Source: Candidatus Eiseniibacteriota bacterium (lineage in GTDB: Bacteria > Eisenbacteria > RBG-16-71-46). From it: a DNA stretch of 64,000 nt. The notes beneath the pieces were generated by a model that was not told the DNA's origin, did no database searches, and saw only the letters and a list, made by a program, of their open reading frames with translations. Location of the stretch: positions 1,952,001 to 2,016,000 of the forward strand of contig CAVQXP010000004.1 of NCBI GenBank assembly GCA_963717935.1, read 5' to 3'. Below are positions 1-64,000 of the stretch, piece after piece; positions within the stretch are counted from its first letter, which is position 1, and every line of letters starts with the position of its first letter. The translations under genes were made by a program, and so were the position numbers.

Positions 1-3000
1 AACCGCCGTTCGCTCGAGATCGGGCTGGACCGGCCGGTCGTCCACCTGGCGCGGGGGCGGGACGGGAAGCTCCGGCTGCCGCAGTGGCGCTCGGGCCCGG
101 CGGGGCGGGGCCCGGCCCGGGAGTTCGACGTGCGGTTGTCGGTGAGCGACGGCGAGGTGCACCTGCCTGATTCGAGCCATGACGTCCGCGGCCTGGCACT
201 TCGCGCCCGCGCCGTCCTGGGGAAGCAGGACAAGATCGAGGTGCAGCGCATGAGCTGGGCGCGGGGTCCGCTGGCCACGAGGCTCGAAGTGCTGCGCGGA
301 CGCCTCGTCGCCAGCGACAGCACGCGCTTCGAACTCCAGGAGCTGCGCACGCCCGACCTGGAGCTCTCGGCCTCGGGCGGTTGGCATCGTGGGGCGCAGG
401 CGCGCTTCGCCACGGTGGACCTCGATCGCGTGCGCTGGCGGTGGCTCGCGAAGGTGTTCGTGAACGAGCTGTTCGACGTGCCCGGCGAGGGCGGCGGACA
501 TTTCGACGTGCGCTTCGATCGCGCGGTCAGCGGTACGGGCGTGGCCGAGGGCGTCTGGGACAGCGTCCCGCTCAAGGTCCGGGCCGGCTTCCGCTGGGAA
601 GGCGGCCAGCTCACGGTCGCGCCGCTCGACGGCACCTCCCCGGCGGGCGCGTTTCGCGGGCGCGTGGTGTACACGGCGAGGAACCTCGATCTGCGCGGTC
701 ACGTCACGCACGGGAACCCGCTCTTCTGGCATGCGATCGGTCTTGGGGGCTGGCCGGCCGGCGACCTGACGGGGGAGATGCGGTACTGGTCGTGGCGTGA
801 GGCACCGGCCGGCTCGCGCTTCGAAGGGGACCTCGGGGTCTCGGAGCTGGCGGGCTGGCGGGCGGACTCGGCGCGCGTCCGGGTCGACGCGCCGTCGCAG
901 GCGCCCGGCACGTTCGAGGTCGTGATGACCCGCCGCGGCGGCCGCGTCGAACTCGACGCGGCCATGGACCGCGGAAGCTGGCAGGGCACCTGGCAGGCCA
1001 CGCGGTTCCCGCTCGACGAGTGGCCGGACGGGCGGGCCACGGGCATCAGGGGCATGCTGGGCGAAGGGCGCGGGACCGCGGAGAGCCGGGGCGGCGCGCT
1101 GCGGGTTGCGGGCACGCTCGCGGGCAACCCGGCGGAGTGGCTCGGTCTCCGGGCCGCGTCGTGGCGGCTCGGGGAGGTGAGCGGCGCGCTGCTGCCGAAG
1201 CCCGACCTCGAGTTGCGCGACGTGGGACTGCGGGACGTGCTCTTCCTGGGAGTGCACTTCGACAGCGTGCGCGCCGTCGTGCACGTGGGCGACGGGGAGG
1301 CGCGGCTCGAGCAGGTGACGGCCGCCGGGGGCGACACGGTGGTGACGGTGGCGGGCACGAGCCGCTGGGGAAAGGCGGGCTGGGGGACGACGCTGGAGCG
1401 GGCCGAGGCCCGCAGCGGACAGTTCGGCTGGGTCGCGGAGAGCCCGCTCGAACTGGCGGGCGACGCGGAGGGCGTGACGTTCCGGCGCTTCGCGGCGCGC
1501 GACAGCGCGGCGCGCCTCGAGATCACGGGCCGCTGGGCCGCCCCGGGCGGCAGCTACGACTGGACGGGCCGCGCCACGGGCCTCGATCTGCACCGCCTGG
1601 GGCTCCCGCTCGACTGGGACCTGGCCGGGACGGCGGATGCCGTCCTCACGGTCACGGGCCGCGCGGGCGATCCGCGCTGGGCGCTCGAAGGCCGCGCACT
1701 GCGGCCGGGCGCGCAGGGCCACCGGGGCGACTCGCTGCGCATCGCCCTCGCGGGCGCGCCTTCGCAGTTGACGGTCCGGGACTTCGTCTACCGGCTCGGG
1801 GCCGGCTCGCTGCAGGCGAACGTGGCGTTCGAGGGGACGGGCCACGCGTGGCCGGACACGCTCACGGGCGACGGCGTGACGCGCTGGCTCTCGACCGCAG
1901 CCGCCTGGAGCGGGCGTGTGAGCGCGAGGGACTTCCCGCTCGACCGACTCGACCGGCTGGTGCCGGGCGCACGGGGCCTGTCGGGCCGGCTGGCGGGCGT
2001 GCTGGACCTGTCGGGGCGGCCGGCCGCGCCGGTGCTCGGCCTGAGCGCGGAGGCGGCGCCGTTGGCGTGGGACAGTCTGGCGGCCGAGCACGTAGTGCTG
2101 CGGGCGAAGTTCCGGGACGAGCGCCTCGAGGTGCCGGAGTTGCGCCTGGCGCGCGCGAGCAGCGTATCGACTGCATCGGGGAGCATGCCGCTGCGGCTCG
2201 CGCTCGGCGCACTGCCCGTCGTGCCGGAAGCGCCCATGAACTGGCGGGTGGACCTGGAGAACGGGGATCTCGCGATCCTGCCGCAGCTGGTGCCGCAGGC
2301 CGCGGCCGCCCGCGGCCGTCTCGATCTGCACGCCGCGGTGGGCGGCACGCCGCGGCACCCGGACCTCAACGGGACCGCGGCCGTGCGCGAAGGCCAGATG
2401 CTCATCTCCGGCCGCAGCGAGTTGATCGAGGGCCTGCGGGCCGACTTCCGGCTGGAGGAGACGCGCATCACGATGGACAGCCTGTTCGCGCGTTCGGGCC
2501 GGCGGGGCACGGTGCGCGCGGACGGCGTCATCGACCTGGACGGTGGCCGGCTGAGGCACTACGCCTTCCACCTCGCCATGAACGGCTTCACCGTGGTGGA
2601 GCCCGGTCTCTACGCGGCGGAGTTCGACGCTCCCCGGCTGCATGGTCACGGACGGCCCGCGCCTGAATGGGCAGGTGCTGCCGCACGTGGAGGGCGACGT
2701 GACCCTGCGCGGGGCGCGCGTCCTGTTCGACTTCGCGAACCAGAGCGAGACGCAGCAGCTGGCCGCACGCACGCAGCCGCTCTACTGGACGTATCGCATC
2801 CGCCTGCTGGCGAACAGCAACCTCCGCTGGCAACCGCCCGACGGCGACATCGAGTTCAACGCCGACCTCACCGTCGAGCAGACCGAGAAGACCCTCGACA
2901 TCTTCGGGGACCTGAGCGCGATCCGCGGGACCTACGACTTCCTGAGCAACCGCTTCAACGTGGTGGTGGCGGATCTGACCTTCGACAACGTGGGGGGCGT

Positions 3001-3667
3001 CAATCCCACGCTGGACATCGAGGCCACGACCCGCGTGATGCCGATGCTCGGCATGGGCGGCAACGGGATGTCGACCGTGACCGGCGACGAGGGGAAGATG
3101 CACACCATCACCGTGCGCATCACGGGCCGGGCCGCCACGCCCACGATCGCGTTCGAGAGCGATCCGGCGGACTGGGACCAGCCCACCATCCTGAGCCAGT
3201 TGACGGTGGGGCGCTACGTGGCCGGCGGCACGGTGGTCGTCTCGCAGTTGAGCGACCCGCTCGACAGCTACGTGACGCGCATGATCAACGCGCAGCTCTC
3301 GCCGCTGCTGTCGCGCACGTTCCTGCGGGACGTCGGGCAGTGGCGGCTCGAGCGGCAGCAGGGCGGTCTTTTCGGTGGTCGGGGAGACGTGTTCGTGAGC
3401 GTTGCGCACCAGTTCAACCCGCGGGTCCTGGTGAGCTACAGCCAGCGGCTGCCGGGTTTCGAGCGCGGCGCCAGCCTCGGATCGGCGGGCACGGCGAACT
3501 CGATCGACCAGGGACTGCTGGAGCGCAACGTGGCCGCCGAGTACCGGCTCAATCGCTTCTTCTACATCACGACCGAGCTGGCCCAGCGGCGCACGCAGAC
3601 GACGACGGCGTTCCCGACGCTGGTTCCGGAGTTCAACGTGAACCTGAAGGCGCGCTGGGAGTACTAG
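1..3667 (+). CDS. tamB: TamB/AsmA-like translocation and assembly module protein (5' partial; one frameshift near 2640)
   Basis: The frame is open from base 1 with a long Gly/beta-rich sequence. The C-terminal part (ORF 2642-3667) has DUF490-like motifs (NPTLDIEATT, AEYRLNRFFY, terminal KARWEY). The two ORFs join across an apparent extra base at ctg-c-atg. Confidence 0.75.
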
Positions 3668-3803
3668 CTGGACGATTCGCGACCCGGGTTCGTGGCGGCG
3701 GCCCATGGATCGTCCAGGCGGGAGGGGTGACGGCCGCGGGGGGGCGGAGCACGGGGGTGGAGTGCCGGGTCGGCATCTCGCCGGGTGTCGGAAGGGAGCT
3801 TCC

Positions 3804-6800
3804 ATGCACAGGATGAGGGTGGGCCTGGTGGGTCTGACAGTGCTGGTGGCCCTCGGGCTCGGGTCTGTCCCGGCGCGTGCGCAGTACTTCGGCCAGAACA
3901 AGGTCCAGTACCGGCGCTACTCCTGGCGAGTGGTCGAGTCCGACCACTTCCGGGTGTATTTCTACGGTGGACTCGACAGCCTCGCGATGCGCGTGCTCGA
4001 CCTGGCCGAGAAGACCGACGTCGTGTTCGCGCGCCGGATGGGGCACCAGTTGAGCCACCGCGTCCCGATCATCCTGTACGGGTCCCAGAACGAGTTCTCG
4101 CAGACCAACGTCACGCCGGAGCTGATCGGGGAGGGAACGGGCGGCTTCACCGAGCTCTTCCACAACCGCGTGGTGCTGCCGTTCACGGGGTCGTACGAGG
4201 AGCTGCGCCACGTCGTGGTGCACGAGCTGGCGCACGCCTTCCTGTTCGACATGCTGTACGGCGGGTCGGCTTCGCGGCTCCTGGCGCGGCAGTCGTTCTT
4301 CGCCACTCCCCTGTGGTTCGCCGAGGGGGTGGCGGAGTACCTGTCCCTCGGCATGGAGCCGAACGCCGCGATGTTCCTGCGCGACGGGATCATCGAGGGG
4401 TACCTGCCCCCGCTCGAGTACGCGGGCGGCTACCTGGTCTACAAGCAGGGGCAGTCCGCCATCGGCTACCTGGTGGACCGCTACGGCGAGGAGCGGCTGC
4501 GCGAGTTGCTGCGCCGCGTGCGGCAGTCACGGAGCTTCGACCGCGCGTTCCAGCGCGCCATGGGTCTTCCGGTGCGGACGTTCGACGAGCAGTGGCGAGA
4601 GTGGTTGCGCCGCGAATACTGGCCCGCGGTCGCGACCCGGCAGGACCCGGAGTACTTCGCACGGCGGCTCACCGACCACCGGCGTGACGGCAGCGGCCTG
4701 AACACGGCTCCGGCCATCTCGCCGCAGGGCGACCGCATCGCCTGGTTCTCGGACCGTCGCCAGTACACCGATGTCTACGTGATGTCGGCGTACGACGGGA
4801 AGGTGCTGCGCCGGATCATCCGGGGGGAGCGCAACGTGCAGTTCGAGGCCATCCCGTCCTTCCGCAGTTCGATCGCCTGGTCCCCGGACGGGCTGCGCCT
4901 CGCGCTCACGGCCAGAAGCGGGGGGCAAGATGCTCTCTACGTGGTCTCGGCGGCGGACGGGCGCGTGCTGAAGCGCATCGTGCTGGACTGCGATGCGCTC
5001 GCCTACCCGGCCTGGTCGCCCGTCGGGGAGAGCCTGGTGGTGGTGGGGGTGAAGGACGGCCGCTCCGATCTCTGGCTGGTGGACGTCGGCACCGGTGGCG
5101 CGCGCCGGCTCACGGCGGACGCCTGGGACGAGAAGGAGCCCTGCTGGACCCCGGACGGCCGGACCGTCACGTTCGCGTCCGACCGCCTGTTCCCCGTCGT
5201 GCTGCAGCCGGAGCGGACGCCGGAGGGCTTCGGTCGCTACGGCCTCTTCGACCTCGACCTGGCGAGCGGCGCGATCACCCGGCGCGTCGAGACGGCCGGT
5301 GACGACCATTCGCCGGCCTGGTCCCCGGACGGGCGCAAGCTGGCGTTCGTCTCCGATCGCGGCGGGGCCTCCGACATCCTGCTCTACGACACCGAGTCGC
5401 GCAGCTTCACCCAGCTCACGGACGTGCTGGGCGGGGTGTCGAGTCTGTCGTGGTCGCGGCAGGACGACCGCCTGGTGTTCTCGGCGTTCAACCGCGGTGG
5501 TTACGACGTGTTCGCCGTGCGGGAGCCCGTGTCGGTGGACGCGGTACTCGCCCGGTTGAGGCGGGAGACGCCGCAAGCCGTGATGAACGAGGTCGGGGTG
5601 CTGCAGCTGGCCGCAGACGGCGCCGGTCCCGCCCCGCCTCGGGGCGCGCTCGCGGAGACCCGGCGCGCGGAGCCGGGCCCGTGCGACGGCCTGGCCGGCC
5701 CGGCCGGGGCGCGTCCGGGCCCGGACACGACGGGAGCCCGCCCCGTGCGCCGTGATCTCGTCCTGCTGCCCAGCGAGACCGGCAGCCAGCGCTCGACGTT
5801 CCCGGTGTACGGCGACACCGTGCCCGTGCTGGCGACCCGCACGCCGCTGGTCGAGCGCGGCGGGCCGTTCGCGCTGCCCGACTCGGTGCTGGCGCAGACG
5901 CCGACGCCGTACCGGGTGCGGTTCTCGCCGGACTACGCCGGGGGCGGTATCCTCGCGGCCACGGGCTTCGGCTTCGTGGGGAGCGCCGCGTTCGCGTTCA
6001 GCGACTTCCTGGGGGACCAGCGGCTCTACCTGGCGGCCGACCTGTTCGGCGGCCCGCTCGAGGAGACGAACGCCCTGCTCCTCTACAGCTACCTGCCGCG
6101 GCGTTGGGACTTCACGGCGGGCCTGTTCCATTTCAAGAACTACCAGTCCGCGCGCGTCACGGGCACGGGGGAGGCGCTCGGCAGTCCCCGGCTCTTCTCC
6201 GAGCGCACGTTTGGCGCGCTCCTGGAGGCGTCGTGGCCCTTCGACCGCTTCCGCCGCCTCGACCTCGCCTTCACGCAGATGTTCGTCGAGCGCGTGTTCT
6301 TCGACGAGGGCGCACAGGGGGACGTGGCGCCCTCCGGCCGCCGCTACGAGTCGGTGAGCGCTCCATCCCTCTCGGTGGCGGGCGACAACACGCTGTGGGG
6401 CTCGACCGGGCCGGTGAATGGCGGGCGTTCGAACCTCACGTTCAGCCCCTCGTTCGGGTGGCTGGCGCGCGGGCTCTCGTACCGGACGGTGACGCTGGAC
6501 GCCCGCCGCTACTGGGACCTGCCCGGCAGCTACACGTTCGCCGCGCGGGCGCTGGCCGGTCGCAGCGACGGCCGCGATGCGCAGACGTTCTTCGTGGGTG
6601 GCTTCTCCACGCTTCGAGGGTTCCCTCACTACGAGATCACGGGCACGCGCCTGGCCATCGTGAACGCCGAGTTGCGCTTTCCGTTCATCGAGCGTTTCGG
6701 TGTGGTGGGGCCGTTGCCCCTCGGGAGGCTCGACCTGCGCGGCGCGCTCTTCGCCGACGCGGGACTGGTGTGGGATCGGGGTGAGCCGCTGCGGTTCACG

Positions 6801-6968
6801 CGCGTGGTGCGCGGCGAGCGCCGCCTCGCCAGCCCGCTGGCGAGCTTCGGCACCGGGTTGCGCACCAATCTCGGCTTCATGGTCCTGAAGGCCGACGCCG
6901 CCTGGCAGACCGATCTCGCGAGCGTGGGGCGGCCGCGCTGGGAGTTCAGCATCGGGCCGGAGTTCTAG
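3804..6968 (+). CDS. Secreted Omp85/BamA-family protein with N-terminal gluzincin-like peptidase domain and PD40 (TolB-like) beta-propeller
   Basis: GGGAG RBS before ATG 3804; signal peptide ending ARA-QYFGQNKVQY; HELAH plus WFAEGVAEY; repeats such as PAWSPDGRKLAFVSDRGG; C-terminal barrel with LRGF and terminal F. Confidence 0.8.
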   Translation: MHRMRVGLVGLTVLVALGLGSVPARAQYFGQNKVQYRRYSWRVVESDHFRVYFYGGLDSLAMRVLDLAEKTDVVFARRMGHQLSHRVPIILYGSQNEFSQTNVTPELIGEGTGGFTELFHNRVVLPFTGSYEELRHVVVHELAHAFLFDMLYGGSASRLLARQSFFATPLWFAEGVAEYLSLGMEPNAAMFLRDGIIEGYLPPLEYAGGYLVYKQGQSAIGYLVDRYGEERLRELLRRVRQSRSFDRAFQRAMGLPVRTFDEQWREWLRREYWPAVATRQDPEYFARRLTDHRRDGSGLNTAPAISPQGDRIAWFSDRRQYTDVYVMSAYDGKVLRRIIRGERNVQFEAIPSFRSSIAWSPDGLRLALTARSGGQDALYVVSAADGRVLKRIVLDCDALAYPAWSPVGESLVVVGVKDGRSDLWLVDVGTGGARRLTADAWDEKEPCWTPDGRTVTFASDRLFPVVLQPERTPEGFGRYGLFDLDLASGAITRRVETAGDDHSPAWSPDGRKLAFVSDRGGASDILLYDTESRSFTQLTDVLGGVSSLSWSRQDDRLVFSAFNRGGYDVFAVREPVSVDAVLARLRRETPQAVMNEVGVLQLAADGAGPAPPRGALAETRRAEPGPCDGLAGPAGARPGPDTTGARPVRRDLVLLPSETGSQRSTFPVYGDTVPVLATRTPLVERGGPFALPDSVLAQTPTPYRVRFSPDYAGGGILAATGFGFVGSAAFAFSDFLGDQRLYLAADLFGGPLEETNALLLYSYLPRRWDFTAGLFHFKNYQSARVTGTGEALGSPRLFSERTFGALLEASWPFDRFRRLDLAFTQMFVERVFFDEGAQGDVAPSGRRYESVSAPSLSVAGDNTLWGSTGPVNGGRSNLTFSPSFGWLARGLSYRTVTLDARRYWDLPGSYTFAARALAGRSDGRDAQTFFVGGFSTLRGFPHYEITGTRLAIVNAELRFPFIERFGVVGPLPLGRLDLRGALFADAGLVWDRGEPLRFTRVVRGERRLASPLASFGTGLRTNLGFMVLKADAAWQTDLASVGRPRWEFSIGPEF

Positions 6969-6977
6969 CCCGGAGGT

Positions 6978-7006
6978 TGGACGGCCTCTGGCCGTTCGGC
7001 TAGATT
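6978..7006 (+). promoter_or_regulatory. Putative sigma70 promoter upstream of pcrA/uvrD
   Basis: TGGACG-N17-TAGATT. Confidence 0.4.
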
Positions 7007-7049
7007 GCGGGCGTTCCCCGCGACCGGCCCTCCGACCCGACGAGCGCCC

Positions 7050-9314
7050 TTGGACCTCCTCGAGAGCCTCAATCCCGAACAGCGCGCTGCCGTCGAGCAC
7101 CCCGGCGGGGCCCTGCTCGTGATCGCGGGCGCCGGGAGCGGCAAGACGCGTGTGCTGACGGCCAGGGTCGCGCGGCTGCTCGCGAATGGCGTGCCCCCGC
7201 GGGCGGTCCTCGCGTTCACGTTCACCAACCGGGCCGCGCGGGAGATGCGGGCGCGCATCGACGCCGCGATCGGGGCGCCCGCGTCACCGGATGGGGCGGC
7301 CCGCGAGCTGTGGGTGGGCACGTTCCACGCCACCTGTGTGCGTCTCCTGCGGCGCGAGGCGGAGGCCGCCGGCATCCCGCGCGGGTTCGCGATCTACGAT
7401 CGCGAAGACCAGGAGGGCGTGATCCGGGGCCTGGTGAAGAAGCTCGAACTGCCGGAGGCCGCCTTCCGGATCGGGGCGGTGCTCGCGCGCATCTCGGACG
7501 CGAAGAACGCGCTGGTGGGGCCGACGGAGTTCGAGCGGGTGGCGGCGAGCCCCCACGAGCGCCGGCTGGCGGAGCTCTACGGGCTCTACCAGAAGGAGCT
7601 GGCGCGCAACGGGGCGCTCGACTTCGATGACCTGATCGGCACGACGGTGCGGCTGCTGCAGGAGCGGCCCGACGTGGCCGAGCGCTACGGACGGCGTTTC
7701 CAGCACGTGCTGGTGGACGAGTACCAGGACACGAACCACGCCCAGTTCCGCCTGGTGCACGCGCTGGCCGCGGTGCACGGAAACCTGTTCGTGGTGGGCG
7801 ACGACGACCAGTCGATCTACGGCTGGCGGGGCGCGGACCTGTCGAACGTGCTCGAGTTCGAGCGGGCCTTCCCGGGGGCGACGGTGCTGCGCCTCGAGCA
7901 GAACTACCGCTCGACCGGCAACATCCTGCGCGCGGCTAACGCGGTGATCGCGCACAACCGGGCGCGCAAGGGGAAGACGCTGTGGTGCGAGCGGGAGGAG
8001 GGGGCCCGGCTGCGTTTCGCGCTGGCATCGGACGAGTCCGACGAGGCGCGGCGCGTGCGGTGCTTCCTCGAGGAGCGCGTACGGCGCGGCGGTCGTCTGG
8101 ACGAGGCCGCCGTGCTGTACCGCACGAACGCCCAGTCGCGCGCGCTCGAGTCCGAGCTGCGCCAGCAGGGCATGGCCTACGAGATGGTGGGTGGGGTGTC
8201 CTTCTACCAGCGGCGTGAGGTGAAGGACCTGCTGGCCTACCTGCGGCTCGCGGTCAATCCCGCCGACGCAGTGGCGTTCTGGCGCGTCTGGAATACGCCG
8301 CGGCGCGGCCTGGGGCGGGCGGTGCGGGCGGAGGTCGAGGCGGTGATGTCCGGGCGCGGTGTCACGCCGGTCGAGGCGCTGCGGGCGCTCGCCCGGGAGG
8401 GCGCGCTCGCGCGTGCCGCGGCGCAGGGCGCCGACCGCCTGCTCGGCGTGCTGGACGAGCTGTCTGCGCGCCTCGAGGACCCGGTGGACGTGCTCTTCAT
8501 GCGCCTGCTGGCCGGCACGGATTACCTGCGTCACCTCGAGTCGCTGGGAGAGGAGGACTACGAGGACCGGCGCGCCAACGTGGAGGAAGTGGCGGCGACG
8601 GCGGGTGGCTTCGCGGCGCGCGGCGGCGGCACGCTCGTGGATTTCCTCGCGGAGACGGCGCTGCTCACCGACGCGGATCGGCTGGCCGAGGGCGCGGACC
8701 GCGTGCTGCTGCTGACGGCGCACAACGCGAAGGGCCTCGAGTTCGACGCGGTCGTGGTGACGGGTCTCGAGGAGGGGCTCTTCCCGCATGGCTCCGCGCT
8801 CGAGGACGAGGCCGAGCTGGAGGAGGAGCGGCGGCTGTTCTACGTGGCCATCACCCGGGCGCGTGACGAGGTGCTGCTCACGGCGGCCGCGACCCGGCGG
8901 CGCTTCGGCGCGCTGGGTGGCCCGCTGGGCGGGCAGGTGTCGCGCTTCGTGGAGGAGGTCCCGGCGGAACTGTTGGAGCGCGAAGTCGCGCCGGCCCTCG
9001 CGTGGCAGCCGCAAGGGCGTGGAGCGGGTTGGGAGGGCGAGGGGGCGAGGCGGCGTCCGGGCGCGTCGGCCGGGGCTGCGCGGGGCGTGGCGGGCCGGCG
9101 CGGGCGAGGTCGCGCGACCGAGCCGGCAGGGCGCACGGGCACCCTGCACCGCGTCATCGGCCGGGAGGTCTATCACGAGATCTTCGGGCGGGGTATCGTG
9201 GTGGACGCGGAGGGCGGGGGCGGTGACCTCAAGTGCACCGTGCGCTTCGCCTCGGGCACGAAGAAGGTCATGGGGCGGTTCCTGACGGGAGGAAGCGATG
9301 GCGATCCCGCGTGA
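7050..9314 (+). CDS. pcrA: ATP-dependent DNA helicase PcrA/UvrD
   Basis: LNPEQRAAV, AGAGSGKT, DEYQD, GDDDQSIYGWRGA, LEQNYRS, AKGLEF, EERRLFYVAITRA; C-terminal Tudor-like segment. TTG start is inferred. Confidence 0.95.
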   Translation: MDLLESLNPEQRAAVEHPGGALLVIAGAGSGKTRVLTARVARLLANGVPPRAVLAFTFTNRAAREMRARIDAAIGAPASPDGAARELWVGTFHATCVRLLRREAEAAGIPRGFAIYDREDQEGVIRGLVKKLELPEAAFRIGAVLARISDAKNALVGPTEFERVAASPHERRLAELYGLYQKELARNGALDFDDLIGTTVRLLQERPDVAERYGRRFQHVLVDEYQDTNHAQFRLVHALAAVHGNLFVVGDDDQSIYGWRGADLSNVLEFERAFPGATVLRLEQNYRSTGNILRAANAVIAHNRARKGKTLWCEREEGARLRFALASDESDEARRVRCFLEERVRRGGRLDEAAVLYRTNAQSRALESELRQQGMAYEMVGGVSFYQRREVKDLLAYLRLAVNPADAVAFWRVWNTPRRGLGRAVRAEVEAVMSGRGVTPVEALRALAREGALARAAAQGADRLLGVLDELSARLEDPVDVLFMRLLAGTDYLRHLESLGEEDYEDRRANVEEVAATAGGFAARGGGTLVDFLAETALLTDADRLAEGADRVLLLTAHNAKGLEFDAVVVTGLEEGLFPHGSALEDEAELEEERRLFYVAITRARDEVLLTAAATRRRFGALGGPLGGQVSRFVEEVPAELLEREVAPALAWQPQGRGAGWEGEGARRRPGASAGAARGVAGRRGRGRATEPAGRTGTLHRVIGREVYHEIFGRGIVVDAEGGGGDLKCTVRFASGTKKVMGRFLTGGSDGDPA

Positions 9315-9597
9315 CGAGGTCCGGCGGATCGCGGAGCTGGCGCGGCTCGAGGTCCGGGAGGAGGACCTGGATCGCGTGGCGGCCGAACTCTCCGCGGTGC
9401 TCGACTACGCGCAGGCCCTGAAGCGCCTCGACCTGGCGGGCTGCGAGCCGCTGCGGTTCGCCCCGCCCGGGGCGGCGCTGCGGGCCGACGAGCCGGACGG
9501 CCGGCGTCTCACGGTGGAGCAGGCGCTCGCGATGGCGCCCGAGGCGGAGGGGGGATTCTTCGTGGCGCCACCCGTGATGGGAGGGCCGGAGCCGTGA
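9298..9597 (+). CDS. gatC: Asp-tRNA(Asn)/Glu-tRNA(Gln) amidotransferase subunit C
   Basis: [11 protein letters not shown]...LRADE...[13 protein letters not shown]; lies immediately before gatA. Confidence 0.9.
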
Positions 9598-11084
9598 ACG
9601 GGCGTGAGCTGTGGCGCCTCCCGGCGCGGGCGCTGGCGGCGGCGGTGCGCGCGGGCGAGTGCACGGCGCTCGACGCCGTCTCGGCCGGCTGGGACGGGCC
9701 GGCCGGCCGATCTGGGAGCGCGACGTGCACGCGGTCGCGCACTCGGACCGCGGAGGCGCGGGCGGCGGGCGCCGGGGTGGCGCCGCCCGGGCCGCTGGCG
9801 GGCGTGCCGGTCGTGGTCAAGGACAACCTCTGCACGCGCGACTACCCGACGACCTGCTGCTCGCGGATCCTCGCCGGCTACCAGCCGCCTTACGACGCCA
9901 CCGTGGTGCGGCGGCTGCGTGAGGCCGGCGGGGTCATCAGCGGCAAGGGCAACATGGACGAGTTCGCGATGGGCTCGTCGACGGAGTTCTCCTGCTATGG
10001 CCCGACGCGCAATCCGTACGACCTCGCGCGCGTGCCCGGCGGCTCGAGCGGCGGGCCCGGCCGCGGCCGTCGCCTACGGTCTCGCGCCGCTGGCCCTGGG
10101 CAGCGACACCGGCGGATCGGTGCGGCAGCCGGCGGCTTTCTGCGGGGTGGTCGGCCTCAAGCCCACCTACGGACGGCTCTCTCGCTACGGGCTGGTGGCG
10201 TTCGGCTCGTCGCTCGACCAGGTGGGCATCTTCGGCCGCGACGTCGCGGACGTGGCGCTGCTCTACGCGCTGCTGGCGGGCCCGGATCCGCTCGACGCCA
10301 CCTCGCGGCCCGGTCCGGCCGCCGGACGTGAGCGGCTGGGACGAGCGGGGTGGAGGGCCTGCGCTTCGGCTGGCCCGCCAACCTGTGGCGGGAGGGTGTG
10401 GAGCGACGAGGTGGTGGCGGGACTCGAGGAGGCCGCGGCCTGGCTGGAGCGGGCCGGGGCGCGGCGTGTCCCGTTCGACTTCCTGCCGGGTGAGTACGCG
10501 GTCGCTACCTACTATCTGGTGGCCACGGCGGAGGCCAGCTCGAACCTGGCGCGCTTCGACGGCGTGCGCTACGGGCACCGCGACCGCCGAGAGCCCCGAC
10601 CTGGCCGCGCTCGTACACGCGCACCCGCAGCGCCGGCTTCGGTGCGGAGGTGCAGCGCCGCATCCTGCTCGGCACCTACGCGCTGTCGGCCGGGCTACCG
10701 CGACGAGTACTACGTCACGGCCCAGCGGGCGCGCGCGCGGATCCGGCGGGAGTACGAGGCGGCGTTCGCGCGCTGCGACCTGTTGCTCATGCCGGTGGCG
10801 CCGACGCTGCCGTTCCGGCTGGGGGAGAAGCTGGACGACCCGCTGGCGATGTACCTGAGCGACATCTTCACGCTCGGCGCGAACCTCGCAGGCATGCCCG
10901 GGGCTGAGCGCGCCGGTCAGCGCCGGCGGCGGCGGGACTGCCGCGGGCGCGTGCAGCTGCTCGGTCCGGACGATGGCGAGGCGCGTCGCTGCTGCGCGCC
11001 GCGCGCGCGCTGGAGGTGCAGGGCGCACGGGCGCGGCTCGAACGCTCTCACGAAGTGGAGTTCAGATGGCCCACGAAGCGGTGA
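9594..11084 (+). CDS. gatA: Amidotransferase subunit A (several frameshifts)
   Basis: [58 protein letters not shown] and MYLSDIFT are spread over different frames. Confidence 0.9.
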
Positions 11085-12561
11085 TCGGGCTGGAGTGCCA
11101 CATCCAGCTGCGTACCCGCGGGAAGATGTTCTGCGGCTGCCCGGCGGAGTTACGGCGCTGCGCCCGATACGAACGTCTGCCCGGTGTGCCTCGGCCTGCC
11201 GGGTGCGCTCCCGCGAGCGAACCACGCGGTGGTCGAGGCTGGCGCTGCGGCTCGGGCTGGCGCTGGGATGCGCGATCCGCGAGGAGCAGCGTCTTCGCGC
11301 GCAAGCACTACTTCTACCCGGATAGCCCGAAGGACTACCAGATCACGCAGTACGACCGGCCGTTCTGCGTGGGCGGGTCCCTGCCGGTGGACGTTGCAGG
11401 CGCGGAGCGCCGCTTCGAGCTGGAACGGCTTCACCTGGAGGAGGACACGGGGAAGTCGTCGCATCCGGTGCGCGCAGGCGATCGGCCGTTCTCGCTGGCT
11501 GGACTTCAACCGGGCGGGCGTGCCGCTGCTCGAGCTGGTGACGAAGCCCGTGTTCCGGGAGCCCGCTGAATGCGCCGCCTTCCTCGCGGCCCTGCGCCGG
11601 CTGGTGCGCTGGCTCGACGTCTCGGACGGAGACATGGAGAAGGGGCAGTTGCGCTGCGATGCGAACGTGAGCCTGCGGCCGGCGGGTGGTGCGGGGCTGG
11701 GGGTCAAGACCGAGCTGAAGAACCTGAACTCGATCCGGGGGGTCGAGAAGGGCCTCGTGGCCGAGATCGCCCGGCAGCGGCGGCTGCTGGAGGCGGGCGG
11801 GGAGGTCGAGCAGGCCACGTTGCTGTACGACGTCGAGCACGACCGCCTCGCGGTGTTGCGCTCGAAGGAGGAGCGCTCACGACTATCGCTACTTCCCCGA
11901 GCCGGACCTGCCGCTGCTGCGCGTGGAGGCGCCCGCGCTCGAGGCGGCGCGCGCGGGGCTGCCCGAGCTGCCGTGGGCGCGCGCGTCGCGCCTGGTCGCG
12001 CGATACGGGCTGTCCGCGCACGATGCCTCGGTGCTCTGCGGACAGCGGGAGCTCGCGGACTACTTCGAGGCCTGCGCCGCGGTCGCGGAAGGCAGGCTGT
12101 CCGGCAACTGGGTGATGACGGAGGTGCTGCGCGTGCTGCGCGAGCGCGGTGGCTCGATCGCGGACTTCGCGGCCCGCGTGCCGGCGGTCCGGCTGGGTGG
12201 CCTCGTCGCGCGGGTGGCCGCGAAGGAGATGCCCGGGGCCGCTCGCGAAGCAGGTCTTCGGGTGGATGCTGGAGGAAGCGGGCGGGGTGGACGAGCTCCT
12301 CGCCGCGCCACGGCGTCCGCGCGATGGGCGCCGCGACCGATCTGCGGCCCGCTCGTGCTGGAAGTGCTCGCGGAGCACGACGGGGCGGTGGCGCAGGTGC
12401 CGGCCGGGAACTCGCGGACGTTCGACTTCCTGGTCGGCCAGGTCATGAAGAAGAGCCGTGGGCAGGCGGCGCCGCAGGTGGTGCAGGGACTGCTCGCGGC
12501 AGAGCTGGCGCGGCGCGCCGCCGGCGACGCCCCGGACCGCGTCGGGGGGGGCGGTCCTTGA
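11066..12561 (+). CDS. gatB: Amidotransferase subunit B (several frameshifts)
   Basis: [69 protein letters not shown] and LVGQVMKKSRG across frames. Confidence 0.9.
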
Positions 12562-12587
12562 CCCTCGCGCGACGCGCTGGATAGAGT
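12558..12587 (+). promoter_or_regulatory. Putative sigma70 promoter for purD (possibly leaderless)
   Basis: TTGACC-N18-TAGAGT; the ATG begins 7 nt after the -10 box. Confidence 0.55.
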
Positions 12588-12593
12588 CGCCGG

Positions 12594-13953
12594 ATGGACG
12601 TTCGCCGCATCCTCGTCGTCGGCTCGGGCGGGCGCGAGCACGCGCTGGCCTGGCGTCTCGCCCGGGACCCGGAGACCACGGAGGTGCTCGTGGCCCCCGG
12701 GAACGAGGCGATGGAGGATGTCGCGCGGCGCCTGCCGGAACTGGCGCTGGACGGCCCGGCGGTCGTCGCAGCCTGTCGTCGCGAGCGCGTGGACCTCGTG
12801 GTGATCGGTCCGGAGGCGCCTCTGGCCGCGGGGCTTGCCGATGAGCTGGGCGCTGCCGGCGTGGCTCGTGTACGGCCCGGGACGCGAGGCCGCACGCCTC
12901 GAGTCGAGCAAGTGGTTCGCGAAAGGCGTGATGCGCGAGGCCGGCACGCCGACGGCGGCAGCGGACGCCTTCAGCGCCTTCGAGCCGGCGCGCCGGGCGC
13001 TCGGGCGCTCCGGCCCGCCGTGGGTGATCAAGGCGGACGGGCTCGCAGCCGGCAAGGGCGTGTGTGTGACCGTGGAGCGCGCCGAGGCGGAGGCCTTCCT
13101 GGCGGACTGCTTCGAGGCGGGGCGCTTCGGTGAGAGCGGTCGCCGGGTGCTGATCGAGGAGTTCCTCGAAGGCGAGGAGGCCTCGGTGATGGCGGTATGC
13201 GACGGGCGCGATTTCGTCCTGCTGCCGGCGGCGCGCGACTACAAGCGGGCCTTCGACGGCGACCGGGGCCCGAACACCGGGGGCATGGGAGCGTATGCGC
13301 CCAGTGAGTGGGTGGACGCGGCGCTCGAGGACGGGGTCGGGCGCGGGATCGTCACGCCCGTGCTCGAGACTCTGAGACGGCGCGGGACGCCGTTCCACGG
13401 TACGTTGTATTGTGGTCTGATGCTGACGGGGGACGGGCCGCGCGTGGTGGAATTCAACGTCCGCTTCGGGGACCCGGAGACGGAGGTCGTGCTGCCACTG
13501 GTGGAGGGTGCGCTCGGGCGCCTGCTGGCGAGCGCCGCGCGTGGCGCCCTCGATCACGGTGCGGTGACACGCGGCCGGGGCAGTGTGGTGGCCGTGGCGC
13601 TCGCGGACGCGGGTTACCCGGACGTCGTGCGGGGGGGCGGGCGGATCACGGGACTGGGGGGCCTGCGGGGCCGGGAAGACGTGATGGTCTTCCACGCGGG
13701 GACCCGGCGCCTGGGCGAGGAGTGGCAGGTGGTGGGGGGGCGGGCGGTGTACGTGGTCGCGCGCTCCGCCACGCGCGAGGAGGCGCGGGCGCGCGTGTAT
13801 GGAGCGCTCGCGGGACTGGGTGGCTCCGGCTGGCGCGTGCGCGGTGACATCGCGACGGTGCCCGGCGTGGTCCCCACCGGACACCCGCTGCAGGCGGACG
13901 GCGGGCCGGCGCTTCAGTCCGGCCCTGGAAGGAGAATCGATGGCGGTGCGTGA
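12594..13953 (+). CDS. purD: Phosphoribosylamine-glycine ligase (frameshift near 12860)
   Basis: GSGGREHALAW, VIGPEAPL, LESSKWFAK, KADGLAAGKGV, GPNTGGMG, EFNVRFGDPE. Confidence 0.93.
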
Positions 13954-14443
13954 GCGGAAGCGGCGGGGCCGGGGCGTCGGCGTGGTGATGGGCAGCGAGT
14001 CGGACCGGCCGACGATGGAAGAGGCCGCGCGGGTGCTGGCGGAGTTCGGCGTGCCCTGCGAGGTGGCGGTGTATTCGGCGCACCGGGCCCCGGAAGCGAC
14101 GGCGCGTTGGGCCCGTGAGGCGCGCGGCCGCGGCCTGCGCGTGATCATCGCCGGGGCGGGCGGGGCGGCGCACCTGGCGGGGACCGTCGCGGCCCATACC
14201 CGCCTGCCGGTCCTGGGCGTGCCGCTGGCGACCTCGCCGCTGGGGGGGTTCGACGCGCTGCTCGCGACGGTGCAGATGCCCCCGGGCGTGCCGGTGGGCA
14301 CGCTGGGAGTGGGCGCGTGGGGCGCAAGGAACGCCGCGCACCTGGCGCTGCGCATCCTGGCGCTCGAGGACGCGGCCCTGGCGCGGCGGATCGAGGCGCA
14401 CGCGGTCGCGCTGTCACGGCCCGCTTCGCGGCGCGGAGGATGA
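13940..14443 (+). CDS. purE: N5-CAIR mutase / AIR carboxylase catalytic subunit
   Basis: VMGSESD, SAHRAPE, IAGAGGAAHLAG, QMPPGVPV. Confidence 0.95.
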   Translation: MAVRERKRRGRGVGVVMGSESDRPTMEEAARVLAEFGVPCEVAVYSAHRAPEATARWAREARGRGLRVIIAGAGGAAHLAGTVAAHTRLPVLGVPLATSPLGGFDALLATVQMPPGVPVGTLGVGAWGARNAAHLALRILALEDAALARRIEAHAVALSRPASRRGG

Positions 14444-15102
14444 GCATGGAGGTCCTGCGGATCGACCCGGAGCACCCTGACGAAATCGCGCTGATCCGCA
14501 CCGCGGAGGAGGTGCTTCGCGGGGGGATCGTGGCGTTCCCGACCGATACGACGTACGGACTCGGCTGCTCGCTCTTCGACACGGACGCGGTGGAGATGCT
14601 GACGCGGATCAAGCGGCGCGACCGGGCCACGCCTTCATCTCGCTCATCCCGGAGCCGCTGCAGGCGTGGGGGCTGGGGGCGGCGGTGAGCGCCGTGGCGG
14701 AGCGCCTCATCGAGCGCTACTGGCCCGGGCCGCTGTCACTGATCTTCCGGGCCTCGCCGCTGGTGCCGGTGCGCGTGCTCGGACGCGGCGGCACGATCGC
14801 CCTGCGCTGTCCGAAGGACACGCTGTGCCAGCGGATCCTCGAGCGCATCGGTGGACCGGTCGTCTCCTCCAGCGCCAACCTCTCGGGCGAGTCGCCCGGC
14901 GGAGAGTGCCGCGGAGGTGGTGGCCGTGTTCGGAAACCAGCTCGACCTGGTGCTGGATGGTGGCCCGCGGCACGCGCGGCCGCCGTCGACGCTGGTGGAC
15001 GTGAGCGGCGAGCGGCCGCGCCTGATGCGGCGTGGCGCCCTCGATGTGACCGCGGAGCTTGGCGCATTCGACGACGTGACAGGGGAAGCGACCGGGGCGT
15101 AG
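14440..15102 (+). CDS. tsaC: Threonylcarbamoyl-AMP synthase, YrdC/TsaC (frameshifts)
   Basis: VAFPTDTTYGLG, IKRR, YWPGPLS, SSSANLSG and PSTLVD across frames. Confidence 0.88.
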
Positions 15103-15163
15103 GCGCGCGGCTCCGGGGACACGGCCGGGCGCGGTCGAAGCGGGGCGCCCCGGTGCGGAAGGT

Positions 15164-15192
15164 TTGACCGCCCGTCGCACCACGCCTATGCT
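15164..15192 (+). promoter_or_regulatory. Putative sigma70 promoter for the LMW phosphatase gene
   Basis: TTGACC-N17-TATGCT, 8 nt before ATG 15201. Confidence 0.55.
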
Positions 15193-15200
15193 CCACCGCG

Positions 15201-15692
15201 ATGCCGTCCCGCGATGTGCCTTTCCGCCTGGTCTTGCTGTGCACGGGCAATACGTGTCGCAGCCCGCTGGCTGCGGCGGCGTTCCGCGAGGAATTGGGGC
15301 CCGATGCGGACCGGGTCGAGGTGGTGTCCGCGGGCACGGCGGCGTGGGACGGGCAGCCGGCCAGCGCGGGAGCGGACGAGGTGGCCGCGCGGGCCGGGCT
15401 CGACCTGACGGCCCATCGTTCGCGGCGGGCCGACGCCGACCTCCTGCGCGGCGCCGACCTGATCCTCGTCATGGAGCGTGAACATGCGCGCGCGGCGGAG
15501 GCTCTGGGCGCCGATCCGCGCCGTACCCACGTATTGTCCGAGTGGCCGGAGCCGGGCGAGCCGGCGCTCGCCCTGTTCGACCCGTTCGGGGGTTCGTTGG
15601 AAGCGTACGAAGAGTGTCTGGGCCGGATTCGGCGTCATGTCCGCCGCATCGTGCCGCACATCCGCGAAGCGTTGCGGTCGCGGACGGCCTGA
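15201..15692 (+). CDS. ywlE: Low-molecular-weight protein phosphatase, YwlE-type arginine phosphatase
   Basis: CTGNTCRSPLA P-loop, SAGT, DLILVME, DPFGG; position between tsaC and rpiB-glyA as in Bacillus. Confidence 0.75.
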   Translation: MPSRDVPFRLVLLCTGNTCRSPLAAAAFREELGPDADRVEVVSAGTAAWDGQPASAGADEVAARAGLDLTAHRSRRADADLLRGADLILVMEREHARAAEALGADPRRTHVLSEWPEPGEPALALFDPFGGSLEAYEECLGRIRRHVRRIVPHIREALRSRTA

Positions 15693-15723
15693 ATCCCGTG
15701 CCGCACATCCCGTGAGGTGAGCC

Positions 15724-16674
15724 ATGCCGATGACGAAAGCGAAGAGCATCTGGATGAACGGGGAGCTGGTGCCCTGGGACGACGCGAAGGTCCACGTCCT
15801 GACGCATGCACTGCACTACGCCTCGAGCGTGTTCGAGGGCATTCGGGCGTACCAGACGCCGAAAGGCCCGGCCATCTTCCGGCTTGAGGAGCACATCGAC
15901 CGGTTGATGTTCTCGGCGCGGGTCTACCGGATGGAGCAGGAGCTGTCCTTCACGCGTGACCAGATTCGTGACGCCTGTCTCAAGACCGTGGCGGTGAACG
16001 ATTTGAAGGACTGCTACGTCCGTCCGCTCATCTACCGCAGCTACGAGCACATGGGCGTGAACCCGTTCGGCAACCCGGTGCATGTCTGCGTGGCCGCCTT
16101 CGTCTGGGGCCAGTACCTCGGCAAGGACGCGCTCGAGAAGGGCAGCTCGGTCAAGGTCGGCACCTGGCACCGCCTGGCGCCGAATACGCTGCCGGTCATG
16201 GTCAAGGCCTCCGCCAACTACATGAACTCGCAGCTTCTCAAGATGGAGGCCGTGGTCGAGGGCTACGACGAGGCCATCGCCCTCGACGTGAACGGGTACG
16301 TGAGCGAGGGCAGCGCGGCGAACGTCTTCGCCGTGGTCAAGGGCGAGATCCTGACCCCGCTGCTGGCGAACAGCGTCCTGGCGGGCATCACGCGCGACAG
16401 CGTCATCACGCTGGCGCGCGAGCTGGGCTACACCGTGCGGGAGCAGTCCCTGCCGCGCGAGATGCTCTACCTGGCAGAGGAGCTCTTCTACAGCGGCACG
16501 GCCGTCGAGGTGACGCCGATCACGTCGGTGGACAAGATTCCCGTGGGCAAGGGCACGGTGGGCCCGATCACGAAGGCGCTGCAGCGCGCCTACTTCTCCG
16601 AGGTGCGGGGCGAAGTGCCCGACCGGCACGGGTGGCTCACCGTGGTCGGCCAGGGCGTGGGCGCGGCGCGCTGA
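15724..16674 (+). CDS. ilvE: Branched-chain amino acid aminotransferase
   Basis: THALHYASSVFEGIRAY, KASANY, SEGSAANVF, LAGITRDSV, GTAVEVTPI. Confidence 0.95.
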   Translation: MPMTKAKSIWMNGELVPWDDAKVHVLTHALHYASSVFEGIRAYQTPKGPAIFRLEEHIDRLMFSARVYRMEQELSFTRDQIRDACLKTVAVNDLKDCYVRPLIYRSYEHMGVNPFGNPVHVCVAAFVWGQYLGKDALEKGSSVKVGTWHRLAPNTLPVMVKASANYMNSQLLKMEAVVEGYDEAIALDVNGYVSEGSAANVFAVVKGEILTPLLANSVLAGITRDSVITLARELGYTVREQSLPREMLYLAEELFYSGTAVEVTPITSVDKIPVGKGTVGPITKALQRAYFSEVRGEVPDRHGWLTVVGQGVGAAR

Positions 16675-16696
16675 GGCGCCGGTTCGAGGGGGCTGC

Positions 16697-17155
16697 ATGA
16701 AGATCGCGATCGGTACCGACCACGCGGGCTATGAGCTGAAGGAGCGCCTCAAGCGCGAGCTCGCGGGCCTGGGCCACGACGTGCTGGACGTGGGCACCGC
16801 CGCTGCCCTTCCGCCCGTGGACTACCCCGACTACTGCTTCCCGGTGGGGGAGTTGGTGGCGCACGGCGAGGTGGACCGCGGGGTCGTGCTGGGTGGGAGC
16901 GGGATCGGCGAGGCGATCGCGGCGAACAAGGTGGCGGGGGTGCGCGCGGCCCTCGTCACCAGCGACGAAACCGCGCGGCTGACCCGCGAGCACAACGATT
17001 CGAACGTCATGGCGGTGGGGGCCCGGACCAACCGACACGACGACGCCGTGCGCTGGCTGCGCATCTGGCTTGAGACCCCCTTCGAGGGCGGGCGGCATGC
17101 CCCGCGTCTCGACAAGATCCGGACGTACGAAGACCTCCACTGGAGGAGCCGCTAG
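16697..17155 (+). CDS. rpiB: Ribose-5-phosphate isomerase B
   Basis: [37 protein letters not shown]. Confidence 0.95.
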
Positions 17156-17160
17156 GCGCC

Positions 17161-18431
17161 ATGTCATCACTGCACGAGCAGGACCCCGCCATCTTCGACG
17201 CGATCCAGAACGAGCGCCGACCGCCAGCTCACGCACCCTCGAGCTCATCGCGTCCGAGAACTTCGTGAGCGACGCCGTACTCGAGGCGATGGGCTCGGTC
17301 ATGACCAACAAGTACGCCGAGGGCCTGCCGCGCAAGCGCTACTACGGTGGCTGCGAGTTCGTGGACGTGGCGGAGGATCTGGCGCGTGACCGCGTGAAGC
17401 AGCTGTTCGCCGCCGAGCACGCCAACGTGCAGGCCCACTCGGGCGCGTCGGCGAACATGGCGGCCTACCTGGCGGTGTCGAAGCCGGGTGACACGCTCCT
17501 GGGCATGAGCCTGGCGCACGGTGGGCACCTCACGCACGGGCATCCGGTCTCGTATACCGGGCAGCTGTGGAAGTCGGTCCAGTACGGCGTGCGCCCCGAG
17601 GACGGGCGCATCGACTACGACCAGGTCGAAGCCCTCGCCCGGGAGCACCGGCCGCGGATCATCGTGGCGGGCGCCAGCGCCTACCCGCGGGTCATCGATT
17701 TCGCGCGGTTCGGGGCGATCGCGCAGGAGGTGGGGGCGAGCCTGGTCGTGGACATGGCCCACATCGCCGGACTGGTGGCCGTCGGGCTGCATCCCAGCCC
17801 GGTGGCGCACGCGGACCTGGTCACCAGCACGACGCACAAGACGATGCGCGGGCCGCGCGGGGGCTTCGTGCTGGCCAAGGCCGCGCTGCTCGAGAAGCTC
17901 GACAAGAGCGTGTTCCCGGGGTTGCAGGGCGGACCGCTCATGCACGTCATCGCGGGCAAGGCCGTGTGCTTCGGGGAGGCGCTCACGCCCGGTTTCGAGC
18001 GGTACCAGCGGCGCGTGCTGGAGAACGCGAAGGCACTGGCGCAGCGGCTGCTCGAGCGCGGCATCGAACTGGTGTCGGGTGGCACGGACAACCACCTGAT
18101 GCTGCTGGACCTGAGGAAGCGCGGTCTCACCGGCAAGATCGCCGAAGAGGCGCTGCACCGGGCCCGCATCACCGTCAACAAGAACGCGGTGCCCGACGAT
18201 CCGCAGAAGCCATGGGTCACGAGCGGCGTGCGCATCGGCACCCCTGCGCTGACCACGCGCGGGTTCGGGGTGGCGGAGATGGGGGTCATCGGGGACTGCA
18301 TCGCGCGGGTGCTGGAGAAGCCGGACGACGCGGCGGTGGGGGCGGCCGTGGAGAAGGAAGTGCTCGAGCTGTGCTCGGGCTTCCCGCTGTTCTCCTGGGA
18401 CCCGGTGGAGCGCCCGGGCAGGACGGGATAG
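17161..18431 (+). CDS. glyA: Serine hydroxymethyltransferase (frameshift near 17220)
   Basis: [15 protein letters not shown], then [43 protein letters not shown]. Confidence 0.96.
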
Positions 18432-18456
18432 CGCGGGGGGCTGGTGCGGCTCGGGG

Positions 18457-18491
18457 CGGGTCCCGGGGGGGGAACCCCCAGGGACCCGTTT
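18457..18491 (+). terminator. GC-rich hairpin after glyA, possible intrinsic terminator
   Basis: CGGGTCCC-G-run-AA-CCCCCA-GGGACCCG followed by a short TTT tract. Confidence 0.5.
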
Positions 18492-18620
18492 CGTGCAGGG
18501 TGAAGGGCGATGCGCGTCAGGATGCATTGGGTGCGGGCGGGGGGCGTCGAAGCGGCCTGAGGCTCCGGTCAGTAGCCGTTGCCCCGCAATGGGTTGTCGG
18601 ACGCGGGGGACAGGGCGGGG

Positions 18621-18636
18621 TGGCACCGTTCCTGCA
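18621..18636 (+). promoter_or_regulatory. Putative sigma54 (-24/-12) promoter
   Basis: TGGCACcgttccTGCA with exact GG-N10-GC spacing, in a 295-bp intergenic region. Confidence 0.55.
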
Positions 18637-18726
18637 ATTTCCGCGAGCGTGCGACTCCGCCTTGCTTCCTGCACCGTGTTCGTCGAGTCACCGCGCGCGT
18701 GGGCTCTGGCGTGCCAGTACCCGTGG

Positions 18727-19068
18727 ATGTTCGCCGGCGAGTACCTGCATCGGGCGGGGCTGCATGCCTTCTCCGCCGGGGACCATGAGACCGCCGTCAG
18801 TCTCTTCGAGGGGGCGGCCCTGCGCTACCGGGACGCGCTCAAGACGGAGCCCCTGGCGCGGGTGCGCGTGCACCAGCTCATGGCCCGTGCCTGTGCCGCC
18901 GGCGGGTGGATCAGCCCGCTGTCGCTCGAGGTGGACCGGGCGCTCACGCGACTCGAGCGGATCGAGTCGCCGGAACCGCCGTTCGCCCTCGTGCCGGCCC
19001 ACGTCCTGCTCGCGAGCTGGCTCAAGGGCGCCGAGACCGTGGCGGACGCGGAGCGGCTCGCGGCCTGA
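18727..19068 (+). CDS. Hypothetical helical (TPR-like) protein; start uncertain (18649, 18676 or 18727)
   Basis: High-GC3 codons from about 18727; YLHRAGLHAFSAGDHETAVSLFEGA helix pattern; ends ERLAA. Confidence 0.6.
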   Translation: MFAGEYLHRAGLHAFSAGDHETAVSLFEGAALRYRDALKTEPLARVRVHQLMARACAAGGWISPLSLEVDRALTRLERIESPEPPFALVPAHVLLASWLKGAETVADAERLAA

Positions 19069-19122
19069 AGCTCCGCCCGGGGGCGTCCCGAGAGCGCGCT
19101 CTGTGCCCTCCGCGTGCTCGGA

Positions 19123-19150
19123 TTGAACTCGTCCGCCGCTCCGATATACT
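19123..19150 (+). promoter_or_regulatory. Putative sigma70 promoter of the moxR/bat operon
   Basis: TTGAAC-N16-TATACT. Confidence 0.5.
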
Positions 19151-19219
19151 GCGCGTGCCGGCTGTCGCGGTCTGGAGACGGCCCGATCGCTGCTTCGCAC
19201 GTGCCCTGGAGGAGCCCGC

Positions 19220-20206
19220 ATGACGGTGGACATGAAGGAGGCCGCGCGCCGCGTCGAGCGCGCCGGCGAGACCCTCCAGCGCGTCCGTGAGGAGGTGGGG
19301 CGCGCGGTGGTGGGCCAGCGCCAGATGGTGGACCGGCTCCTCGTGGGCCTGGTCACAGGCGGCCACGTGCTGCTGGAGGGAGTGCCCGGGCTGGCCAAGA
19401 CGCTCGCGGTGAAGAGCCTCGCGGACGCGCTGGCGATCCGGTTCCGCCGCATCCAGTTCACGCCGGACCTCCTGCCCGCCGATCTCACGGGGACGCTCAT
19501 CTACAACCCTCGAGACGGTTCCTTCACGGCCAAGCGCGGACCGCTGTTCGCGAATCTGGTGCTCGCCGACGAGATCAACCGCGCCCCGGCCAAGGTGCAA
19601 TCGGCACTGCTCGAAGCCATGCAGGAACGGCAGGTGACGCTGGGCGACGAGAGCCATCGGCTCGAGGAGCCGTTCCTCGTCATGGCGACCCAGAACCCGA
19701 TCGAGCAGGAGGGGACGTACGCGCTGCCCGAGGCGCAGAGCGACCGCTTCATGCTCAAGGTCAAGATCGGCTATCCCGAGCGCGAGCAGGAGAAGGAGAT
19801 CCTGCGCCGTGTGGGGCTCGCCGAGTTGCCCGCGCTCGAGCCCCGCGCCGGACGCGAGGACGTGCTCGAGGCACGGGGCGCCCTGGCCTCGATCTACGTG
19901 GACGACAAGATCCAGGAGTACGTCCTCGATCTCGTGACCGCCACCCGGCGGCCGCGCGACTTCGGCCTGGCGCTGGACAGCCTCATCGCGTTCGGCGCCT
20001 CGCCCCGCGCCACGCTCTTCCTGGTTCGCGGCGCACAGGCGCTGGCGCTGCTCGCGGCGCGGCCCTACGTGCTGCCCGAGGACGTGAAGGGCATCGCCCC
20101 CGACGTGCTGCGCCACCGCATCCATGTCTCGTACGAGGCGGAGGCCGAGGGCGTCGACGGTGAGGAGGTCGCGCGCCGGATCCTCGAACAGGTGCGCGTG
20201 CCCTAG
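19220..20206 (+). CDS. moxR: MoxR-family AAA+ ATPase
   Basis: HVLLEGVPGLAKT, RIQFTPDLLPAD, DEINRAPAKVQSALLEAMQE, ATQNPIEQEGTY. Confidence 0.95.
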   Translation: MTVDMKEAARRVERAGETLQRVREEVGRAVVGQRQMVDRLLVGLVTGGHVLLEGVPGLAKTLAVKSLADALAIRFRRIQFTPDLLPADLTGTLIYNPRDGSFTAKRGPLFANLVLADEINRAPAKVQSALLEAMQERQVTLGDESHRLEEPFLVMATQNPIEQEGTYALPEAQSDRFMLKVKIGYPEREQEKEILRRVGLAELPALEPRAGREDVLEARGALASIYVDDKIQEYVLDLVTATRRPRDFGLALDSLIAFGASPRATLFLVRGAQALALLAARPYVLPEDVKGIAPDVLRHRIHVSYEAEAEGVDGEEVARRILEQVRVP

Positions 20207-20209
20207 CGT

Positions 20210-21091
20210 ATGCAGACTGCCGAGCTGCTGCGAAAGGTCCGGCGGCTCGAGATCCGCAGCCGGCATCTGGTCGCGGATCTCTTCGCGGGGAACGCCGAGA
20301 GCGTCTTCAAGGGGCGGGGCATGGAGTTCGAGGAGGTGCGCCGCTACGTCCCCGGGGACGAGGTGCGCGACATCGACTGGAACGTCACCGCCCGCTTCGG
20401 GGAGCCGTTCGTCAAACGCTTCGTCGAGGAGCGCGAACTCACCGTCGTACTGGTCGTGGACGTGTCACGCTCGATGCGTTTCAGCAGCGCGGAGGTCGAG
20501 AAGCGCGAACTGGCGGCCGAGCTGTGCGCGGTGCTGGGCTTCGCGGCCCAGCGGCACAACGACCGGGTGTCGCTGCTGCTCGTGGGGCGCCGGGTCGAGC
20601 ACTTCGTTCCGCCGGGCCGGGGACGCTCGCACGTGCTGCGGCTGCTGCGCGACGTGCTGGGCGCCGAGGCCCGGCCGGGCCCGGCGGGCACCCGCGAGGC
20701 CGCGCACTTCCTCCTGCGCACCGCGCGCCGGCACAGCGTGGTCTTCTGGATCTCGGACTTCGAAGACCCGCTCGACACGCGCGACTGGCGGGTGCTGGCG
20801 CGCCGCCACGACGTGACGGCCCTGCTGTTGCGGGATGCGCGCGACGAGTTGCTGCCGGCCGTGGGCTGGGTGGAGATCGAAGACCTCGAGACGGGGGAGC
20901 GGCGGCTCGTGGACAGCGGGGACCGGCGGACGCGCGAGCGCTACCAGCGCGAGGGCGCCCAGCGCCTGCGTGCCGTGAGCGGCGCGCTTGCGCAGGCCCG
21001 GTGCCCGCTGCTGGTGCTCCAGACCGGACGGCCCTGGCTGCCGGTGCTGATGCGGTACTTCAGTCAGCGGCGCCGGGGGAGGCGCGGATGA
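20210..21091 (+). CDS. DUF58 domain protein
   Basis: FKGRGMEFEEVRRYVPGDEVRDIDWNVTAR, EERELT, DVSRSM, ISDF. Confidence 0.92.
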   Translation: MQTAELLRKVRRLEIRSRHLVADLFAGNAESVFKGRGMEFEEVRRYVPGDEVRDIDWNVTARFGEPFVKRFVEERELTVVLVVDVSRSMRFSSAEVEKRELAAELCAVLGFAAQRHNDRVSLLLVGRRVEHFVPPGRGRSHVLRLLRDVLGAEARPGPAGTREAAHFLLRTARRHSVVFWISDFEDPLDTRDWRVLARRHDVTALLLRDARDELLPAVGWVEIEDLETGERRLVDSGDRRTRERYQREGAQRLRAVSGALAQARCPLLVLQTGRPWLPVLMRYFSQRRRGRRG

Positions 21092-22098
21092 GGCGCGCGT
21101 GCGCAGGGCTGGCCGCCGTGGCGCTCTTCGCGGGGACGGCGCTGGCCGCCCCCGCGACGCGAAGCCTGCCGGTCGCGCCGGTCCGCACCGCGAACACCCC
21201 GTCGCACGGGTACCCGTGCCAGGCCTCCGTGCGGCCCGGGTTCTCGCGGATCGGGCAGCCCGTGCTCTACCGCGGTCGCGTGGTGGTGCGCCCGGGGACC
21301 GTCCTGCGCTGGCAGATGCCGGCCAGCGGGGGCGCGTTCGAGTGGGGTAGCCCTCGGATCGGGCGCATCCCCCGGTACTCGGGCTCCATCAACCAGAGCT
21401 TGCTCGCGGACACGATGCAGATCGAGATCGACCTGCAGGCGTTCACGCCGGGCATGCTCAGCGTGCCCGGACTCGGCTTCGAAGTGCGCGAACGCACGGG
21501 GCAGCGCTGGACGGGCCATCTGCCGGTCGTCCGCCTGGGCGTCGCTTCGGTCGTGAGCGCCGAGGACACCAGCGCGCGCCTGCGCCCCCTGCGGGGCCCG
21601 CTCGGGGCACCGTGGTGGGAGCGCGTGCCCTGGCGCGTCGTGGGGCTCGTCGCGGCGGCCCTGGTGGCGGTCGCGTTCATCGTCTGGAGGCTGAGGCGCC
21701 GTCGCGCCCCGGTCGTCGAGCGCGCGCGGGCCCGGCCCCCGAAGGATCCCGCCACGGCGGCCCTCGAAGCGCTCGATGCGCTGCGGGGTCTGCGGCTGCC
21801 CGAGCACGGCCGGTTCGCCGAGCACGCCTTCCATCTGACGCGCATCCTGAGGGGATTCCTGGAGGCCACGCAGGGCGCTCCCCGCCCCGGCGACAGCACG
21901 CCGGAGCTGCTGATCCACCTCGGCGCGACGCAGCTGGCGGCGACGGACGTGGAGCGCCTCGCGGTGTTGCTCGCCGCCTGGGACCGGGTCAAGTTCGCGC
22001 GCGCCGCCTGCAGCCCCGAGGAGGCGCGGCGCGCCGAGGACGCGGTGGGGGATCTGGCCCGGCGGTGGCTCTCCGCCGCGGGGACGGAGGCCGCCTGA
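21088..22098 (+). CDS. Bat-cluster membrane protein (signal peptide, Ig-like domain, TM helix, C-terminal helical domain)
   Basis: Signal peptide; TM segment VVGLVAAALVAVAFIVW; C-terminal DRVKFA motif; sits between DUF58 and batA. Confidence 0.75.
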   Translation: MRRACAGLAAVALFAGTALAAPATRSLPVAPVRTANTPSHGYPCQASVRPGFSRIGQPVLYRGRVVVRPGTVLRWQMPASGGAFEWGSPRIGRIPRYSGSINQSLLADTMQIEIDLQAFTPGMLSVPGLGFEVRERTGQRWTGHLPVVRLGVASVVSAEDTSARLRPLRGPLGAPWWERVPWRVVGLVAAALVAVAFIVWRLRRRRAPVVERARARPPKDPATAALEALDALRGLRLPEHGRFAEHAFHLTRILRGFLEATQGAPRPGDSTPELLIHLGATQLAATDVERLAVLLAAWDRVKFARAACSPEEARRAEDAVGDLARRWLSAAGTEAA

Positions 22099-23075
22099 TG
22101 CGCTGGGAGGCCCCGTGGCTCCTGCTCCTGGTGCTGCTCGTGCCGCTGCTCGCCGCGCTGCGCCGCCGCCGCCCCCCGGCGCGCCCGGCCGCCGTGCTCT
22201 GGGCGCGGGCGGCCGGCCAGGGTGGCGTGCGCGCGGGACTCGTACGTGCGGTCTCCGTGCTGCCGTGGGTGGCGCTGGCGCTCGCGCTGGTCGCGCTCGC
22301 CCGCCCCCAGCGAGGCCTGCGCCTGAGCGAGACCGAGAGCCGGGGCGTGGACATCATGCTCGCGATCGACATGTCCCCGAGCATGTCGGCGCAGGATTTC
22401 CAGCCGCTCAACCGGCTCAGCGTCGCCAAGGCGACGGCGCGCGAGTTCATCCGCCGCCGTCCGCACGATCGCATCGGGCTGGCGGGCTTCGCGGCCACGG
22501 CCTTCACGCAGTGTCCGCTCACGCTCGACCACGACGCGCTCGTGGAATTGCTCGACGGTCTCGACTTCGGGCTCGCCGAGGACGGCACCGCCATCGGCAT
22601 GGGGCTCGCGACGGCCGTGGCGCGGTTACGCGAGAGCCGCACGCCCAGCAAGGTGATCGTGCTGCTCACGGACGGCGCCAACAACCGCGGGCAGATCGAC
22701 CCGCTCACCGGCGCGGACCTGGCGCGCGCGCTGGGAGTGAAGGTCCACACGATCCTGGTGGGCCGGGGGGGCCTCGTGCCCGTGCCGTTGGACGACCCCG
22801 TGATGGGCCGGCGCATCCAGATGATGCAGATGGAGGTGGATCCGGTCTCCTTGCAGCGGATCGCGGAGCGGACGGGAGGCCGCTTCTACCGGGCCACGGA
22901 CGCGGGCGCGCTGGCGGGGATCTACGGTGAGATCGACCGGCTCGAGCGCGTGCCGGTGCGCTCGATCGTCTACCGGGACTACCGCGACCTGGCTTCCTTC
23001 GTGCTGGGCGCGGCAGCCCTGCTGCTGGCGGCTTCCGCGCTGCTCGGCAGCACCGTGGCCTTCAGGCTTCCGTGA
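22098..23075 (+). CDS. batA: VWA domain protein, BatA-like
   Basis: LARPQ, GVDIMLAIDMSPSM (MIDAS), QCPLTLDH, GTAIGMGL, LLTDGANNRG, TGGRFYRA. Confidence 0.9.
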   Translation: MRWEAPWLLLLVLLVPLLAALRRRRPPARPAAVLWARAAGQGGVRAGLVRAVSVLPWVALALALVALARPQRGLRLSETESRGVDIMLAIDMSPSMSAQDFQPLNRLSVAKATAREFIRRRPHDRIGLAGFAATAFTQCPLTLDHDALVELLDGLDFGLAEDGTAIGMGLATAVARLRESRTPSKVIVLLTDGANNRGQIDPLTGADLARALGVKVHTILVGRGGLVPVPLDDPVMGRRIQMMQMEVDPVSLQRIAERTGGRFYRATDAGALAGIYGEIDRLERVPVRSIVYRDYRDLASFVLGAAALLLAASALLGSTVAFRLP

Positions 23076-23085
23076 GGACCCGACC

Positions 23086-24798
23086 GTGACGTTCCCCGAC
23101 CCTCGGTGGCTCCTGGCGCTCGCCGTCGTGCCCGTGCTGTCGCTGCTCGAGGTGGCGGCCGTGCGGCGGGCGCGGCGGGGGCTCGCTCGCCTGATCGGAG
23201 AGCGCCCGGACTCCGTGCTGCGCGCGCAGGTGCTCGCGGGCTCGCGGCGCGCCGGGGCGCTGCTGCGGCTCGGCGCGCTGACGGCCCTGATCGTGGGAGC
23301 GGCGGGGCCGGAGTGGGGGCGCGAGGTGGTGCGCCGCGCCTCGAGTGGTTCGGACGTGGTGCTGGTCATGGACGCCTCCGCCAGCATGGACACCCGGGAC
23401 GTGGCACCCTCGCGGCTGGAGGAGGCGCGGCGCGAGGCACTGGCCGCGCTGGAGCGGCTCGAGGGGAGCCGGGTCGGGGTCGTGGCGTTCGCCGGGGACG
23501 CTTCGCGTCTCTGCCCGCTCACGCTCGATCGGAGCGCGGCGCGGCTGACGCTCGAGTCGTTCTCCAGCGGCTCGGTGAGCACGCCGGGCACCGACCTGGG
23601 TCGCGCGCTGCGGCTGGCGGCGCGGGTCATGCCGCCCGGGCGGCGCGACGAGCAGGCCATCGTGCTGTGGACGGACGGGGAGGACCTCGAGCGCGGCGCG
23701 AGGGCCGCCCTGGACGAGATCGCGCTGAGCGGGGTCCGGGTCTTCGCGGTGGGCGTGGGCACGCCGTCGGGTGGCGAGGTGCCGGTGCTGGACGACCAGG
23801 GCCGCGCGGTGGACGTGAAGCGCGAACCGGGCGGGGGCCCCGTGGTGAGCCGGCTGGACGAGTCGCTGCTGAGAATGGTCGCGCGGCGCACCGGCGGCGG
23901 CTACTTTTCCGCGTCGCGCCCTGGCGGAGAGCTGCCGCGGCTGCTGGCCTCGCTGGGCGCGCTGGCGCGCTCGGCAAGGGGCACGCGCATGACCGAGCGG
24001 CCGGTGGCGCGCTTCCGCTGGTTTGCGGTGATCGCGATCGTGCTGCTGTCGCTGGACCTCCTGCGGGCGCGGCGGCGCCGCGAGGCGGAGTCCGAGGCGG
24101 GCGCGCCGCTGCACTCCGAGCGGGGCACGGCCGCGGCGGTGGCACTCCTGGTCCTGCTCGTCCCCGGACCGGCGCGGGCGCAGAGCGAGTGGGCCCGGGG
24201 TGACCGCGCCTTCAGGGCGGGGGAGTGGGCGGCGGCGGAATCCCTCTACGCGCGGCGCCTGAGGCACGGCGCGCCGGAGGAGGTGCGCATGAACCTGGCG
24301 ACGGTGCGGGGGAAGGCGGGGCAGGGGGACCGCGCCGAGCGCGAGCTGTCGGCGCTGGGAGGGCGCGACACGCGCGCGGGACGGGCAGCGGGCTACAATC
24401 TCGGCACGCTCCTGGGCGAGCGGGGCGAACTCGAGCGCGCGCTGGTGGCCCTGCGCGGCACGTTGAAGCGCGACCCGGAGGACGAGGACGCGCGCTGGAA
24501 CTACGAGGTGCTCCTGCGCGAGCGGCAGCGACGCGAGCAGGAGGAGAAACCGAAGCCGGAGCCGAAGCGCCAGGCGGCAGGCGGCGGAGGCGGGAGCGCG
24601 CGGCCGCAGGCCGCACCGCCGAAGCCGCCGCCTGCGGGCGGGCCGCCCCGGGAACAGCCGGCCACGGGGCCGCAGGGGGCGATGAGCCGCTCCGAGGCGG
24701 AGCGGCTGCTGGATGCGCTGGCGGATCTCGAGCGCTCGCAACGGGGACGGCAGCGGAAGACGCGCGCAACGGACGAGAAGAGGGGGAAGGACTGGTGA
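23086..24798 (+). CDS. BatB-like VWA domain fused to BatC-like TPR and low-complexity tail
   Basis: GPEWG, DASASM, DVAPSRL, WTDGED; after two hydrophobic segments a TPR (YNLG, DARWNYE); C-terminal MSRSEAERLLDAL...KDW. Confidence 0.85.
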   Translation: MTFPDPRWLLALAVVPVLSLLEVAAVRRARRGLARLIGERPDSVLRAQVLAGSRRAGALLRLGALTALIVGAAGPEWGREVVRRASSGSDVVLVMDASASMDTRDVAPSRLEEARREALAALERLEGSRVGVVAFAGDASRLCPLTLDRSAARLTLESFSSGSVSTPGTDLGRALRLAARVMPPGRRDEQAIVLWTDGEDLERGARAALDEIALSGVRVFAVGVGTPSGGEVPVLDDQGRAVDVKREPGGGPVVSRLDESLLRMVARRTGGGYFSASRPGGELPRLLASLGALARSARGTRMTERPVARFRWFAVIAIVLLSLDLLRARRRREAESEAGAPLHSERGTAAAVALLVLLVPGPARAQSEWARGDRAFRAGEWAAAESLYARRLRHGAPEEVRMNLATVRGKAGQGDRAERELSALGGRDTRAGRAAGYNLGTLLGERGELERALVALRGTLKRDPEDEDARWNYEVLLRERQRREQEEKPKPEPKRQAAGGGGGSARPQAAPPKPPPAGGPPREQPATGPQGAMSRSEAERLLDALADLERSQRGRQRKTRATDEKRGKDW

Positions 24799-27071
24799 GG
24801 CGCGTGGGACTCGCGTTGGCGCTGGCCGTGGTCGCGCTGGCCTGTGTTCCTGCGGGGGCCAGGGCTGCGGGGGAGGTCGTGGCGCGGCTGGAACGGGGGC
24901 GGGGGACGGTGGGCGAAAGCGTGGACTTCGAGGTCGTGGTGAGCGGGGTGGGGGGGGGCATCGAGGCGCCCGCGCTCCAGGTGCCTGCGGGTCTCGAGGT
25001 GCTCGGCGTCTCGCGGGCCGAGAACTACTCGTGGGTCAACGGCCGGAGTTCTTCGCAGACGGTCTTCCTGTACCAGATCGGGCTCCTGCGACCGGGGCGC
25101 TACGCTCTTGGGCCCGTCCGGGTCCGGGCCGGCGGGCAGGTCCTTGCGAGCGGAGTGAGCGACCTGGTGGTGACGGCTGCCGCGCCGGGGCTCGCGACGG
25201 AGTCCGGAGCAGCATCGCTGCTCGTCGATGTGGAGCCGCGGACGCCGTGGGTGGGAGAACCCGTGGTCCTGCGCGTGCGGCTGGTGCTGGCCCAGGATCT
25301 GGCCGAGGAGCCCGCCTACGTGCCACCCATGACCACGGGGTTCTGGGCGGAGACGCCGAGCCGGCCGGAGTCGTACTACGCCACCCAGGGGGGGCGCCGC
25401 GTCCTCGTCACCGAGACGCGGACCCGCCTGTACCCGCTGGCACCGGGGTTGGCGCGCATCGGCCCGGCGGGGGCCGGGGTCGTGTTCCAGGGAGCGGGCG
25501 CGGCAGACCCGTCTCGCTGGGTGTCGGGCCGGGTGCCGCGGCGCGAGGTCACGCTCAGGAGCCGGCCGATCGAGGTGAGCGTCCGCCCGTTGCCGCCGGG
25601 GGCGCCGCAGGGGTTCGACGGTGCGGTGGGGAGGTTCACGACGCGCTGGTCCGCGGACCGCACGCGAACGTCGCAGGACGTCCCGGTCACGGCGCGGCTC
25701 GACGTGCGGGGCGAGGGGAACCTGCCTCTGGTGAAGGCGCCGGCCCTGGCCCTGGAGGACGGGGAGGTGTTCGTGGGCGGGTCGGAGGACAGCCTGCCCA
25801 CTCCCGGGGTGAGGGGAACGGGCCGGAGACGCTTCCAATGGAACGTGCTCCCCCACCGCGCGGGGACGTTGTCGATCGCAGCGCCGGCGTTCGCCTGGTT
25901 CGACCCGGCCGCCGGTGTCTACCGGAGCGCGGTGCTGGCGCCGCTCGTGGTGGAGGTGGGCCCGGCGGTCTTCTCCTCGGGCGGGGAGCGCGACGTGTTC
26001 CCGGCGATCTTCCTGCGCGAGGCGCGCGACCCCTTTGCCCGGGGCGCGGCGCCCTGGGCCTGGGCGCTGGCGGGGTTGCTCGGGGGCGCTGCCGCCGTGG
26101 CGTGGCGCGTTCGGCCGGCGGCGGATCCGCACGCGGAGACGCGCGCCCGGGTGGCAGCCTGGCGCAATGTGTTGCGCGCCCCCGGAGGGGCGGCCTTCTG
26201 GCGGGCTGCCGAGGAAGCCGCCGAGTGGCTGGAAGGCAGCGGCAGGCCGGTCGGCGAGGTCCGCGCGCAGGTCGTCGCCACGCGCTACGGGGACGGCGAT
26301 GCGGACGTGGACGCGGTGCGGCTGCGCCTCTCGAGAGAATTGACGGCCGCTCTGCCCGCGGCAGCGGTGCGGCGGGGATGGCGGCCCGCGGCGGTGGCGC
26401 TGGCCGGAATCGCGGTGATCCTCGTGGTCCTGAGCGGCGTGCCCCTGGGCGAGAGCGCGAACTCGCTCCGGCTGCGGGCGACGGACCGCGTGGCGCGCGA
26501 GGGGGACGTAGCGCGGGCGCGGACCGCGTGGATCGGGATGTGGGCGGAGGGCGCGCGGGGGCCGGGGTTGGCCGCGCGGCTGGCGTGGGCCGAAGCGACG
26601 GGGGGTGCGTTGGGGCCTGCCGCCGTCTGGGTGCTGCGGGGCGAGCAGAGCGATGCGCGCGACCCGGCGCTGGCGTGGGTCGCCGACCTCGTGCGCGAGG
26701 GCGGCGGGCTCGCGGGTGCGCGCCCGGTGAGGCTCCCGGTTCGCCGGGCGGAATGGGCGGTGCTCGCTCTGGCGCTGGGGCTTGGGGCCGGGGCGGTCTG
26801 GCCGAGACGAGGGCTGGCGCTGACGCTCGGCGTGCTGGCGGTGTGCTCGGCGGGAGTGGAGCCAGTGCAGGATGTGTGGGCTGCTCACGTCGGCCAGTCG
26901 GTAGTGGGCAGGAACGTGACCCTGGAGGGCGCGGCAGGCCTCGAACTCGAGACCGGACAGGTCGTGGAGGTGCTGCGGAGCGAAGGGGCGTGGGCCCAGG
27001 TCCGGGCGGGCCGTGAAGTGGAGGGGCGGGTGCCCGTGGGGGCCTTGCTGCCGGTGGGGAGGTCGCGATGA
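24795..27071 (+). CDS. BatD-like protein with C-terminal BatE-like TM/SH3 region
   Basis: Signal peptide; SWVNG, GRYALGP, FDGAVGRF, GEGNL, FAWFDP; C-terminal GQVVEVLRSEGAWAQVR...GRVP resembles SH3. Confidence 0.8.
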   Translation: MRRVGLALALAVVALACVPAGARAAGEVVARLERGRGTVGESVDFEVVVSGVGGGIEAPALQVPAGLEVLGVSRAENYSWVNGRSSSQTVFLYQIGLLRPGRYALGPVRVRAGGQVLASGVSDLVVTAAAPGLATESGAASLLVDVEPRTPWVGEPVVLRVRLVLAQDLAEEPAYVPPMTTGFWAETPSRPESYYATQGGRRVLVTETRTRLYPLAPGLARIGPAGAGVVFQGAGAADPSRWVSGRVPRREVTLRSRPIEVSVRPLPPGAPQGFDGAVGRFTTRWSADRTRTSQDVPVTARLDVRGEGNLPLVKAPALALEDGEVFVGGSEDSLPTPGVRGTGRRRFQWNVLPHRAGTLSIAAPAFAWFDPAAGVYRSAVLAPLVVEVGPAVFSSGGERDVFPAIFLREARDPFARGAAPWAWALAGLLGGAAAVAWRVRPAADPHAETRARVAAWRNVLRAPGGAAFWRAAEEAAEWLEGSGRPVGEVRAQVVATRYGDGDADVDAVRLRLSRELTAALPAAAVRRGWRPAAVALAGIAVILVVLSGVPLGESANSLRLRATDRVAREGDVARARTAWIGMWAEGARGPGLAARLAWAEATGGALGPAAVWVLRGEQSDARDPALAWVADLVREGGGLAGARPVRLPVRRAEWAVLALALGLGAGAVWPRRGLALTLGVLAVCSAGVEPVQDVWAAHVGQSVVGRNVTLEGAAGLELETGQVVEVLRSEGAWAQVRAGREVEGRVPVGALLPVGRSR

Positions 27072-27637
27072 AGGCGCTGATGCTGGCGCTCGCGCTGCTG
27101 AGCCCCGTCGAGCGTCTGGACCTGGCGGTCGCGCGCGAGGTGCAGGGTGCGCGGCGTCCGGCGCTCGAGGGAGTCATGCACCAGGCCACGGCGGTCGGTC
27201 GCCCGGTGGTCGTGGTGGGGGGGCTCGCGATCGTGCTGGCCGTGGACTTGGCCAGCGGGGGGGGCTGGAGCACGCTACGGCTGGCGGTGGCAGGGCTGGC
27301 AGGGACGAACCTCGTGGTGGAGCTGCTCAAGCGCGCCGTCGGGCGCCAGCGGCCGGACGGGGAGCAGAAGCGCTCGAACTCCTCGTTCCCTTCGAGTCAC
27401 GCCGCGAACGCCTTCGCGCTGGCGTGGGTCCTCGGCGCGCGGTGGCGCCGCGGGATCCCGCTCTTCGTCGCCCTGGCGCTGCTGGTCGCGTTCTCGCGCA
27501 TGTACCTGAACCGGCACTTTCTGAGCGACGTGGTGGTCGGCGCGCTGATCGGCATGGCCATCATGGGGGTGGCGCAGGTCTGGCTGCCGCTCCGTCGGCG
27601 CACGGCGGGGCCCGGGACGGCGAGGCCCGCGCGCTGA
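27068..27637 (+). CDS. PAP2-family phosphatase
   Basis: KRAVGRQRP, SFPSSHA, SRMYLNRHFLSDV. Confidence 0.9.
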   Translation: MKALMLALALLSPVERLDLAVAREVQGARRPALEGVMHQATAVGRPVVVVGGLAIVLAVDLASGGGWSTLRLAVAGLAGTNLVVELLKRAVGRQRPDGEQKRSNSSFPSSHAANAFALAWVLGARWRRGIPLFVALALLVAFSRMYLNRHFLSDVVVGALIGMAIMGVAQVWLPLRRRTAGPGTARPAR

Positions 27638-27704
27638 GGAGGGCTGCGGGGCTGGCGGGGGCCCGGGGGCTTTGCTATCGTGCGAGCAGGAGGTCGTGCG
27701 AGCG

Positions 27705-28169
27705 ATGGCGATCGTGGTCGGTCCTGCTCTGCACCCTGCTTACCTCATCGCGGATCTCAAGAGTTGCAGCCGTGATTCCGTTCTCGGCGAACTGGCGCGC
27801 CAGGCGCAGGGGATCGGTGTCACGCGAGAACCCGGGCCACTCCGCGCCACGCTGCGGATGCGTGAGCGCCTCGGGTCCACCGGCCTGGGACACGGGTTGG
27901 CCGTCCCGAACGCCCGGTCGCTTCTTGTGACGAGGCCCGCCCTGCTGGTGGGCCGCTCGCGGCGCGGTGTGGACTGGGGGGCGGAGGACGGTGCCCCGGT
28001 CCAGGTCGTCCTGCTGGTGATCTCGCCGGCGGGGACGAGCGCGCCGTGCCATGTGGCTGCGGTGGCCCGCGCGGTCGCAGCCACCCGCACCGCACGGGTG
28101 CGACAGCGCCTGTTCGAGTGCGACAGCCCCGCCGGGATCGCGGAGTTGCTCCGGGGGGGGCCGGGATGA
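27705..28169 (+). CDS. PTS EIIA (PtsN/fructose-type) domain protein with Asn at the phospho-His position
   Basis: AGGAGGT RBS; RERLGSTGLGHGLAVPNAR, GVDWGAEDGAPV. Confidence 0.85.
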   Translation: MAIVVGPALHPAYLIADLKSCSRDSVLGELARQAQGIGVTREPGPLRATLRMRERLGSTGLGHGLAVPNARSLLVTRPALLVGRSRRGVDWGAEDGAPVQVVLLVISPAGTSAPCHVAAVARAVAATRTARVRQRLFECDSPAGIAELLRGGPG

Positions 28170-28501
28170 CGGACTGGAGCGACGTGGTCAGCCTGCACGA
28201 CCTCGACCTGCTGATCGAGGAGGCGCGTTCCGGCGGCTCGCGAGAGCGCACGTTGAGCCTGGGCTTCCGCCTGGCGGGGCTGCCGGCGGTCGAGCGGGCG
28301 CGGGCCCGCGTCCATGCGCGGCTGGGCGGCCGGTGGGTGCAGGCCTACGAGCGGGCGCAGCGGCGCTACGGGCGTGGGGTCGTGGCCGTGCGCGATGGCG
28401 TCTGCCAGGGCTGCTTCATCACGCTGCCCACCTGCGCCGCGGCGACCCCCGACTCCCTGACGGTCTGCGAGTCCTGCGGCCGGATCCTGTTCTGGCGCTG
28501 A
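28166..28501 (+). CDS. C4 zinc-ribbon protein (zf-RING_7/DUF164-like, short)
   Basis: YERAQRRYG, CQGCFITLP, CESCGRILFW; ATGA overlap with the upstream gene. Confidence 0.82.
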   Translation: MTDWSDVVSLHDLDLLIEEARSGGSRERTLSLGFRLAGLPAVERARARVHARLGGRWVQAYERAQRRYGRGVVAVRDGVCQGCFITLPTCAAATPDSLTVCESCGRILFWR

Positions 28502-28502
28502 A

Positions 28503-28525
28503 GGGTCCACGCGCGGGTCCACGCG
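28503..28525. repeat. 11-bp direct repeat GGGTCCACGCG, two copies
   Basis: Copies at 28503-28513 and 28515-28525, intergenic. Confidence 0.6.
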
Positions 28526-28585
28526 GAAGCGTGGGCTGCGTTATGCTGTGCAAGCCCGGACCGGGCGTGGAACGGAGGATCCGTG

Positions 28586-29008
28586 ATGAGGGTGAGCCGG
28601 GGGTGGTACGTTCTCATGTTGCTCGGGTGGAGCATGGGGACGGGGTGCACGGCGTTGCGCGAGATCCCGCGCGCGGAATACCTGGAGCGTGCGCAGGAAC
28701 GGCCCATCCGGGTCGTGACACACGAGGGCCTGAGTTACGAGCTGGACGCGGGGAAGATCGAGGCCGACACGCTGGTGGGATACCGTCGCCGGGATGTCGA
28801 GGGACCGATCGACGAGTTCGACACCATTCGCCTGCCGCTCGATGACGTGGCCACGATCTCGGCCCGGCGGATCGACTGGTACCGGACGGGCATGGTCGGT
28901 GGGCTGTCCATGGCGGTGATCGTCGCCGTGGCGATCAGCCGGCACGCGTCCGGCGGCGCGGCGACCGTGGCGGAACCGTGCGATGATTCGAAGATACCCT
29001 GCTACTAG
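28586..29008 (+). CDS. Hypothetical lipoprotein with C-terminal hydrophobic segment
   Basis: GGAGG RBS; hydrophobic leader ending GTGC; C-terminal TM-like stretch and PCDDSKIPCY. Confidence 0.7.
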   Translation: MRVSRGWYVLMLLGWSMGTGCTALREIPRAEYLERAQERPIRVVTHEGLSYELDAGKIEADTLVGYRRRDVEGPIDEFDTIRLPLDDVATISARRIDWYRTGMVGGLSMAVIVAVAISRHASGGAATVAEPCDDSKIPCY

Positions 29009-29009
29009 G

Positions 29010-29369
29010 TCAGCGCGTCAGAGCGTGCGTGGCCACCGCGGCGAGGCCCGCGCCGATCGCGTCGGCCGCGAGGTCCACGGCATCGAATCCGCCGTGGCGG
29101 CGGTCCCGGATCTCCTTGACCAGGCCGAGCGTGAGCGCGCTCGCGGCGGCGCTGGCGGGCTGCCGGGAGAGGAGCCCGACGCCGAGACCGAGGGTGAAGG
29201 CGAAGGAGGCGTGCTCCAGGCGGTCGGGCCGTAGCAGGCCGGTCTGCCACGCGCGTATGGCCGGCGGGGGCGGTGGGGGCGACGCGGTGGTCTGGGCAAG
29301 CACGGCCGCGGGGGCGAGCGCGAGCCGGAAGAGGAGCGCGAGACTGACCAGCCCTGCGATGGACCTCAA
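29010..29369 (-). CDS. YfiM/DUF2279-like membrane or secreted protein
   Basis: GAGGAGG before a TTG start; signal peptide; DRLEH...GLVKEIRD...DLAADAIG pattern. Confidence 0.65.
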   Translation of the reverse strand: MRSIAGLVSLALLFRLALAPAAVLAQTTASPPPPPPAIRAWQTGLLRPDRLEHASFAFTLGLGVGLLSRQPASAAASALTLGLVKEIRDRRHGGFDAVDLAADAIGAGLAAVATHALTR

Positions 29370-29422
29370 CGGAGCCTCCTCGGGTTGCCCGGCCGGGCCG
29401 GGGCGCGGAGTCTGCGGCGTGG

Positions 29423-30854
29423 ATGAACCCGCCTCTCGGGCGATTCGCGGTGCCTGAGCTCGAGCCGGTCGCCGCGGCGCGCCTTGCGGCGCATCCATGG
29501 CCCGCGCAGGCGCTCGCCGTGCTCGAGCGGCTGCGCGCGGGCGGGCACCAAGCTTACCTCGTCGGGGGCGCGTTGCGCGACGTGCTGCTGGGCCGGGCGG
29601 GGGCGGAGTTGCTGGACGTGGCGACGGACCGCCGGCCGGATGAGGTCATGGCCCTGTTCCCGCGCATCGAGCCGATCGGGATCGCGCATGGCACGGTGCT
29701 CGTGATGTTCGAGGGGCTCGCTCTGGAGTGCACCACGTTCCGGCGCGAGGGTGCGTACGCGGACGCGCGCCACCCGGACGACGTGGAGTTCACCACGGAC
29801 CTGCGCGCGGACCTGGGGCGGCGCGACTTCACCGTGAACGCCCTGGCGTACGATCCGCTGAGCGGCGTGCTGGTGGACGTCCACGGTGGGCTCTTGGACC
29901 TGGAACACCGCCGCCTGCGGGCGGTGGGAGATCCGCTGGCGCGCTTCCGCGAAGACGCGCTCCGTCCCGGTGCGGGCGGCCCGCTTCGCGGCCACCCTGG
30001 AGTTCGCGATCGAGCCCGCCACGCGCGCGGCCCTCGGGGGAGTGGTGGATCGCGCGCGGCTCGTGGCGCCGGAGCGCGTGCGCGAGGAACTGGTGAAGCT
30101 GATGGCCGCGCGGCGGCCCTCAACCGGTCTCGAGCTGCTGCGCGAGGCGGGGCTGCTGGAGCTGTGGATGCCGGAGCTCACGCGGTGCCACGGCGTGCCG
30201 CAGAACCGCTGGCACGCGCACGATGTCTACACCCATTTGCTTGAGACCTGCGATCACGCGCCGACGGCGAAGGCCTTGGTGCGGTGGGCCGCCCTGCTGC
30301 ACGACATCGGCAAGCCCGACACGCGCGTCGAGCGGCGGGGCGACGGGACCTTCTACGGGCATCAGACGGTGGGAGCGGATCTGGCCGACCGCCTGCTTGA
30401 GCGGCTGCGGTTCCCGGGCGTCCAGCGCGCGGCGGTCGTTCACCTGGTGCGCGAGCACATGTTCGACTACCGGTCGGAGTGGAGCGACGCGGCGGTGCGA
30501 CGCTGGGTGCGCCGCGTCGGGGAGGAAGCGGTCGCGGACCTGTTCGACCTGCGCATCGCGGACATGCTGGGCAACGGCCTGAAGACGGGCTTCCCGGCGC
30601 AGTTGGAACCGCTGCGGCGGCGCATCGGGCGCGTGCTGGCCGGATCCCACGCCCTGCGCGTCCGCGACCTCGCGGTGGACGGGAGTGACGTGATGGGGGC
30701 GCTCGGCATCGGGCCGGGCGTGGTGGTGGGGGAGGCGCTGGAAGGGCTGCTGGAGGACGTGCTCGAGGAGCCGGGCCGTAACACGCGCGAGTGGCTGCTG
30801 GCGCGGTTGGCGGAGTTGCGTGCGACGCGCGCCGGCACGTCCGGCGGCGCTTGA
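29423..30854 (+). CDS. cca: tRNA nucleotidyltransferase (CCA-adding enzyme) with HD domain (frameshift near 29965)
   Basis: YLVGGALRD, HGTV, RRDFTVNA, FREDALR, ERVREEL, LLHDIGKP. Confidence 0.9.
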
Positions 30855-30880
30855 CACCCTCGAAGAGCGGCCCGTATCCT
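30851..30880 (+). promoter_or_regulatory. Putative sigma70 promoter
   Basis: TTGACA-N18-TATCCT. Confidence 0.55.
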
Positions 30881-30929
30881 GCTTGCCGCATCTGATCGGC
30901 GCATCGTCCCCGTCCCCGGAAGACTCGAC

Positions 30930-31982
30930 ATGTCGTTCGCCGCGGTCCAGAGGCCGGTACGCCGCGAGTTGGTGCAGGTCCAGGGCCTGCTGCGCGACGC
31001 GTTCCGGACCTCGATCCCCATCCTGAACCGGGTGGGCGGGCATGTGCTCGCCACCCGGGGCAAGAAGTTCCGTCCCACGCTGTTGCTCCTGACGGCGCGC
31101 GTGCGCGACCGACTCGACGAGCCGGCGGTGCTGTCGGCGGCGGTAGTCGAGATGATGCACGCGGCAGCGCTCATCCACGACGACTCGGTGGACCGTAGCG
31201 CGCTGCGCCGGGGCCTGCCGACGGTCAACGGACTGTGGACGGATGAGATGGCGATCATCATGGGGGACTACCTCTTCGCGCACGCAATGGGGTTGATGGT
31301 GCGTAACCGCCTCGAGCACGCGCTCGAGGTGCTGGCGCGGGTCGTGATGGAGATGTCGTGCGGCGAGGCCCTGGAGTTCCAGTACGCCTACGACCTCGAA
31401 GTGACCGAGGAGCAGTACACGGAGATGGTCCGGGCCAAGACGGGCTCGTTGATCGGGGCCGCCGCCGAGATCGGGGCGGGTCACGCCGCGGACCGCGGCG
31501 CCCGGCGGCCCGTCGCGAAGACGACGAGCCGGACCCGCCGGCCGCCGCACGGGGCGCGGGTGACGTTCCGCGAGTTCGGGGAGCGGCTGGGCGTGGCATT
31601 CCAGATCGTGGATGACCTGTTCGACTACCTGGGCGATCCTGAGGTCACGGGCAAGCCGATGGGCTCGGACCTGGCGGAGGGCAAGGTCACGCTGCCGCTC
31701 ATCGCGGCCCTGCGGGAGGCGAGCGAGGTCGACCGGCGCCGGCTCAAGCGCCTCGCGCTGCGTCAGCGCTGGACCGCGGCCCAGTGGAACCAATTGCGGG
31801 CCCTGATCGAGAAGTGCGGCGGCTTCGCGTACGCGCGCACGTGTGCCGAGGGCTTCGCGGTCGATTCGAGGCGTCTGCTCGACGAGGCGCTGGGGCCTGG
31901 CGGATCGCGCTCGGCGCCTGCCACGGCGGCCCACCGGGCGCTGCGCCAGGCGGTGGATTATGCGGTGCGTCGTGATCACTGA
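30930..31982 (+). CDS. Polyprenyl diphosphate synthase (IspB/HepT-like)
   Basis: GKKFRP, LIHDDSVD..LRRG, KTGSL, FQIVDDLFD, DLAEGKVTLP. Confidence 0.93.
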   Translation: MSFAAVQRPVRRELVQVQGLLRDAFRTSIPILNRVGGHVLATRGKKFRPTLLLLTARVRDRLDEPAVLSAAVVEMMHAAALIHDDSVDRSALRRGLPTVNGLWTDEMAIIMGDYLFAHAMGLMVRNRLEHALEVLARVVMEMSCGEALEFQYAYDLEVTEEQYTEMVRAKTGSLIGAAAEIGAGHAADRGARRPVAKTTSRTRRPPHGARVTFREFGERLGVAFQIVDDLFDYLGDPEVTGKPMGSDLAEGKVTLPLIAALREASEVDRRRLKRLALRQRWTAAQWNQLRALIEKCGGFAYARTCAEGFAVDSRRLLDEALGPGGSRSAPATAAHRALRQAVDYAVRRDH

Positions 31983-32009
31983 CGTGCCCTGCCGGCGAGT
32001 CGAACTGGC

Positions 32010-32396
32010 GTGACGCGCCGCCCCCGTCCGTCCGCCGGACCCGACCCCGTCGTCGTGCTGAGGGCCGCGGCCCGCGCCGCGCTCGCGAAGAAGGCGCACG
32101 ACGTGGTGGCGCTGGATCTGCGCGGGCTCAACGCGGTGTGCGAGCATTTCCTGCTGTGCTCGGCGTCGAGCGATGTCCAGGTGAAGGCCGTGGCGGAGAA
32201 CATCGAGGAAGTACTGCGCGAGCAGGGCCTGCGGCCGTGGCACGTCGAGGGGCTGAAGGGCCGCCGCTGGGTGCTGCTCGATTACGTGGGGCTCGTGATC
32301 CACGTGTTTCACGAGAAGACCCGCGAGTACTACCTGCTCGACCGGCTCTGGGGCGACGCGAGGAGCGTGGATCTTGGTCTGGAAGGAACTGACTGA
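32010..32396 (+). CDS. rsfS: Ribosome silencing factor
   Basis: KKAHDVVALDL, WVLLDY, IHVFHEKTREYYLLDRLWGDA. Confidence 0.93.
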   Translation: MTRRPRPSAGPDPVVVLRAAARAALAKKAHDVVALDLRGLNAVCEHFLLCSASSDVQVKAVAENIEEVLREQGLRPWHVEGLKGRRWVLLDYVGLVIHVFHEKTREYYLLDRLWGDARSVDLGLEGTD

Positions 32397-34113
32397 GGGT
32401 CTGGCCGCAGCGTTGCGCGAGACGGGACTGCACACCCCCGAGCGCATGGCGCGGCTCGAGCTCTCCATCCCGCGCGAGAGCGCGCACGGGGACTGGACCA
32501 CCAATCTCGCGCTCCTGATCGCGAGGGAAGTCCGGCGGCCGCCACGCGCGGTGGCCGAGGCCCTGGCGGCCGCGTTCCCACAGGATCCCTCGACCTTCGC
32601 GAGCGTCGAGGTCGCGGGCCCGGGGTTCGTGAACTTCCGCTACAGCGAGGCGTTCCTGGACCGCCTGCCCGGGCTCATCGTGGAGGCCGGCGGGGCGTTC
32701 GGCTCGAGCGTGGGCGGGGCGGGGGCGCGGGTGCTCGTGGAGTACGTGAGCGCGAACCCGACGGGGCCCCTGAACATCGTGAGCGCGCGGGCGGCCGCGG
32801 TGGGCGCGACGCTGGTGCGGCTGCTCAGGGCGACCGGGCACGACGCTGCGGGCGAGTTCTACGTCAACGACGCAGGCCGCCAGGTGGACCTGCTCGGCCA
32901 GTCGGTGGCGGCGCGCTTCGCCGAGGCCGCCGGGCTGGAGCGAGCGTTCCCGGTGGATGGCTACGAGGGCGAGTACGTGCGGGAGATCGCCGCTTCACTG
33001 CCCCCGGATGCCGCGCGCGCGGCCCTCGACGCTCCCGGAGGCGCGGCGTGGTTCCGCGACCAGGCCCTCGAACAGATGGTGCGCGAGCAGCGCCGGGACC
33101 TGGACGAGTACGGCGCCGAGTTCGCGCAATGGTTCCGGGAGTCGGAGCTGCACCGGTCGAAGGCGGTGGAGGAGACGCTGCGGGCGCTCGAGGCGCGCGG
33201 CATGACGTATCGCGCCCGGCTCCCGGAGGTGGATCGCACCGGGGACGGGGTGACCGGGGGCGCTGCGGAGCTCGAGGAGGCGACGTACCTGCGCACCGGG
33301 CGCTTCGGCGATGACAAGGACCGGGTGATCGTGCGCAGTGACGGCTCTCCCACGTACCTGCTCCCGGATCTCGCCTACCACCGCGACAAGCGAGGCCGTG
33401 GCTACGCGGTTGCCATCGACCTCTGGGGCCCCGACCACCACGCCTATGTCACCACCATGAAGGCGGCGCTGGCCGCGCTGGGGATCGAGGGCGACTTCCT
33501 GGAGGTGCTCATCGTGCAGCAGGTGAATCTGTGGGAGACGGGTGCGGACGGCCGCCGGGAGCAGGTCAAGATGAGCAAACGGCGTGGCCGGATCGTGATG
33601 CTGCGCGACCTGGTCGAGGACATCGGGGCCGAATGCGCGCGGTTCTTCTTCCTGATGCGCTCCACCAACGCCCACCTGGACTTCGACCTGGACGTGGCAC
33701 GGCGCCAGAACGACGAGAACCCGGCCTTCTACGTCCAGTACGCGCATGCGCGCATCGCGTCGATCCTGCGCTACGCCGCCGAGCGCGATCTGCGGCCCGC
33801 GGAGGCGGGTGCCCTGCGGCTCTCCGCCGCGGAAGAGGTGGCGCTGGCGCGGCGCCTGGCCGTCTTCCCGGAACTCGTGCGCGGGGCGGCGGCCGCGCGG
33901 GAGCCGCACCGCCTGCCTGCCTACCTCGTGGAGACGGCGGCGGAGTTCCACCGCTTCTATCACGCCTGCCGGGTGGTCGGGGAGGACACCGCCGTCACCC
34001 GTGGGCGACTCCTGCTCGCCGAGGCGGCCCGCACCGTGCTCGCGAACGGGCTCGCGCTGATGGGCGTGTCGGCCCCCGAGCGGATGGAGCGCGCGACGGA
34101 GGCCCCGGCATGA
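32374..34113 (+). CDS. argS: Arginine-tRNA ligase
   Basis: HGDWTTN, AGPGFVNF, EYVSANPTGPL, YVNDAGRQ, WGPDHH, KMSKR, YVQYAHAR, GVSAPERM. Confidence 0.96.
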   Translation: MVWKELTEGLAAALRETGLHTPERMARLELSIPRESAHGDWTTNLALLIAREVRRPPRAVAEALAAAFPQDPSTFASVEVAGPGFVNFRYSEAFLDRLPGLIVEAGGAFGSSVGGAGARVLVEYVSANPTGPLNIVSARAAAVGATLVRLLRATGHDAAGEFYVNDAGRQVDLLGQSVAARFAEAAGLERAFPVDGYEGEYVREIAASLPPDAARAALDAPGGAAWFRDQALEQMVREQRRDLDEYGAEFAQWFRESELHRSKAVEETLRALEARGMTYRARLPEVDRTGDGVTGGAAELEEATYLRTGRFGDDKDRVIVRSDGSPTYLLPDLAYHRDKRGRGYAVAIDLWGPDHHAYVTTMKAALAALGIEGDFLEVLIVQQVNLWETGADGRREQVKMSKRRGRIVMLRDLVEDIGAECARFFFLMRSTNAHLDFDLDVARRQNDENPAFYVQYAHARIASILRYAAERDLRPAEAGALRLSAAEEVALARRLAVFPELVRGAAAAREPHRLPAYLVETAAEFHRFYHACRVVGEDTAVTRGRLLLAEAARTVLANGLALMGVSAPERMERATEAPA

Positions 34114-35039
34114 GCGCCCGGCCCGACATCCTGGTGGTCGGCTCGGTCGCCCTCGACTCGGTACGCACGCCGTACGGCGAGACGGTGGAGGCGCTGGGCG
34201 GCTCGGCCTCGTATTTCTCCCTCTCGGCAAGCCAGTTCGCCCCGGTGAGCGTCGTCGCCGTGGTGGGTGAGGACTTCCCGGCGGAGCACCGCGCGCTCTT
34301 CGAGAGCCGTGGCGTCGACCTCTCGGGGCTGGAGACCGCGCCGGGACGCACCTTCCGGTGGCGGGGCGAGTACGGGCCGGAGCTGGCCCATGCGCACACG
34401 CTCGAGACCCAGCTGAACGTCTTCTCCACGTTCCACCCGCAGGTCGGGGAGCAGCACCGCGGCTGCCCGTACGTCTTCCTCGCGAACATCGACCCCGAAC
34501 TGCAACTGGAGGTGCTCCAGCAGATGGGGAAGCCCCGGCTCACCCTCAGCGACACCATGGACTACTGGATCGCGCGCAAGCCGGACCTGGTGCTGGAGGT
34601 GCTGAGACGCGTGGACGTGGCCTTGCTGAACGAGGAGGAGGCCCGTGCGCTGGCCGGGGAGAGCCTCCTCGTGCGCGCGGCGGATCGGCTGCTCGAGCAG
34701 GGCGCGAAGGCCGTCATCATCAAGAAGGGCGAGCACGGGGCCCTCTTCCGCACGGCCGAGGAGCGCTTCGTCATCCCGGCCTTCCCGGTGGACGCGATCC
34801 GGGACCCCACCGGCGCCGGCGACTCCTTTGCGGGCGGGTTCCTGGGGTGGGTGGCGCGGTGTGGCCGGACCGATGGGGGCATGCTCCAGCAGGCGATGGC
34901 CTGCGGGACGACCATGGCCTCGCTGGCGATCGAGGACTTCAGCCCCCGGCGCCTTGCCGAGACGGGGCCGGAAGAGATCGCCCGGCGGGTCGCCCTGCTG
35001 CACCGCATGGTGCATTTCGACCTCGAGCCGCTGTCCTAG
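34110..35039 (+). CDS. PfkB-family carbohydrate/nucleoside kinase
   Basis: GSVALD, LGGSASY, KKGEHG, DPTGAGDSFAGG. Confidence 0.92.
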   Translation: MSARPDILVVGSVALDSVRTPYGETVEALGGSASYFSLSASQFAPVSVVAVVGEDFPAEHRALFESRGVDLSGLETAPGRTFRWRGEYGPELAHAHTLETQLNVFSTFHPQVGEQHRGCPYVFLANIDPELQLEVLQQMGKPRLTLSDTMDYWIARKPDLVLEVLRRVDVALLNEEEARALAGESLLVRAADRLLEQGAKAVIIKKGEHGALFRTAEERFVIPAFPVDAIRDPTGAGDSFAGGFLGWVARCGRTDGGMLQQAMACGTTMASLAIEDFSPRRLAETGPEEIARRVALLHRMVHFDLEPLS

Positions 35040-35123
35040 CTGCGCGGCGGCCGCGGGTTAGCCGCGCCTTCTCACGTCGGACACGAAGCCCGCAGTCGAC
35101 CGTAGCAGCGTCGCTGGACGCTG

Positions 35124-35132
35124 TGCTAGGAT
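35124..35132 (+). promoter_or_regulatory. Possible extended -10 promoter for the 35170-37484 module
   Basis: TGcTAGGAT about 40 nt upstream of the TAAGGAG RBS and GTG start. Confidence 0.35.
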
Positions 35133-35169
35133 ACGTCGTCGGCCCCCCCCCTGCCGGTAAGGAGAACAG

Positions 35170-35901
35170 GTGTTGGAAGACACGCGTATGTCATGGACGA
35201 CGGACGCTGAGAACGGGATTCGTGGCCTGCCGGACGTGGAGGACGCGAAGATCCTGGTCGAAGACGGTGAGATTCGCGAGGTCCACGTGATCTCGGCTGC
35301 CGGGAAACCGGCCAAGCTCATCGTGAAGGATGTGGTGGGTTTGATCTGGACCCGTTACAACCGGCGGATCGACCACCGCATCGTCGGGGTGGTTCGCATG
35401 CGGCCCCAGGCGAACGTCACTGCGAAGGCCGAGCCCTTGTCCGTCCCGGAAGAGCCCGCTCCGGTGCTGGAGGACGCGAGCCGCATCCGCTTCGGGAGCG
35501 TCAATCTCTACATGGATGGCGCGCGCGCCCAGGCGCAGGTGGAATTGCGCTGGAAGGGCGTGCTGCGCATGGGGAGCGCCTCCGGCTGGTGCTCGCGGGA
35601 GGGCGCCCACCGGCTGGTGGCGGCCGCGACCCTGACGGCGCTGCAGGAGTTCCTCGACGACGACGTCGCGCTGGGAGTCGAGGGGGTGGACGTGGTACGG
35701 ATGGGCGGGCACGAGGTCGCGATCGTGGGCCTCGCGCTGCTCACGCACCGGCAGGAGAAGCTCCTGACGGGTTGCTGCACGGTGGGCCGGGACCTCCCGC
35801 AGGCGGTCGTCCTGGCCACCCTCTCGGCTTTGAATCGTGTGATCGGCGGCCTGAAGACGAAGGAGCCGATCGAGTACATCTTGAGACCGGTATCGACCTA
35901 G
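35170..35901 (+). CDS. Hypothetical cytoplasmic protein; C-terminal domain resembles the LeuA allosteric (regulatory) domain
   Basis: TAAGGAG RBS; N-domain IREVHVI...KLIVKDV...IDHRIV; C-domain has a duplicated beta3-alpha pattern ending RDLPQAVVLATLSALNR. Confidence 0.8.
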   Translation: MLEDTRMSWTTDAENGIRGLPDVEDAKILVEDGEIREVHVISAAGKPAKLIVKDVVGLIWTRYNRRIDHRIVGVVRMRPQANVTAKAEPLSVPEEPAPVLEDASRIRFGSVNLYMDGARAQAQVELRWKGVLRMGSASGWCSREGAHRLVAAATLTALQEFLDDDVALGVEGVDVVRMGGHEVAIVGLALLTHRQEKLLTGCCTVGRDLPQAVVLATLSALNRVIGGLKTKEPIEYILRPVST

Positions 35902-35987
35902 GAGCCAGCGGAGCGAGAAGACACGCGAGAAGCGAAGCGGAGCCACCTGTCGGGAAGATGGACGTACCCGCAGAATCCCTTGCCAAG

Positions 35988-35997
35988 TAAGGAGGTG
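35988..35997 (+). promoter_or_regulatory. Full-length Shine-Dalgarno sequence
   Basis: TAAGGAGGTG; 8 nt from GGAGG to GTG 36004. Confidence 0.75.
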
Positions 35998-36003
35998 GGC
36001 TTC

Positions 36004-36054
36004 GTGGATCTCATTCTCGTGCTCTTGGAATTCTTCGGCCGCGCGGGCTGGTAA
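36004..36054 (+). CDS. 16-aa small peptide MDLILVLLEFFGRAGW
   Basis: GTG GAT CTC ATT CTC GTG CTC TTG GAA TTC TTC GGC CGC GCG GGC TGG TAA behind a perfect SD; no other ORF uses this SD. Confidence 0.65.
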   Translation: MDLILVLLEFFGRAGW

Positions 36055-36158
36055 TCTCGGTCCGCCTGTCCGGACCTGAGCAGTAAGCTCCGAAGTGGAT
36101 GCCGGTCTCTCCATCCTCCGCTTGCGGAACGACACCCGCCCTCCATGACCGACGACGC

Positions 36159-37484
36159 ATGAGCGACTCACCGGCTGCGATCCACCCGCGGGCCTTCCGC
36201 ATCTACTATGCGCTGGTGGTGCTGGCCGCTGCCGCCTTCTTCATACTGGCCACGCCCGCGGCCGGCCCGCCGAGGCTGGTGGCGCTCGGTGTCGTCCTGG
36301 CGTTGATGGTCCTGAGCGAGGCTCGCCCCGTGCCGCTACCCAGCGGCGGCTACGCGACCGGCAGCGCGGTGCTCGACCTCGCGTCGATCATCATCCTGGG
36401 TCCCGTGTGGACCGCCTGGGTGGACCTGGCGAGCACGGTGGTCGTGCAGGGGGTCATACTGCGCAGGCCCCTGGTGCGTGTGACGCACAACGTGGCCATC
36501 TTCGCGCTCACCTCGTTCGCGGCGGGGTACGCCTTTCTCGCTGCCGGCGGCCAGGTGGGCGCCCTGGCGTTCCCGCGGCACATCGTGCCCCTGTTGGTGT
36601 GCGGGGGCGTCTACTTCCTCTGCAACTCGGCCTTCGTCTCGACCGTGCTCGGGCTCACCGCCGGCCCCGGCCCGTGGCGGATCTGGCAGCGCAACTTCCT
36701 GCAGGGAATCCTCCACCACCTCTCCTTCGTCGCGCTCGGCACGCTTGTGGCTGTGGTCTACTTCAGCGCCGGGCCCTGGGGACTCGTGCTGGTGGGCATC
36801 CCGTTCCTGGTCGCGCGGCACTCGTTCGGCGTGTACATGGAGATCCGCGCCGACCTCAAGGACTTCGTACGTGCCCTGTCCGAGGTGTTGGAGGAAGTGG
36901 ACCCGTACACCCGGCACCACTCGCACCGGGTGGCCCAGTACACGGTGCGGCTGGCGCGCGGGATGAGGCTCTCCGAGCGCGAGGTCGAGGAGATCGAGTA
37001 CGCGGCCCTGGTGCACGATCTGGGCAAGATCGGTCCGCAGCACCAGCATATCCTGCAGAAGCCGGGCTCGCTCTCGCACGAGGAGCAGCGCACGCTGCGC
37101 GCGCACCCGGCCGCCGGGGCCGAGATCGTGGCGCGGGTGCGGGCGCTGCGGCGCTCGGCCGAGATCGTGCGGACGCATCACGAGCGGCCCGACGGGCAGG
37201 GCTATCCGCTCGGCCTGCGCGCGGCGGACGTGCCCGTGGGGGCGCGCATCCTGAACGTCTCGGACGCCTTCGACGCGATGACCTCGGACCGCCCGTACCG
37301 GCGTGCGCTGTCGGTGGTTGCCGCGCTGGAGGAACTGCGGCGCGGCGCGGACTCCCAGTTCGACCGCACGGTGGTGGAGTGCCTGCTGCGCCTGCAGGCG
37401 GCCGGGCAGTTCCCCCTCATCCCGAGCCCCACGAGCGAGGATCTCCAGTTGCTCCGCCTGAAGCCCCGCGAGGCCGAGGGCTGA
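36159..37484 (+). CDS. Membrane-sensor (multi-TM, MASE9-like) HD-GYP cyclic-dinucleotide phosphodiesterase
   Basis: About 7-8 hydrophobic helices, then DPYTRHHSHRV, HDLGK, HHERPDGQGYPLGL, DAFDAMTSDRPYR. Confidence 0.92.
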   Translation: MSDSPAAIHPRAFRIYYALVVLAAAAFFILATPAAGPPRLVALGVVLALMVLSEARPVPLPSGGYATGSAVLDLASIIILGPVWTAWVDLASTVVVQGVILRRPLVRVTHNVAIFALTSFAAGYAFLAAGGQVGALAFPRHIVPLLVCGGVYFLCNSAFVSTVLGLTAGPGPWRIWQRNFLQGILHHLSFVALGTLVAVVYFSAGPWGLVLVGIPFLVARHSFGVYMEIRADLKDFVRALSEVLEEVDPYTRHHSHRVAQYTVRLARGMRLSEREVEEIEYAALVHDLGKIGPQHQHILQKPGSLSHEEQRTLRAHPAAGAEIVARVRALRRSAEIVRTHHERPDGQGYPLGLRAADVPVGARILNVSDAFDAMTSDRPYRRALSVVAALEELRRGADSQFDRTVVECLLRLQAAGQFPLIPSPTSEDLQLLRLKPREAEG

Positions 37485-38524
37485 TGCGCTACCGGGACGC
37501 CGGGGTGGACATCGCGCGGGCGGAAGGGCTCAAGCGGCGCCTCGGCCAGGCCGCGCGCTCGACCTGGCGAACGGGCGTGGCGCGGCTGCCGGGCGGCTTC
37601 GCCGGGGTGATGGATTTCCCCGCCGCGGGGAGCGGACGACAGACCCTGCTGGCCGCGAGCATGGACGGCGTGGGCACGAAGCTCCATCTCGCCCTGGCCG
37701 CCGGCCGCGTCGCGGACGCGGCCGGGGATCTCGTTTACCACGGAGCGAATGACGTGCTCGTGCACGGTGCGAGCCCGCTGGCCTTCCTCGACTACATCGC
37801 CCAGTCGCGGCTCGACCCGGAGGTCGTGCTGGCGGCCGTGGAAGGGATCGCGCTCGCCTGCCGGAAGGTCGGGGCGGTGCTCCTGGGTGGAGAGACGGCA
37901 GAGATGCCGGATACCTACCTGCCCGGGGTGGTGGATGTCGCCGGCTGCATGCTGGGTACGGTGCCGGAAGGCGGGTTGCTGGACGGCAGCGCGGTGCGCC
38001 CGGGCGATGCGGTGCTGGGACTCGCGGCGGCGGGACTGCACACGAACGGGTACTCCCTGGCTCGCGCGGTGCTCGGGCGTTCGGGCCTGGGGTTGGACGA
38101 TCGGCTCCCGGGGGGCGCGGGAGAGACGCTCGGAGAGGCGCTGCTCGCCCCCCATCGCTGGTACGGGCCCGCGCTCGGTCCCGCGCTCGGGGCGCGCCGC
38201 GTGCACGCGCTGGCGCATGTGACCGGCGGTGGCATCGCTGGCAACCTGGTGCGTGTGCTGCCGGCCGGCTGCCGGGCGCGCGTCCACGCCTCGGCGTGGG
38301 AGCGCCCGGCTCTCGTTCGCTGGCTCGTCGAGACGGGCGAGGTCCCGGAGGGCGATGCCCGGGACACCCTGAACCTGGGCATCGGCATGGTGGTGGTGTG
38401 TGCCCCCGAGGAGGCGGACCGGCTCGCGCGCGATCTGGCGCGGGCCGGCGAGCGCGTCTTTCCGCTGGGCTCGGTGCTTGCCGGCGAGCGCGGCGTGGAG
38501 TGGACGGAGGATCCAGGCCCGTGA
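37484..38524 (+). CDS. purM: AIR synthetase
   Basis: YRDAGVDI, DGVGTK, FLDY, GGETAEMP, GLHTNGYSL, HVTGGG, NLGIGM. Confidence 0.95.
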   Translation: MRYRDAGVDIARAEGLKRRLGQAARSTWRTGVARLPGGFAGVMDFPAAGSGRQTLLAASMDGVGTKLHLALAAGRVADAAGDLVYHGANDVLVHGASPLAFLDYIAQSRLDPEVVLAAVEGIALACRKVGAVLLGGETAEMPDTYLPGVVDVAGCMLGTVPEGGLLDGSAVRPGDAVLGLAAAGLHTNGYSLARAVLGRSGLGLDDRLPGGAGETLGEALLAPHRWYGPALGPALGARRVHALAHVTGGGIAGNLVRVLPAGCRARVHASAWERPALVRWLVETGEVPEGDARDTLNLGIGMVVVCAPEEADRLARDLARAGERVFPLGSVLAGERGVEWTEDPGP

Positions 38525-38570
38525 GGGCCGCCCCGCTGCGTTCCGTGGGGTGGACGGGGGGGACGGGGGG

Positions 38571-39617
38571 ATGGAGCGACTGCGAGGTGAGCGAGAGTTC
38601 GAGCCGTGCGCCGCGAGCGGGGCTCGGGCGGGGATGCCGGCCATGCTGGGGGAGTCAGCGGCCTGGGCGGCCGTGCGGGACGTGCTGCCGCGCGTGGCCC
38701 GGAGCGGACTCCCGGTGGTGGTGCTGGGGGAGACCGGGACCGGCAAGGAGCTGGTTGCGAGGGCGATCCACGTGCTTTCGGCGCGTGCCGGGCAGGTCTT
38801 CGTGGCGCAGAACTGCGGCGCCACGCCCGATACGCTGATCGAGAGCGAGCTCTTCGGCCACAGTCGCGGGGCCTTCACGGGCGCGGTGGCGGACCGGGCG
38901 GGGCTCTTCGAATCCGCCGCCGGGGGCACGCTCTTCCTGGACGAGATCGGGGACGCGAGCGCGCTGCTGCAGATGAAGCTGCTGCGCGTCCTGCAGGAGG
39001 GCGAGGCCCGGCGGGTGGGCGACACGCGCCTGCGCCGGGTGGACGTGCGGGTGGTCTCGGCCACGCACCGCTGCCTCGAGGAGGCCGTCGCGGGCGGGGC
39101 CTTCCGGGCGGACCTCTTCTTCCGCCTGAACGCGGTCCGGGTGCGCCTGCCGCCGTTGCGCGAGCGCGGCGACGACGTGCTGCTCCTGGCGCGGCATTTC
39201 CTGGCGGCGGCCGCCGCGGAGCTGGGGCAGGACCCACCCGAGCCTGGACCGGCGCTGGCCGACCACCTGCGGGCGTATCCGTGGCCGGGGAACGTGCGCG
39301 AGCTGGCGAACGCGTGTGCATTCGCCGTGCATGTGGGTGAAGCGCGGGGCCGGGTGGACCTCGAGCACTGGCCCGAGACGCCGGTGCTGCCGGGGGCCGG
39401 GGCGGGGCCCGTGGCGCCCGGGCTTCACGCCGAGACGCGCGCGCTCGAGGAACGCCGGCTGCGGGAGACCCTGCAGCGCACGCGCGGGAACAAGTCGCAG
39501 GCGGCCCGGGCGCTGGGCCTGTCGCGGCAGGGACTGCTGAAGAAGCTGCGGCGCTACGGGTTCACCCGCGCCGAGTCGGCGGCGCTCGCTCTTGACGGTG
39601 CGGGGGGCTCTCCCTAG
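38571..39617 (+). CDS. Sigma54-dependent transcriptional activator lacking an N-terminal sensor domain (start uncertain: 38571, 38634 or 38643)
   Basis: GETGTGKE, ESELFGH, GAFTGA, FLDEIG, WPGNVREL; Fis-type HTH GNKSQAARALGLSR. Confidence 0.92.
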   Translation: MERLRGEREFEPCAASGARAGMPAMLGESAAWAAVRDVLPRVARSGLPVVVLGETGTGKELVARAIHVLSARAGQVFVAQNCGATPDTLIESELFGHSRGAFTGAVADRAGLFESAAGGTLFLDEIGDASALLQMKLLRVLQEGEARRVGDTRLRRVDVRVVSATHRCLEEAVAGGAFRADLFFRLNAVRVRLPPLRERGDDVLLLARHFLAAAAAELGQDPPEPGPALADHLRAYPWPGNVRELANACAFAVHVGEARGRVDLEHWPETPVLPGAGAGPVAPGLHAETRALEERRLRETLQRTRGNKSQAARALGLSRQGLLKKLRRYGFTRAESAALALDGAGGSP

Positions 39618-39620
39618 AGT
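39592..39620 (+). promoter_or_regulatory. Putative sigma70 promoter
   Basis: TTGACG-N17-TAGAGT. Confidence 0.6.
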
Positions 39621-39719
39621 GCCCGTTTCGGGAGGACCGACCCGCGGTCCGCCGGGGCGCCCACGGCGTGTGGGGCCGCAGGACCGGCGGGTTCGCAACG
39701 TGCAGGAGGGAGGTAACTC

Positions 39720-40733
39720 GTGGCCCGCAAGACGCTTCGCATCGGGCTCGTCGGCGTAGGGGCCGCGGCTCAGATCAACCACATCCCGGCATTGAAGAGG
39801 ATGGAGGACTTCGAGCTGGTGGCGCTCTGCGATCGCGACGCCGAGAAGGGCGCGCGCGTGGCGCAGAAGTTCCAGGTCCCGAAGTCGTACGGGCGGATCG
39901 AGGAGCTGCTCGGCGACGAGGAAGTGGACGTGGTGAACCTGTGCACGCCGAACTACCTGCACGCGCCCATGGCGGTCGCAGCGCTGGAGGCTGGCAAGCA
40001 CGTGTTCTGCGAGCGCCCGCTCTCGCGCAGCGCGGACGAGGCCGCGGCCATGGTCAAGGCGGCGAAGAAGCACGAGCGGGTCCTCATGTGCTCGGTCCAG
40101 CACCGTTTCCGCCCGGACGCGCAGCTGCTGCGCAAGTTCGTCGAAAAGGGCGACCTGGGTGAGATCTTCTTCGTCAAGGCGGGCTGGCTGCGCCAGCGCA
40201 CGCACTGGGACTCCGACGAGTGGCGCCGGCAGAAGCGCGAATCCGGGGGCGGCGTGATCCTCGACCTCGGCTTCCAGATGCTGGACCAGGCGCTCTGGAT
40301 TCTGGGCGGCCCGAAGGTGGAGTCGGTGACCGCGAGCCTGCACCGGGCCCGCAAGGGTGAGGTGGAGGACAACGCGATCGCGTTCTTCCGTCTGGCGTCC
40401 GGGGCGACCCTCACGCTCGAGGTGACCTGGGGTCTGCTCATGGAGAAGGATTTCGCGTACGTGAACCTGTTCGGCTCGGGCGGGGCGGCGTTGCTCAACC
40501 CGCTGCGCATCCACAAGGGCATGCACGGCACGCTCGTGAACGTGACGCCGCAGGTGGAGACCTCGCGCTTCCAGTACAAGCAGTCCATGGAGGCCCAGTT
40601 CGCCCATTTCGCCGATGCGCTGCGCAAGGGCGGCCAGCCGATGGGGGCGGCGGAGGAGATCCTGCCCGTCATGGAGATGCTGGACGCGGTCTATCGCTCG
40701 GCCGAGCAGGGCAAGGAGGTCCGACTCGCCTAG
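39720..40733 (+). CDS. Gfo/Idh/MocA-family oxidoreductase
   Basis: GLVGVG, CTPNYLH, AGKHVFCERP, SGGGVILDLG; GGAGGT RBS. Confidence 0.92.
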   Translation: MARKTLRIGLVGVGAAAQINHIPALKRMEDFELVALCDRDAEKGARVAQKFQVPKSYGRIEELLGDEEVDVVNLCTPNYLHAPMAVAALEAGKHVFCERPLSRSADEAAAMVKAAKKHERVLMCSVQHRFRPDAQLLRKFVEKGDLGEIFFVKAGWLRQRTHWDSDEWRRQKRESGGGVILDLGFQMLDQALWILGGPKVESVTASLHRARKGEVEDNAIAFFRLASGATLTLEVTWGLLMEKDFAYVNLFGSGGAALLNPLRIHKGMHGTLVNVTPQVETSRFQYKQSMEAQFAHFADALRKGGQPMGAAEEILPVMEMLDAVYRSAEQGKEVRLA

Positions 40734-40758
40734 GTCCGCCGGGTCTCGAGAGAGAGCG

Positions 40759-42310
40759 CTGGCGATCGCCTCGGGCATCCTGCTGGGGGTCGCCTTCCTG
40801 CCACGCGTGCCGGGTTTCGTCGCGTGGGGGGCGCTGGTGCCCCTCCTCGTCGGGCTGGAGCAGCGCGCGCGCCGCTCCGCCACGGCCGGGTCGCTGTTCC
40901 GGCTGGGCTGGCTCTTCGGGTTCGTCTTCTTCCTGATCGGGACTCACTGGATCGCGCTGCTCTCGGAGGTCGCGATCACGGTGCCGTGGCTCAAGTACCC
41001 GGCCTGGGTCGTGGCGGCGGCCTACCTTGCCCTGTACAGCGGGCTCGCGACGCTCGTCGCGGGGGTACTGGCGCGGCCGACGGGACCGCGGTGGCGGGGG
41101 CCGCGGGGGACGGCCCGGGTCCCGCTGGCGCTCGTCGTTCCCGGCGGTCTTCCTGTGCGTCGAGGAGCTGCGCGCCTCGGGCGAAGTCGGCTTCCCGTGG
41201 TTCCAGCCGGGCTACACGCAGCACGGCTACGTACCCATCCTGCAACTCGCGAGCCTGGGGAGCGTGAGTCTGGTGACGCTGTGGGTGGTGCTGGTGAACG
41301 TGCTGCTGTGGCGTGCGCTGGCGGGGAGCGCGCGTCTGCGCTCGGCACTCGGCGCTCTCCTGCTCGTGCTCGTGCCGTGGCTGTGGGGGCAGCGCGTGCT
41401 GCAGGTCACCACGAGGCCGGCCGGAGCGGCGGACCCGGCACGGGCGGTGGCGCTGGTGCAGGGGAACGTGCCGGGGGAGATCAAGTGGTCGGGGAAGCAT
41501 CAGCGGGAGATCCTCGCCACGTTCCTCGCGCTCTCGGACGAGGCCGCGGCCCGCAGGCCGCGGCCCGTCGTGGCGATCTGGCCGGAGACCGCGACGGGCA
41601 GCTACCTGCGCAAGCAGGTCGACCAGGCGCTGGCCGTGGCGGGTTTCGCAGCCCGTACCGGTGTACCGGTCTTCTCGGGCTTCGCCGACTACGGCTGGGA
41701 CCGGGACGGTCGGCAGCGCTCCTACAATTCCGCCGGGTTGTTCGCGTCGGACGGCTCGCTTGGACCCGTCTACGCGAAGCGGCACCTCGTGCCGTTCGGC
41801 GAGCGCATGCCGTTCCAGCGCCTGGTCCCCTGGCTCGGACGCCTCGATCTCGGGCAGGCCGAGTGGACCCCGGGCGAGCGGACGGTGCTGTTCCCGAGTG
41901 CGGCGGGGCCGTTCACCTGCCTGGTGTGCTTCGAGGCGATCTTCCCCGACCTGGCGCGCGCCGACGTGCGCGCAGGGTCGCGCTGGCTCGTGAACATCAC
42001 GAACGACGAGTGGTTCGGAAACAGTGCGGCGCTCTATCAGCACGCGGCGATGTCGGTGTTCCGGGCGGTGGAGAACCGGGTGCCGCTGGCGCGCTGCGCC
42101 AACACCGGCCTCACGCTGGTGGCGGACGCGAACGGGCGCGTGGTCGCGAAGCTGCCCGTGTTCGAGCCGGGCGTGCTGGTGACGGAGCTCCCGCGTCCCG
42201 CCGCGATCGGGTTCCCGACGCCGTACACGCGTTTCGGTGACTGGCCGGGCCTGCTGAGCCTCCTGGCGGTCGTCGGGCTCGCACTGCGCGCTGCCACGCG
42301 GTCGCGTTGA
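40759..42310 (+). CDS. lnt: Apolipoprotein N-acyltransferase (start uncertain; frameshift near 41140)
   Basis: TM-rich N-terminus; GFPW, VQGNV, WPET, YAKRHLVPFGE, VCFEAIFP, NITNDEWFG, RAVEN, RCANTG. Confidence 0.92.
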
Positions 42311-42336
42311 CACCTGCCCGAGCGCGTGGCTACCAT
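42307..42336 (+). promoter_or_regulatory. Putative sigma70 promoter upstream of asd
   Basis: TTGACA-N18-TACCAT. Confidence 0.6.
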
Positions 42337-42413
42337 GCGCCTTCCGCTTTCATCCTCCCGCGACCCTGTAGCCTCTGGAGTGCCGGTGCCGTGACGCCAG
42401 CTTCGGTGGTGCG

Positions 42414-43449
42414 ATGAACCTCCGCCTGGGCATCCTGGGCGCGACGGGACTCGTCGGCAGGACCATGCTCGCTCTGCTGGACGAGCGTGCCTTCCCTGTG
42501 GACGAGCCCCGGTTGCTGGCCAGTGGCCGATCCGAAGAGCGCACCCTGCGCTTCCGGGGCCGGGAGGCACCGGTGCTTCCGGTCTCGGCTGAGGCCTTCG
42601 CGGGCCTCGACGTGGTCCTCTCGGCGGTCTCGAACCCGCTGGCGGAGGAGTGGGTGCCGGTGGCGCGGGCTGCGGGCGCGGTGGTCGTGGACAACAGCAG
42701 CGCCTTCCGCTACGACGAGAACGTCCCGCTGGTGATCCCGGAGGTGAACGGAGCCCTGCTGGCGGACCGGCCGGGGCTCGTCGCCAACCCCAATTGCTCG
42801 ACCATGGGGATCGTGATGGCGCTGGCTCCGCTGGCGCGGGTGGCGCGGCTGCTGCAGGTGGTGGCCGCGACCTACCAGTCGGTCTCGGGCGCGGGCTCCG
42901 AGGCGCTCGAGGAGCTCGAGCGCGGGGTGCGCGCCGGACTCGACGGGCGACCCTCCCGGGCGAGCCGACGGAACACAGCCCTTCGCCTTCAACGTCATCC
43001 CGCGGATCGATCGCTTCGAGGCGAACGGCTACACGCGCGAGGAGATGAAGCTGGTGTGGGAGACGCGCAAGATCCTCGCGCTGCCCGGCCTGCGGGTGGT
43101 CTGCAGCGCGGTGCGCGTGCCGGTGCGGGTCGGCCACGGTGCGGCGGTGCACGCCGTGTTCGACCGTCCGCTCCCCCCGGCCGAGGCTCGCGCATTGTGG
43201 GCGTCGTTCCCCGGGTTGGAAGTGGTGGACGATCCGGCCCGTGGGCTCTACCCCACGCCGCTGGCGTCCGCCGGCCGCGACGAGGTGCTCGTGGGCCGGG
43301 CCCGGCCCGACCTCGACGACGCGCGTGGGCTCGAGTTCTTCGTGTGCTCGGACAACCTGCGCAAGGGAGCGGCCCTGAACGCCGTTCAGATCGCCGAACG
43401 CAGGTTCGGGGTGGAACCTCCCGCGCCAGCGAAGAGGCGGGGCGCATGA
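42414..43449 (+). CDS. asd: Aspartate-semialdehyde dehydrogenase (frameshift near 42970)
   Basis: GATGLVG, DNSSAFR, PEVN, ANPNCST, TYQSVSGAG, AFNVIP, ETRKIL, VRVPV, DNLRKGAA. Confidence 0.94.
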
Positions 43450-44171
43450 CGTCGCGCGAGCGCGTGGCGCCGCTCCTGCTGGGAGCGCTGGCCGGGTCGC
43501 TCGTCGCGGGGCGGCTCGTGACGGCCGCGGGCTGTGTCGTGGTGGCGGGGACGTGCGCGACGCTCGCGGGGGCACGGTGGCCGGGCGCCTCGACACTGCG
43601 GCTCGTGGGGTTCGGGATGGCCGTGGCGGTCGTGCTGAACACCCTGCTCGTCCCGGGCCGGGCGCTGGGCCCGGTGCCGCACGCGAGCGTCGAGGGCCTT
43701 CGGCTGGGAACGCTCCTGAGTCTGCGTCTGGCGGGCGCCGCCGCTGCGGTCCACGGGCTGGCCGCGGCGTGGCCCGGGGAGCGCGCCGCCGACGAGCTCG
43801 TGCGTCTGCTGCGCCCGCTCGAGCGCTTGCGGGTCCCGGTGCGCGAGGCGCGCGCGGTGCTGGGGCTGGCGCTGCGCTTCGTCCCGCTGCTGGCGGGCGA
43901 GGGCACGCGCATCGCGCGCATCCAGGGATTGCGCGCGGGCCGGCCGCCGCGCGGCTGGCGGGAGCGGTTCACGCGCCGGCGCGCGGTCGTGATCCCGGTC
44001 GTGGTGAACGCGCTCGAGCGCGCCGAGCGCGTGAGTCTGGCGCTCGAGGCGCGGCACCACCGCCTGCGGACCGTGGCGCTCCCGGCGACGCGCACGGGGC
44101 GCGGGGCCGGGTGGGCGTGGGGGCTCGCGGGGCTCGCGGTGGCGGTCACGAGCCTGGTGTGGCGGGGCTGA
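43446..44171 (+). CDS. ECF transporter T component (EcfT/CbiQ-like)
   Basis: TM helices; LALRFVPLL...IARIQGLRAG, ALERAERVSLALEAR. Confidence 0.8.
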   Translation: MTSRERVAPLLLGALAGSLVAGRLVTAAGCVVVAGTCATLAGARWPGASTLRLVGFGMAVAVVLNTLLVPGRALGPVPHASVEGLRLGTLLSLRLAGAAAAVHGLAAAWPGERAADELVRLLRPLERLRVPVREARAVLGLALRFVPLLAGEGTRIARIQGLRAGRPPRGWRERFTRRRAVVIPVVVNALERAERVSLALEARHHRLRTVALPATRTGRGAGWAWGLAGLAVAVTSLVWRG

Positions 44172-44918
44172 GTGGAGACGATCCGGCTGCGCGTCGCGTA
44201 CGACGGGACGGACTTCCACGGCTGGCAGCGGCAGCCGGGGTGTCGCACGGTGCAGGAGGTGCTCGAAAGGGGATTGGCGGGGGTGCTCGGAGTGGAGGAG
44301 GTCAGGGTCCATGGCGCGGGCAGGACGGATGCGGGGGTTCACGCGCGCGGGCAGGTGGCCTCGTTCTGCGCCGGGACGCGGATCCCGGCCGCCGCGCTGA
44401 AGCACGCGCTCGCGCCGCGCCTGCCGCGGGACGTGCGCGTCCTGGACTCGGCGTCCGCGCCGGACGAATTCGACGCCCGGCGCTCCGCGCTGGCGCGGCG
44501 CTACTCGTACCGCCTGCTGCGCGCGGAGGACCCCACCGAGGAGAGGTTCGCATGGCGGCCACGGCGCTGGCCGGAGAGCGCGGCGCTGGAAGCGGCCACG
44601 CGCATGCTGGAGGGACGGCGGGACTTCTCGTCGTTCCGCTCGACCGGGAGTTCGGAATCGAACCCGGTGTGCGAGGTCACGCGCGCACGCTGGGTCGCGT
44701 GGGAGGGGGGACTCCGGTTCGAGATCGTGGCGGACCACTTCCTCTACCACATGGTGCGGAGCATCGTGGGCACGGCACTGGAGGTCTGCAAGACCGCGGA
44801 CCCGGCGGGTCGGATGCGTGCGGTGATCGAGGCGGGGGACCGCTCGGTCGCGGGGCCGACGGCACCGGCCCGCGGGCTCTGCCTTGAGGAGGTCATGTAC
44901 CCGGGGGTGACGTCATGA
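44172..44918 (+). CDS. truA: tRNA pseudouridine(38-40) synthase
   Basis: YDGTDFHGWQRQ, AGRTDAGVHA, DFSSF, FLYHMVR, TAPARGL. Confidence 0.96.
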   Translation: METIRLRVAYDGTDFHGWQRQPGCRTVQEVLERGLAGVLGVEEVRVHGAGRTDAGVHARGQVASFCAGTRIPAAALKHALAPRLPRDVRVLDSASAPDEFDARRSALARRYSYRLLRAEDPTEERFAWRPRRWPESAALEAATRMLEGRRDFSSFRSTGSSESNPVCEVTRARWVAWEGGLRFEIVADHFLYHMVRSIVGTALEVCKTADPAGRMRAVIEAGDRSVAGPTAPARGLCLEEVMYPGVTS

Positions 44919-46078
44919 GACGCATGGATACCTGGTCGCTGCTGGCGGTTCTCACGTGCGTGCTCTCCGGCGGGTTCCCGGCGGGGGCCCGGGCGCAGCG
45001 GGCGGATCCGGGCCGCGCGCCGACGCGCGCCGAACTCGGCGCGCAACTCTCGACCGCGCGGCGGAACGTGATCAGCGTGGCCGCCGAGCGCGTGAGCCCG
45101 GCGGTGGTGACGGTGAGCGTCGAGGCCACGCGGATGGTGCGCATGGATCCGTTCGGGGGGCTGTTCCGCGACCCCTTCTTCGACCAGTTCATGCCGACAC
45201 CCGAGCGGGCGCAACGCATCTCCGGGTTGGGCTCGGGCGTGATCGTGGATGCGAGCGGAGTCGTGCTCACGAACGAACACGTGGTGCGCGAGGCGCAGAA
45301 GGTCTCGGTCACGCTGCCCGACGGGCGCCAGTTCGCGGCCGAGGTGCTGGGTGCGTCGACGGCCTACGACCTGGCCGTGCTGCGGATCAAGGGAAACCGG
45401 CTGCCGGCGGCGCCGCTGGGACGCAGCGACGACCTGGTGGTGGGCGAGTGGGCGATCGCCATCGGCAACCCGTTCGCGAACCTGCTCGAGAGCACCGAGC
45501 CGACGGTCACCGCCGGGGTGATCAGCGCGACGGACCGGGACATCAAGGGCGGGGCCACGCAGGTGGGGGTCTACAAGCACATGATCCAGACGGACGCCGC
45601 CATCAACCCGGGCAACAGCGGTGGCGCGCTGGTGAACGCGGAGGGGGAGGTGATCGGCATCAACACGTTCATCTTCTCGGGCAGCGGCGGCTCGGTGGGC
45701 ATCGGTTTCGCCATCCCGATCGATCTCGCGCGCCGCATCCTCGAGGAGGTGACGAGCTACGGGCGCGTCCGCGTGGCGTGGCCGGGGATGCAGGTGCAGG
45801 TGGTGGACGGTCGCCTGGCTCAGCAGCTGGGCTGGTCGGACGGGGGGGGCATGGTCGTGACCCGGATCGAGCCGGGCGGGCCCGCCGCCAAGGCCGGCGT
45901 GCAGGTCCGGGACCGCATCCGCAAGGTGAACGGGCGCGCGGTGGACACGGTGGACGACATCCAGGCCAGCGTCTACGGCCGATTCGTGGGGGACGCGTTG
46001 ACGTTGACGCTCGAGCGGGAAGGGCGCGCGCTCACGCTCCCGGTCGTGCTGGCCGAGGCCCCGCGGAGCACGGAATGA
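44915..46078 (+). CDS. HtrA/DegP-family serine protease with one PDZ domain
   Basis: Signal peptide; GSGVI, TNEHV, DLAVL, IQTDAAINPGNSGG; C-terminal PDZ. Confidence 0.93.
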   Translation: MRRMDTWSLLAVLTCVLSGGFPAGARAQRADPGRAPTRAELGAQLSTARRNVISVAAERVSPAVVTVSVEATRMVRMDPFGGLFRDPFFDQFMPTPERAQRISGLGSGVIVDASGVVLTNEHVVREAQKVSVTLPDGRQFAAEVLGASTAYDLAVLRIKGNRLPAAPLGRSDDLVVGEWAIAIGNPFANLLESTEPTVTAGVISATDRDIKGGATQVGVYKHMIQTDAAINPGNSGGALVNAEGEVIGINTFIFSGSGGSVGIGFAIPIDLARRILEEVTSYGRVRVAWPGMQVQVVDGRLAQQLGWSDGGGMVVTRIEPGGPAAKAGVQVRDRIRKVNGRAVDTVDDIQASVYGRFVGDALTLTLEREGRALTLPVVLAEAPRSTE

Positions 46079-47379
46079 TTGCGCGCTACTGCCGGCCGGA
46101 GATGCTGCGCGCCTGGTGTGACGAGCGCCGGCTGGAGCGCTGGCTCGAGGTGGAGCTGGCGGCGACGGGCGCCCGCGAGGACCGCGGGTGGGTCCCCGCC
46201 GGCACCACCTCCCGGCTCGCCGCCGGCGCCCGCCTCGACCGGTGCCGGATGGAGGTCATCGAAGCCGACGTCGGGCACGACGTCATCGCATTCCTGACGA
46301 TGCTGGGCGAGTCCGCGGGCGCGGACGCGCGTCATCTGCACGTGGGGATGACCTCTTCGGACCTGGTCGACACGGCACTCGCGCTCCAGATCGGCGAGGC
46401 GGGCGCAGTGCTCGCGGGCGGCGTGAGGCGCGTCCGGCGCGCGGCCTGGGAACTGGCGCAGGCGCATCGCCGCACGGTGATGGTGGGGCGCACGCACGGC
46501 ATGCACGCGGAGCCCATCACCTTCGGGCTCAAGTGCCTGAGCTGGAGCGAGGAACTGGGCCGCGACCTGGCGCGCCTCGGCGTCGCTCTCGAGGACTGCG
46601 CGGTGGGCAAGCTCTCGGGCGCGGTGGGCACGCTCGCGCACCTCGACGCCGCGACCGAAGCGGCGGTGCTCGGCGCGGCTGGGACTGCGGGCCGAGCCGG
46701 CCGCGAGCCAGGTGGTGTGCCGCGACCGTCACGCCGCGCTGCTCGCGGCCCTCGCGGTACTGGGGGGCACGCTCGAGCGCATCGCGACCGAGGTGCGCCA
46801 CCTGCAACGCAGCGAGGTGCGCGAGGCGGCGGAGCCCTTCGGCGCGAAGCAGAAGGGCTCGTCCGCCATGCCGCACAAGCGGAACCCGGTGCGTTGCGAA
46901 CGCGTGAGCGGCCTCGCGCGCCTCCTGCAGAGGCTACGCGGCGGCCGGCCTCGAGGACCAGGCGCTGTGGCACGAACGGGACATCAGCCATTCGTCGGTC
47001 GAGCGCGTCATCCTGCCGGACGCATTCCTGGTCGCGGACTTCATGGCGGCCGAGCTGGGCGACGTGCTCGCACACCTGCGCGTGGACCCGGCGGCGATGC
47101 GCCGGAACCTGGACGCGGGCGGTGGGCTCGTGCACTCGCAGCGGGTGCTGCTCGGCGCTCACCGGAGCGGGGCTGGCGCGTGACGAGGCGTACCGCATCG
47201 TGCAGGAACACGCGCTGGGGGCGCTCGAGGGCGGGGTGGCGTTCCGCGCCGCGCTCGAGGCCGACCCGCGCGTGGCCGCGGTGATGACGCCCGTCTCCCT
47301 CGCGGCGTGCTTCGACCTGGAGTATCACCTGAGGAGCGTGGACGAGATCTTCGCGCGCACCGCGGAGCCCGGGGAGTGA
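46075..47379 (+). CDS. purB: Adenylosuccinate lyase (frameshifts)
   Basis: [50 protein letters not shown]. Confidence 0.94.
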
Positions 47380-49721
47380 GCGCCGCGGCTTGCGTCACGC
47401 CCGCCTGGACCCCGGCCGAGGCGGCGGACCCGGGAAAGGTCTCGGCCGGGCTCGCCGCCCGCGGCGTGAGCCTCGAGCCCGACGAGGTCACGCTCCTGGG
47501 CGACCTGCTCGGGCGCCCGCCCGCGTGGCCGGAGGCCGTGCTCTTCGGGATCCTCTGGAGCGAGCATTGCTCGTACAAGTCCACGCGGCACCTCCTCCGG
47601 CGCCTGCCGACGCGCGCTCCGCAGGTGATCCTGGGGCCTGGCGAGGACGCCGGTGTCGTGGCTTTGCCCGCGCCGTGCGACGACCTTGCGCTCGTGCTGG
47701 CGCACGAGAGCCACAACCACCCGAGCCAGGTGCTGCCGGTCGAGGGCGCGGCGACCGGGGTCGGCGGGATCGTGCGGGACGTGGGCTGCATGGGAGCCGA
47801 GGTCGTGGGCGTGCTGGACTCGCTGCGCTTTGGTGACCCGCGGGGCAGCGTGCACGTGCGGGACGTGGTGCGGGGCGTGGTACAGGGCATCGCGGACTAC
47901 GGCAACGCGCTCGGCGTGCCGAACCTCGGGGGGGACGTCGCATTCGACGCGGGCTTCGACGCCAACTGCCTGGTGAACGTGATGGCGGTCGGGCTCGCTC
48001 CGCGCGACGGCATCCTGCGCAGCCGCGTGCCGGACGGCGAAGGCCCCTGGGCGTTCGTCCTGGTGGGCAAGCCCACGGACGAGAGCGGCTTCGGCGGCGC
48101 GGCGTTCGCCTCGGGCGAGCTGGGTGGGGACCAGCGCGGGGCGGTGCAGCTGCCCGACCCGTTCCTGAAACGTGTGCTGCACGTGGCGAACGCCGAGGCG
48201 TTCCGCCTGATCCGCGAGCGCGGCGTGCCGGCGGGGTTCAAGGACCTCGGCGCGGGAGGGGCCGCGTGCGCCACGAGCGAACTGGCCGCCGCGGGCGGGC
48301 GGGGCGCGGAGATCGCCCTCGACCGGCTGCACCGGGTGCCGCGCCCGCTGCCGCCGGAGGTGCTGCTGTGCGCCGAGACGCAGGAGCGTTTCTGCTGGGT
48401 GGTGCCGGAGGCGTTCGCGCCGGAGCTGGCGGCGCTCTACAACGACACCTTTGCGCTCGGCACGGTCTACCCGGGGGCGGGAGCGAGTGTCATCGGGCTG
48501 GTGCGGGACGAGCCGCGTTACCGGGTGACCTGGCACGGCGAGACGCTGGTGGACTGCGCGGTGGAGGCCATCACCACCGGGCGGCGTGTGGAGCGCGCGG
48601 CGCGGCGCCGGCCGCCGGCGGCCCGGGCGAAGCCCCGGCGCCACGACGCCGACCCGAGGACGGCGCTGCTCGCGCTGCTCTCGTCGTTCCACCTGTGCTC
48701 GCGCGAGTACCTCTTCCGGCACTACGACGGCGAGGTCCAGGGGCGCACGTGGCTGCGCCCCGGCGAGGGGGACGCAGCGGTGATCCGCGCGCACCCGGAG
48801 CGCCCCACGGGGGTCGCCTTCGCCGTCGGCGGGAACCCGTTCTGGTGCGCGAGCGACCCGGAGTTGGGAGCGCGGCACGCCGTGGCGGAGGCGGCCCGGA
48901 ACGTGGCGTGCGTGGGTGCGCGACCCTGGGCCCTCACCGACTGCCTGAACTTCGGCCACCCGCAGGACGCGGGGGTGATGGGAGACCTGGAGGCGACGCT
49001 CGAGGGGCTGGCGGTGGCGGCGGAGGCGCTTGGCGGGCTGGCGGCCCGCGGGGCGCCGCTGCCGTACGTGAGCGGGAACGTGAGCCTGTACAACCAGACC
49101 GGGGGCCGCGCGATCCCGCCGTCGCCCATCGTGCTGTGCGCAGGGGTCGTGGGTGACGTGACGCGGACCGTGGGGCAGGCCGTGCGGAGCGCAGGCGACT
49201 TCCTGGTGCTGGTGGGGGAGCCCCGCGACGAACTGAGCGGCTCGGCCTTCCTGCGCGAGGTCCTGCGCGAGGAGGCCGGGGGGCCGCCCGCGCTCGACCT
49301 GGAGCGCGAGGCACGGCTGCAGGAGCTGGCGGTGGCCGCGGCGGAGGAGCGCTGGGTGCGCGCGGCGCACGACGTCTCGGATGGGGGCGTCGCGGTCACC
49401 GTTGCGGAGATGCTGCTCGCCGCGCCGCGCCCGCGTGGGCTGGGGCTCGACGTGGACCTCGCCGCGCTGGAGACCGAGACGGCGCTGGCGCTGTTCTCGG
49501 AGCGGCCGGGCATCGTCTTCGAGGTGAGCCCGGACCGGGCCGCGCGTCTCTTCCAGGCGGCGCGCGAGCGCTCCCTGCTCGCCTGGCCGATCGGGGCGGT
49601 GAGCGCGGGAGGGAATCTGCGCGTCCGGCTCGCCGGGTCGGTCGTCGAGTGGACGGCCCTCGAACTGGCCGCGGCGGTGGACGGGCCGCTCGCGGGGCTG
49701 TGGAACGAGGAGCTCGGATGA
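47376..49721 (+). CDS. purL: FGAM synthase subunit PurL (small type)
   Basis: WSEHCSYKS, ESHNHPS, GAATGVGGIVRD, DLGAGG, ETQER, DCLNFG, SGNVSLYN, HDVSDGG. Confidence 0.96.
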   Translation: MSAAACVTPAWTPAEAADPGKVSAGLAARGVSLEPDEVTLLGDLLGRPPAWPEAVLFGILWSEHCSYKSTRHLLRRLPTRAPQVILGPGEDAGVVALPAPCDDLALVLAHESHNHPSQVLPVEGAATGVGGIVRDVGCMGAEVVGVLDSLRFGDPRGSVHVRDVVRGVVQGIADYGNALGVPNLGGDVAFDAGFDANCLVNVMAVGLAPRDGILRSRVPDGEGPWAFVLVGKPTDESGFGGAAFASGELGGDQRGAVQLPDPFLKRVLHVANAEAFRLIRERGVPAGFKDLGAGGAACATSELAAAGGRGAEIALDRLHRVPRPLPPEVLLCAETQERFCWVVPEAFAPELAALYNDTFALGTVYPGAGASVIGLVRDEPRYRVTWHGETLVDCAVEAITTGRRVERAARRRPPAARAKPRRHDADPRTALLALLSSFHLCSREYLFRHYDGEVQGRTWLRPGEGDAAVIRAHPERPTGVAFAVGGNPFWCASDPELGARHAVAEAARNVACVGARPWALTDCLNFGHPQDAGVMGDLEATLEGLAVAAEALGGLAARGAPLPYVSGNVSLYNQTGGRAIPPSPIVLCAGVVGDVTRTVGQAVRSAGDFLVLVGEPRDELSGSAFLREVLREEAGGPPALDLEREARLQELAVAAAEERWVRAAHDVSDGGVAVTVAEMLLAAPRPRGLGLDVDLAALETETALALFSERPGIVFEVSPDRAARLFQAARERSLLAWPIGAVSAGGNLRVRLAGSVVEWTALELAAAVDGPLAGLWNEELG

Positions 49722-50536
49722 GCGCTCCCCGCGTGGCCGTGATCCAGTTCCCGGGCGTGAACTGCGAGGCCGAGACGGTGCGGGCGCTCGGGCGCGCGGG
49801 GCTGGCGGCAGAGGTCTTCCGCTGGACGCGGCCGGCGCGCGGGCTCCGGGGCTACGAGGCCTACGTGCTGCCGGGCGGGTTCTCCTGGCAGGACCGCGTG
49901 CGGGCCGGTGCCCTGGCCGCGAAGGACACGCTGATGGAGACGCTCGCGGACGAGGCCGGGGCGCGGGGCAAGCCGGTGCTCGGGATCTGCAACGGCGCGC
50001 AGGTGCTGGTGGAGGCCGGCCTCGTGCCGGGCGGGGGCGATGTCGACGTGGCGCTGGCGCGGAACCGCATGGAGGGCCGGTCGGGGTACTTCGCGCGCTG
50101 GATCCACGTGCGCGTCGAGCGCTCGGCGTGTGTGTTCACGCGGGATCTTCCCGCGGGCACCGTGCTCCCGCTTCCGGTGGCCCACGGCGAGGGCCGCTTC
50201 ACGTCCGCGGATCCAGGGCGCATGGCCGCCCTGCTGGACGCGGGCCAGGTGCCGCTGCGCTATGCCCTCGCGGACGGCAGGATGGCCACGGAGTTCCCGG
50301 AGGATCCGAACGGTTCCGAGCTGGGCGCGGCCGCCGCCTGCAACGCGGCGGGCAACGTGCTCGCGATGATGCCGCACCCGGAGCGCGCGCTCGAGCTGGG
50401 CCAGCTCTGCCGGGGCATCCCGGGGGAGTGGGCGGTCCGGCGCGAGGTCGCGTGCGAGGCCGGGACCGCGACCGAGGAGCGGGGACCGGGCCTGCTGTTC
50501 TTCGAAGGGCTGCGGCGCCACCTGGAGGGCGCATGA
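49718..50536 (+). CDS. purQ: FGAM synthase glutaminase subunit
   Basis: FPGVNCE, PGGFS, GICNG, AHGEG, PNGS, MMPHPER. Confidence 0.95.
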   Translation: MSAPRVAVIQFPGVNCEAETVRALGRAGLAAEVFRWTRPARGLRGYEAYVLPGGFSWQDRVRAGALAAKDTLMETLADEAGARGKPVLGICNGAQVLVEAGLVPGGGDVDVALARNRMEGRSGYFARWIHVRVERSACVFTRDLPAGTVLPLPVAHGEGRFTSADPGRMAALLDAGQVPLRYALADGRMATEFPEDPNGSELGAAAACNAAGNVLAMMPHPERALELGQLCRGIPGEWAVRREVACEAGTATEERGPGLLFFEGLRRHLEGA

Positions 50537-51104
50537 GCGGGTGCACGGGATCGTGTGAGGTGCAGGCGTGGATCCGGCTGCGAGCCGACGACCCTGCCGT
50601 GGTGTCCGCGCTGACGGTCGCGCGCGGCTCGCTCGCTGCGGGGCGGGGGCTGGAGTCCGTGCGGCGCTTCCGGCTCTTCGAGTTGCGCGGGAAGCTGCCG
50701 TCGCGTGCCGAGGTGGAGGATCTGCTCCACCGCTCGAGTCAGTTCTACAACCCGCACAAGGAGGAGTGTGTCGTGCGCTGGGGCTCCGCCGAGTCCGCGC
50801 CGGTGGAGTCCGACGAGCGGGCCGTGCTGGTGTTCGACCGTGGCGGCGAGCGCCGCGTGGCCGCGGAGCGCTGGTGGGTCCACGTGACGGGCGAGCCCAT
50901 CGAGGTGCGCGAGGGCGTGGTCTGGGCGCTGCGTTTCGCGCCTGGCGTGGACGCGGCCGCGGCGGCCGCGGACCTGGCGGTGCTGCGCGGGCGGGCCCAC
51001 GGGCTGCTCTGCAATCCCCATGCGCAGGAGCATCGGCTCTCGGGTGCGGAGGTGGCGTTGCCGTGGCTCACGCGGTACCCGGCGCGGGACTGCGGGAGGG
51101 CGTC

Positions 51105-51108
<4 letters not shown>
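50533..51108 (+). CDS. Tandem PurS-like protein (two PurS-like halves)
   Basis: Lies between purQ and purF; DP near the N-terminus; two NP motifs (FYNPHKEE, LLCNPHAQE). Confidence 0.6.
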
Positions 51109-52624
<1,516 letters not shown>

Positions 52625-52628
<4 letters not shown>

Positions 52629-52653
52629 CGGCCTGACGGCGGCTCCCTAGAGT
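52625..52653 (+). promoter_or_regulatory. Putative sigma70 promoter upstream of lysS
   Basis: TTGACG-N17-TAGAGT. Confidence 0.6.
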
Positions 52654-52707
52654 CGCCCGGCTTCCCCGTCCGCGCCTGAGCGGCCCAGAATGGCCCCGGA
52701 GAGTCCC

Positions 52708-54246
52708 ATGTCCCTGCACGAGCTGATGCGCCAGCGCGAGGAGAAGCTCGCGCAGTGGCGGGCGCTGGGAGTGGCGCCGTACGCGTACCGGTACGAGCCG
52801 ACGCATCACGCGGCGGAGGTCCTGGCCTGGGGCGAGGCGGTGACCGCCGGAGCCCGGTCCGCGGGTGCGCGTGGCGGGCCGCGATCATGACCCTGCGCGG
52901 GCACGGCAAGGCGGGCTTCGCCCACCTGCTCGACGGCAGCGGACGTCTCCAGCTCTACTTCCGGGCGGACGCTCTGGGGGAGGGCTTCCGGCGCTACGAG
53001 CTGCTGGACGTGGGGGACTGGATCGGCGTGGAGGGTGCGGTCTTCCGCACCCGGACCGGCGAGATCACCGTGAAGGTCGAGACCGTCGAGTTGCTGGCCA
53101 AGTCCATGCGGCCGCTGCCCGAGAAGTGGCACGGGCTGCGGGACCCGGAGACCCGCTTCCGGCAGCGCTACGTGGACCTCTTCATGAACCTGGACGTGCG
53201 CGAGGTCTTCCGCCGCCGCGCGCGTCTGGTCTCGGCGATCCGCGCGTTCCTCGACGGGCAGCGGGTACCTCGAGGTCGAGACCCCGGTGCTCCAACCGCT
53301 CTACGGTGGCGCCTTCGCGCGCCCGTTCGTGACCGAGCACCACGCGCTCGGGATGCAGCTCTACCTGCGCATCTCGGACGAGCTGTACCTGAAGCGCCTG
53401 ATCGTGGGCGGGTTCGAGCGGGTCTACGAGTTCTCGCGCGACTTCCGCAACGAAGGGATGGACCGCTCGCACAACCCCGAGTTCACGCTGCTGGAGTACT
53501 ACCAGGCCTTCGCGGACGTGCACGACATGATGACCCTCACGGAGGGGCTCATCGGGCACGCCGTGCAGGCCGCCACGGGCGGGCTCGAGGTCGGCTGGCA
53601 GGGCCAGAGTCTCGACTTCAGCGGGCCATGGCCGCGGGTTTCCATGCTGGACGAGGTGGGACGCGCGGTGGGCGAGGATGTCTCCGCGCTGGACCCCGCG
53701 CAACTCGGGCGCCTGGCCGCGGCGCGCGGCATCGAGACCCGGCCGGGCACGGGCGCCGGCGGACTCCTGGACGCGCTCTTCAGTGAGTTGGTGCAACCGG
53801 GCCTGATGCGTCCCTGCTTCGTCGTGGACTTTCCGGCCGAGACTTCGCCGCTGGCGCGATCGAGCCGGGTACGCCCGGGCGTGGTCGAGCGCTTCGAGGT
53901 GTACGTCGGTGGCATGGAACTGGCGAACGCGTTCTCGGAGCAGAACGATCCGGCCGCCCAGCGGGCCGCCTTCGAGGCGCAGATGACCCGCCGCGCCGAG
54001 GGTGACGAGGAGGCGCAGATGATGGACCACGACTACGTGCGGGCGCTCGAGTACGGAATGCCGCCCACGGGCGGCGTCGGCATCGGGGTGGACCGCCTCG
54101 CGATGCTGGTCACCGATTCGCGCTCGATCCGCGACGTCATCCTCTTCCCGCAACTCGGGCCGGAGGAGGGGCTGGGCGAGCCGGGCGACGAGCATGAGGA
54201 GCCCGCCCCGCCCGACGGTGCCCCGGAAGAGGCCGGGCCCGGGTGA
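52708..54246 (+). CDS. lysS: Lysine-tRNA ligase class II (frameshifts)
   Basis: GKAGFAHL, PLPEKWHGL, RQRYVDL, EVETPVL, FRNEG...HNPEFT, ELANAFSE, YGMPPTGG.GIGVDRL. Confidence 0.95.
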
Positions 54247-55482
54247 GACTCCCGTTGTGGATCGCGGTGCGCTACCTGCGCACGCGGCGGCAGAGCGGGT
54301 TCATCACCCTGCTCACCGGGATCTCGGTGGGTGGCGTGGCGGTCGGCGTGACGGCGCTGCTCACGGTGCTCGCCGTGATGAACGGCTTCGAGAACGAGGT
54401 GCAGACCCGCATCGCCGGCACCGACGCGCACGTCGTGCTGCTGGGGGAGACGGCCTCGGGCGTGGAGGGGGCGGAGGCGCTGGCGGCCGAGGTGGCCCGC
54501 CAGCCGGGCGTGGAGGGCGTCGCGCCATTCACCTACGCCAAGGCCATGGTGTTCCACGAGGGCCTCACCGAAGGGCTCATCGTGAAGGGCGTGGACCTGC
54601 GGGCGGAGCGCGGGGTGACGAGCGTGGGGCGCAACATCCGGCCGGCCCTCGACTCGATCCCGGTCCTCACCGCGGGCGGGTTCCCCGGCATCGTACTCGG
54701 GAACGAACTCGCGGGGCGGCTCGCCGCGCGGGTCGGCGACCGCGTGGTGCTGGCGATGCTGAGCGGGGGCGGGGCCTCGCCCCTCGGCTTCACGCCGCGC
54801 CTCAAGGAGTTCCGGGTCGTGGGGGTGTTCACCTCGGGGCTGTACACGTACGACTCCAGCCTCGGGTTCACGTCCATCCCGGCGTCGCAGGCGTTCTTCC
54901 AGTTGGGGGACGCCGTCACGGGCATCGAGGTCCGGATCAGCGACATGTTCGCCGCTCCCAGGGTGGCCGGGGAGTTGTTGCGCGCTGTCCACCGCCCGGG
55001 GCTGCGCGCCAACAACTGGATCGAGCTGAACCGGAACCTCTTCACCTGGATGAAGCTCGAGAAGACCGTGATGTTCGTGATCCTGGCCCTGATCGTGCTG
55101 GTGGCGGCGTTCAACATCGTCAGCACGCTCTTCATGGTGGTCATGGAGAAGCGTCGCGACATCGGCGTGCTGCGGTCGCTCGGCGCCCGGCGCGGCACCG
55201 TGCTGCAGGTGTTCCTGGCGGAGGGGCTGCTCATCGGGGGCCTGGGGACGGGGCTGGGCGCGCTGCTGGGGTCGGTGCTGATCGCGGCTGCTCAAGCGCT
55301 ATCCGTTCGTGCGGCTCCCGGGCGACGTCTACTTCATCGAGCGGCTGCCGGTCCGGCCCGAAGCGGGGGACTTCGTCTCCGTGATCGTGGCCGCGCTCGT
55401 CCTGTGCCTGGCCGCCGCCCTGTATCCGGCCTGGCGCGCCTCGCTGCTGGATCCGGTCGAAGCCATCCGGCGGCAGGGTTGA
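54243..55482 (+). CDS. lolE: Lipoprotein-releasing ABC transporter permease LolC/E (frameshift near 55290)
   Basis: AVMNGF, GIVLG, EKTVMF, VAAFNIVSTL, EKRRDIGVLRSLGA; after the shift, VYFIERLP...LYPAWRASLLDPVEAIR. Confidence 0.9.
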
Positions 55483-55490
55483 GGGAGCCC

Positions 55491-56216
55491 ATGAGCGGGG
55501 CCGGTCCGGGCGCGGGAATCGCAGACACTGGCGGCGCTTCCCCGGTCCTGGTCGCCCGCGGCATCGACAAGGCCTACCAGACGGTCCGGGGCAGGCTCGA
55601 GGTCCTCAAGGGGCTGGATCTCGACGTGATGGGTGGCACGATCGTGGCTGTCCTCGGCGCCTCCGGCTCCGGAAAGAGTACTCTGCTGAACATCCTCGGG
55701 ACACTAGACGGGGCGGATGCGGGCATCTTGGAGATTCGTGGGTGGCGGGTGGACCCGCTCCGGGACGATCAGCTCGCGACCTTCCGGGCGCGGCGGCTGG
55801 GCTTCGTCTTCCAGTTCCACCATCTGCTGCCCGAGTTCAGCGCGGAGGAGAACGTGATGCTGCCCCTGCTCATCGCCGGGGAGCACCCCGGGCCGGCTCG
55901 CGAGCGGGCCCAGGCGGCACTGGCCGACGTGGGCCTGGCCGAGCGCTGGGACCATCGCCCGGCGCAGCTCTCGGGTGGCGAGGCGCAGCGCGTGGCCGTC
56001 GCCCGGGCGCTGGTGGCCGGGCCGGAGCTGGTGCTGGCGGACGAGCCCTCGGGCAACCTCGATCAGCGCTCGGCGGCGCAGTTGCACGAACTCATCGCGT
56101 CGCTGGCCCGCGAGCGCCGGCAGACGTTTGTTGTCGTGACGCACAATGATAGGCTCGCCGCGATCGCTGACCGGGTGCTGACGCTCGAAGGCGGGCGGCT
56201 CACAGGGACCTCGTAG
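55491..56216 (+). CDS. lolD: Lipoprotein-releasing ABC transporter ATPase
   Basis: GASGSGKSTLL, GFVFQFHHLLPEF, LSGGEAQRVA, ADEPSGNLD, VVTH. Confidence 0.92.
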   Translation: MSGAGPGAGIADTGGASPVLVARGIDKAYQTVRGRLEVLKGLDLDVMGGTIVAVLGASGSGKSTLLNILGTLDGADAGILEIRGWRVDPLRDDQLATFRARRLGFVFQFHHLLPEFSAEENVMLPLLIAGEHPGPARERAQAALADVGLAERWDHRPAQLSGGEAQRVAVARALVAGPELVLADEPSGNLDQRSAAQLHELIASLARERRQTFVVVTHNDRLAAIADRVLTLEGGRLTGTS

Positions 56217-56226
56217 AGGGACACGG

Positions 56227-56751
56227 ATGCTCTGCCAGATCTGCGGCAAGAACCCCGCCACGGTGCACTTCACGGAGATCCACGACAACAAGATGTCGGA
56301 GATCCACGTGTGCGAGCGCTGCGCCGAGGAGAAGGGCCTGCACGCCACCTCGAAGAAGCAGCAGTTCGACATCGCCGACCTGCTGGTGAAGATGGTGGAC
56401 GATTCGACGGGCACCGAGGAGGAGCGCGTCGGGCACGTGCAGTGCCCGCGCTGCGGACTGCTGTACTCCGGGTTCCGCGAGACCGGGCGGCTGGGCTGCG
56501 CGGATTGCTACACGGCCTTCCAGTTCCAGCTGCGTCCGCTGCTCCGGCGCATCCACGGTGACACGCGCCACCGGGGCAAGCGCCCGGCGGGCGAGGGCGA
56601 GGGCGCGACGCGCTTCCGGCAGATCCAGCGCCTGCACGACGAGCTGCAGCGCGCGGTCGAGCGCGAGGAGTTCGAGCGCGCGGCGGTCCTCCGGGACGAG
56701 ATCCGTCAGCTGGAGCAGGAAACACGCGCGGGCGCGGAGGGCAAGCCATGA
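56227..56751 (+). CDS. mcsA: McsA, protein-arginine kinase activator (CxxC and UVR motifs)
   Basis: MLCQIC, CERCA, CPRCG, GRLGCADCY, IHG..RHRGKRP, EEFERAAVLRDEI. Confidence 0.94.
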   Translation: MLCQICGKNPATVHFTEIHDNKMSEIHVCERCAEEKGLHATSKKQQFDIADLLVKMVDDSTGTEEERVGHVQCPRCGLLYSGFRETGRLGCADCYTAFQFQLRPLLRRIHGDTRHRGKRPAGEGEGATRFRQIQRLHDELQRAVEREEFERAAVLRDEIRQLEQETRAGAEGKP

Positions 56752-57842
56752 GCGAGCCGGACCGCCCGCCCGCCAGCTTCGACGAGCTCGTGGCGCGCCC
56801 GGCGCGCTGGCTCTCGGCCGAGGGCCCGCACGCCGACCTGGTGCTGTCGAGCCGCATCCGGCTCGCACGCAACCTGCGCAGCGTCCCCTTCACGCACCGC
56901 GCCCGCGAGGAGCAGCTCCAGGGGGTGCTGATGAGCGTGTCGAGTGCGGCGCAGCGCGGCCAGGGCTTTGCCGGCAGCCTGCTGCTGCGGATGGCGGACC
57001 TCTCGCCCCTCGAGCGCCAGGTGCTCGTCGAGCGGCACCTGGTCAGCCACGAGCTGGGCGATGGAGCGCGTCCCCGCGGCATCGTCGTCTCGCCCGAGGA
57101 GCGGCTTTCGCTCATGATCAACGAGGAGGACCACCTGCGGCTGCAGGCCATCGCGCCGGGCTTCCAGCTGACCGACGCGTGGGCCTCGGCCGACGGGGCC
57201 GACGAGGAGCTGGACCAGTCGCTGGACTTCGCCTTCTCCGAGGAGATCGGCTACCTGACCGCCTGCCCGACGAACGCCGGGACCGGGCTGCGGGCCTCGG
57301 TGCTCATCCATCTGCCGGCCCTCGTGCTGCTCGACGAGATCCAGCGCGTGCTGAAGAGCATCATGCAGGTGGGCCTCAACGTGCGCGGCCTGTACGGGGA
57401 GCACAGCGAGGTCATGGGCAATCTCTTCCAGATCTCGAACCAGACCACGCTGGGCCGCAGCGAGCGGGACTCGATCGAGATCCTGGAGCGCGTGACGCGG
57501 CAGATCATCGAGACCGAGGAGCAGGCGCGCGAGCGGATGATGCGCGACGCGCGCGTCCAGATCGAGGACAAGGTGTGGCGCGCGTACGGGACACTGCGCC
57601 ATTGCCGGACCATCCACTCGCGCGAGGTCATCAACCTTTGCTCGGCGGTGCGGCTCGGCGTGGCGCTCGAGCTGCCCGGGCTGTGCCCGCTGCACGTGAT
57701 CAACGAGCTGCTGGTGCTGACGCAGCCGGCGCACCTGCAGCGCGCCTACGGGGGCGAGCTCAGCCCCGCCGAACGTAACGTCTACCGCGCCCAGCTCGTG
57801 CGCGAGCGGCTGGCCGCCGCCGAGCCCGGGCGGTCCGCCTAG
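56748..57842 (+). CDS. mcsB: Protein arginine kinase
   Basis: SSRIRLARN, LVERHLVS, INEEDHLR, GYLTACPTNAGTGLRASV, RGLYGE, QISNQTTLG. Confidence 0.95.
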   Translation: MSEPDRPPASFDELVARPARWLSAEGPHADLVLSSRIRLARNLRSVPFTHRAREEQLQGVLMSVSSAAQRGQGFAGSLLLRMADLSPLERQVLVERHLVSHELGDGARPRGIVVSPEERLSLMINEEDHLRLQAIAPGFQLTDAWASADGADEELDQSLDFAFSEEIGYLTACPTNAGTGLRASVLIHLPALVLLDEIQRVLKSIMQVGLNVRGLYGEHSEVMGNLFQISNQTTLGRSERDSIEILERVTRQIIETEEQARERMMRDARVQIEDKVWRAYGTLRHCRTIHSREVINLCSAVRLGVALELPGLCPLHVINELLVLTQPAHLQRAYGGELSPAERNVYRAQLVRERLAAAEPGRSA

Positions 57843-57860
57843 AAGGGGAGTTCCCCGACC

Positions 57861-60353
<2,493 letters not shown>

Positions 60354-62804
60354 CGTTCTTCTCGCACTGGTCTTGCTCGCACTCCTGAGCCCAGGCGCGG
60401 CCCTCGCACAGGGTGCCGCAGGGCAGCAGGGGACCTCCGGGCCGGCGTTCGCGGCGGACGTGGACTCCGTCGCCCCGGCGCCGGACATCGAATACCGCGT
60501 CGGCGCCGTGCGCGTCCGCGGGAACACGCACACCGACAGCGTGCGCATCATCCGCACGTTCGACGTCCTGCCCGGCACCCGCTATGCCGACGACGCGGTG
60601 CGGCGGGGCATCCGCAAGCTCTTCGCCCTGGGGCTCTTCAGCGACGTCGCGGTGGACAAGGTCCCGGCCGGGGACCAGATGGACCTCATCATCGTCGTGG
60701 CGGAACGGCGCCGCATCGCGAAGATCGCGTTCACCGGGAACGAGAAGCGCAAGTCCGAGGACCTCGAGAAGAAGCTCATCCTGCACGTGGGCGAGGTCTA
60801 TTCGCCCGTGGTCGTCCAGAGCCAGGTGGACTCGCTGCTGAAGTACTACCGGGCGGAGGGGTTCTCGCGCGCCACGGTCGAGGCCGCCAGCGACACCGCG
60901 GCGGACGGGGGCCTGGATGTGCGCTTCGCCATCCAGGAGGGGGAGAAGGTGCGCATCGCGAGCATCGAATTCGCGGGCGCGCGGGCCTTCCCGGCCAAGA
61001 GGCTCCGCAAGCAGCTCAAGACGCATGCGAAGGGCTTCTTCGGCGGCGGCGAGGTCAAGGACGAGGAAGCGGCCGAAGACCAGGAGAAGCTCGAGCGCTT
61101 CTACCACGACCACGGCTACCGCGACATGCGCATGGTGGCGCGCGAGCTGAAGGAGACGGCCGACCCGCGCAAGCTCACGCTCCTGGTCACGGTGGAGGAA
61201 GGGCGGCTGTACCGGACAGGCACGGTGCGCTGGTCGGGCAACGAGGTCCTGACGGCGGCCGAGCTGGCCCCGCTCTGGCGGGTGAGACCCGGCGAGCGAT
61301 ACGACGCGTCGAAGATCGAGAAGGTGCAGGGACTGGCGTACGCGGAGTACGCGGAGAAGGGGTACCTCTACGTGGGAGTCGAACCGCAGGAGACGGTGCG
61401 GGACTCGAGCCTCGTGGACGTCACGTTCGCGCTCAGCGAGGGACGGCCCTCGAAGGTCCGGTACGTCAACATCTCCGGCAACAAGATGACCCGCGAGAAG
61501 GTGCTCCGGCGCGAGCTCGAACTGCACGAGGGGGACCGCTTCAAGCGCTCGGCGCTGATGCGCACCCAGGGAGAGCTCTCGCGGCTGGGCCTCTTCGAGG
61601 AGGTGCTGCCGGACTTCGCGCCGGCGGAGAGCACGGACGTGGACATCAACATCAAGGTGAAGGAGAGGCAGGTGGGCACCGCCTCGGCGGGCGCCGGGTA
61701 TACGGGCACGACCGGAGCCACCGGCTTCCTCGAGCTCGGGCACAACAACGTGCTCGGAAACGGGCAGAGCCTGGCGCTCCACCTCGAGCGCGGAAGCCGC
61801 CGCAGCGACTACTCCCTGAGCTTCACGGAGCCGTGGTTCCACGACAGCCCTACCCTGCTGGGCGTGTCGGCCTTCAACATGTCCACGGAGCTCGACCTGT
61901 ACAAGGAGGAGCGGCGCGGGGGCTCGGCCCGGATCGGGCGGCCGCTGCCCTGGCCGGACTACTCGCGCGGCTCGATCGGGTACAGCCTTGAGGACGTGAC
62001 CATCAGCCAGTTCGGCTCGACACTCTCGGGGCAGGACTCGATCGTGCTCGCGGGGATCGCGACGGGGCGGCCGGTGCGCACCAGCAGCGTCCTGCTGGAC
62101 TTCAGCCGGAACTCCACGGACAACGCCTTCTACCCGACACGGGGCACGCGGCTGACCTGGACCAGCGAGCTGGCCGGCGGGCCCTTCCTGGGCGCCGTGA
62201 ATTTCATCAAGAACCGCGTCGAGGGCCGGATCTACCTGCCGTCGTTCGCGAAGCATCTGACGACCATGGTCCGCGCGCGGGTGGGGGTGCTCGGCATCTG
62301 GGGGGGGCAGACCGGGGCGGTACCGCCCTACGAGCGGTTCCGGCTCGGCGGCGGCAGCGTGGCCGACCCGCTGCGCGGCTACGATGATTACATGGTCGTG
62401 CCGGAGAAGTTCATCCAGACGATCAGCACGCGGACGATCTCGGGAATCGACTCGACGACCACCCCGGGTGTTCTCGACACCACGTACAGCACTTACACCA
62501 GCAAGGTCCGCTACCCGGGCGGCCGCTACATGACCCTCTACAGCCTCGAGCAGCAGTTTCCGATTGTCGTGCCGCTGCGCGGTGTGGTCTTCTTCGACGC
62601 GGGCAACACCTGGGATCAGTGGGGGGAGATCCGGCCGTTCAAGCTCAAGCTGAGCGTCGGGCTCGGGTTCCGGATGGAGATTCCCATGCTCGGCAACATC
62701 GGCTTCGACTACGGCTACGGGTTCAACCGCGACGACGGACCGCGCGGGAAGGGGCACTTCCTGCTCGGCAACGTGAGCTTCTGACGAGGGATCCGGGAGA
62801 CGCC

Positions 62805-63368
62805 ATGATCTACCGCGCTTTTCTGCGTTCCGCCGGGGTGCCAGTGGCCGCCGCGCTGGCGCTCCTGGCGTTGAATGCCGCGCCGCTGCGCGCCGAGACC
62901 CGCTTCGGCTACATCGACTCGGGGCGCATCTTCATCGAGTACACGGCGGCCAAGGAGGCGCAGGCCCGCTTCGACCGCCAGGTGGAGGGCTGGCGCGACG
63001 ACGCCGCCGAGAAGGAGAAGCTCGTCAAGCAGCTGCGCGCCGAGGTGCGCGACCAGTCCCCCATCCTGTCGTCGCTGAGACGCCAGGAGAAGGAGGAGGC
63101 GCTGCAGAAGGCCATCAGCGACTACGAGCGCCTCATCCAGGACGTCTGGGGCCCGCAGGGGCAGGCGGCGCAGGAGAACGAGCGCGCGACGAACGAAGTG
63201 GTGCGGCAGATCCGCGCGGCGGTCGAGAAGGTCGCGGGGGAGAAGAGCCTGAATCTGGTCCTCGACGCCGCCAGCGGGTTCATCATCTACGCGGACAACA
63301 CGCTGGACCTGACCGGGGACGTTCTGGCGGAGCTCAACGCCAGGGCGCAGGGCGCGACGGGTCACTAG
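62805..63368 (+). CDS. skp: Skp/OmpH periplasmic chaperone
   Basis: Signal peptide, FGYIDS, coiled coil, LVLD...IYAD..LDLT.DVL; located between bamA and lpxD. Confidence 0.9.
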   Translation: MIYRAFLRSAGVPVAAALALLALNAAPLRAETRFGYIDSGRIFIEYTAAKEAQARFDRQVEGWRDDAAEKEKLVKQLRAEVRDQSPILSSLRRQEKEEALQKAISDYERLIQDVWGPQGQAAQENERATNEVVRQIRAAVEKVAGEKSLNLVLDAASGFIIYADNTLDLTGDVLAELNARAQGATGH

Positions 63369-63381
63369 GGGGAGCGTGATC

Positions 63382-64000
63382 ATGGTCCTCAAGACGCTGG
63401 CGGAGTTGGCCGTCGAGTTGGGCGGTGTCGTGGTGGGGGATGGTGCGGTCGCGATTCGCGGGTGTCGCCGGGATCCGCGAGGCCCTGCCCGGGGACCTGA
63501 CCTTCCTGGCGAACGCGCGTTACGAGTCACACCTGGCGGAGACGCGGGCCTCCGCGGTGATCTGCGACCGGCAGCCCCGCGAATGCGCCATCCCGCGTGC
63601 TGCAGGTGGACAACCCGTACCTGGCCTTCCAGCAGGCGGTGCGCGTGTTCCGCCCCGACCTCTACCGGCCCGCCCCCGGGGTGCACGCGAGCGCCGTGAT
63701 CGCGCCGGACGCGATGCTCGGCGAGGGCGTCTCGATCGGACCGTACTGCGTGGTCGAGTCGGGCGCCCGACTCGGCGCGCACGCGGTCGTGATGGCGGGC
63801 GGGTACATCGGCGGGCGGGCCGAGGTGGGCGAGTCGAGCTTCCTCTACCCGCGCGTCGTGGTCCGCGAGGAATGCGTGATCGGCGCGCGCTGCATCCTCC
63901 ACGCCGGCGTGGTGATCGGCGCCGACGGGTTCGGCTTCGCGTTCGACGCCGGCCGCTACCACAAGGTCCCGCAGGTCGGCAACGTGGTGATCGGCGACGA
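63382..64000 (+). CDS. lpxD: UDP-3-O-acylglucosamine N-acyltransferase (3' partial; frameshifts)
   Basis: TLAELA, DLTFLAN, VDNPYLAF, hexapeptide repeats, VIGADGFGF, KVPQVGNVVIGD. Confidence 0.93.

Follow-up and report, generated by a model that had tools for sequence, protein, structure and literature searches.

A conserved 16-codon open reading frame within a structured RNA domain upstream of a MASE9-like HD-GYP gene in Eisenbacteria, a candidate translated leader

What purpose a 16-codon open reading frame may serve between two full-length genes is the question raised by a short region of a Candidatus Eiseniibacteriota genome. The window (the whole 64-kb stretch of DNA that was analysed) carries on its + strand, in this order, a gene encoding a 243-aa protein (P243; 35170-35901), a mini-ORF (36004-36054) and a gene encoding a multi-TM HD-GYP protein (36159-37484). 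A sequence-only reading of this DNA had described the same three co-oriented units, all of which are present, as a signalling module located between pfkB and purM in which the peptide acts as a ligand of the membrane protein. As a whole this interpretation is partly supported. The flanking genes were correctly named, a PfkB-family kinase gene upstream (34116-35039) and the PurM gene downstream (37484-38524), but the context is wider than that, as the region belongs to a long cluster of co-directional housekeeping genes and is not simply placed between two of them. Likewise, the expected linkage of the two large genes was found, with the HD-GYP gene following the P243 gene in 65/65 loci and the mini-ORF always between them in the loci compared; however, a seven-gene housekeeping block (RsfS-ArgS-PfkB-...-sigma54-activator) is just as syntenic, and since the entire block is linked as tightly, the association of P243 with HD-GYP is not specific.

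The mini-ORF begins with GTG, ends with TAA and reads V/M-DLILVLLEFFGRAGW, and it is preceded, 6 nt ahead of the start, by a near-perfect Shine-Dalgarno (SD) sequence, AAGGAGGTG (35989-35997, + strand). Comparison of 69 loci holding both neighbouring genes (68 fetched plus the window) evidenced GGAGG and an in-frame ATG (35) or GTG (34) in every case, at a spacing of 8-10 nt in 63 of them. The SD/anti-SD duplex is the strongest of the block, with a median of -16.3 kcal/mol and values of -6 kcal/mol or lower in 100% of loci. The encoded peptide consists of an amphipathic acidic/hydrophobic N-part and an invariant C-terminal end, G-[K/R]-A-G-W-stop; the recurrence of the small ORF in homologous loci, proposed earlier as a check, was observed as [K/R]-x-[G/S]-W-stop in 69/69. 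The length varies (8, 12, 13, 16, 17-19 and 25 codons, with 16 in 50/69 loci) and conservation is anchored at the C-terminus despite this variation. The shortest versions, of 8, 12 and 13 codons, belong to loci L050, L053 and L047, respectively; in L050, which lies on a closed chromosome, M-K-M-G-K-A-G-W is all that is left of the mini-ORF, and both the SD and the RNA domain described below are intact.

Several observations bear on coding. The entropy at codon positions 1/2/3 is 0.94/0.39/1.13 over the last 12 codons and 0.32/0.30/0.94 over the last five, and the basic residue of the motif, more commonly K than R (49 vs 17 of 66 distinct sequences), is encoded by AAG, AAA, CGC, CGG or CGA. Pairwise synonymous/non-synonymous codon differences amount to 4730/11396 in frame vs 2880/13364 and 1210/14687 in the other frames, and all three stop codons are used (TAA 54, TAG 10, TGA 5). 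The mini-ORF is a real, conserved gene under peptide-level selection, as had been suspected for a tiny SD-led ORF, and it looks translated.

The mini-ORF is enclosed in a conserved structured RNA domain of about 229 nt (35882-36110, + strand), described here by covariance model R1, which was built from 62 sequences. A search of the 64-kb window with R1 gave a single match (174 bits, E 1.2e-44), and across the loci there is one + strand match per locus in 71/72 (70 full and one truncated at the edge of a contig); the remaining locus stops within P243. No Rfam 15 family was matched on either strand of 33000-39000 at E <= 1 except for a chance miRNA match on the minus strand. ARAGORN detected no tRNA in 35000-37000, and tmRNA was rejected as a candidate by the same search. 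The domain constitutes a clean new family outside Rfam, with one copy in each of 71 genomes.

Long-range pairing closes the domain through helix P1, whose 5' strand GAGACCGGTATC (35883-35894, + strand) lies in the window within the last P243 codons and whose 3' strand GATGCCGGTCTC (36098-36109, + strand) includes ATG 36099, the first-called start of the HD-GYP gene. A complementary partner is present in nearly all loci, giving a closing helix of 9-18 bp. In a MAFFT alignment that was not fitted to the structure, the 12 pairs of P1 are formed in 94.2% of cells and 8 of them changed on both sides, as illustrated by alignment columns 3/314 (AU 44, GC 15) and 9/308 (AU 25, GC 22, GU 12, UA 3). The whole tested structure is 85.3% paired, vs 37-49% when the partners are slid, and its covariation score was reached by 0/500 shuffles. 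As P1 spans both, P243 and the mini-ORF are placed on one transcript. The domain is thus single-copy, present throughout the clade and closed by a covarying long-range helix.

Inside P1, the strand GGAG of helix P2 (35901-35904, + strand), which is purine-rich and longer in other loci, pairs with CTCC (36088-36091, + strand). Helices 2 and 3 are paired in 84-88% of cells and vary little, so that support for P2 is weak. Two near-invariant AGCGRAGCG repeats follow (35907-35915 and 35931-35939, + strand), separated by a variable spacer; in the alignment, the window row shows them as G27-G34 and C52-G58, columns that are invariant. Next to them is an anti-SD-like strand, P3 (35942-35946, + strand; GCCAC here, CCCAC in most loci), whose partner GTGGG (35995-35999) lies beside the mini-ORF SD. 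This SD-masking helix, paired in 91.5% of cells, obtained no covariation support in the structure test, and, with hardly any variation in either strand, the pairing is a possibility compatible with the data. Hairpin Ha, CTG-T-CGGG ... CCCG-CAG (35947-35973, + strand), is followed by a conserved AATC; it includes the base pair at columns 79/116 (UA 31, CG 17), its upper stem aligns poorly and it is 64% paired overall.

A covarying structure with invariant single-stranded blocks that matches no known family could be taken as an RNA that is functional by itself, for instance a riboswitch-like sensor for HD-GYP, with the ORF as an incidental feature. This is scarcely credible, being already disfavoured by the coding signature: the third-position pattern, K/R swaps that need 2-3 base changes, an invariant TGG followed by three different stops, and an SD and a start in 69/69 loci. 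The closing helix together with P2, the anti-SD-like strand adjoining the SD, a near-constant domain length (213-243 nt in 62/69 spans) and the two invariant repeats would also suit an autonomous small or dual-function RNA, in which the P1/P2 stem is processed (e.g., by RNase III) and a stable RNA of about 200 nt is freed. Such an RNA is very unlikely, as is a logic like that of type I toxin mRNAs, whose tiny ORF is silenced by a 5'-3' fold-back and by masking of the SD. Cleavage of P1/P2 is purely hypothetical, an acidic peptide is ill-suited to be a membrane toxin, and unlike toxin-antitoxin loci the element is single-copy and strictly syntenic in a housekeeping cluster in every genome. A type I toxin-antitoxin mRNA as such was rejected on the acidic peptide and the single-copy, syntenic element.

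The gene downstream of the RNA domain (36159-37484, + strand) encodes 441 aa from ATG 36159, and its open frame extends back to 36099. The N-terminus of its relatives aligns from 36159 (M/V-S/N-E/D...R-H-P-x-x-F) and ATG 36099 is within an RNA helix strand, therefore ATG 36159 is the likely start. The HD-GYP output domain was rightly considered intact: Pfam HD_5 matches residues 259-425 of the 461-aa form with 120.3 bits (cut-off 27.2; E 9.1e-35), and the translation carries HDLGK (VHDLGK), HHERPDGQGYP and DAMTSDRPYR, with the H-D metal-binding dyad and the G-Y-P motif present. On these motifs the protein is an intact putative phosphodiesterase. The estimate of about 7-8 TM helices agrees with a hydropathy scan of the shorter form, where residues 18-227 contain about 7-8 hydrophobic segments. 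The membrane domain is MASE9-like: PF20972 matches the TM domains of 21/25 orthologues (best E 1.9e-9), the window protein itself being under the cut-off (16.6 bits vs 24.3; E 0.0076). Polar/basic residues R102, R174, H186, H187 and R220 of this domain are invariant or near-invariant in the orthologues. Even with the best candidate start chosen by the script, the SD of the HD-GYP gene is weak (median -4.0 kcal/mol; -6 or lower in 9% of 68 loci), whereas those of its neighbours ArgS, PfkB and P243 have medians of -9.5 to -10.2 kcal/mol and reach -6 or lower in 90-96% of loci. The distance from P1 to the HD-GYP start is fairly constant, mostly 40-60 nt, and about 105 nt separate the mini-ORF stop from this start.

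Based on the covarying RNA around the ORF and the weak HD-GYP SD, two features overlooked in the sequence-only reading, a role of the mini-ORF as a leader peptide in cis is at least as likely as the ligand role first proposed. We tentatively put forward, as a serious possibility though one short of probable, that a translated cis-acting leader peptide and its RNA form a device controlling HD-GYP. The segment 35882-36158 would serve the MASE9-HD-GYP gene as a structured, translated leader and would be part of the P243 transcript. The anti-SD-like P3 strand would partly mask the mini-ORF SD, and the C-terminal G-K/R-A-G-W followed by the stop may cause the ribosome to pause or arrest at termination. 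Ribosome occupancy and the opening or closing of the RNA domain would then govern the frequency of initiation at the SD-poor HD-GYP start, which lies about 105 nt further on, and the phosphodiesterase (PDE) level, hence cyclic-di-GMP turnover, would thereby be coupled to some cellular signal. We infer both the ribosome stalling and its coupling (or that of RNA refolding) to HD-GYP initiation.

In favour of this leader are the peptide-level selection in 69/69 loci, anchored at the C-terminus despite length variation, the covarying P1, the RNA domain being present once in each locus and invariably placed between P243 and HD-GYP, the weak HD-GYP SD in 91% of 68 loci and the fairly constant distance of the HD-GYP start past P1. 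The likeness of R-A-G in the mini-ORF to the R-A-G-P of SecM and the documented existence of short ORFs that arrest at the stop codon point in the same direction. Against it, the motif departs from the RAPP-like pattern, a hairpin around the mini-ORF stop codon is no better than chance (best stem 6.0 vs 5.46 nt), P3 lacks covariation, and a gap of about 105 nt from stop to start is long for simple reinitiation. Because all three stop codons occur, an arrest mechanism cannot rest on one release factor. The thermodynamic model gave no coupling: holding 30 nt around the mini-ORF stop open changed the mean unpaired probability of the HD-GYP ribosome-binding site (RBS) from 0.435 in the free leader to 0.440, with an increase of more than 0.1 in only 2/68 loci. 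According to this model, P1 insulates the RNA domain from the HD-GYP RBS.

This predicted insulation is also a point in favour of a trans-acting intracellular micropeptide that would bind MASE9 at or within the membrane and switch the phosphodiesterase, the RNA only setting the amount of peptide. The very strong SD suggests high output, and conservation extends over the whole peptide and not just its end. Of 40 distinct 16-mers, 35 have D/E at position 2, 31 have it at position 6 and 22 have E at position 9, with hydrophobic residues at positions 3-5, 7-8 and 10-11; the net charge is -1 or -2 in 33/40 and the helical hydrophobic moment is 0.43, vs 0.23 (sd 0.11) in shuffles. Such an amphipathic N-part is no less suited to a helix that binds a partner than to one held in the ribosomal tunnel, which counts against the cis leader, and R102, R174, H186, H187 and R220 of the TM domain could conceivably face its acidic side. 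The authors who described MASE9 suspected, in the available part of their preprint, a ligand located within the membrane, which was not identified there (bioRxiv 10.1101/2021.11.05.467447). On the other side, a 16-residue peptide with 2-3 acidic side chains has neither the length nor the apolar character needed to cross a membrane, most of the helix would be lost in L050, L053 and L047, which keep the motif, and binding to MASE9 is purely hypothetical. The peptide and HD-GYP genes are never apart in the loci compared; nevertheless, conservation of the entire block means that synteny does not identify HD-GYP in particular as the peptide's partner. We regard an intracellular micropeptide as possible but rather unlikely. 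A more elaborate version, in which the RNA domain is a ligand- or protein-responsive switch gating the 16-aa peptide, this peptide is the missing MASE9 ligand and the whole is a phylum-wide PDE switch, is decidedly improbable; the AGCGRAGCG repeats and the helix-closed form would go well with a ligand that has symmetry, such as a cyclic dinucleotide, or with a protein dimer, such as one of P243.

The product of the upstream gene is a cytoplasmic protein (GTG start, AAGGAG SD upstream) that, as anticipated, matches no Pfam or NCBIfam family. Its AF2 model (pLDDT 75.9) contains an N-domain with the order alpha-beta-beta-alpha-beta (about residues 4-76), a variable, Pro/Ala-rich linker (about 79-104), a (beta-beta-beta-alpha)x2 C-domain (about 106-225) and a conserved yet disordered tail, ...KEPIEYxLRP; 61 columns of the alignment are invariant. 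The LeuA-allosteric-like fold recognised from the sequence was borne out by the predicted C-domain, which matches LeuA and citramalate-synthase regulatory domains (Foldseek, E 1.2e-5 to 2e-4), among them LeuA 1sr9 (E 1.2e-5) and the LiCMS regulatory domain 3f6h_B (E 5e-5; TM 0.64, target-normalised). The sequence profile of the LeuA allosteric/dimerisation domain, PF08502, did not match the window P243, and it matched 4/20 distant relatives with E 1e-3 to 3e-3, all under the cut-off. The N-domain model (pLDDT 87.9) resembles ring-building motifs, namely those of PrgK, EscJ and FliF, with E 5e-4 to 7e-3 and a TM of at most 0.68. P243 is therefore predicted to join LeuA-regulatory-like and ring-building-motif-like domains, and it is a member of a large uncharacterised family with 2474 cluster representatives at E <= 1e-3, including hypothetical proteins of Clostridia. 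Unlike LeuA and citramalate synthase, with which it shares the predicted regulatory fold, it carries no catalytic TIM barrel.

The regulatory domain of LeuA binds free leucine. A micropeptide serving as a ligand of P243, whose LeuA-like domain would read the carboxylate of the C-terminal Trp, the complex acting on HD-GYP or on the RNA, would be in line with this fold, with the two adjacent genes being on one transcript and with the C-terminus as the invariant part of the peptide. There is only a slim chance of this, as relatives of P243 occur well beyond the range of the RNA element, many of the representatives being from Clostridia and such relatives lacking the Eisenbacteria-type tail, and both binding and pocket are purely hypothetical. 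P243 had also been viewed as a partner or maturation factor of the peptide. The second role is not borne out, since its predicted folds, two small folds of binding/oligomerisation type, include nothing recognised as enzyme-like or peptide-processing.

The same result weighs on a secreted or modified signal peptide (Agr-, RiPP- or pheromone-like) sensed externally by the multi-TM domain, as P243 is unlike known maturation enzymes in its folds. A short ORF beside a multi-TM sensor is indeed a feature of AgrD/AgrB/AgrC/AgrA systems, and the conserved C-terminal pentapeptide would be compatible with a signal. In contrast to Agr, the sensor here contains HD-GYP and no HisKA, HATPase or REC domain, a histidine kinase and a response regulator are absent, no AgrB-like protein was found, and the mini-ORF is a single-copy element of a housekeeping cluster whose 16 codons hold no leader, signal, follower or tail. 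A Pfam scan (E <= 1e-6) of 36 of the 64 listed ORFs of at least 150 aa in 22.9-47.4 kb and of the block genes recognised no AgrB-like peptidase, C39-type exporter, radical-SAM or Opp family, a distant HtrA-type protease being the sole protease/processing-type family recognised in 22.9-47.4 kb. A fixed Lys cross-link is argued against by the alternation of K and R at the only basic position. The Agr analogy of the sequence-only reading is not supported, and a secreted signal is extremely unlikely.

The mini-ORF has been retained throughout an entire phylum of uncultured bacteria, where cis control or an internal micropeptide is likelier than a secreted quorum-sensing signal. If the cis leader is real, it would be an undescribed leader-peptide/RNA device before a cyclic-di-GMP phosphodiesterase, none having been found in the literature searched, and G-K/R-A-G-W-stop would be a new motif of the arrest type, easy to test in cell-free translation, from a phylum of which no member has been cultured. 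If the peptide acts in trans, it would be the first candidate ligand of a MASE-type membrane sensor and among the shortest functional bacterial proteins. P243, in turn, points to a large uncharacterised protein family common to Clostridia.

Small proteins that modulate sensors, such as MgrB and SafA, are longer than the mini-ORF product and carry a TM helix, and to our knowledge none acts on an HD-GYP enzyme. They have in common with the mini-ORF, as has peTrpL, a 14-aa attenuator leader peptide for which the accessible text reports a function in trans (PMC7968998), a tiny encoded peptide beside or ahead of a regulatory gene. The MASE9-HD-GYP PDEs (TM1467 type; HdgA of Streptomyces venezuelae) share the 8-TM-type sensor fused to HD-GYP; the available portion of the report on them mentions no mini-ORF or leader RNA (bioRxiv 10.1101/2021.11.05.467447), and the window protein differs in scoring under the Pfam cut-off of the family.

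With regard to ribosome arrest, the part of the SecM-type study at hand describes ribosomes that stall when the third residue of the motif occupies the P site, and a RAPP-like C-terminal motif, (R/Q/H)-(A/G/D)-(P/G/S)-(P/G) (PMC10987492). R/K-A-G of the mini-ORF matches the first three residues of R-A-G-P; however, the fourth residue is always W followed by the stop, and positions 1-3 fit the motif only with R (17/66 distinct sequences). Moreover, the mini-ORF precedes a PDE gene and not sec or yidC genes, and its 16 aa include no N-terminal localisation/export signal or spacer of at least 30 aa, which makes force-sensing impossible. PepNL (14 aa) and Cd CliM are, in the accessible sections of the respective reports, short ORFs that arrest at the stop codon (PMC11890864, PMC13183943). 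They and TnaC have no sequence similarity to the mini-ORF, and PepNL and TnaC depend on UGA/RF2, whereas the mini-ORF uses all three stops. The mini-ORF, where stalling is hypothetical, is also set apart from these termination-arrest leaders by its position within an RNA domain that a helix closes and by the stretch of about 105 nt that separates it from the next start. With PepNL, TnaC and Cd CliM, as far as those sources describe them, it shares the organization of a very short upstream ORF whose conserved C-terminal end abuts the stop codon and which precedes a candidate target gene.

In the window, the genes encoding RsfS (32010-32396), ArgS (32374-34113), a PfkB-family kinase (34116-35039), the 243-aa protein P243 (35170-35901), a mini-ORF of 16 codons (36004-36054), a multi-TM HD-GYP phosphodiesterase (open frame 36099-37484) and PurM (37484-38524) follow one another on the + strand, and the open frame of a sigma-54 activator starts at 38400, after PurM. 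This confirms the order and orientation of P243, mini-ORF and HD-GYP given in the sequence-only reading, which had proposed that the three units form a peptide-controlled cyclic-dinucleotide signalling module. Relatives of P243 numbered 757 at E <= 1e-3 in a word-indexed protein set, and a scan covering a single genome for each species, queried with 21 aligned relatives, yielded 72 loci, the majority from Candidatus Eisenbacteria. Counting only loci with enough sequence for the neighbor in question, HD-GYP follows P243 in 65/65 and PurM follows HD-GYP in 52/55, while the sigma-54 activator (51/51), PfkB upstream of P243 (61/62), ArgS (55/55) and RsfS (52/52) are equally constant. The linkage of P243 and HD-GYP is therefore invariable but not specific, and since the two genes are linked no more than the surrounding housekeeping genes, synteny alone defines no module.

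Other features of the region were observed. The HD-GYP stop overlaps the PurM start (TGATG, 37482-37486), and the gap between the tblastn matches of both genes is <=21 nt in 51 of the 61 loci that hold them; despite this usual tight spacing, L001 and L052 have no PurM between HD-GYP and the sigma-54 activator, and L002 retains only a remnant. The sigma-54-dependent activator (38400-39617), whose open frame and the end of purM overlap, contains an AAA+ domain from residue 83 and a terminal HTH_8, with no receiver or sensor domain recognized in its first ~80 residues. A CCA-adding/poly(A) polymerase-type gene (29423-30854) is apparently split into two overlapping ORFs in different frames, 29423-30244 encoding the head domain and 29886-30854 the RNA-binding and HD domains; the cause is a frameshift or else an error in the assembly. 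The gene for apolipoprotein N-acyltransferase (Lnt, 40615-42310) is also split across two frames (LNT_N positions 1-96 in 40615-42240; LNT_N 100-159 and CN_hydrolase in 41027-42310). The promoter scan predicted no promoters, the terminator scan detected two overlapping terminator-like sites, both within the HD-GYP coding region, and PADLOC returned nothing of use.

The mini-ORF of the window translates as V/M-DLILVLLEFFGRAGW-stop and is preceded by AAGGAGGTG at 35989-35997. The expectation that a small ORF would recur in homologous loci was borne out: an ORF ending in [K/R]-x-[G/S]-W-stop was found in all 69 sequences (68 loci and the window) holding both the end of P243 and the start of HD-GYP, in every case with GGAGG ahead of a start codon in the same frame, ATG in 35 and GTG in 34. 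The length varies from 8 to 25 codons (16 codons in 50/69) and the stop codon is TAA in 54, TAG in 10 and TGA in 5 sequences. Entropy at codon positions 1/2/3 was 0.94/0.39/1.13 over the last 12 codons and 0.32/0.30/0.94 over the last five, with G12 encoded by GGC, GGT or GGA, A14 by GCC, GCT or GCG and K/R13 by AAG, AAA, CGC, CGG or CGA. With a stricter pattern, a single convincing copy was detected in each locus and likewise in the 64-kb window, apart from four loci that gave no hit (two with variant endings, two cut by contig ends). On these comparative grounds the mini-ORF is to be regarded as a gene. Among 40 distinct 16-mers, W16 and K/R13 are present in 40, A14 and G15 in 39 and G12 in 34; D/E predominates at positions 2, 6, and 9 and the rest of the N-terminal part is hydrophobic, a pattern that accounts for a helical hydrophobic moment of 0.43 vs 0.23 (sd 0.11) in shuffles.

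The sequence-only reading had likened the peptide to the ligands of Agr-type quorum sensing. A secreted signal of this kind is unlikely, since the mini-ORF has no leader and no peptide-processing or export gene was recognized among the ORFs scanned between 22.9 and 47.4 kb. The sole protease recognized in this interval, an HtrA/DegP-type serine protease with trypsin and PDZ domains (44915-46078), lies 9 kb downstream in the same co-directional cluster, among housekeeping genes. PDZ domains recognize C-terminal residues, but nothing ties this protease to the peptide.

Conserved nucleotide blocks also occur outside the mini-ORF in the intergenic alignment, and in some loci the P243 frame reads through them. 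A complementarity search revealed a long-range helix, P1 (window strands 35883-35894 and 36098-36109), of 9-18 bp, spanning 213-243 nt in 62/69 sequences. Its 5' strand falls inside the final P243 codons in about one locus in two, the window (35883-35901; L-R-P of the tail) being one of them, and 30-75 nt past the P243 stop in the remaining ones; because this overlap differs among loci, only in some lineages would P1 be melted by a ribosome completing P243. In a third group of loci the P243 frame continues through helix P2 and the first of two AGCGRAGCG repeats, producing a ...QEASGAKR-type extension. These near-invariant repeats (35907-35915 and 35931-35939) lie inside the RNA domain, separated by ~12-30 nt among loci, and may serve as a protein site, a ligand site or a tertiary contact. 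In L050 (6635-6830, a closed chromosome) the domain is shortened to 196 nt and the ORF to 8 codons (M-K-M-G-K-A-G-W), with the SD, P1 and the flanking genes intact.

The structure was evaluated on 62 of the 69 domains, aligned with MAFFT; the seven left out had off-register anchors (L018, L028, and L049), carried long insertions (L023 and L033) or were near-duplicates (L032 and L037). The 12 pairs of P1 were paired in 94.2% of cells, with both sides changed in 8 pairs, and the base of hairpin Ha alternates between UA (31) and CG (17). The complete 28-pair structure was 85.3% paired vs 37-49% when partners were slid by 1-3 columns, and its covariation score was reached by 0/500 shuffles. P2 (GGAG/CTCC) and P3, in which an anti-SD-like CCCAC strand faces GTGGG adjoining the SD, are candidate helices, compatible with pairing but hardly varying. 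RNAalifold on MAFFT alignments recovered P1, part of P3 and a repeat-repeat pairing of the AGCGRAGCG motifs, the latter two without variation. A covariance model built from the 62 domains gave one match in the window (35882-36110, 174 bits) and one + strand match in each of 71/72 loci (70 full-length, including all seven domains left out, and one truncated where its contig ends), the locus with no match ending inside P243; nine weak minus-strand echoes corresponded to the same sites. Rfam produced no match to the locus at E <= 1, ARAGORN detected nothing there, and the single-sequence fold of 35899-36165 (z = +0.44) was uninformative alone. Covariation thus places the mini-ORF within a conserved RNA structure of ~229 nt.

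The protein downstream matches Pfam HD_5 (120.3 bits), with HD and GYP motifs visible. Its orthologs align from M/V-S/N-E/D...R-H-P-x-x-F, which points to ATG 36159, 49 nt past P1, as the start in the window; the ATG at 36099 falls within the P1 3' strand. An ATG, GTG or TTG is present inside this strand in 46/68 loci, and the resulting ORFs end at a TGA overlapping the HD-GYP start in 16, are fused in frame in 10 (window included) and behave otherwise in 20. A second upstream ORF was rejected, as the frame relative to HD-GYP is not conserved (in frame in the window, any of the three elsewhere) and the peptides are unrelated. The HD-GYP start is nearly always NTGA, hence the overlap with a TGA in the +1 frame (window 36099-36161; 68 loci). 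What sets HD-GYP apart from its neighbors is SD strength, expressed as SD-anti-SD duplex energy (median over loci in kcal/mol, and share at <= -6): ArgS -10.2 (96%), PfkB -9.5 (90%), P243 -9.5 (95%), mini-ORF -16.3 (100%), PurM -7.0 (66%) and HD-GYP -4.0 (9% of 68), a weak value although the most favorable start up to 30 nt away in either direction could be chosen.

Two readings of the peptide survive, an intracellular micropeptide acting in trans and a leader peptide acting in cis. The trans reading draws on the amphipathic-helix pattern, the very strong mini-ORF SD and the question of what the membrane sensor binds. The TM region of HD-GYP appears to be MASE9-like, as 21 of 25 orthologous TM domains match this family (PF20972; best E 1.9e-9), the window protein scoring below the cut-off; the combination of MASE9 with HD-GYP has been described before, its ligand being given as unknown (bioRxiv 10.1101/2021.11.05.467447). 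An action of the micropeptide on MASE9 is rated less likely than not and somewhat below the cis reading, and the other readings, an action on P243 among them, lower still.

P243 matches no Pfam or NCBIfam family and shows no likeness to a peptidase, radical-SAM enzyme or transporter. In its AF2 model (pLDDT 75.9), a disordered linker joins an alpha-beta-beta-alpha-beta domain to a (beta-beta-beta-alpha)x2 domain, which is followed by a conserved tail, likewise disordered. The C-domain matches LeuA and citramalate synthase regulatory domains (E 1.2e-5 to 2e-4) and, more weakly, dsRBD and S5-type folds, and a protein atlas automatically names the cluster of P243 LeuA allosteric domain; for the N-domain modeled alone (pLDDT 87.9), the matches include ring-building motifs from PrgK, EscJ and FliF as well as other small alpha-beta-beta-alpha-beta domains. 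Co-folding of P243 with the 16-aa peptide scored 0.00, a value obtained without controls and with a peptide below the calibrated size range of the method, and hence no evidence on binding either way. The P243 profile had no matches in a PDB sequence search and, against 1.84 billion cluster representatives, retrieved 2474 (E <= 1e-3) or 1132 (E <= 1e-10); many of these have 210-250 aa and match profile positions 11-225, lacking the tail. Hypothetical proteins reached through one such relative belong to Thermoanaerobacter, Thermoanaerobacterium, Alkaliphilus, Geosporobacter and Desulfosporosinus, among others. P243 is thus part of a large, uncharacterized family of two-domain proteins that is frequent among Clostridia, including cultured ones whose genomes are complete, and whose members there lack the Eisenbacteria-type C-terminal tail.

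In the cis reading, put forward tentatively, the ribosome would pause or arrest at G-K/R-A-G-W-stop, and this pause at the end of the mini-ORF would tune HD-GYP translation. It is favored by the C-terminal anchoring of conservation in an ORF of changing length, down to 8 codons in L050, by the structured leader and by the weak SD of HD-GYP. Conversely, the amphipathic pattern of the peptide and the occurrence of TAA, TAG and TGA alike as stops weaken it, as does the insulation of the RNA domain in the thermodynamic model: holding the mini-ORF stop region open did not alter how accessible the HD-GYP RBS is predicted to be (0.435 vs 0.440), and erm-type attenuation was rejected. A hairpin with the stop codon in its loop was also discarded (best stems 6.0 vs 5.46 nt in shuffled downstream sequence; local folding mean z -0.78).

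No description of the RNA domain with its mini-ORF was found in the openly accessible literature searched on MASE9, HD-GYP, Eisenbacteria and leader peptides linked to c-di-GMP phosphodiesterases. The protein families at the locus are of known kinds; on this evidence, the RNA domain with the mini-ORF is an undescribed family and a novel form of leader or micropeptide control. Compared with known systems, the RAPP-like pattern fails at position 4 of the motif, which weakens the leader-peptide reading. In its favor, the mini-ORF's C-terminus bears a partial likeness to R-A-G-P (PMC10987492), and very short termination-arrest peptides provide precedents (PMC11890864, PMC13183943).

Follow-up and report, generated by a model that had tools for sequence, protein, structure and literature searches.

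A conserved, apparently undescribed micro-gene within a predicted structured RNA domain upstream of an HD-GYP gene in Candidatus Eisenbacteria

Gene neighbourhood of the small ORF

The window, i.e. the whole stretch of 64,000 nucleotides that was analysed, carries in the gap between two longer genes a small open reading frame (sORF) whose 16 sense codons translate, from window position 36004 on, as V(M)DLILVLLEFFGRAGW (Table 1). All nearby genes lie on the plus strand. The genes argS, a pfkB-type kinase gene and the gene for a protein that we call P0001 precede the sORF, and the gene for a membrane HD-GYP domain protein follows it, with purM as the next gene beyond. The gap between P0001 and the HD-GYP gene measures 257 nt. 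None of these five neighbours of the sORF is an exporter, maturase, protease or receptor gene. Opposite P0001 and the sORF, the minus strand bears an ORF of 326 aa (window 35191-36171) without a Pfam match, which probably arises as a shadow ORF from the high GC content of the coding strand.

Table 1. Features of the locus in window coordinates; RNA elements and their pairing partners are predicted.
Feature	Position	Strand	Remarks
argS	32374-34113	+	Neighbour
pfkB-type kinase	ends 35039	+	Neighbour
P0001, 237 aa	35188..35901	+	ATG 35188; the listed ORF begins at GTG 35170
P1 5' arm GAGACCGGTATC	35883-35894	+	Pairs with 36098-36109; in this clade overlaps the last P0001 codons
P2 5' strand GGAG	35901..35904	+	Pairs with CTCC 36088-36091; overlaps the last base of the P0001 stop
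Invariant motif 1 AGCGGAGCG	35907..35915	+	From the alignment
Invariant motif 2 AGCGAAGCG	35931..35939	+	RNAalifold: GC/GC pairs with motif 1 around a 3x3 purine internal loop
Anti-SD strand CCACC	35943..35947	+	Pairs with GGTGG 35994-35998; CCCACC in most relatives
Variable hairpin CTGTCGGG...CCCGCAG	35947..35973	+	Enclosed by the anti-SD pairing
Shine-Dalgarno TAAGGAGGTG	35988-35997	+	AAGGAGGTG invariant across the 58 aligned rows of alignment A3
sORF	36004..36054	+	GTG start, 16 codons (MDLILVLLEFFGRAGW), TAA stop at 36052-36054
Hairpin CTCGGTCCG...CGGACCTGAG	36056..36080	+	2 nt past the stop codon; sequence varies among relatives
P2 3' strand CTCC	36088..36091	+	RNAalifold and pair counts
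P1 3' arm GATGCCGGTCTC	36098..36109	+	Pairs with 35883-35894
C-rich, G-poor tract	36110..36158	+	Spacer from P1 to the HD-GYP start; C 0.47 and G 0.20 in the window
Membrane HD-GYP domain protein, 441 aa	36159..37484	+	ATG 36159; Pfam HD_5 E 9e-35

An earlier note on this DNA, made from the sequence alone, had described a perfect Shine-Dalgarno sequence (SD) at optimal spacing before the GTG at 36004, followed by 16 codons and a TAA, and the sequence is exactly so, with the GTG 8 nt past GGAGG. The same note had called the stretch richer in AT than its surroundings. The GC content is indeed lower at 35950-36099 (0.58-0.59) than in the flanking genes (0.69-0.78), but the lowering spans the entire intergenic stretch and is no property of the sORF alone. 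The exact 9-mer AAGGAGGTG has a single copy in the 64 kb, and at least one copy also turns up in 24 of 100 shuffles; judged from the window alone, the SD together with the sORF is within what chance would give. We hold the sORF to be real because of comparative evidence, i.e. the frame and the SD kept among relatives, and not because of window statistics.

For the upstream protein P0001, databases contain 757 relatives with an E of 0.001 or lower; it belongs to no family in Pfam or NCBIfam, and matches no sequence in the PDB. In its AlphaFold model (mean pLDDT 80), the C-terminal half looks like the amino-acid-binding (allosteric) domain of LeuA or citramalate synthase standing by itself, with a Foldseek E of 5e-5 to LeuA entries and a TM-score of 0.63 normalised to 3f6h_B; the ESM Atlas cluster of the P0001 family bears the same automatic name (LeuA-allosteric-like). 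A promoter scan of both strands of the window found no sigma-70-type site, a consensus that may not suit this phylum, and a terminator scan gave two terminator-like hits, both within the HD-GYP gene.

Conservation of the small ORF among related loci

Scanning the contigs of one genome per species with an alignment of the P0001 family gave 60 related loci, of which 40 are labelled Candidatus Eisenbacteria, 16 'uncultured bacterium' or 'bacterium', and four otherwise. P0001 stands upstream of the sORF in every locus because it was the search query; the order P0001, sORF, HD-GYP is fixed. Two of the 60 loci have no sequence at the site, one contig stopping at the SD (L042) and the other within P0001 (L060). 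In all 58 loci with sequence there, as in the window itself, the sORF lies behind an invariant AAGGAGGTG. The C-terminal pattern found it in 50 of the 60 loci, and eight more are close variants (GRASW, SKAGW, TKAGW). The sORF in relatives ends in [G/S/T]-[K/R]-A-G-W-stop.

The 59 sORFs, counting that of the window, begin with GTG (31) or ATG (28) and end, all at one position, with TAA (46), TAG (8) or TGA (5). The distance from GGAGG to the start codon is 7-11 nt in the 57 scored rows. Most of the sORFs encode 16 aa (44) or 17 aa (12), with lengths of 12, 18 and 25 aa found once each, and all the length differences are whole codons. Among the 43 distinct 16-codon sequences, entropy at the three codon positions is 0.89, 0.30 and 1.10, position 2 being the most constrained; Ala14 is encoded by GCG (12), GCC (19) and GCT (11), Gly15 by GGC (28) and GGT (14), and Trp16 is invariant. 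Residue 13 alternates between Lys (AAG) and Arg (CGN), amino-acid swaps are conservative, and conservation ends at the start and stop codons, dropping to ∼1.9 bits right past the stop. Two antisense frames are also mostly open across the sORF, with stops in 6 and 5 of the 59 loci; the plus-strand frame is taken to be the coding one because the SD, the starts, the three alternative stops, the whole-codon length changes and the conservative swaps fit it alone.

From these patterns we conclude that the sORF is under purifying selection as coding sequence, and comparison shows 36004-36054 as a protein-coding micro-gene kept across the whole lineage, most of it labelled Candidatus Eisenbacteria. 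Conservation of the frame, the SD and the C-terminal Trp with synonymous variation was the test that the earlier note had itself proposed, and the outcome favours the sORF (58/58 loci). Its view of the small ORF as real is likewise borne out by the relatives: the sORF looks translated, and its strong SD is under selection. The two length outliers, of 12 aa (MDILVLLGKAGW, L047 4858-4896) and 25 aa (MSTLLAVIAGSFARNVIILFGKSGW, L024 4145-4222), keep the SD and the C-terminal motif; they differ in N-terminal length and retain the C-terminal G-K-A/S-G-W.

The sORF family appears to be undescribed. Literature searches on small ORFs of Eisenbacteria found nothing, and those combining leader peptide, HD-GYP and Rho-dependent found nothing on this system. 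Of the matches listed for sORF peptide motifs, none concerns this peptide in the portions of text available.

The encoded peptide

The consensus of the peptide is M-D-L-I-L-E-L-(V/I/L)-(E/N)-(F/L)-(F/L)-G-(K/R)-A-G-W. It is conserved over its entire length, rather than as a core behind a variable leader, and most strongly in the last five residues, which abut the stop codon. The hydrophobic moment peaks at 90-100 degrees per residue, and amphipathicity exceeds that of 2000 shuffles per peptide by a mean z of 1.85, with p <0.05 in 29 of the 50 distinct peptides and <0.2 in 45 of them. Net charge is -1 or -2 in 42 of these 50. Among the 36 distinct 16-mers, residue 2 is Asp or Glu in 32, and Lys takes the place of Arg in 23. 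The hydrophobic stretch comprises residues 3-11 (∼9 residues), broken at positions 6 and 9 by Glu or Asp, and there is no helix long enough to span a membrane as in KdpF or CydX. The peptide has no signal sequence and no N-terminal signal-like basic segment. We predict an acidic amphipathic helix that carries a short tail, rich in Gly and ending in Trp; the helix is inferred to cover residues 2-11, with the tail being G-K/R-A-G-W.

A structured RNA domain around the small ORF

The sORF lies within an RNA domain of ∼230 nt, closed by a long-range helix (P1) that covaries. An alignment of 59 regions revealed nucleotide elements that are conserved as much as the sORF or more, namely two copies of AGCGRAGCG, CCCACC, the SD, CUCC, and GRUGYCGGUCYC, the last of which is the reverse complement of GAGACCGRCAYC, found ∼120 nt before the sORF. 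In the 64-kb window, AGCGRAGCG has only its two matches within the domain. The best uninterrupted P1 duplex has a mean of 12.3 pairs (range 8-18) in the 59 sequences, compared with a mean of 7.5 pairs both for shuffled sequence and for a different downstream region. It sits at a constant position in 58 of the 59, the exception (L027) having the same helix with one A-C mismatch.

RNAalifold recovers P1, a second helix P2 (GGAG:CUCC), the pairing of the AGCG motifs, and CACC:GGUG at the 3' edge of the SD, with almost no pairing within the sORF. In the 58-sequence alignment, 88.3% of cells are paired, against 36-49% with the partners slid, and both sides have changed in 10 of the 15 pairs of P1 and 3 of the 4 of P2. 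The covariation score of 0.196 compares with 0.132 in shuffles and was reached by none of 500. The AGCG pairing lacks covariation because both motifs are invariant, while the substitutions seen in the anti-SD strand of relatives all preserve G-U pairs. From motif 2 to the SD the RNA folds more stably than shuffles (mean z -1.87; z < -1 in 48/58 loci), CCCACC pairing with GGUGGG in the folds shown. The hairpin past the stop codon is weakly supported family-wide (mean z -0.70; < -1 in 26/58 loci). Folded as a single sequence, the whole intergenic region is no more stable than its shuffles (z = +0.79), so the RNA structure is apparent from comparison only. Pairing between the purine-rich leader and the pyrimidine-rich sORF is, by eye, inconsistent across loci, and it is absent from the RNAalifold structure.

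A search with a profile of the domain (nhmmer) found exactly one copy per locus in 501,409 bases. Rfam 15 gave no match at the gathering score in the window and none at E up to 10 in 35700-36400, and ARAGORN found no tRNA or tmRNA genes. With strong covariation support and no Rfam family, the ∼230-nt domain is best regarded as a candidate for an undescribed structured RNA. The invariance of the SD is partly due to RNA pairing. Both SD sequestration and long-range 5'-3' pairing are present in the predicted structure, which points to gated translation of the sORF. The earlier note had taken so strong an SD to imply high translation; this is not supported, since the SD pairs with the upstream CCCACC inside a closed RNA domain and is therefore no simple sign of high translation.

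Several variations on this arrangement were seen among the relatives. In three loci (L008, L009, L011) and in the proteins P0088, P0099 and P0112, a sense codon replaces the P0001 stop (compare window 35899-35917), and the read-through forms of P0001 run across P2 and the first AGCG motif to end in ...QEASGAKRR. As the nucleotides are conserved whether coding or not, the RNA element appears to constrain the tail of P0001. In one clade (L029, L034, L039-L041, L050, L053), the P1 5' arm CGGGAC can pair locally with a nearby downstream GUCCCG (e.g. GGGACCGGCAACGTCCC); such a local hairpin excludes P1 and could act as a switch. Members of the L020-L056 group, in which P1 lies in intergenic DNA, have a GC-rich hairpin that lacks a U-tract (e.g. 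GGGCGCGC...GCGCGCCC) immediately past the stop codon of P0001. This hairpin could be a terminator or a stabiliser; P1 starts 15-25 nt past it.

The downstream HD-GYP gene and its spacer

The gene downstream of the sORF encodes the sequences HDLGK and HHERPDGQGYP, both invariant in 26 orthologues. By its HD_5 domain and its HD and HHE...GYP signatures, its product would be an HD-GYP phosphodiesterase. An HD-GYP orthologue lies 81-186 nt past the sORF stop, on the same strand, in all 56 loci with enough sequence; two further contigs end 228 and 332 nt past the sORF, too short for placing the gene. The orthologues share 52-93% identity in the segment that aligns best.

Between P1 and the HD-GYP start, the tract in relatives averages 53 nt with C 0.42 and G 0.23, C exceeding G in 54 of the 56 loci, and the leader upstream of the SD is purine-rich in 56/56. 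In many loci the HD-GYP start codon is preceded, at a distance of 4-6 nt, by an SD-like AGGA or GGGA. In many distant loci (alignment A2, columns ∼455-490; L029, L040, L050, L053), the sequence CACGAT-AGGGAC-ATCGTG spans this start, forming a hairpin of 6 bp whose loop resembles an SD and whose 3' arm contains the GTG start codon; in the window this place has just CATG...CATG.

Possible roles of the peptide

The reading that we favour, tentatively and at rather less than an even chance, is that of a genuine micropeptide acting on the HD-GYP enzyme, with the RNA as the gate to its synthesis. The product, a free peptide of 16 residues, would bind to the membrane HD-GYP phosphodiesterase encoded next to it and, in the manner of a small accessory or regulatory subunit, modulate this enzyme. 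The RNA fold would set the amount of peptide made, a near-perfect SD would be required to outcompete the sequestering junction, and P1 and P2, which close the domain, may also be the mark of a site for processing or stabilisation, making expression of the peptide independent of that of its neighbours. In favour of such a free micropeptide we would count the presence of the sORF in all loci with sequence at the site, its varying starts, stops and lengths, the codon periodicity, conservation that ends at the start and stop codons, the amphipathicity apparently selected along the whole peptide, the synteny and the predicted RNA domain. On the other side, a length of 16 residues is at the lower limit of the sizes known for functional small proteins of bacteria, or beneath it, and in model bacteria ORFs so short are mostly leader peptides. 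Some 9 hydrophobic residues do not suffice for a transmembrane helix, and the acidic face of the peptide argues against simple membrane binding. The 12-aa and 25-aa variants keep the C-terminus, which fits a C-terminal arrest motif better than a binding helix of fixed length. A cis-regulatory leader would account just as well for the fixed position ∼100 nt upstream of the HD-GYP gene, the elaborate RNA structure and the C-rich tract.

A complex prediction with the HD-GYP protein, P0001 and the peptide scored 0.44 (best of three controls 0.00), a result graded as weak support and belonging to a score class in which predictions err more often than not, except where the pairing was already a probable one. 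Of 157 solved complexes, 116 reached the mark for this score, as did 2 of 215 mismatched pairs; at a score of 0.60 or less these were only 18 of the 157, and both passing mismatches. This calibration is rough here, as our own alignments were used and no calibration chain was under 30 residues. The runs agree in at least 57% of contacts, with partner pLDDT of at least 49. When the HD-GYP protein was replaced, the score fell to 0.00 with P0001 still present, and we read this loss as the peptide having been placed on the HD-GYP protein. The prediction thus lends weak support to a contact between peptide and HD-GYP protein and, equally weakly, to a small regulator of a membrane protein, which the earlier note had offered as one of two alternatives. 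In a more elaborate version, which we think improbable, the RNA would sense a small ligand or the LeuA-allosteric-like protein and switch on a 16-residue cofactor that controls the membrane HD-GYP enzyme. It would belong to an undescribed RNA class with the AGCGRAGCG purine-rich internal loop, an SD-sequestering three-way junction and a covarying closing helix.

Somewhat unlikely, though to be taken seriously, is a cis-acting leader or arrest peptide, i.e. an sORF translated only to regulate expression of the HD-GYP gene. The nascent ...F-F/L-G-K/R-A-G-W might slow release at the stop codon from within the exit tunnel or, alternatively, translation of the sORF might remodel the RNA domain; in both cases this would decide how far Rho or RNases can reach the C-rich tract, or whether the HD-GYP start region opens. 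The location of so tiny an ORF, on the same strand and at its 81-186 nt from the HD-GYP gene in 56/56 loci, speaks for a leader, as do the peak of conservation in the last five residues right up to the stop codon, an N-terminus that varies so that lengths range from 12 to 25 aa while the C-terminus is retained, the embedding in a conserved RNA structure, and the rut-like composition of the tract that follows. The hairpin past the sORF begins a median of 1.5 nt beyond the stop codon, so near that a terminating ribosome would melt it. PepNL (PMC11890864) and TnaC (PMC8429421) are precedents in the portions of those accounts available. Yet neither RNAalifold nor inspection by eye gave a conserved alternative pairing to a terminator or to the HD-GYP start, and the arms of P1 and P2 lie at least 35 nt from the ends of the sORF, so that its translation should not open them. 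That all three stop codons are in use argues against a release-factor-specific signal, the helical amphipathic periodicity of residues 2-13 has no obvious role inside the ribosome, and with an SD-like AGGA or GGGA before its start in many loci the HD-GYP gene need not depend on coupling.

The remaining explanations we regard as less probable still. A gated, membrane-active peptide resembling a type I toxin, left untranslated until processing or a change in an antisense RNA, and silenced by SD sequestration and 5'-3' closure of an mRNA of ∼230 nt, is distinctly unlikely. Its appeal is the architecture, which matches that of the Helicobacter pylori AapA1 full-length mRNA (PMC5416894), as far as the accessible part of that paper describes it. 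A closing helix, a paired SD and a hydrophobic peptide are all found here. Type I systems are patchily distributed, however, and AapA1 has 30 aa, whereas the present element occurs in a single copy per locus, strictly syntenic and co-oriented between two conserved genes whose proteins are only 44-87% identical, and its product, with 16 aa and a net charge of -1 or -2, is shorter and more acidic than AapA1 and other type I toxins. We identified no antisense gene, and no promoter-like site of sigma-70 type on either strand. An acidic 16-mer inherited phylum-wide, with one copy per locus and strict synteny, argues against membership among the membrane-spanning, patchy or multicopy type I toxins. 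The other alternative of the earlier note, a precursor of a secreted signalling peptide (or of a RiPP), could appeal to a short, hydrophobic product with a conserved C-terminal Gly...Trp, but has very little probability: there is no signal sequence, residue 2 is acidic in most of the 16-mers where a signal-like basic segment would be expected, the whole peptide is conserved and not just a core after a variable leader, and the neighbours are housekeeping genes and the HD-GYP gene, with no maturation, export, protease or receptor genes adjacent. It is just as improbable that the sORF is incidental to a structured non-coding RNA and untranslated, even though the flanks (the two AGCGRAGCG motifs, CCCACC, the P1 arms) are conserved as much as the sORF or more and two antisense frames are mostly open. 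Conservation has a three-base periodicity with position 2 most constrained, amino-acid swaps are conservative, including K(AAG)/R(CGN), and lengths change in whole codons; the start codon always keeps its distance of 7-11 nt from GGAGG, three different stop codons occupy one position, and RNAalifold finds nearly no pairing within the sORF.

Taken together, the locus holds a real, conserved and apparently undescribed micro-gene inside an undescribed, putatively structured RNA domain. As for the peptide itself, a cofactor of the HD-GYP protein is possible without reaching the level of an expectation, and a leader peptide of the HD-GYP gene is rather doubtful. If functional, the peptide would rank with the shortest conserved gene products of bacteria and have a link to cyclic-dinucleotide signalling in a phylum not yet cultivated; as a leader, it would be a new regulator of an HD-GYP gene that works through the nascent chain or through translation. 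Under either reading there is an RNA domain with strong covariation and no Rfam family. Were the RNA to act as a sensor as outlined above, sensor protein, RNA switch, micropeptide and enzyme would form a module universal to one phylum. The sORF is shorter than the minimum lengths set for the ORF track and by the protein tools used here, and a perfect SD beside a sub-threshold ORF can mark a real gene.

Comparison with known systems

KdpF (kdpFABC), CydX (cydABX) and MgrB (which acts on PhoQ) are small proteins encoded beside the membrane complex that they bind, and have 29-47 aa with a full transmembrane helix. The present peptide resembles them in being hydrophobic and encoded beside a membrane protein, its predicted contact with the HD-GYP protein being weakly supported, and differs in its ∼9 hydrophobic residues and its acidic face. 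Dual-function RNAs such as Staphylococcus aureus RNAIII with hld, and SgrS with SgrT, offer a parallel as structured RNAs that also encode a short amphipathic peptide; for the element described here, neither a transcript of its own nor base-pairing targets are in evidence. The tail G-R-A-G-W is also superficially like the R-A-G-P of SecM. In the accessible parts of the literature, SecM- and RAPP-type arrest motifs (RAGP, RAPP) end in Pro (PMC10951299, PMC10951233, PMC7897499, PMC10987492). Membership in this class was rejected, as the peptide has no Pro, Lys replaces Arg in 23 of the 36 distinct 16-mers, and the gene downstream is HD-GYP and not Sec or YidC.

Among leader peptides, the 14-residue uORF product PepNL of Escherichia coli undergoes arrest at its own stop codon and controls pepN, the gene downstream (PMC11890864), and TnaC is a 24-residue Trp-sensing leader (PMC8429421), as described in the sections of these papers available. 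To that extent the sORF is like both, being a very short ORF upstream on the same strand, conserved up to the stop and next to a C-rich spacer. Unlike these leaders, which serve catabolic enzymes, it precedes a gene for a c-di-GMP-type phosphodiesterase. It further differs in using all three stops, in encoding a predicted acidic amphipathic helix, and in lying within a long-range helix.

By analogy, the RNA architecture most resembles that of type I toxin mRNAs such as aapA1; hok/sok is another type I toxin mRNA with 5'-3' closure. The element is, in contrast to aapA1/IsoA1, single-copy and vertically inherited within an operon-like row of genes, and its peptide is an acidic one of 16 aa. What is accessible of the H. 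pylori work describes an AapA1 full-length mRNA of 253 nt, with a long-distance 5'-3' interaction and a sequestered SD, that is activated by 3' processing (PMC5416894), and on that account the two would have in common an RNA of ∼230-250 nt whose ends pair, whose SD is sequestered and which encodes a small hydrophobic peptide.
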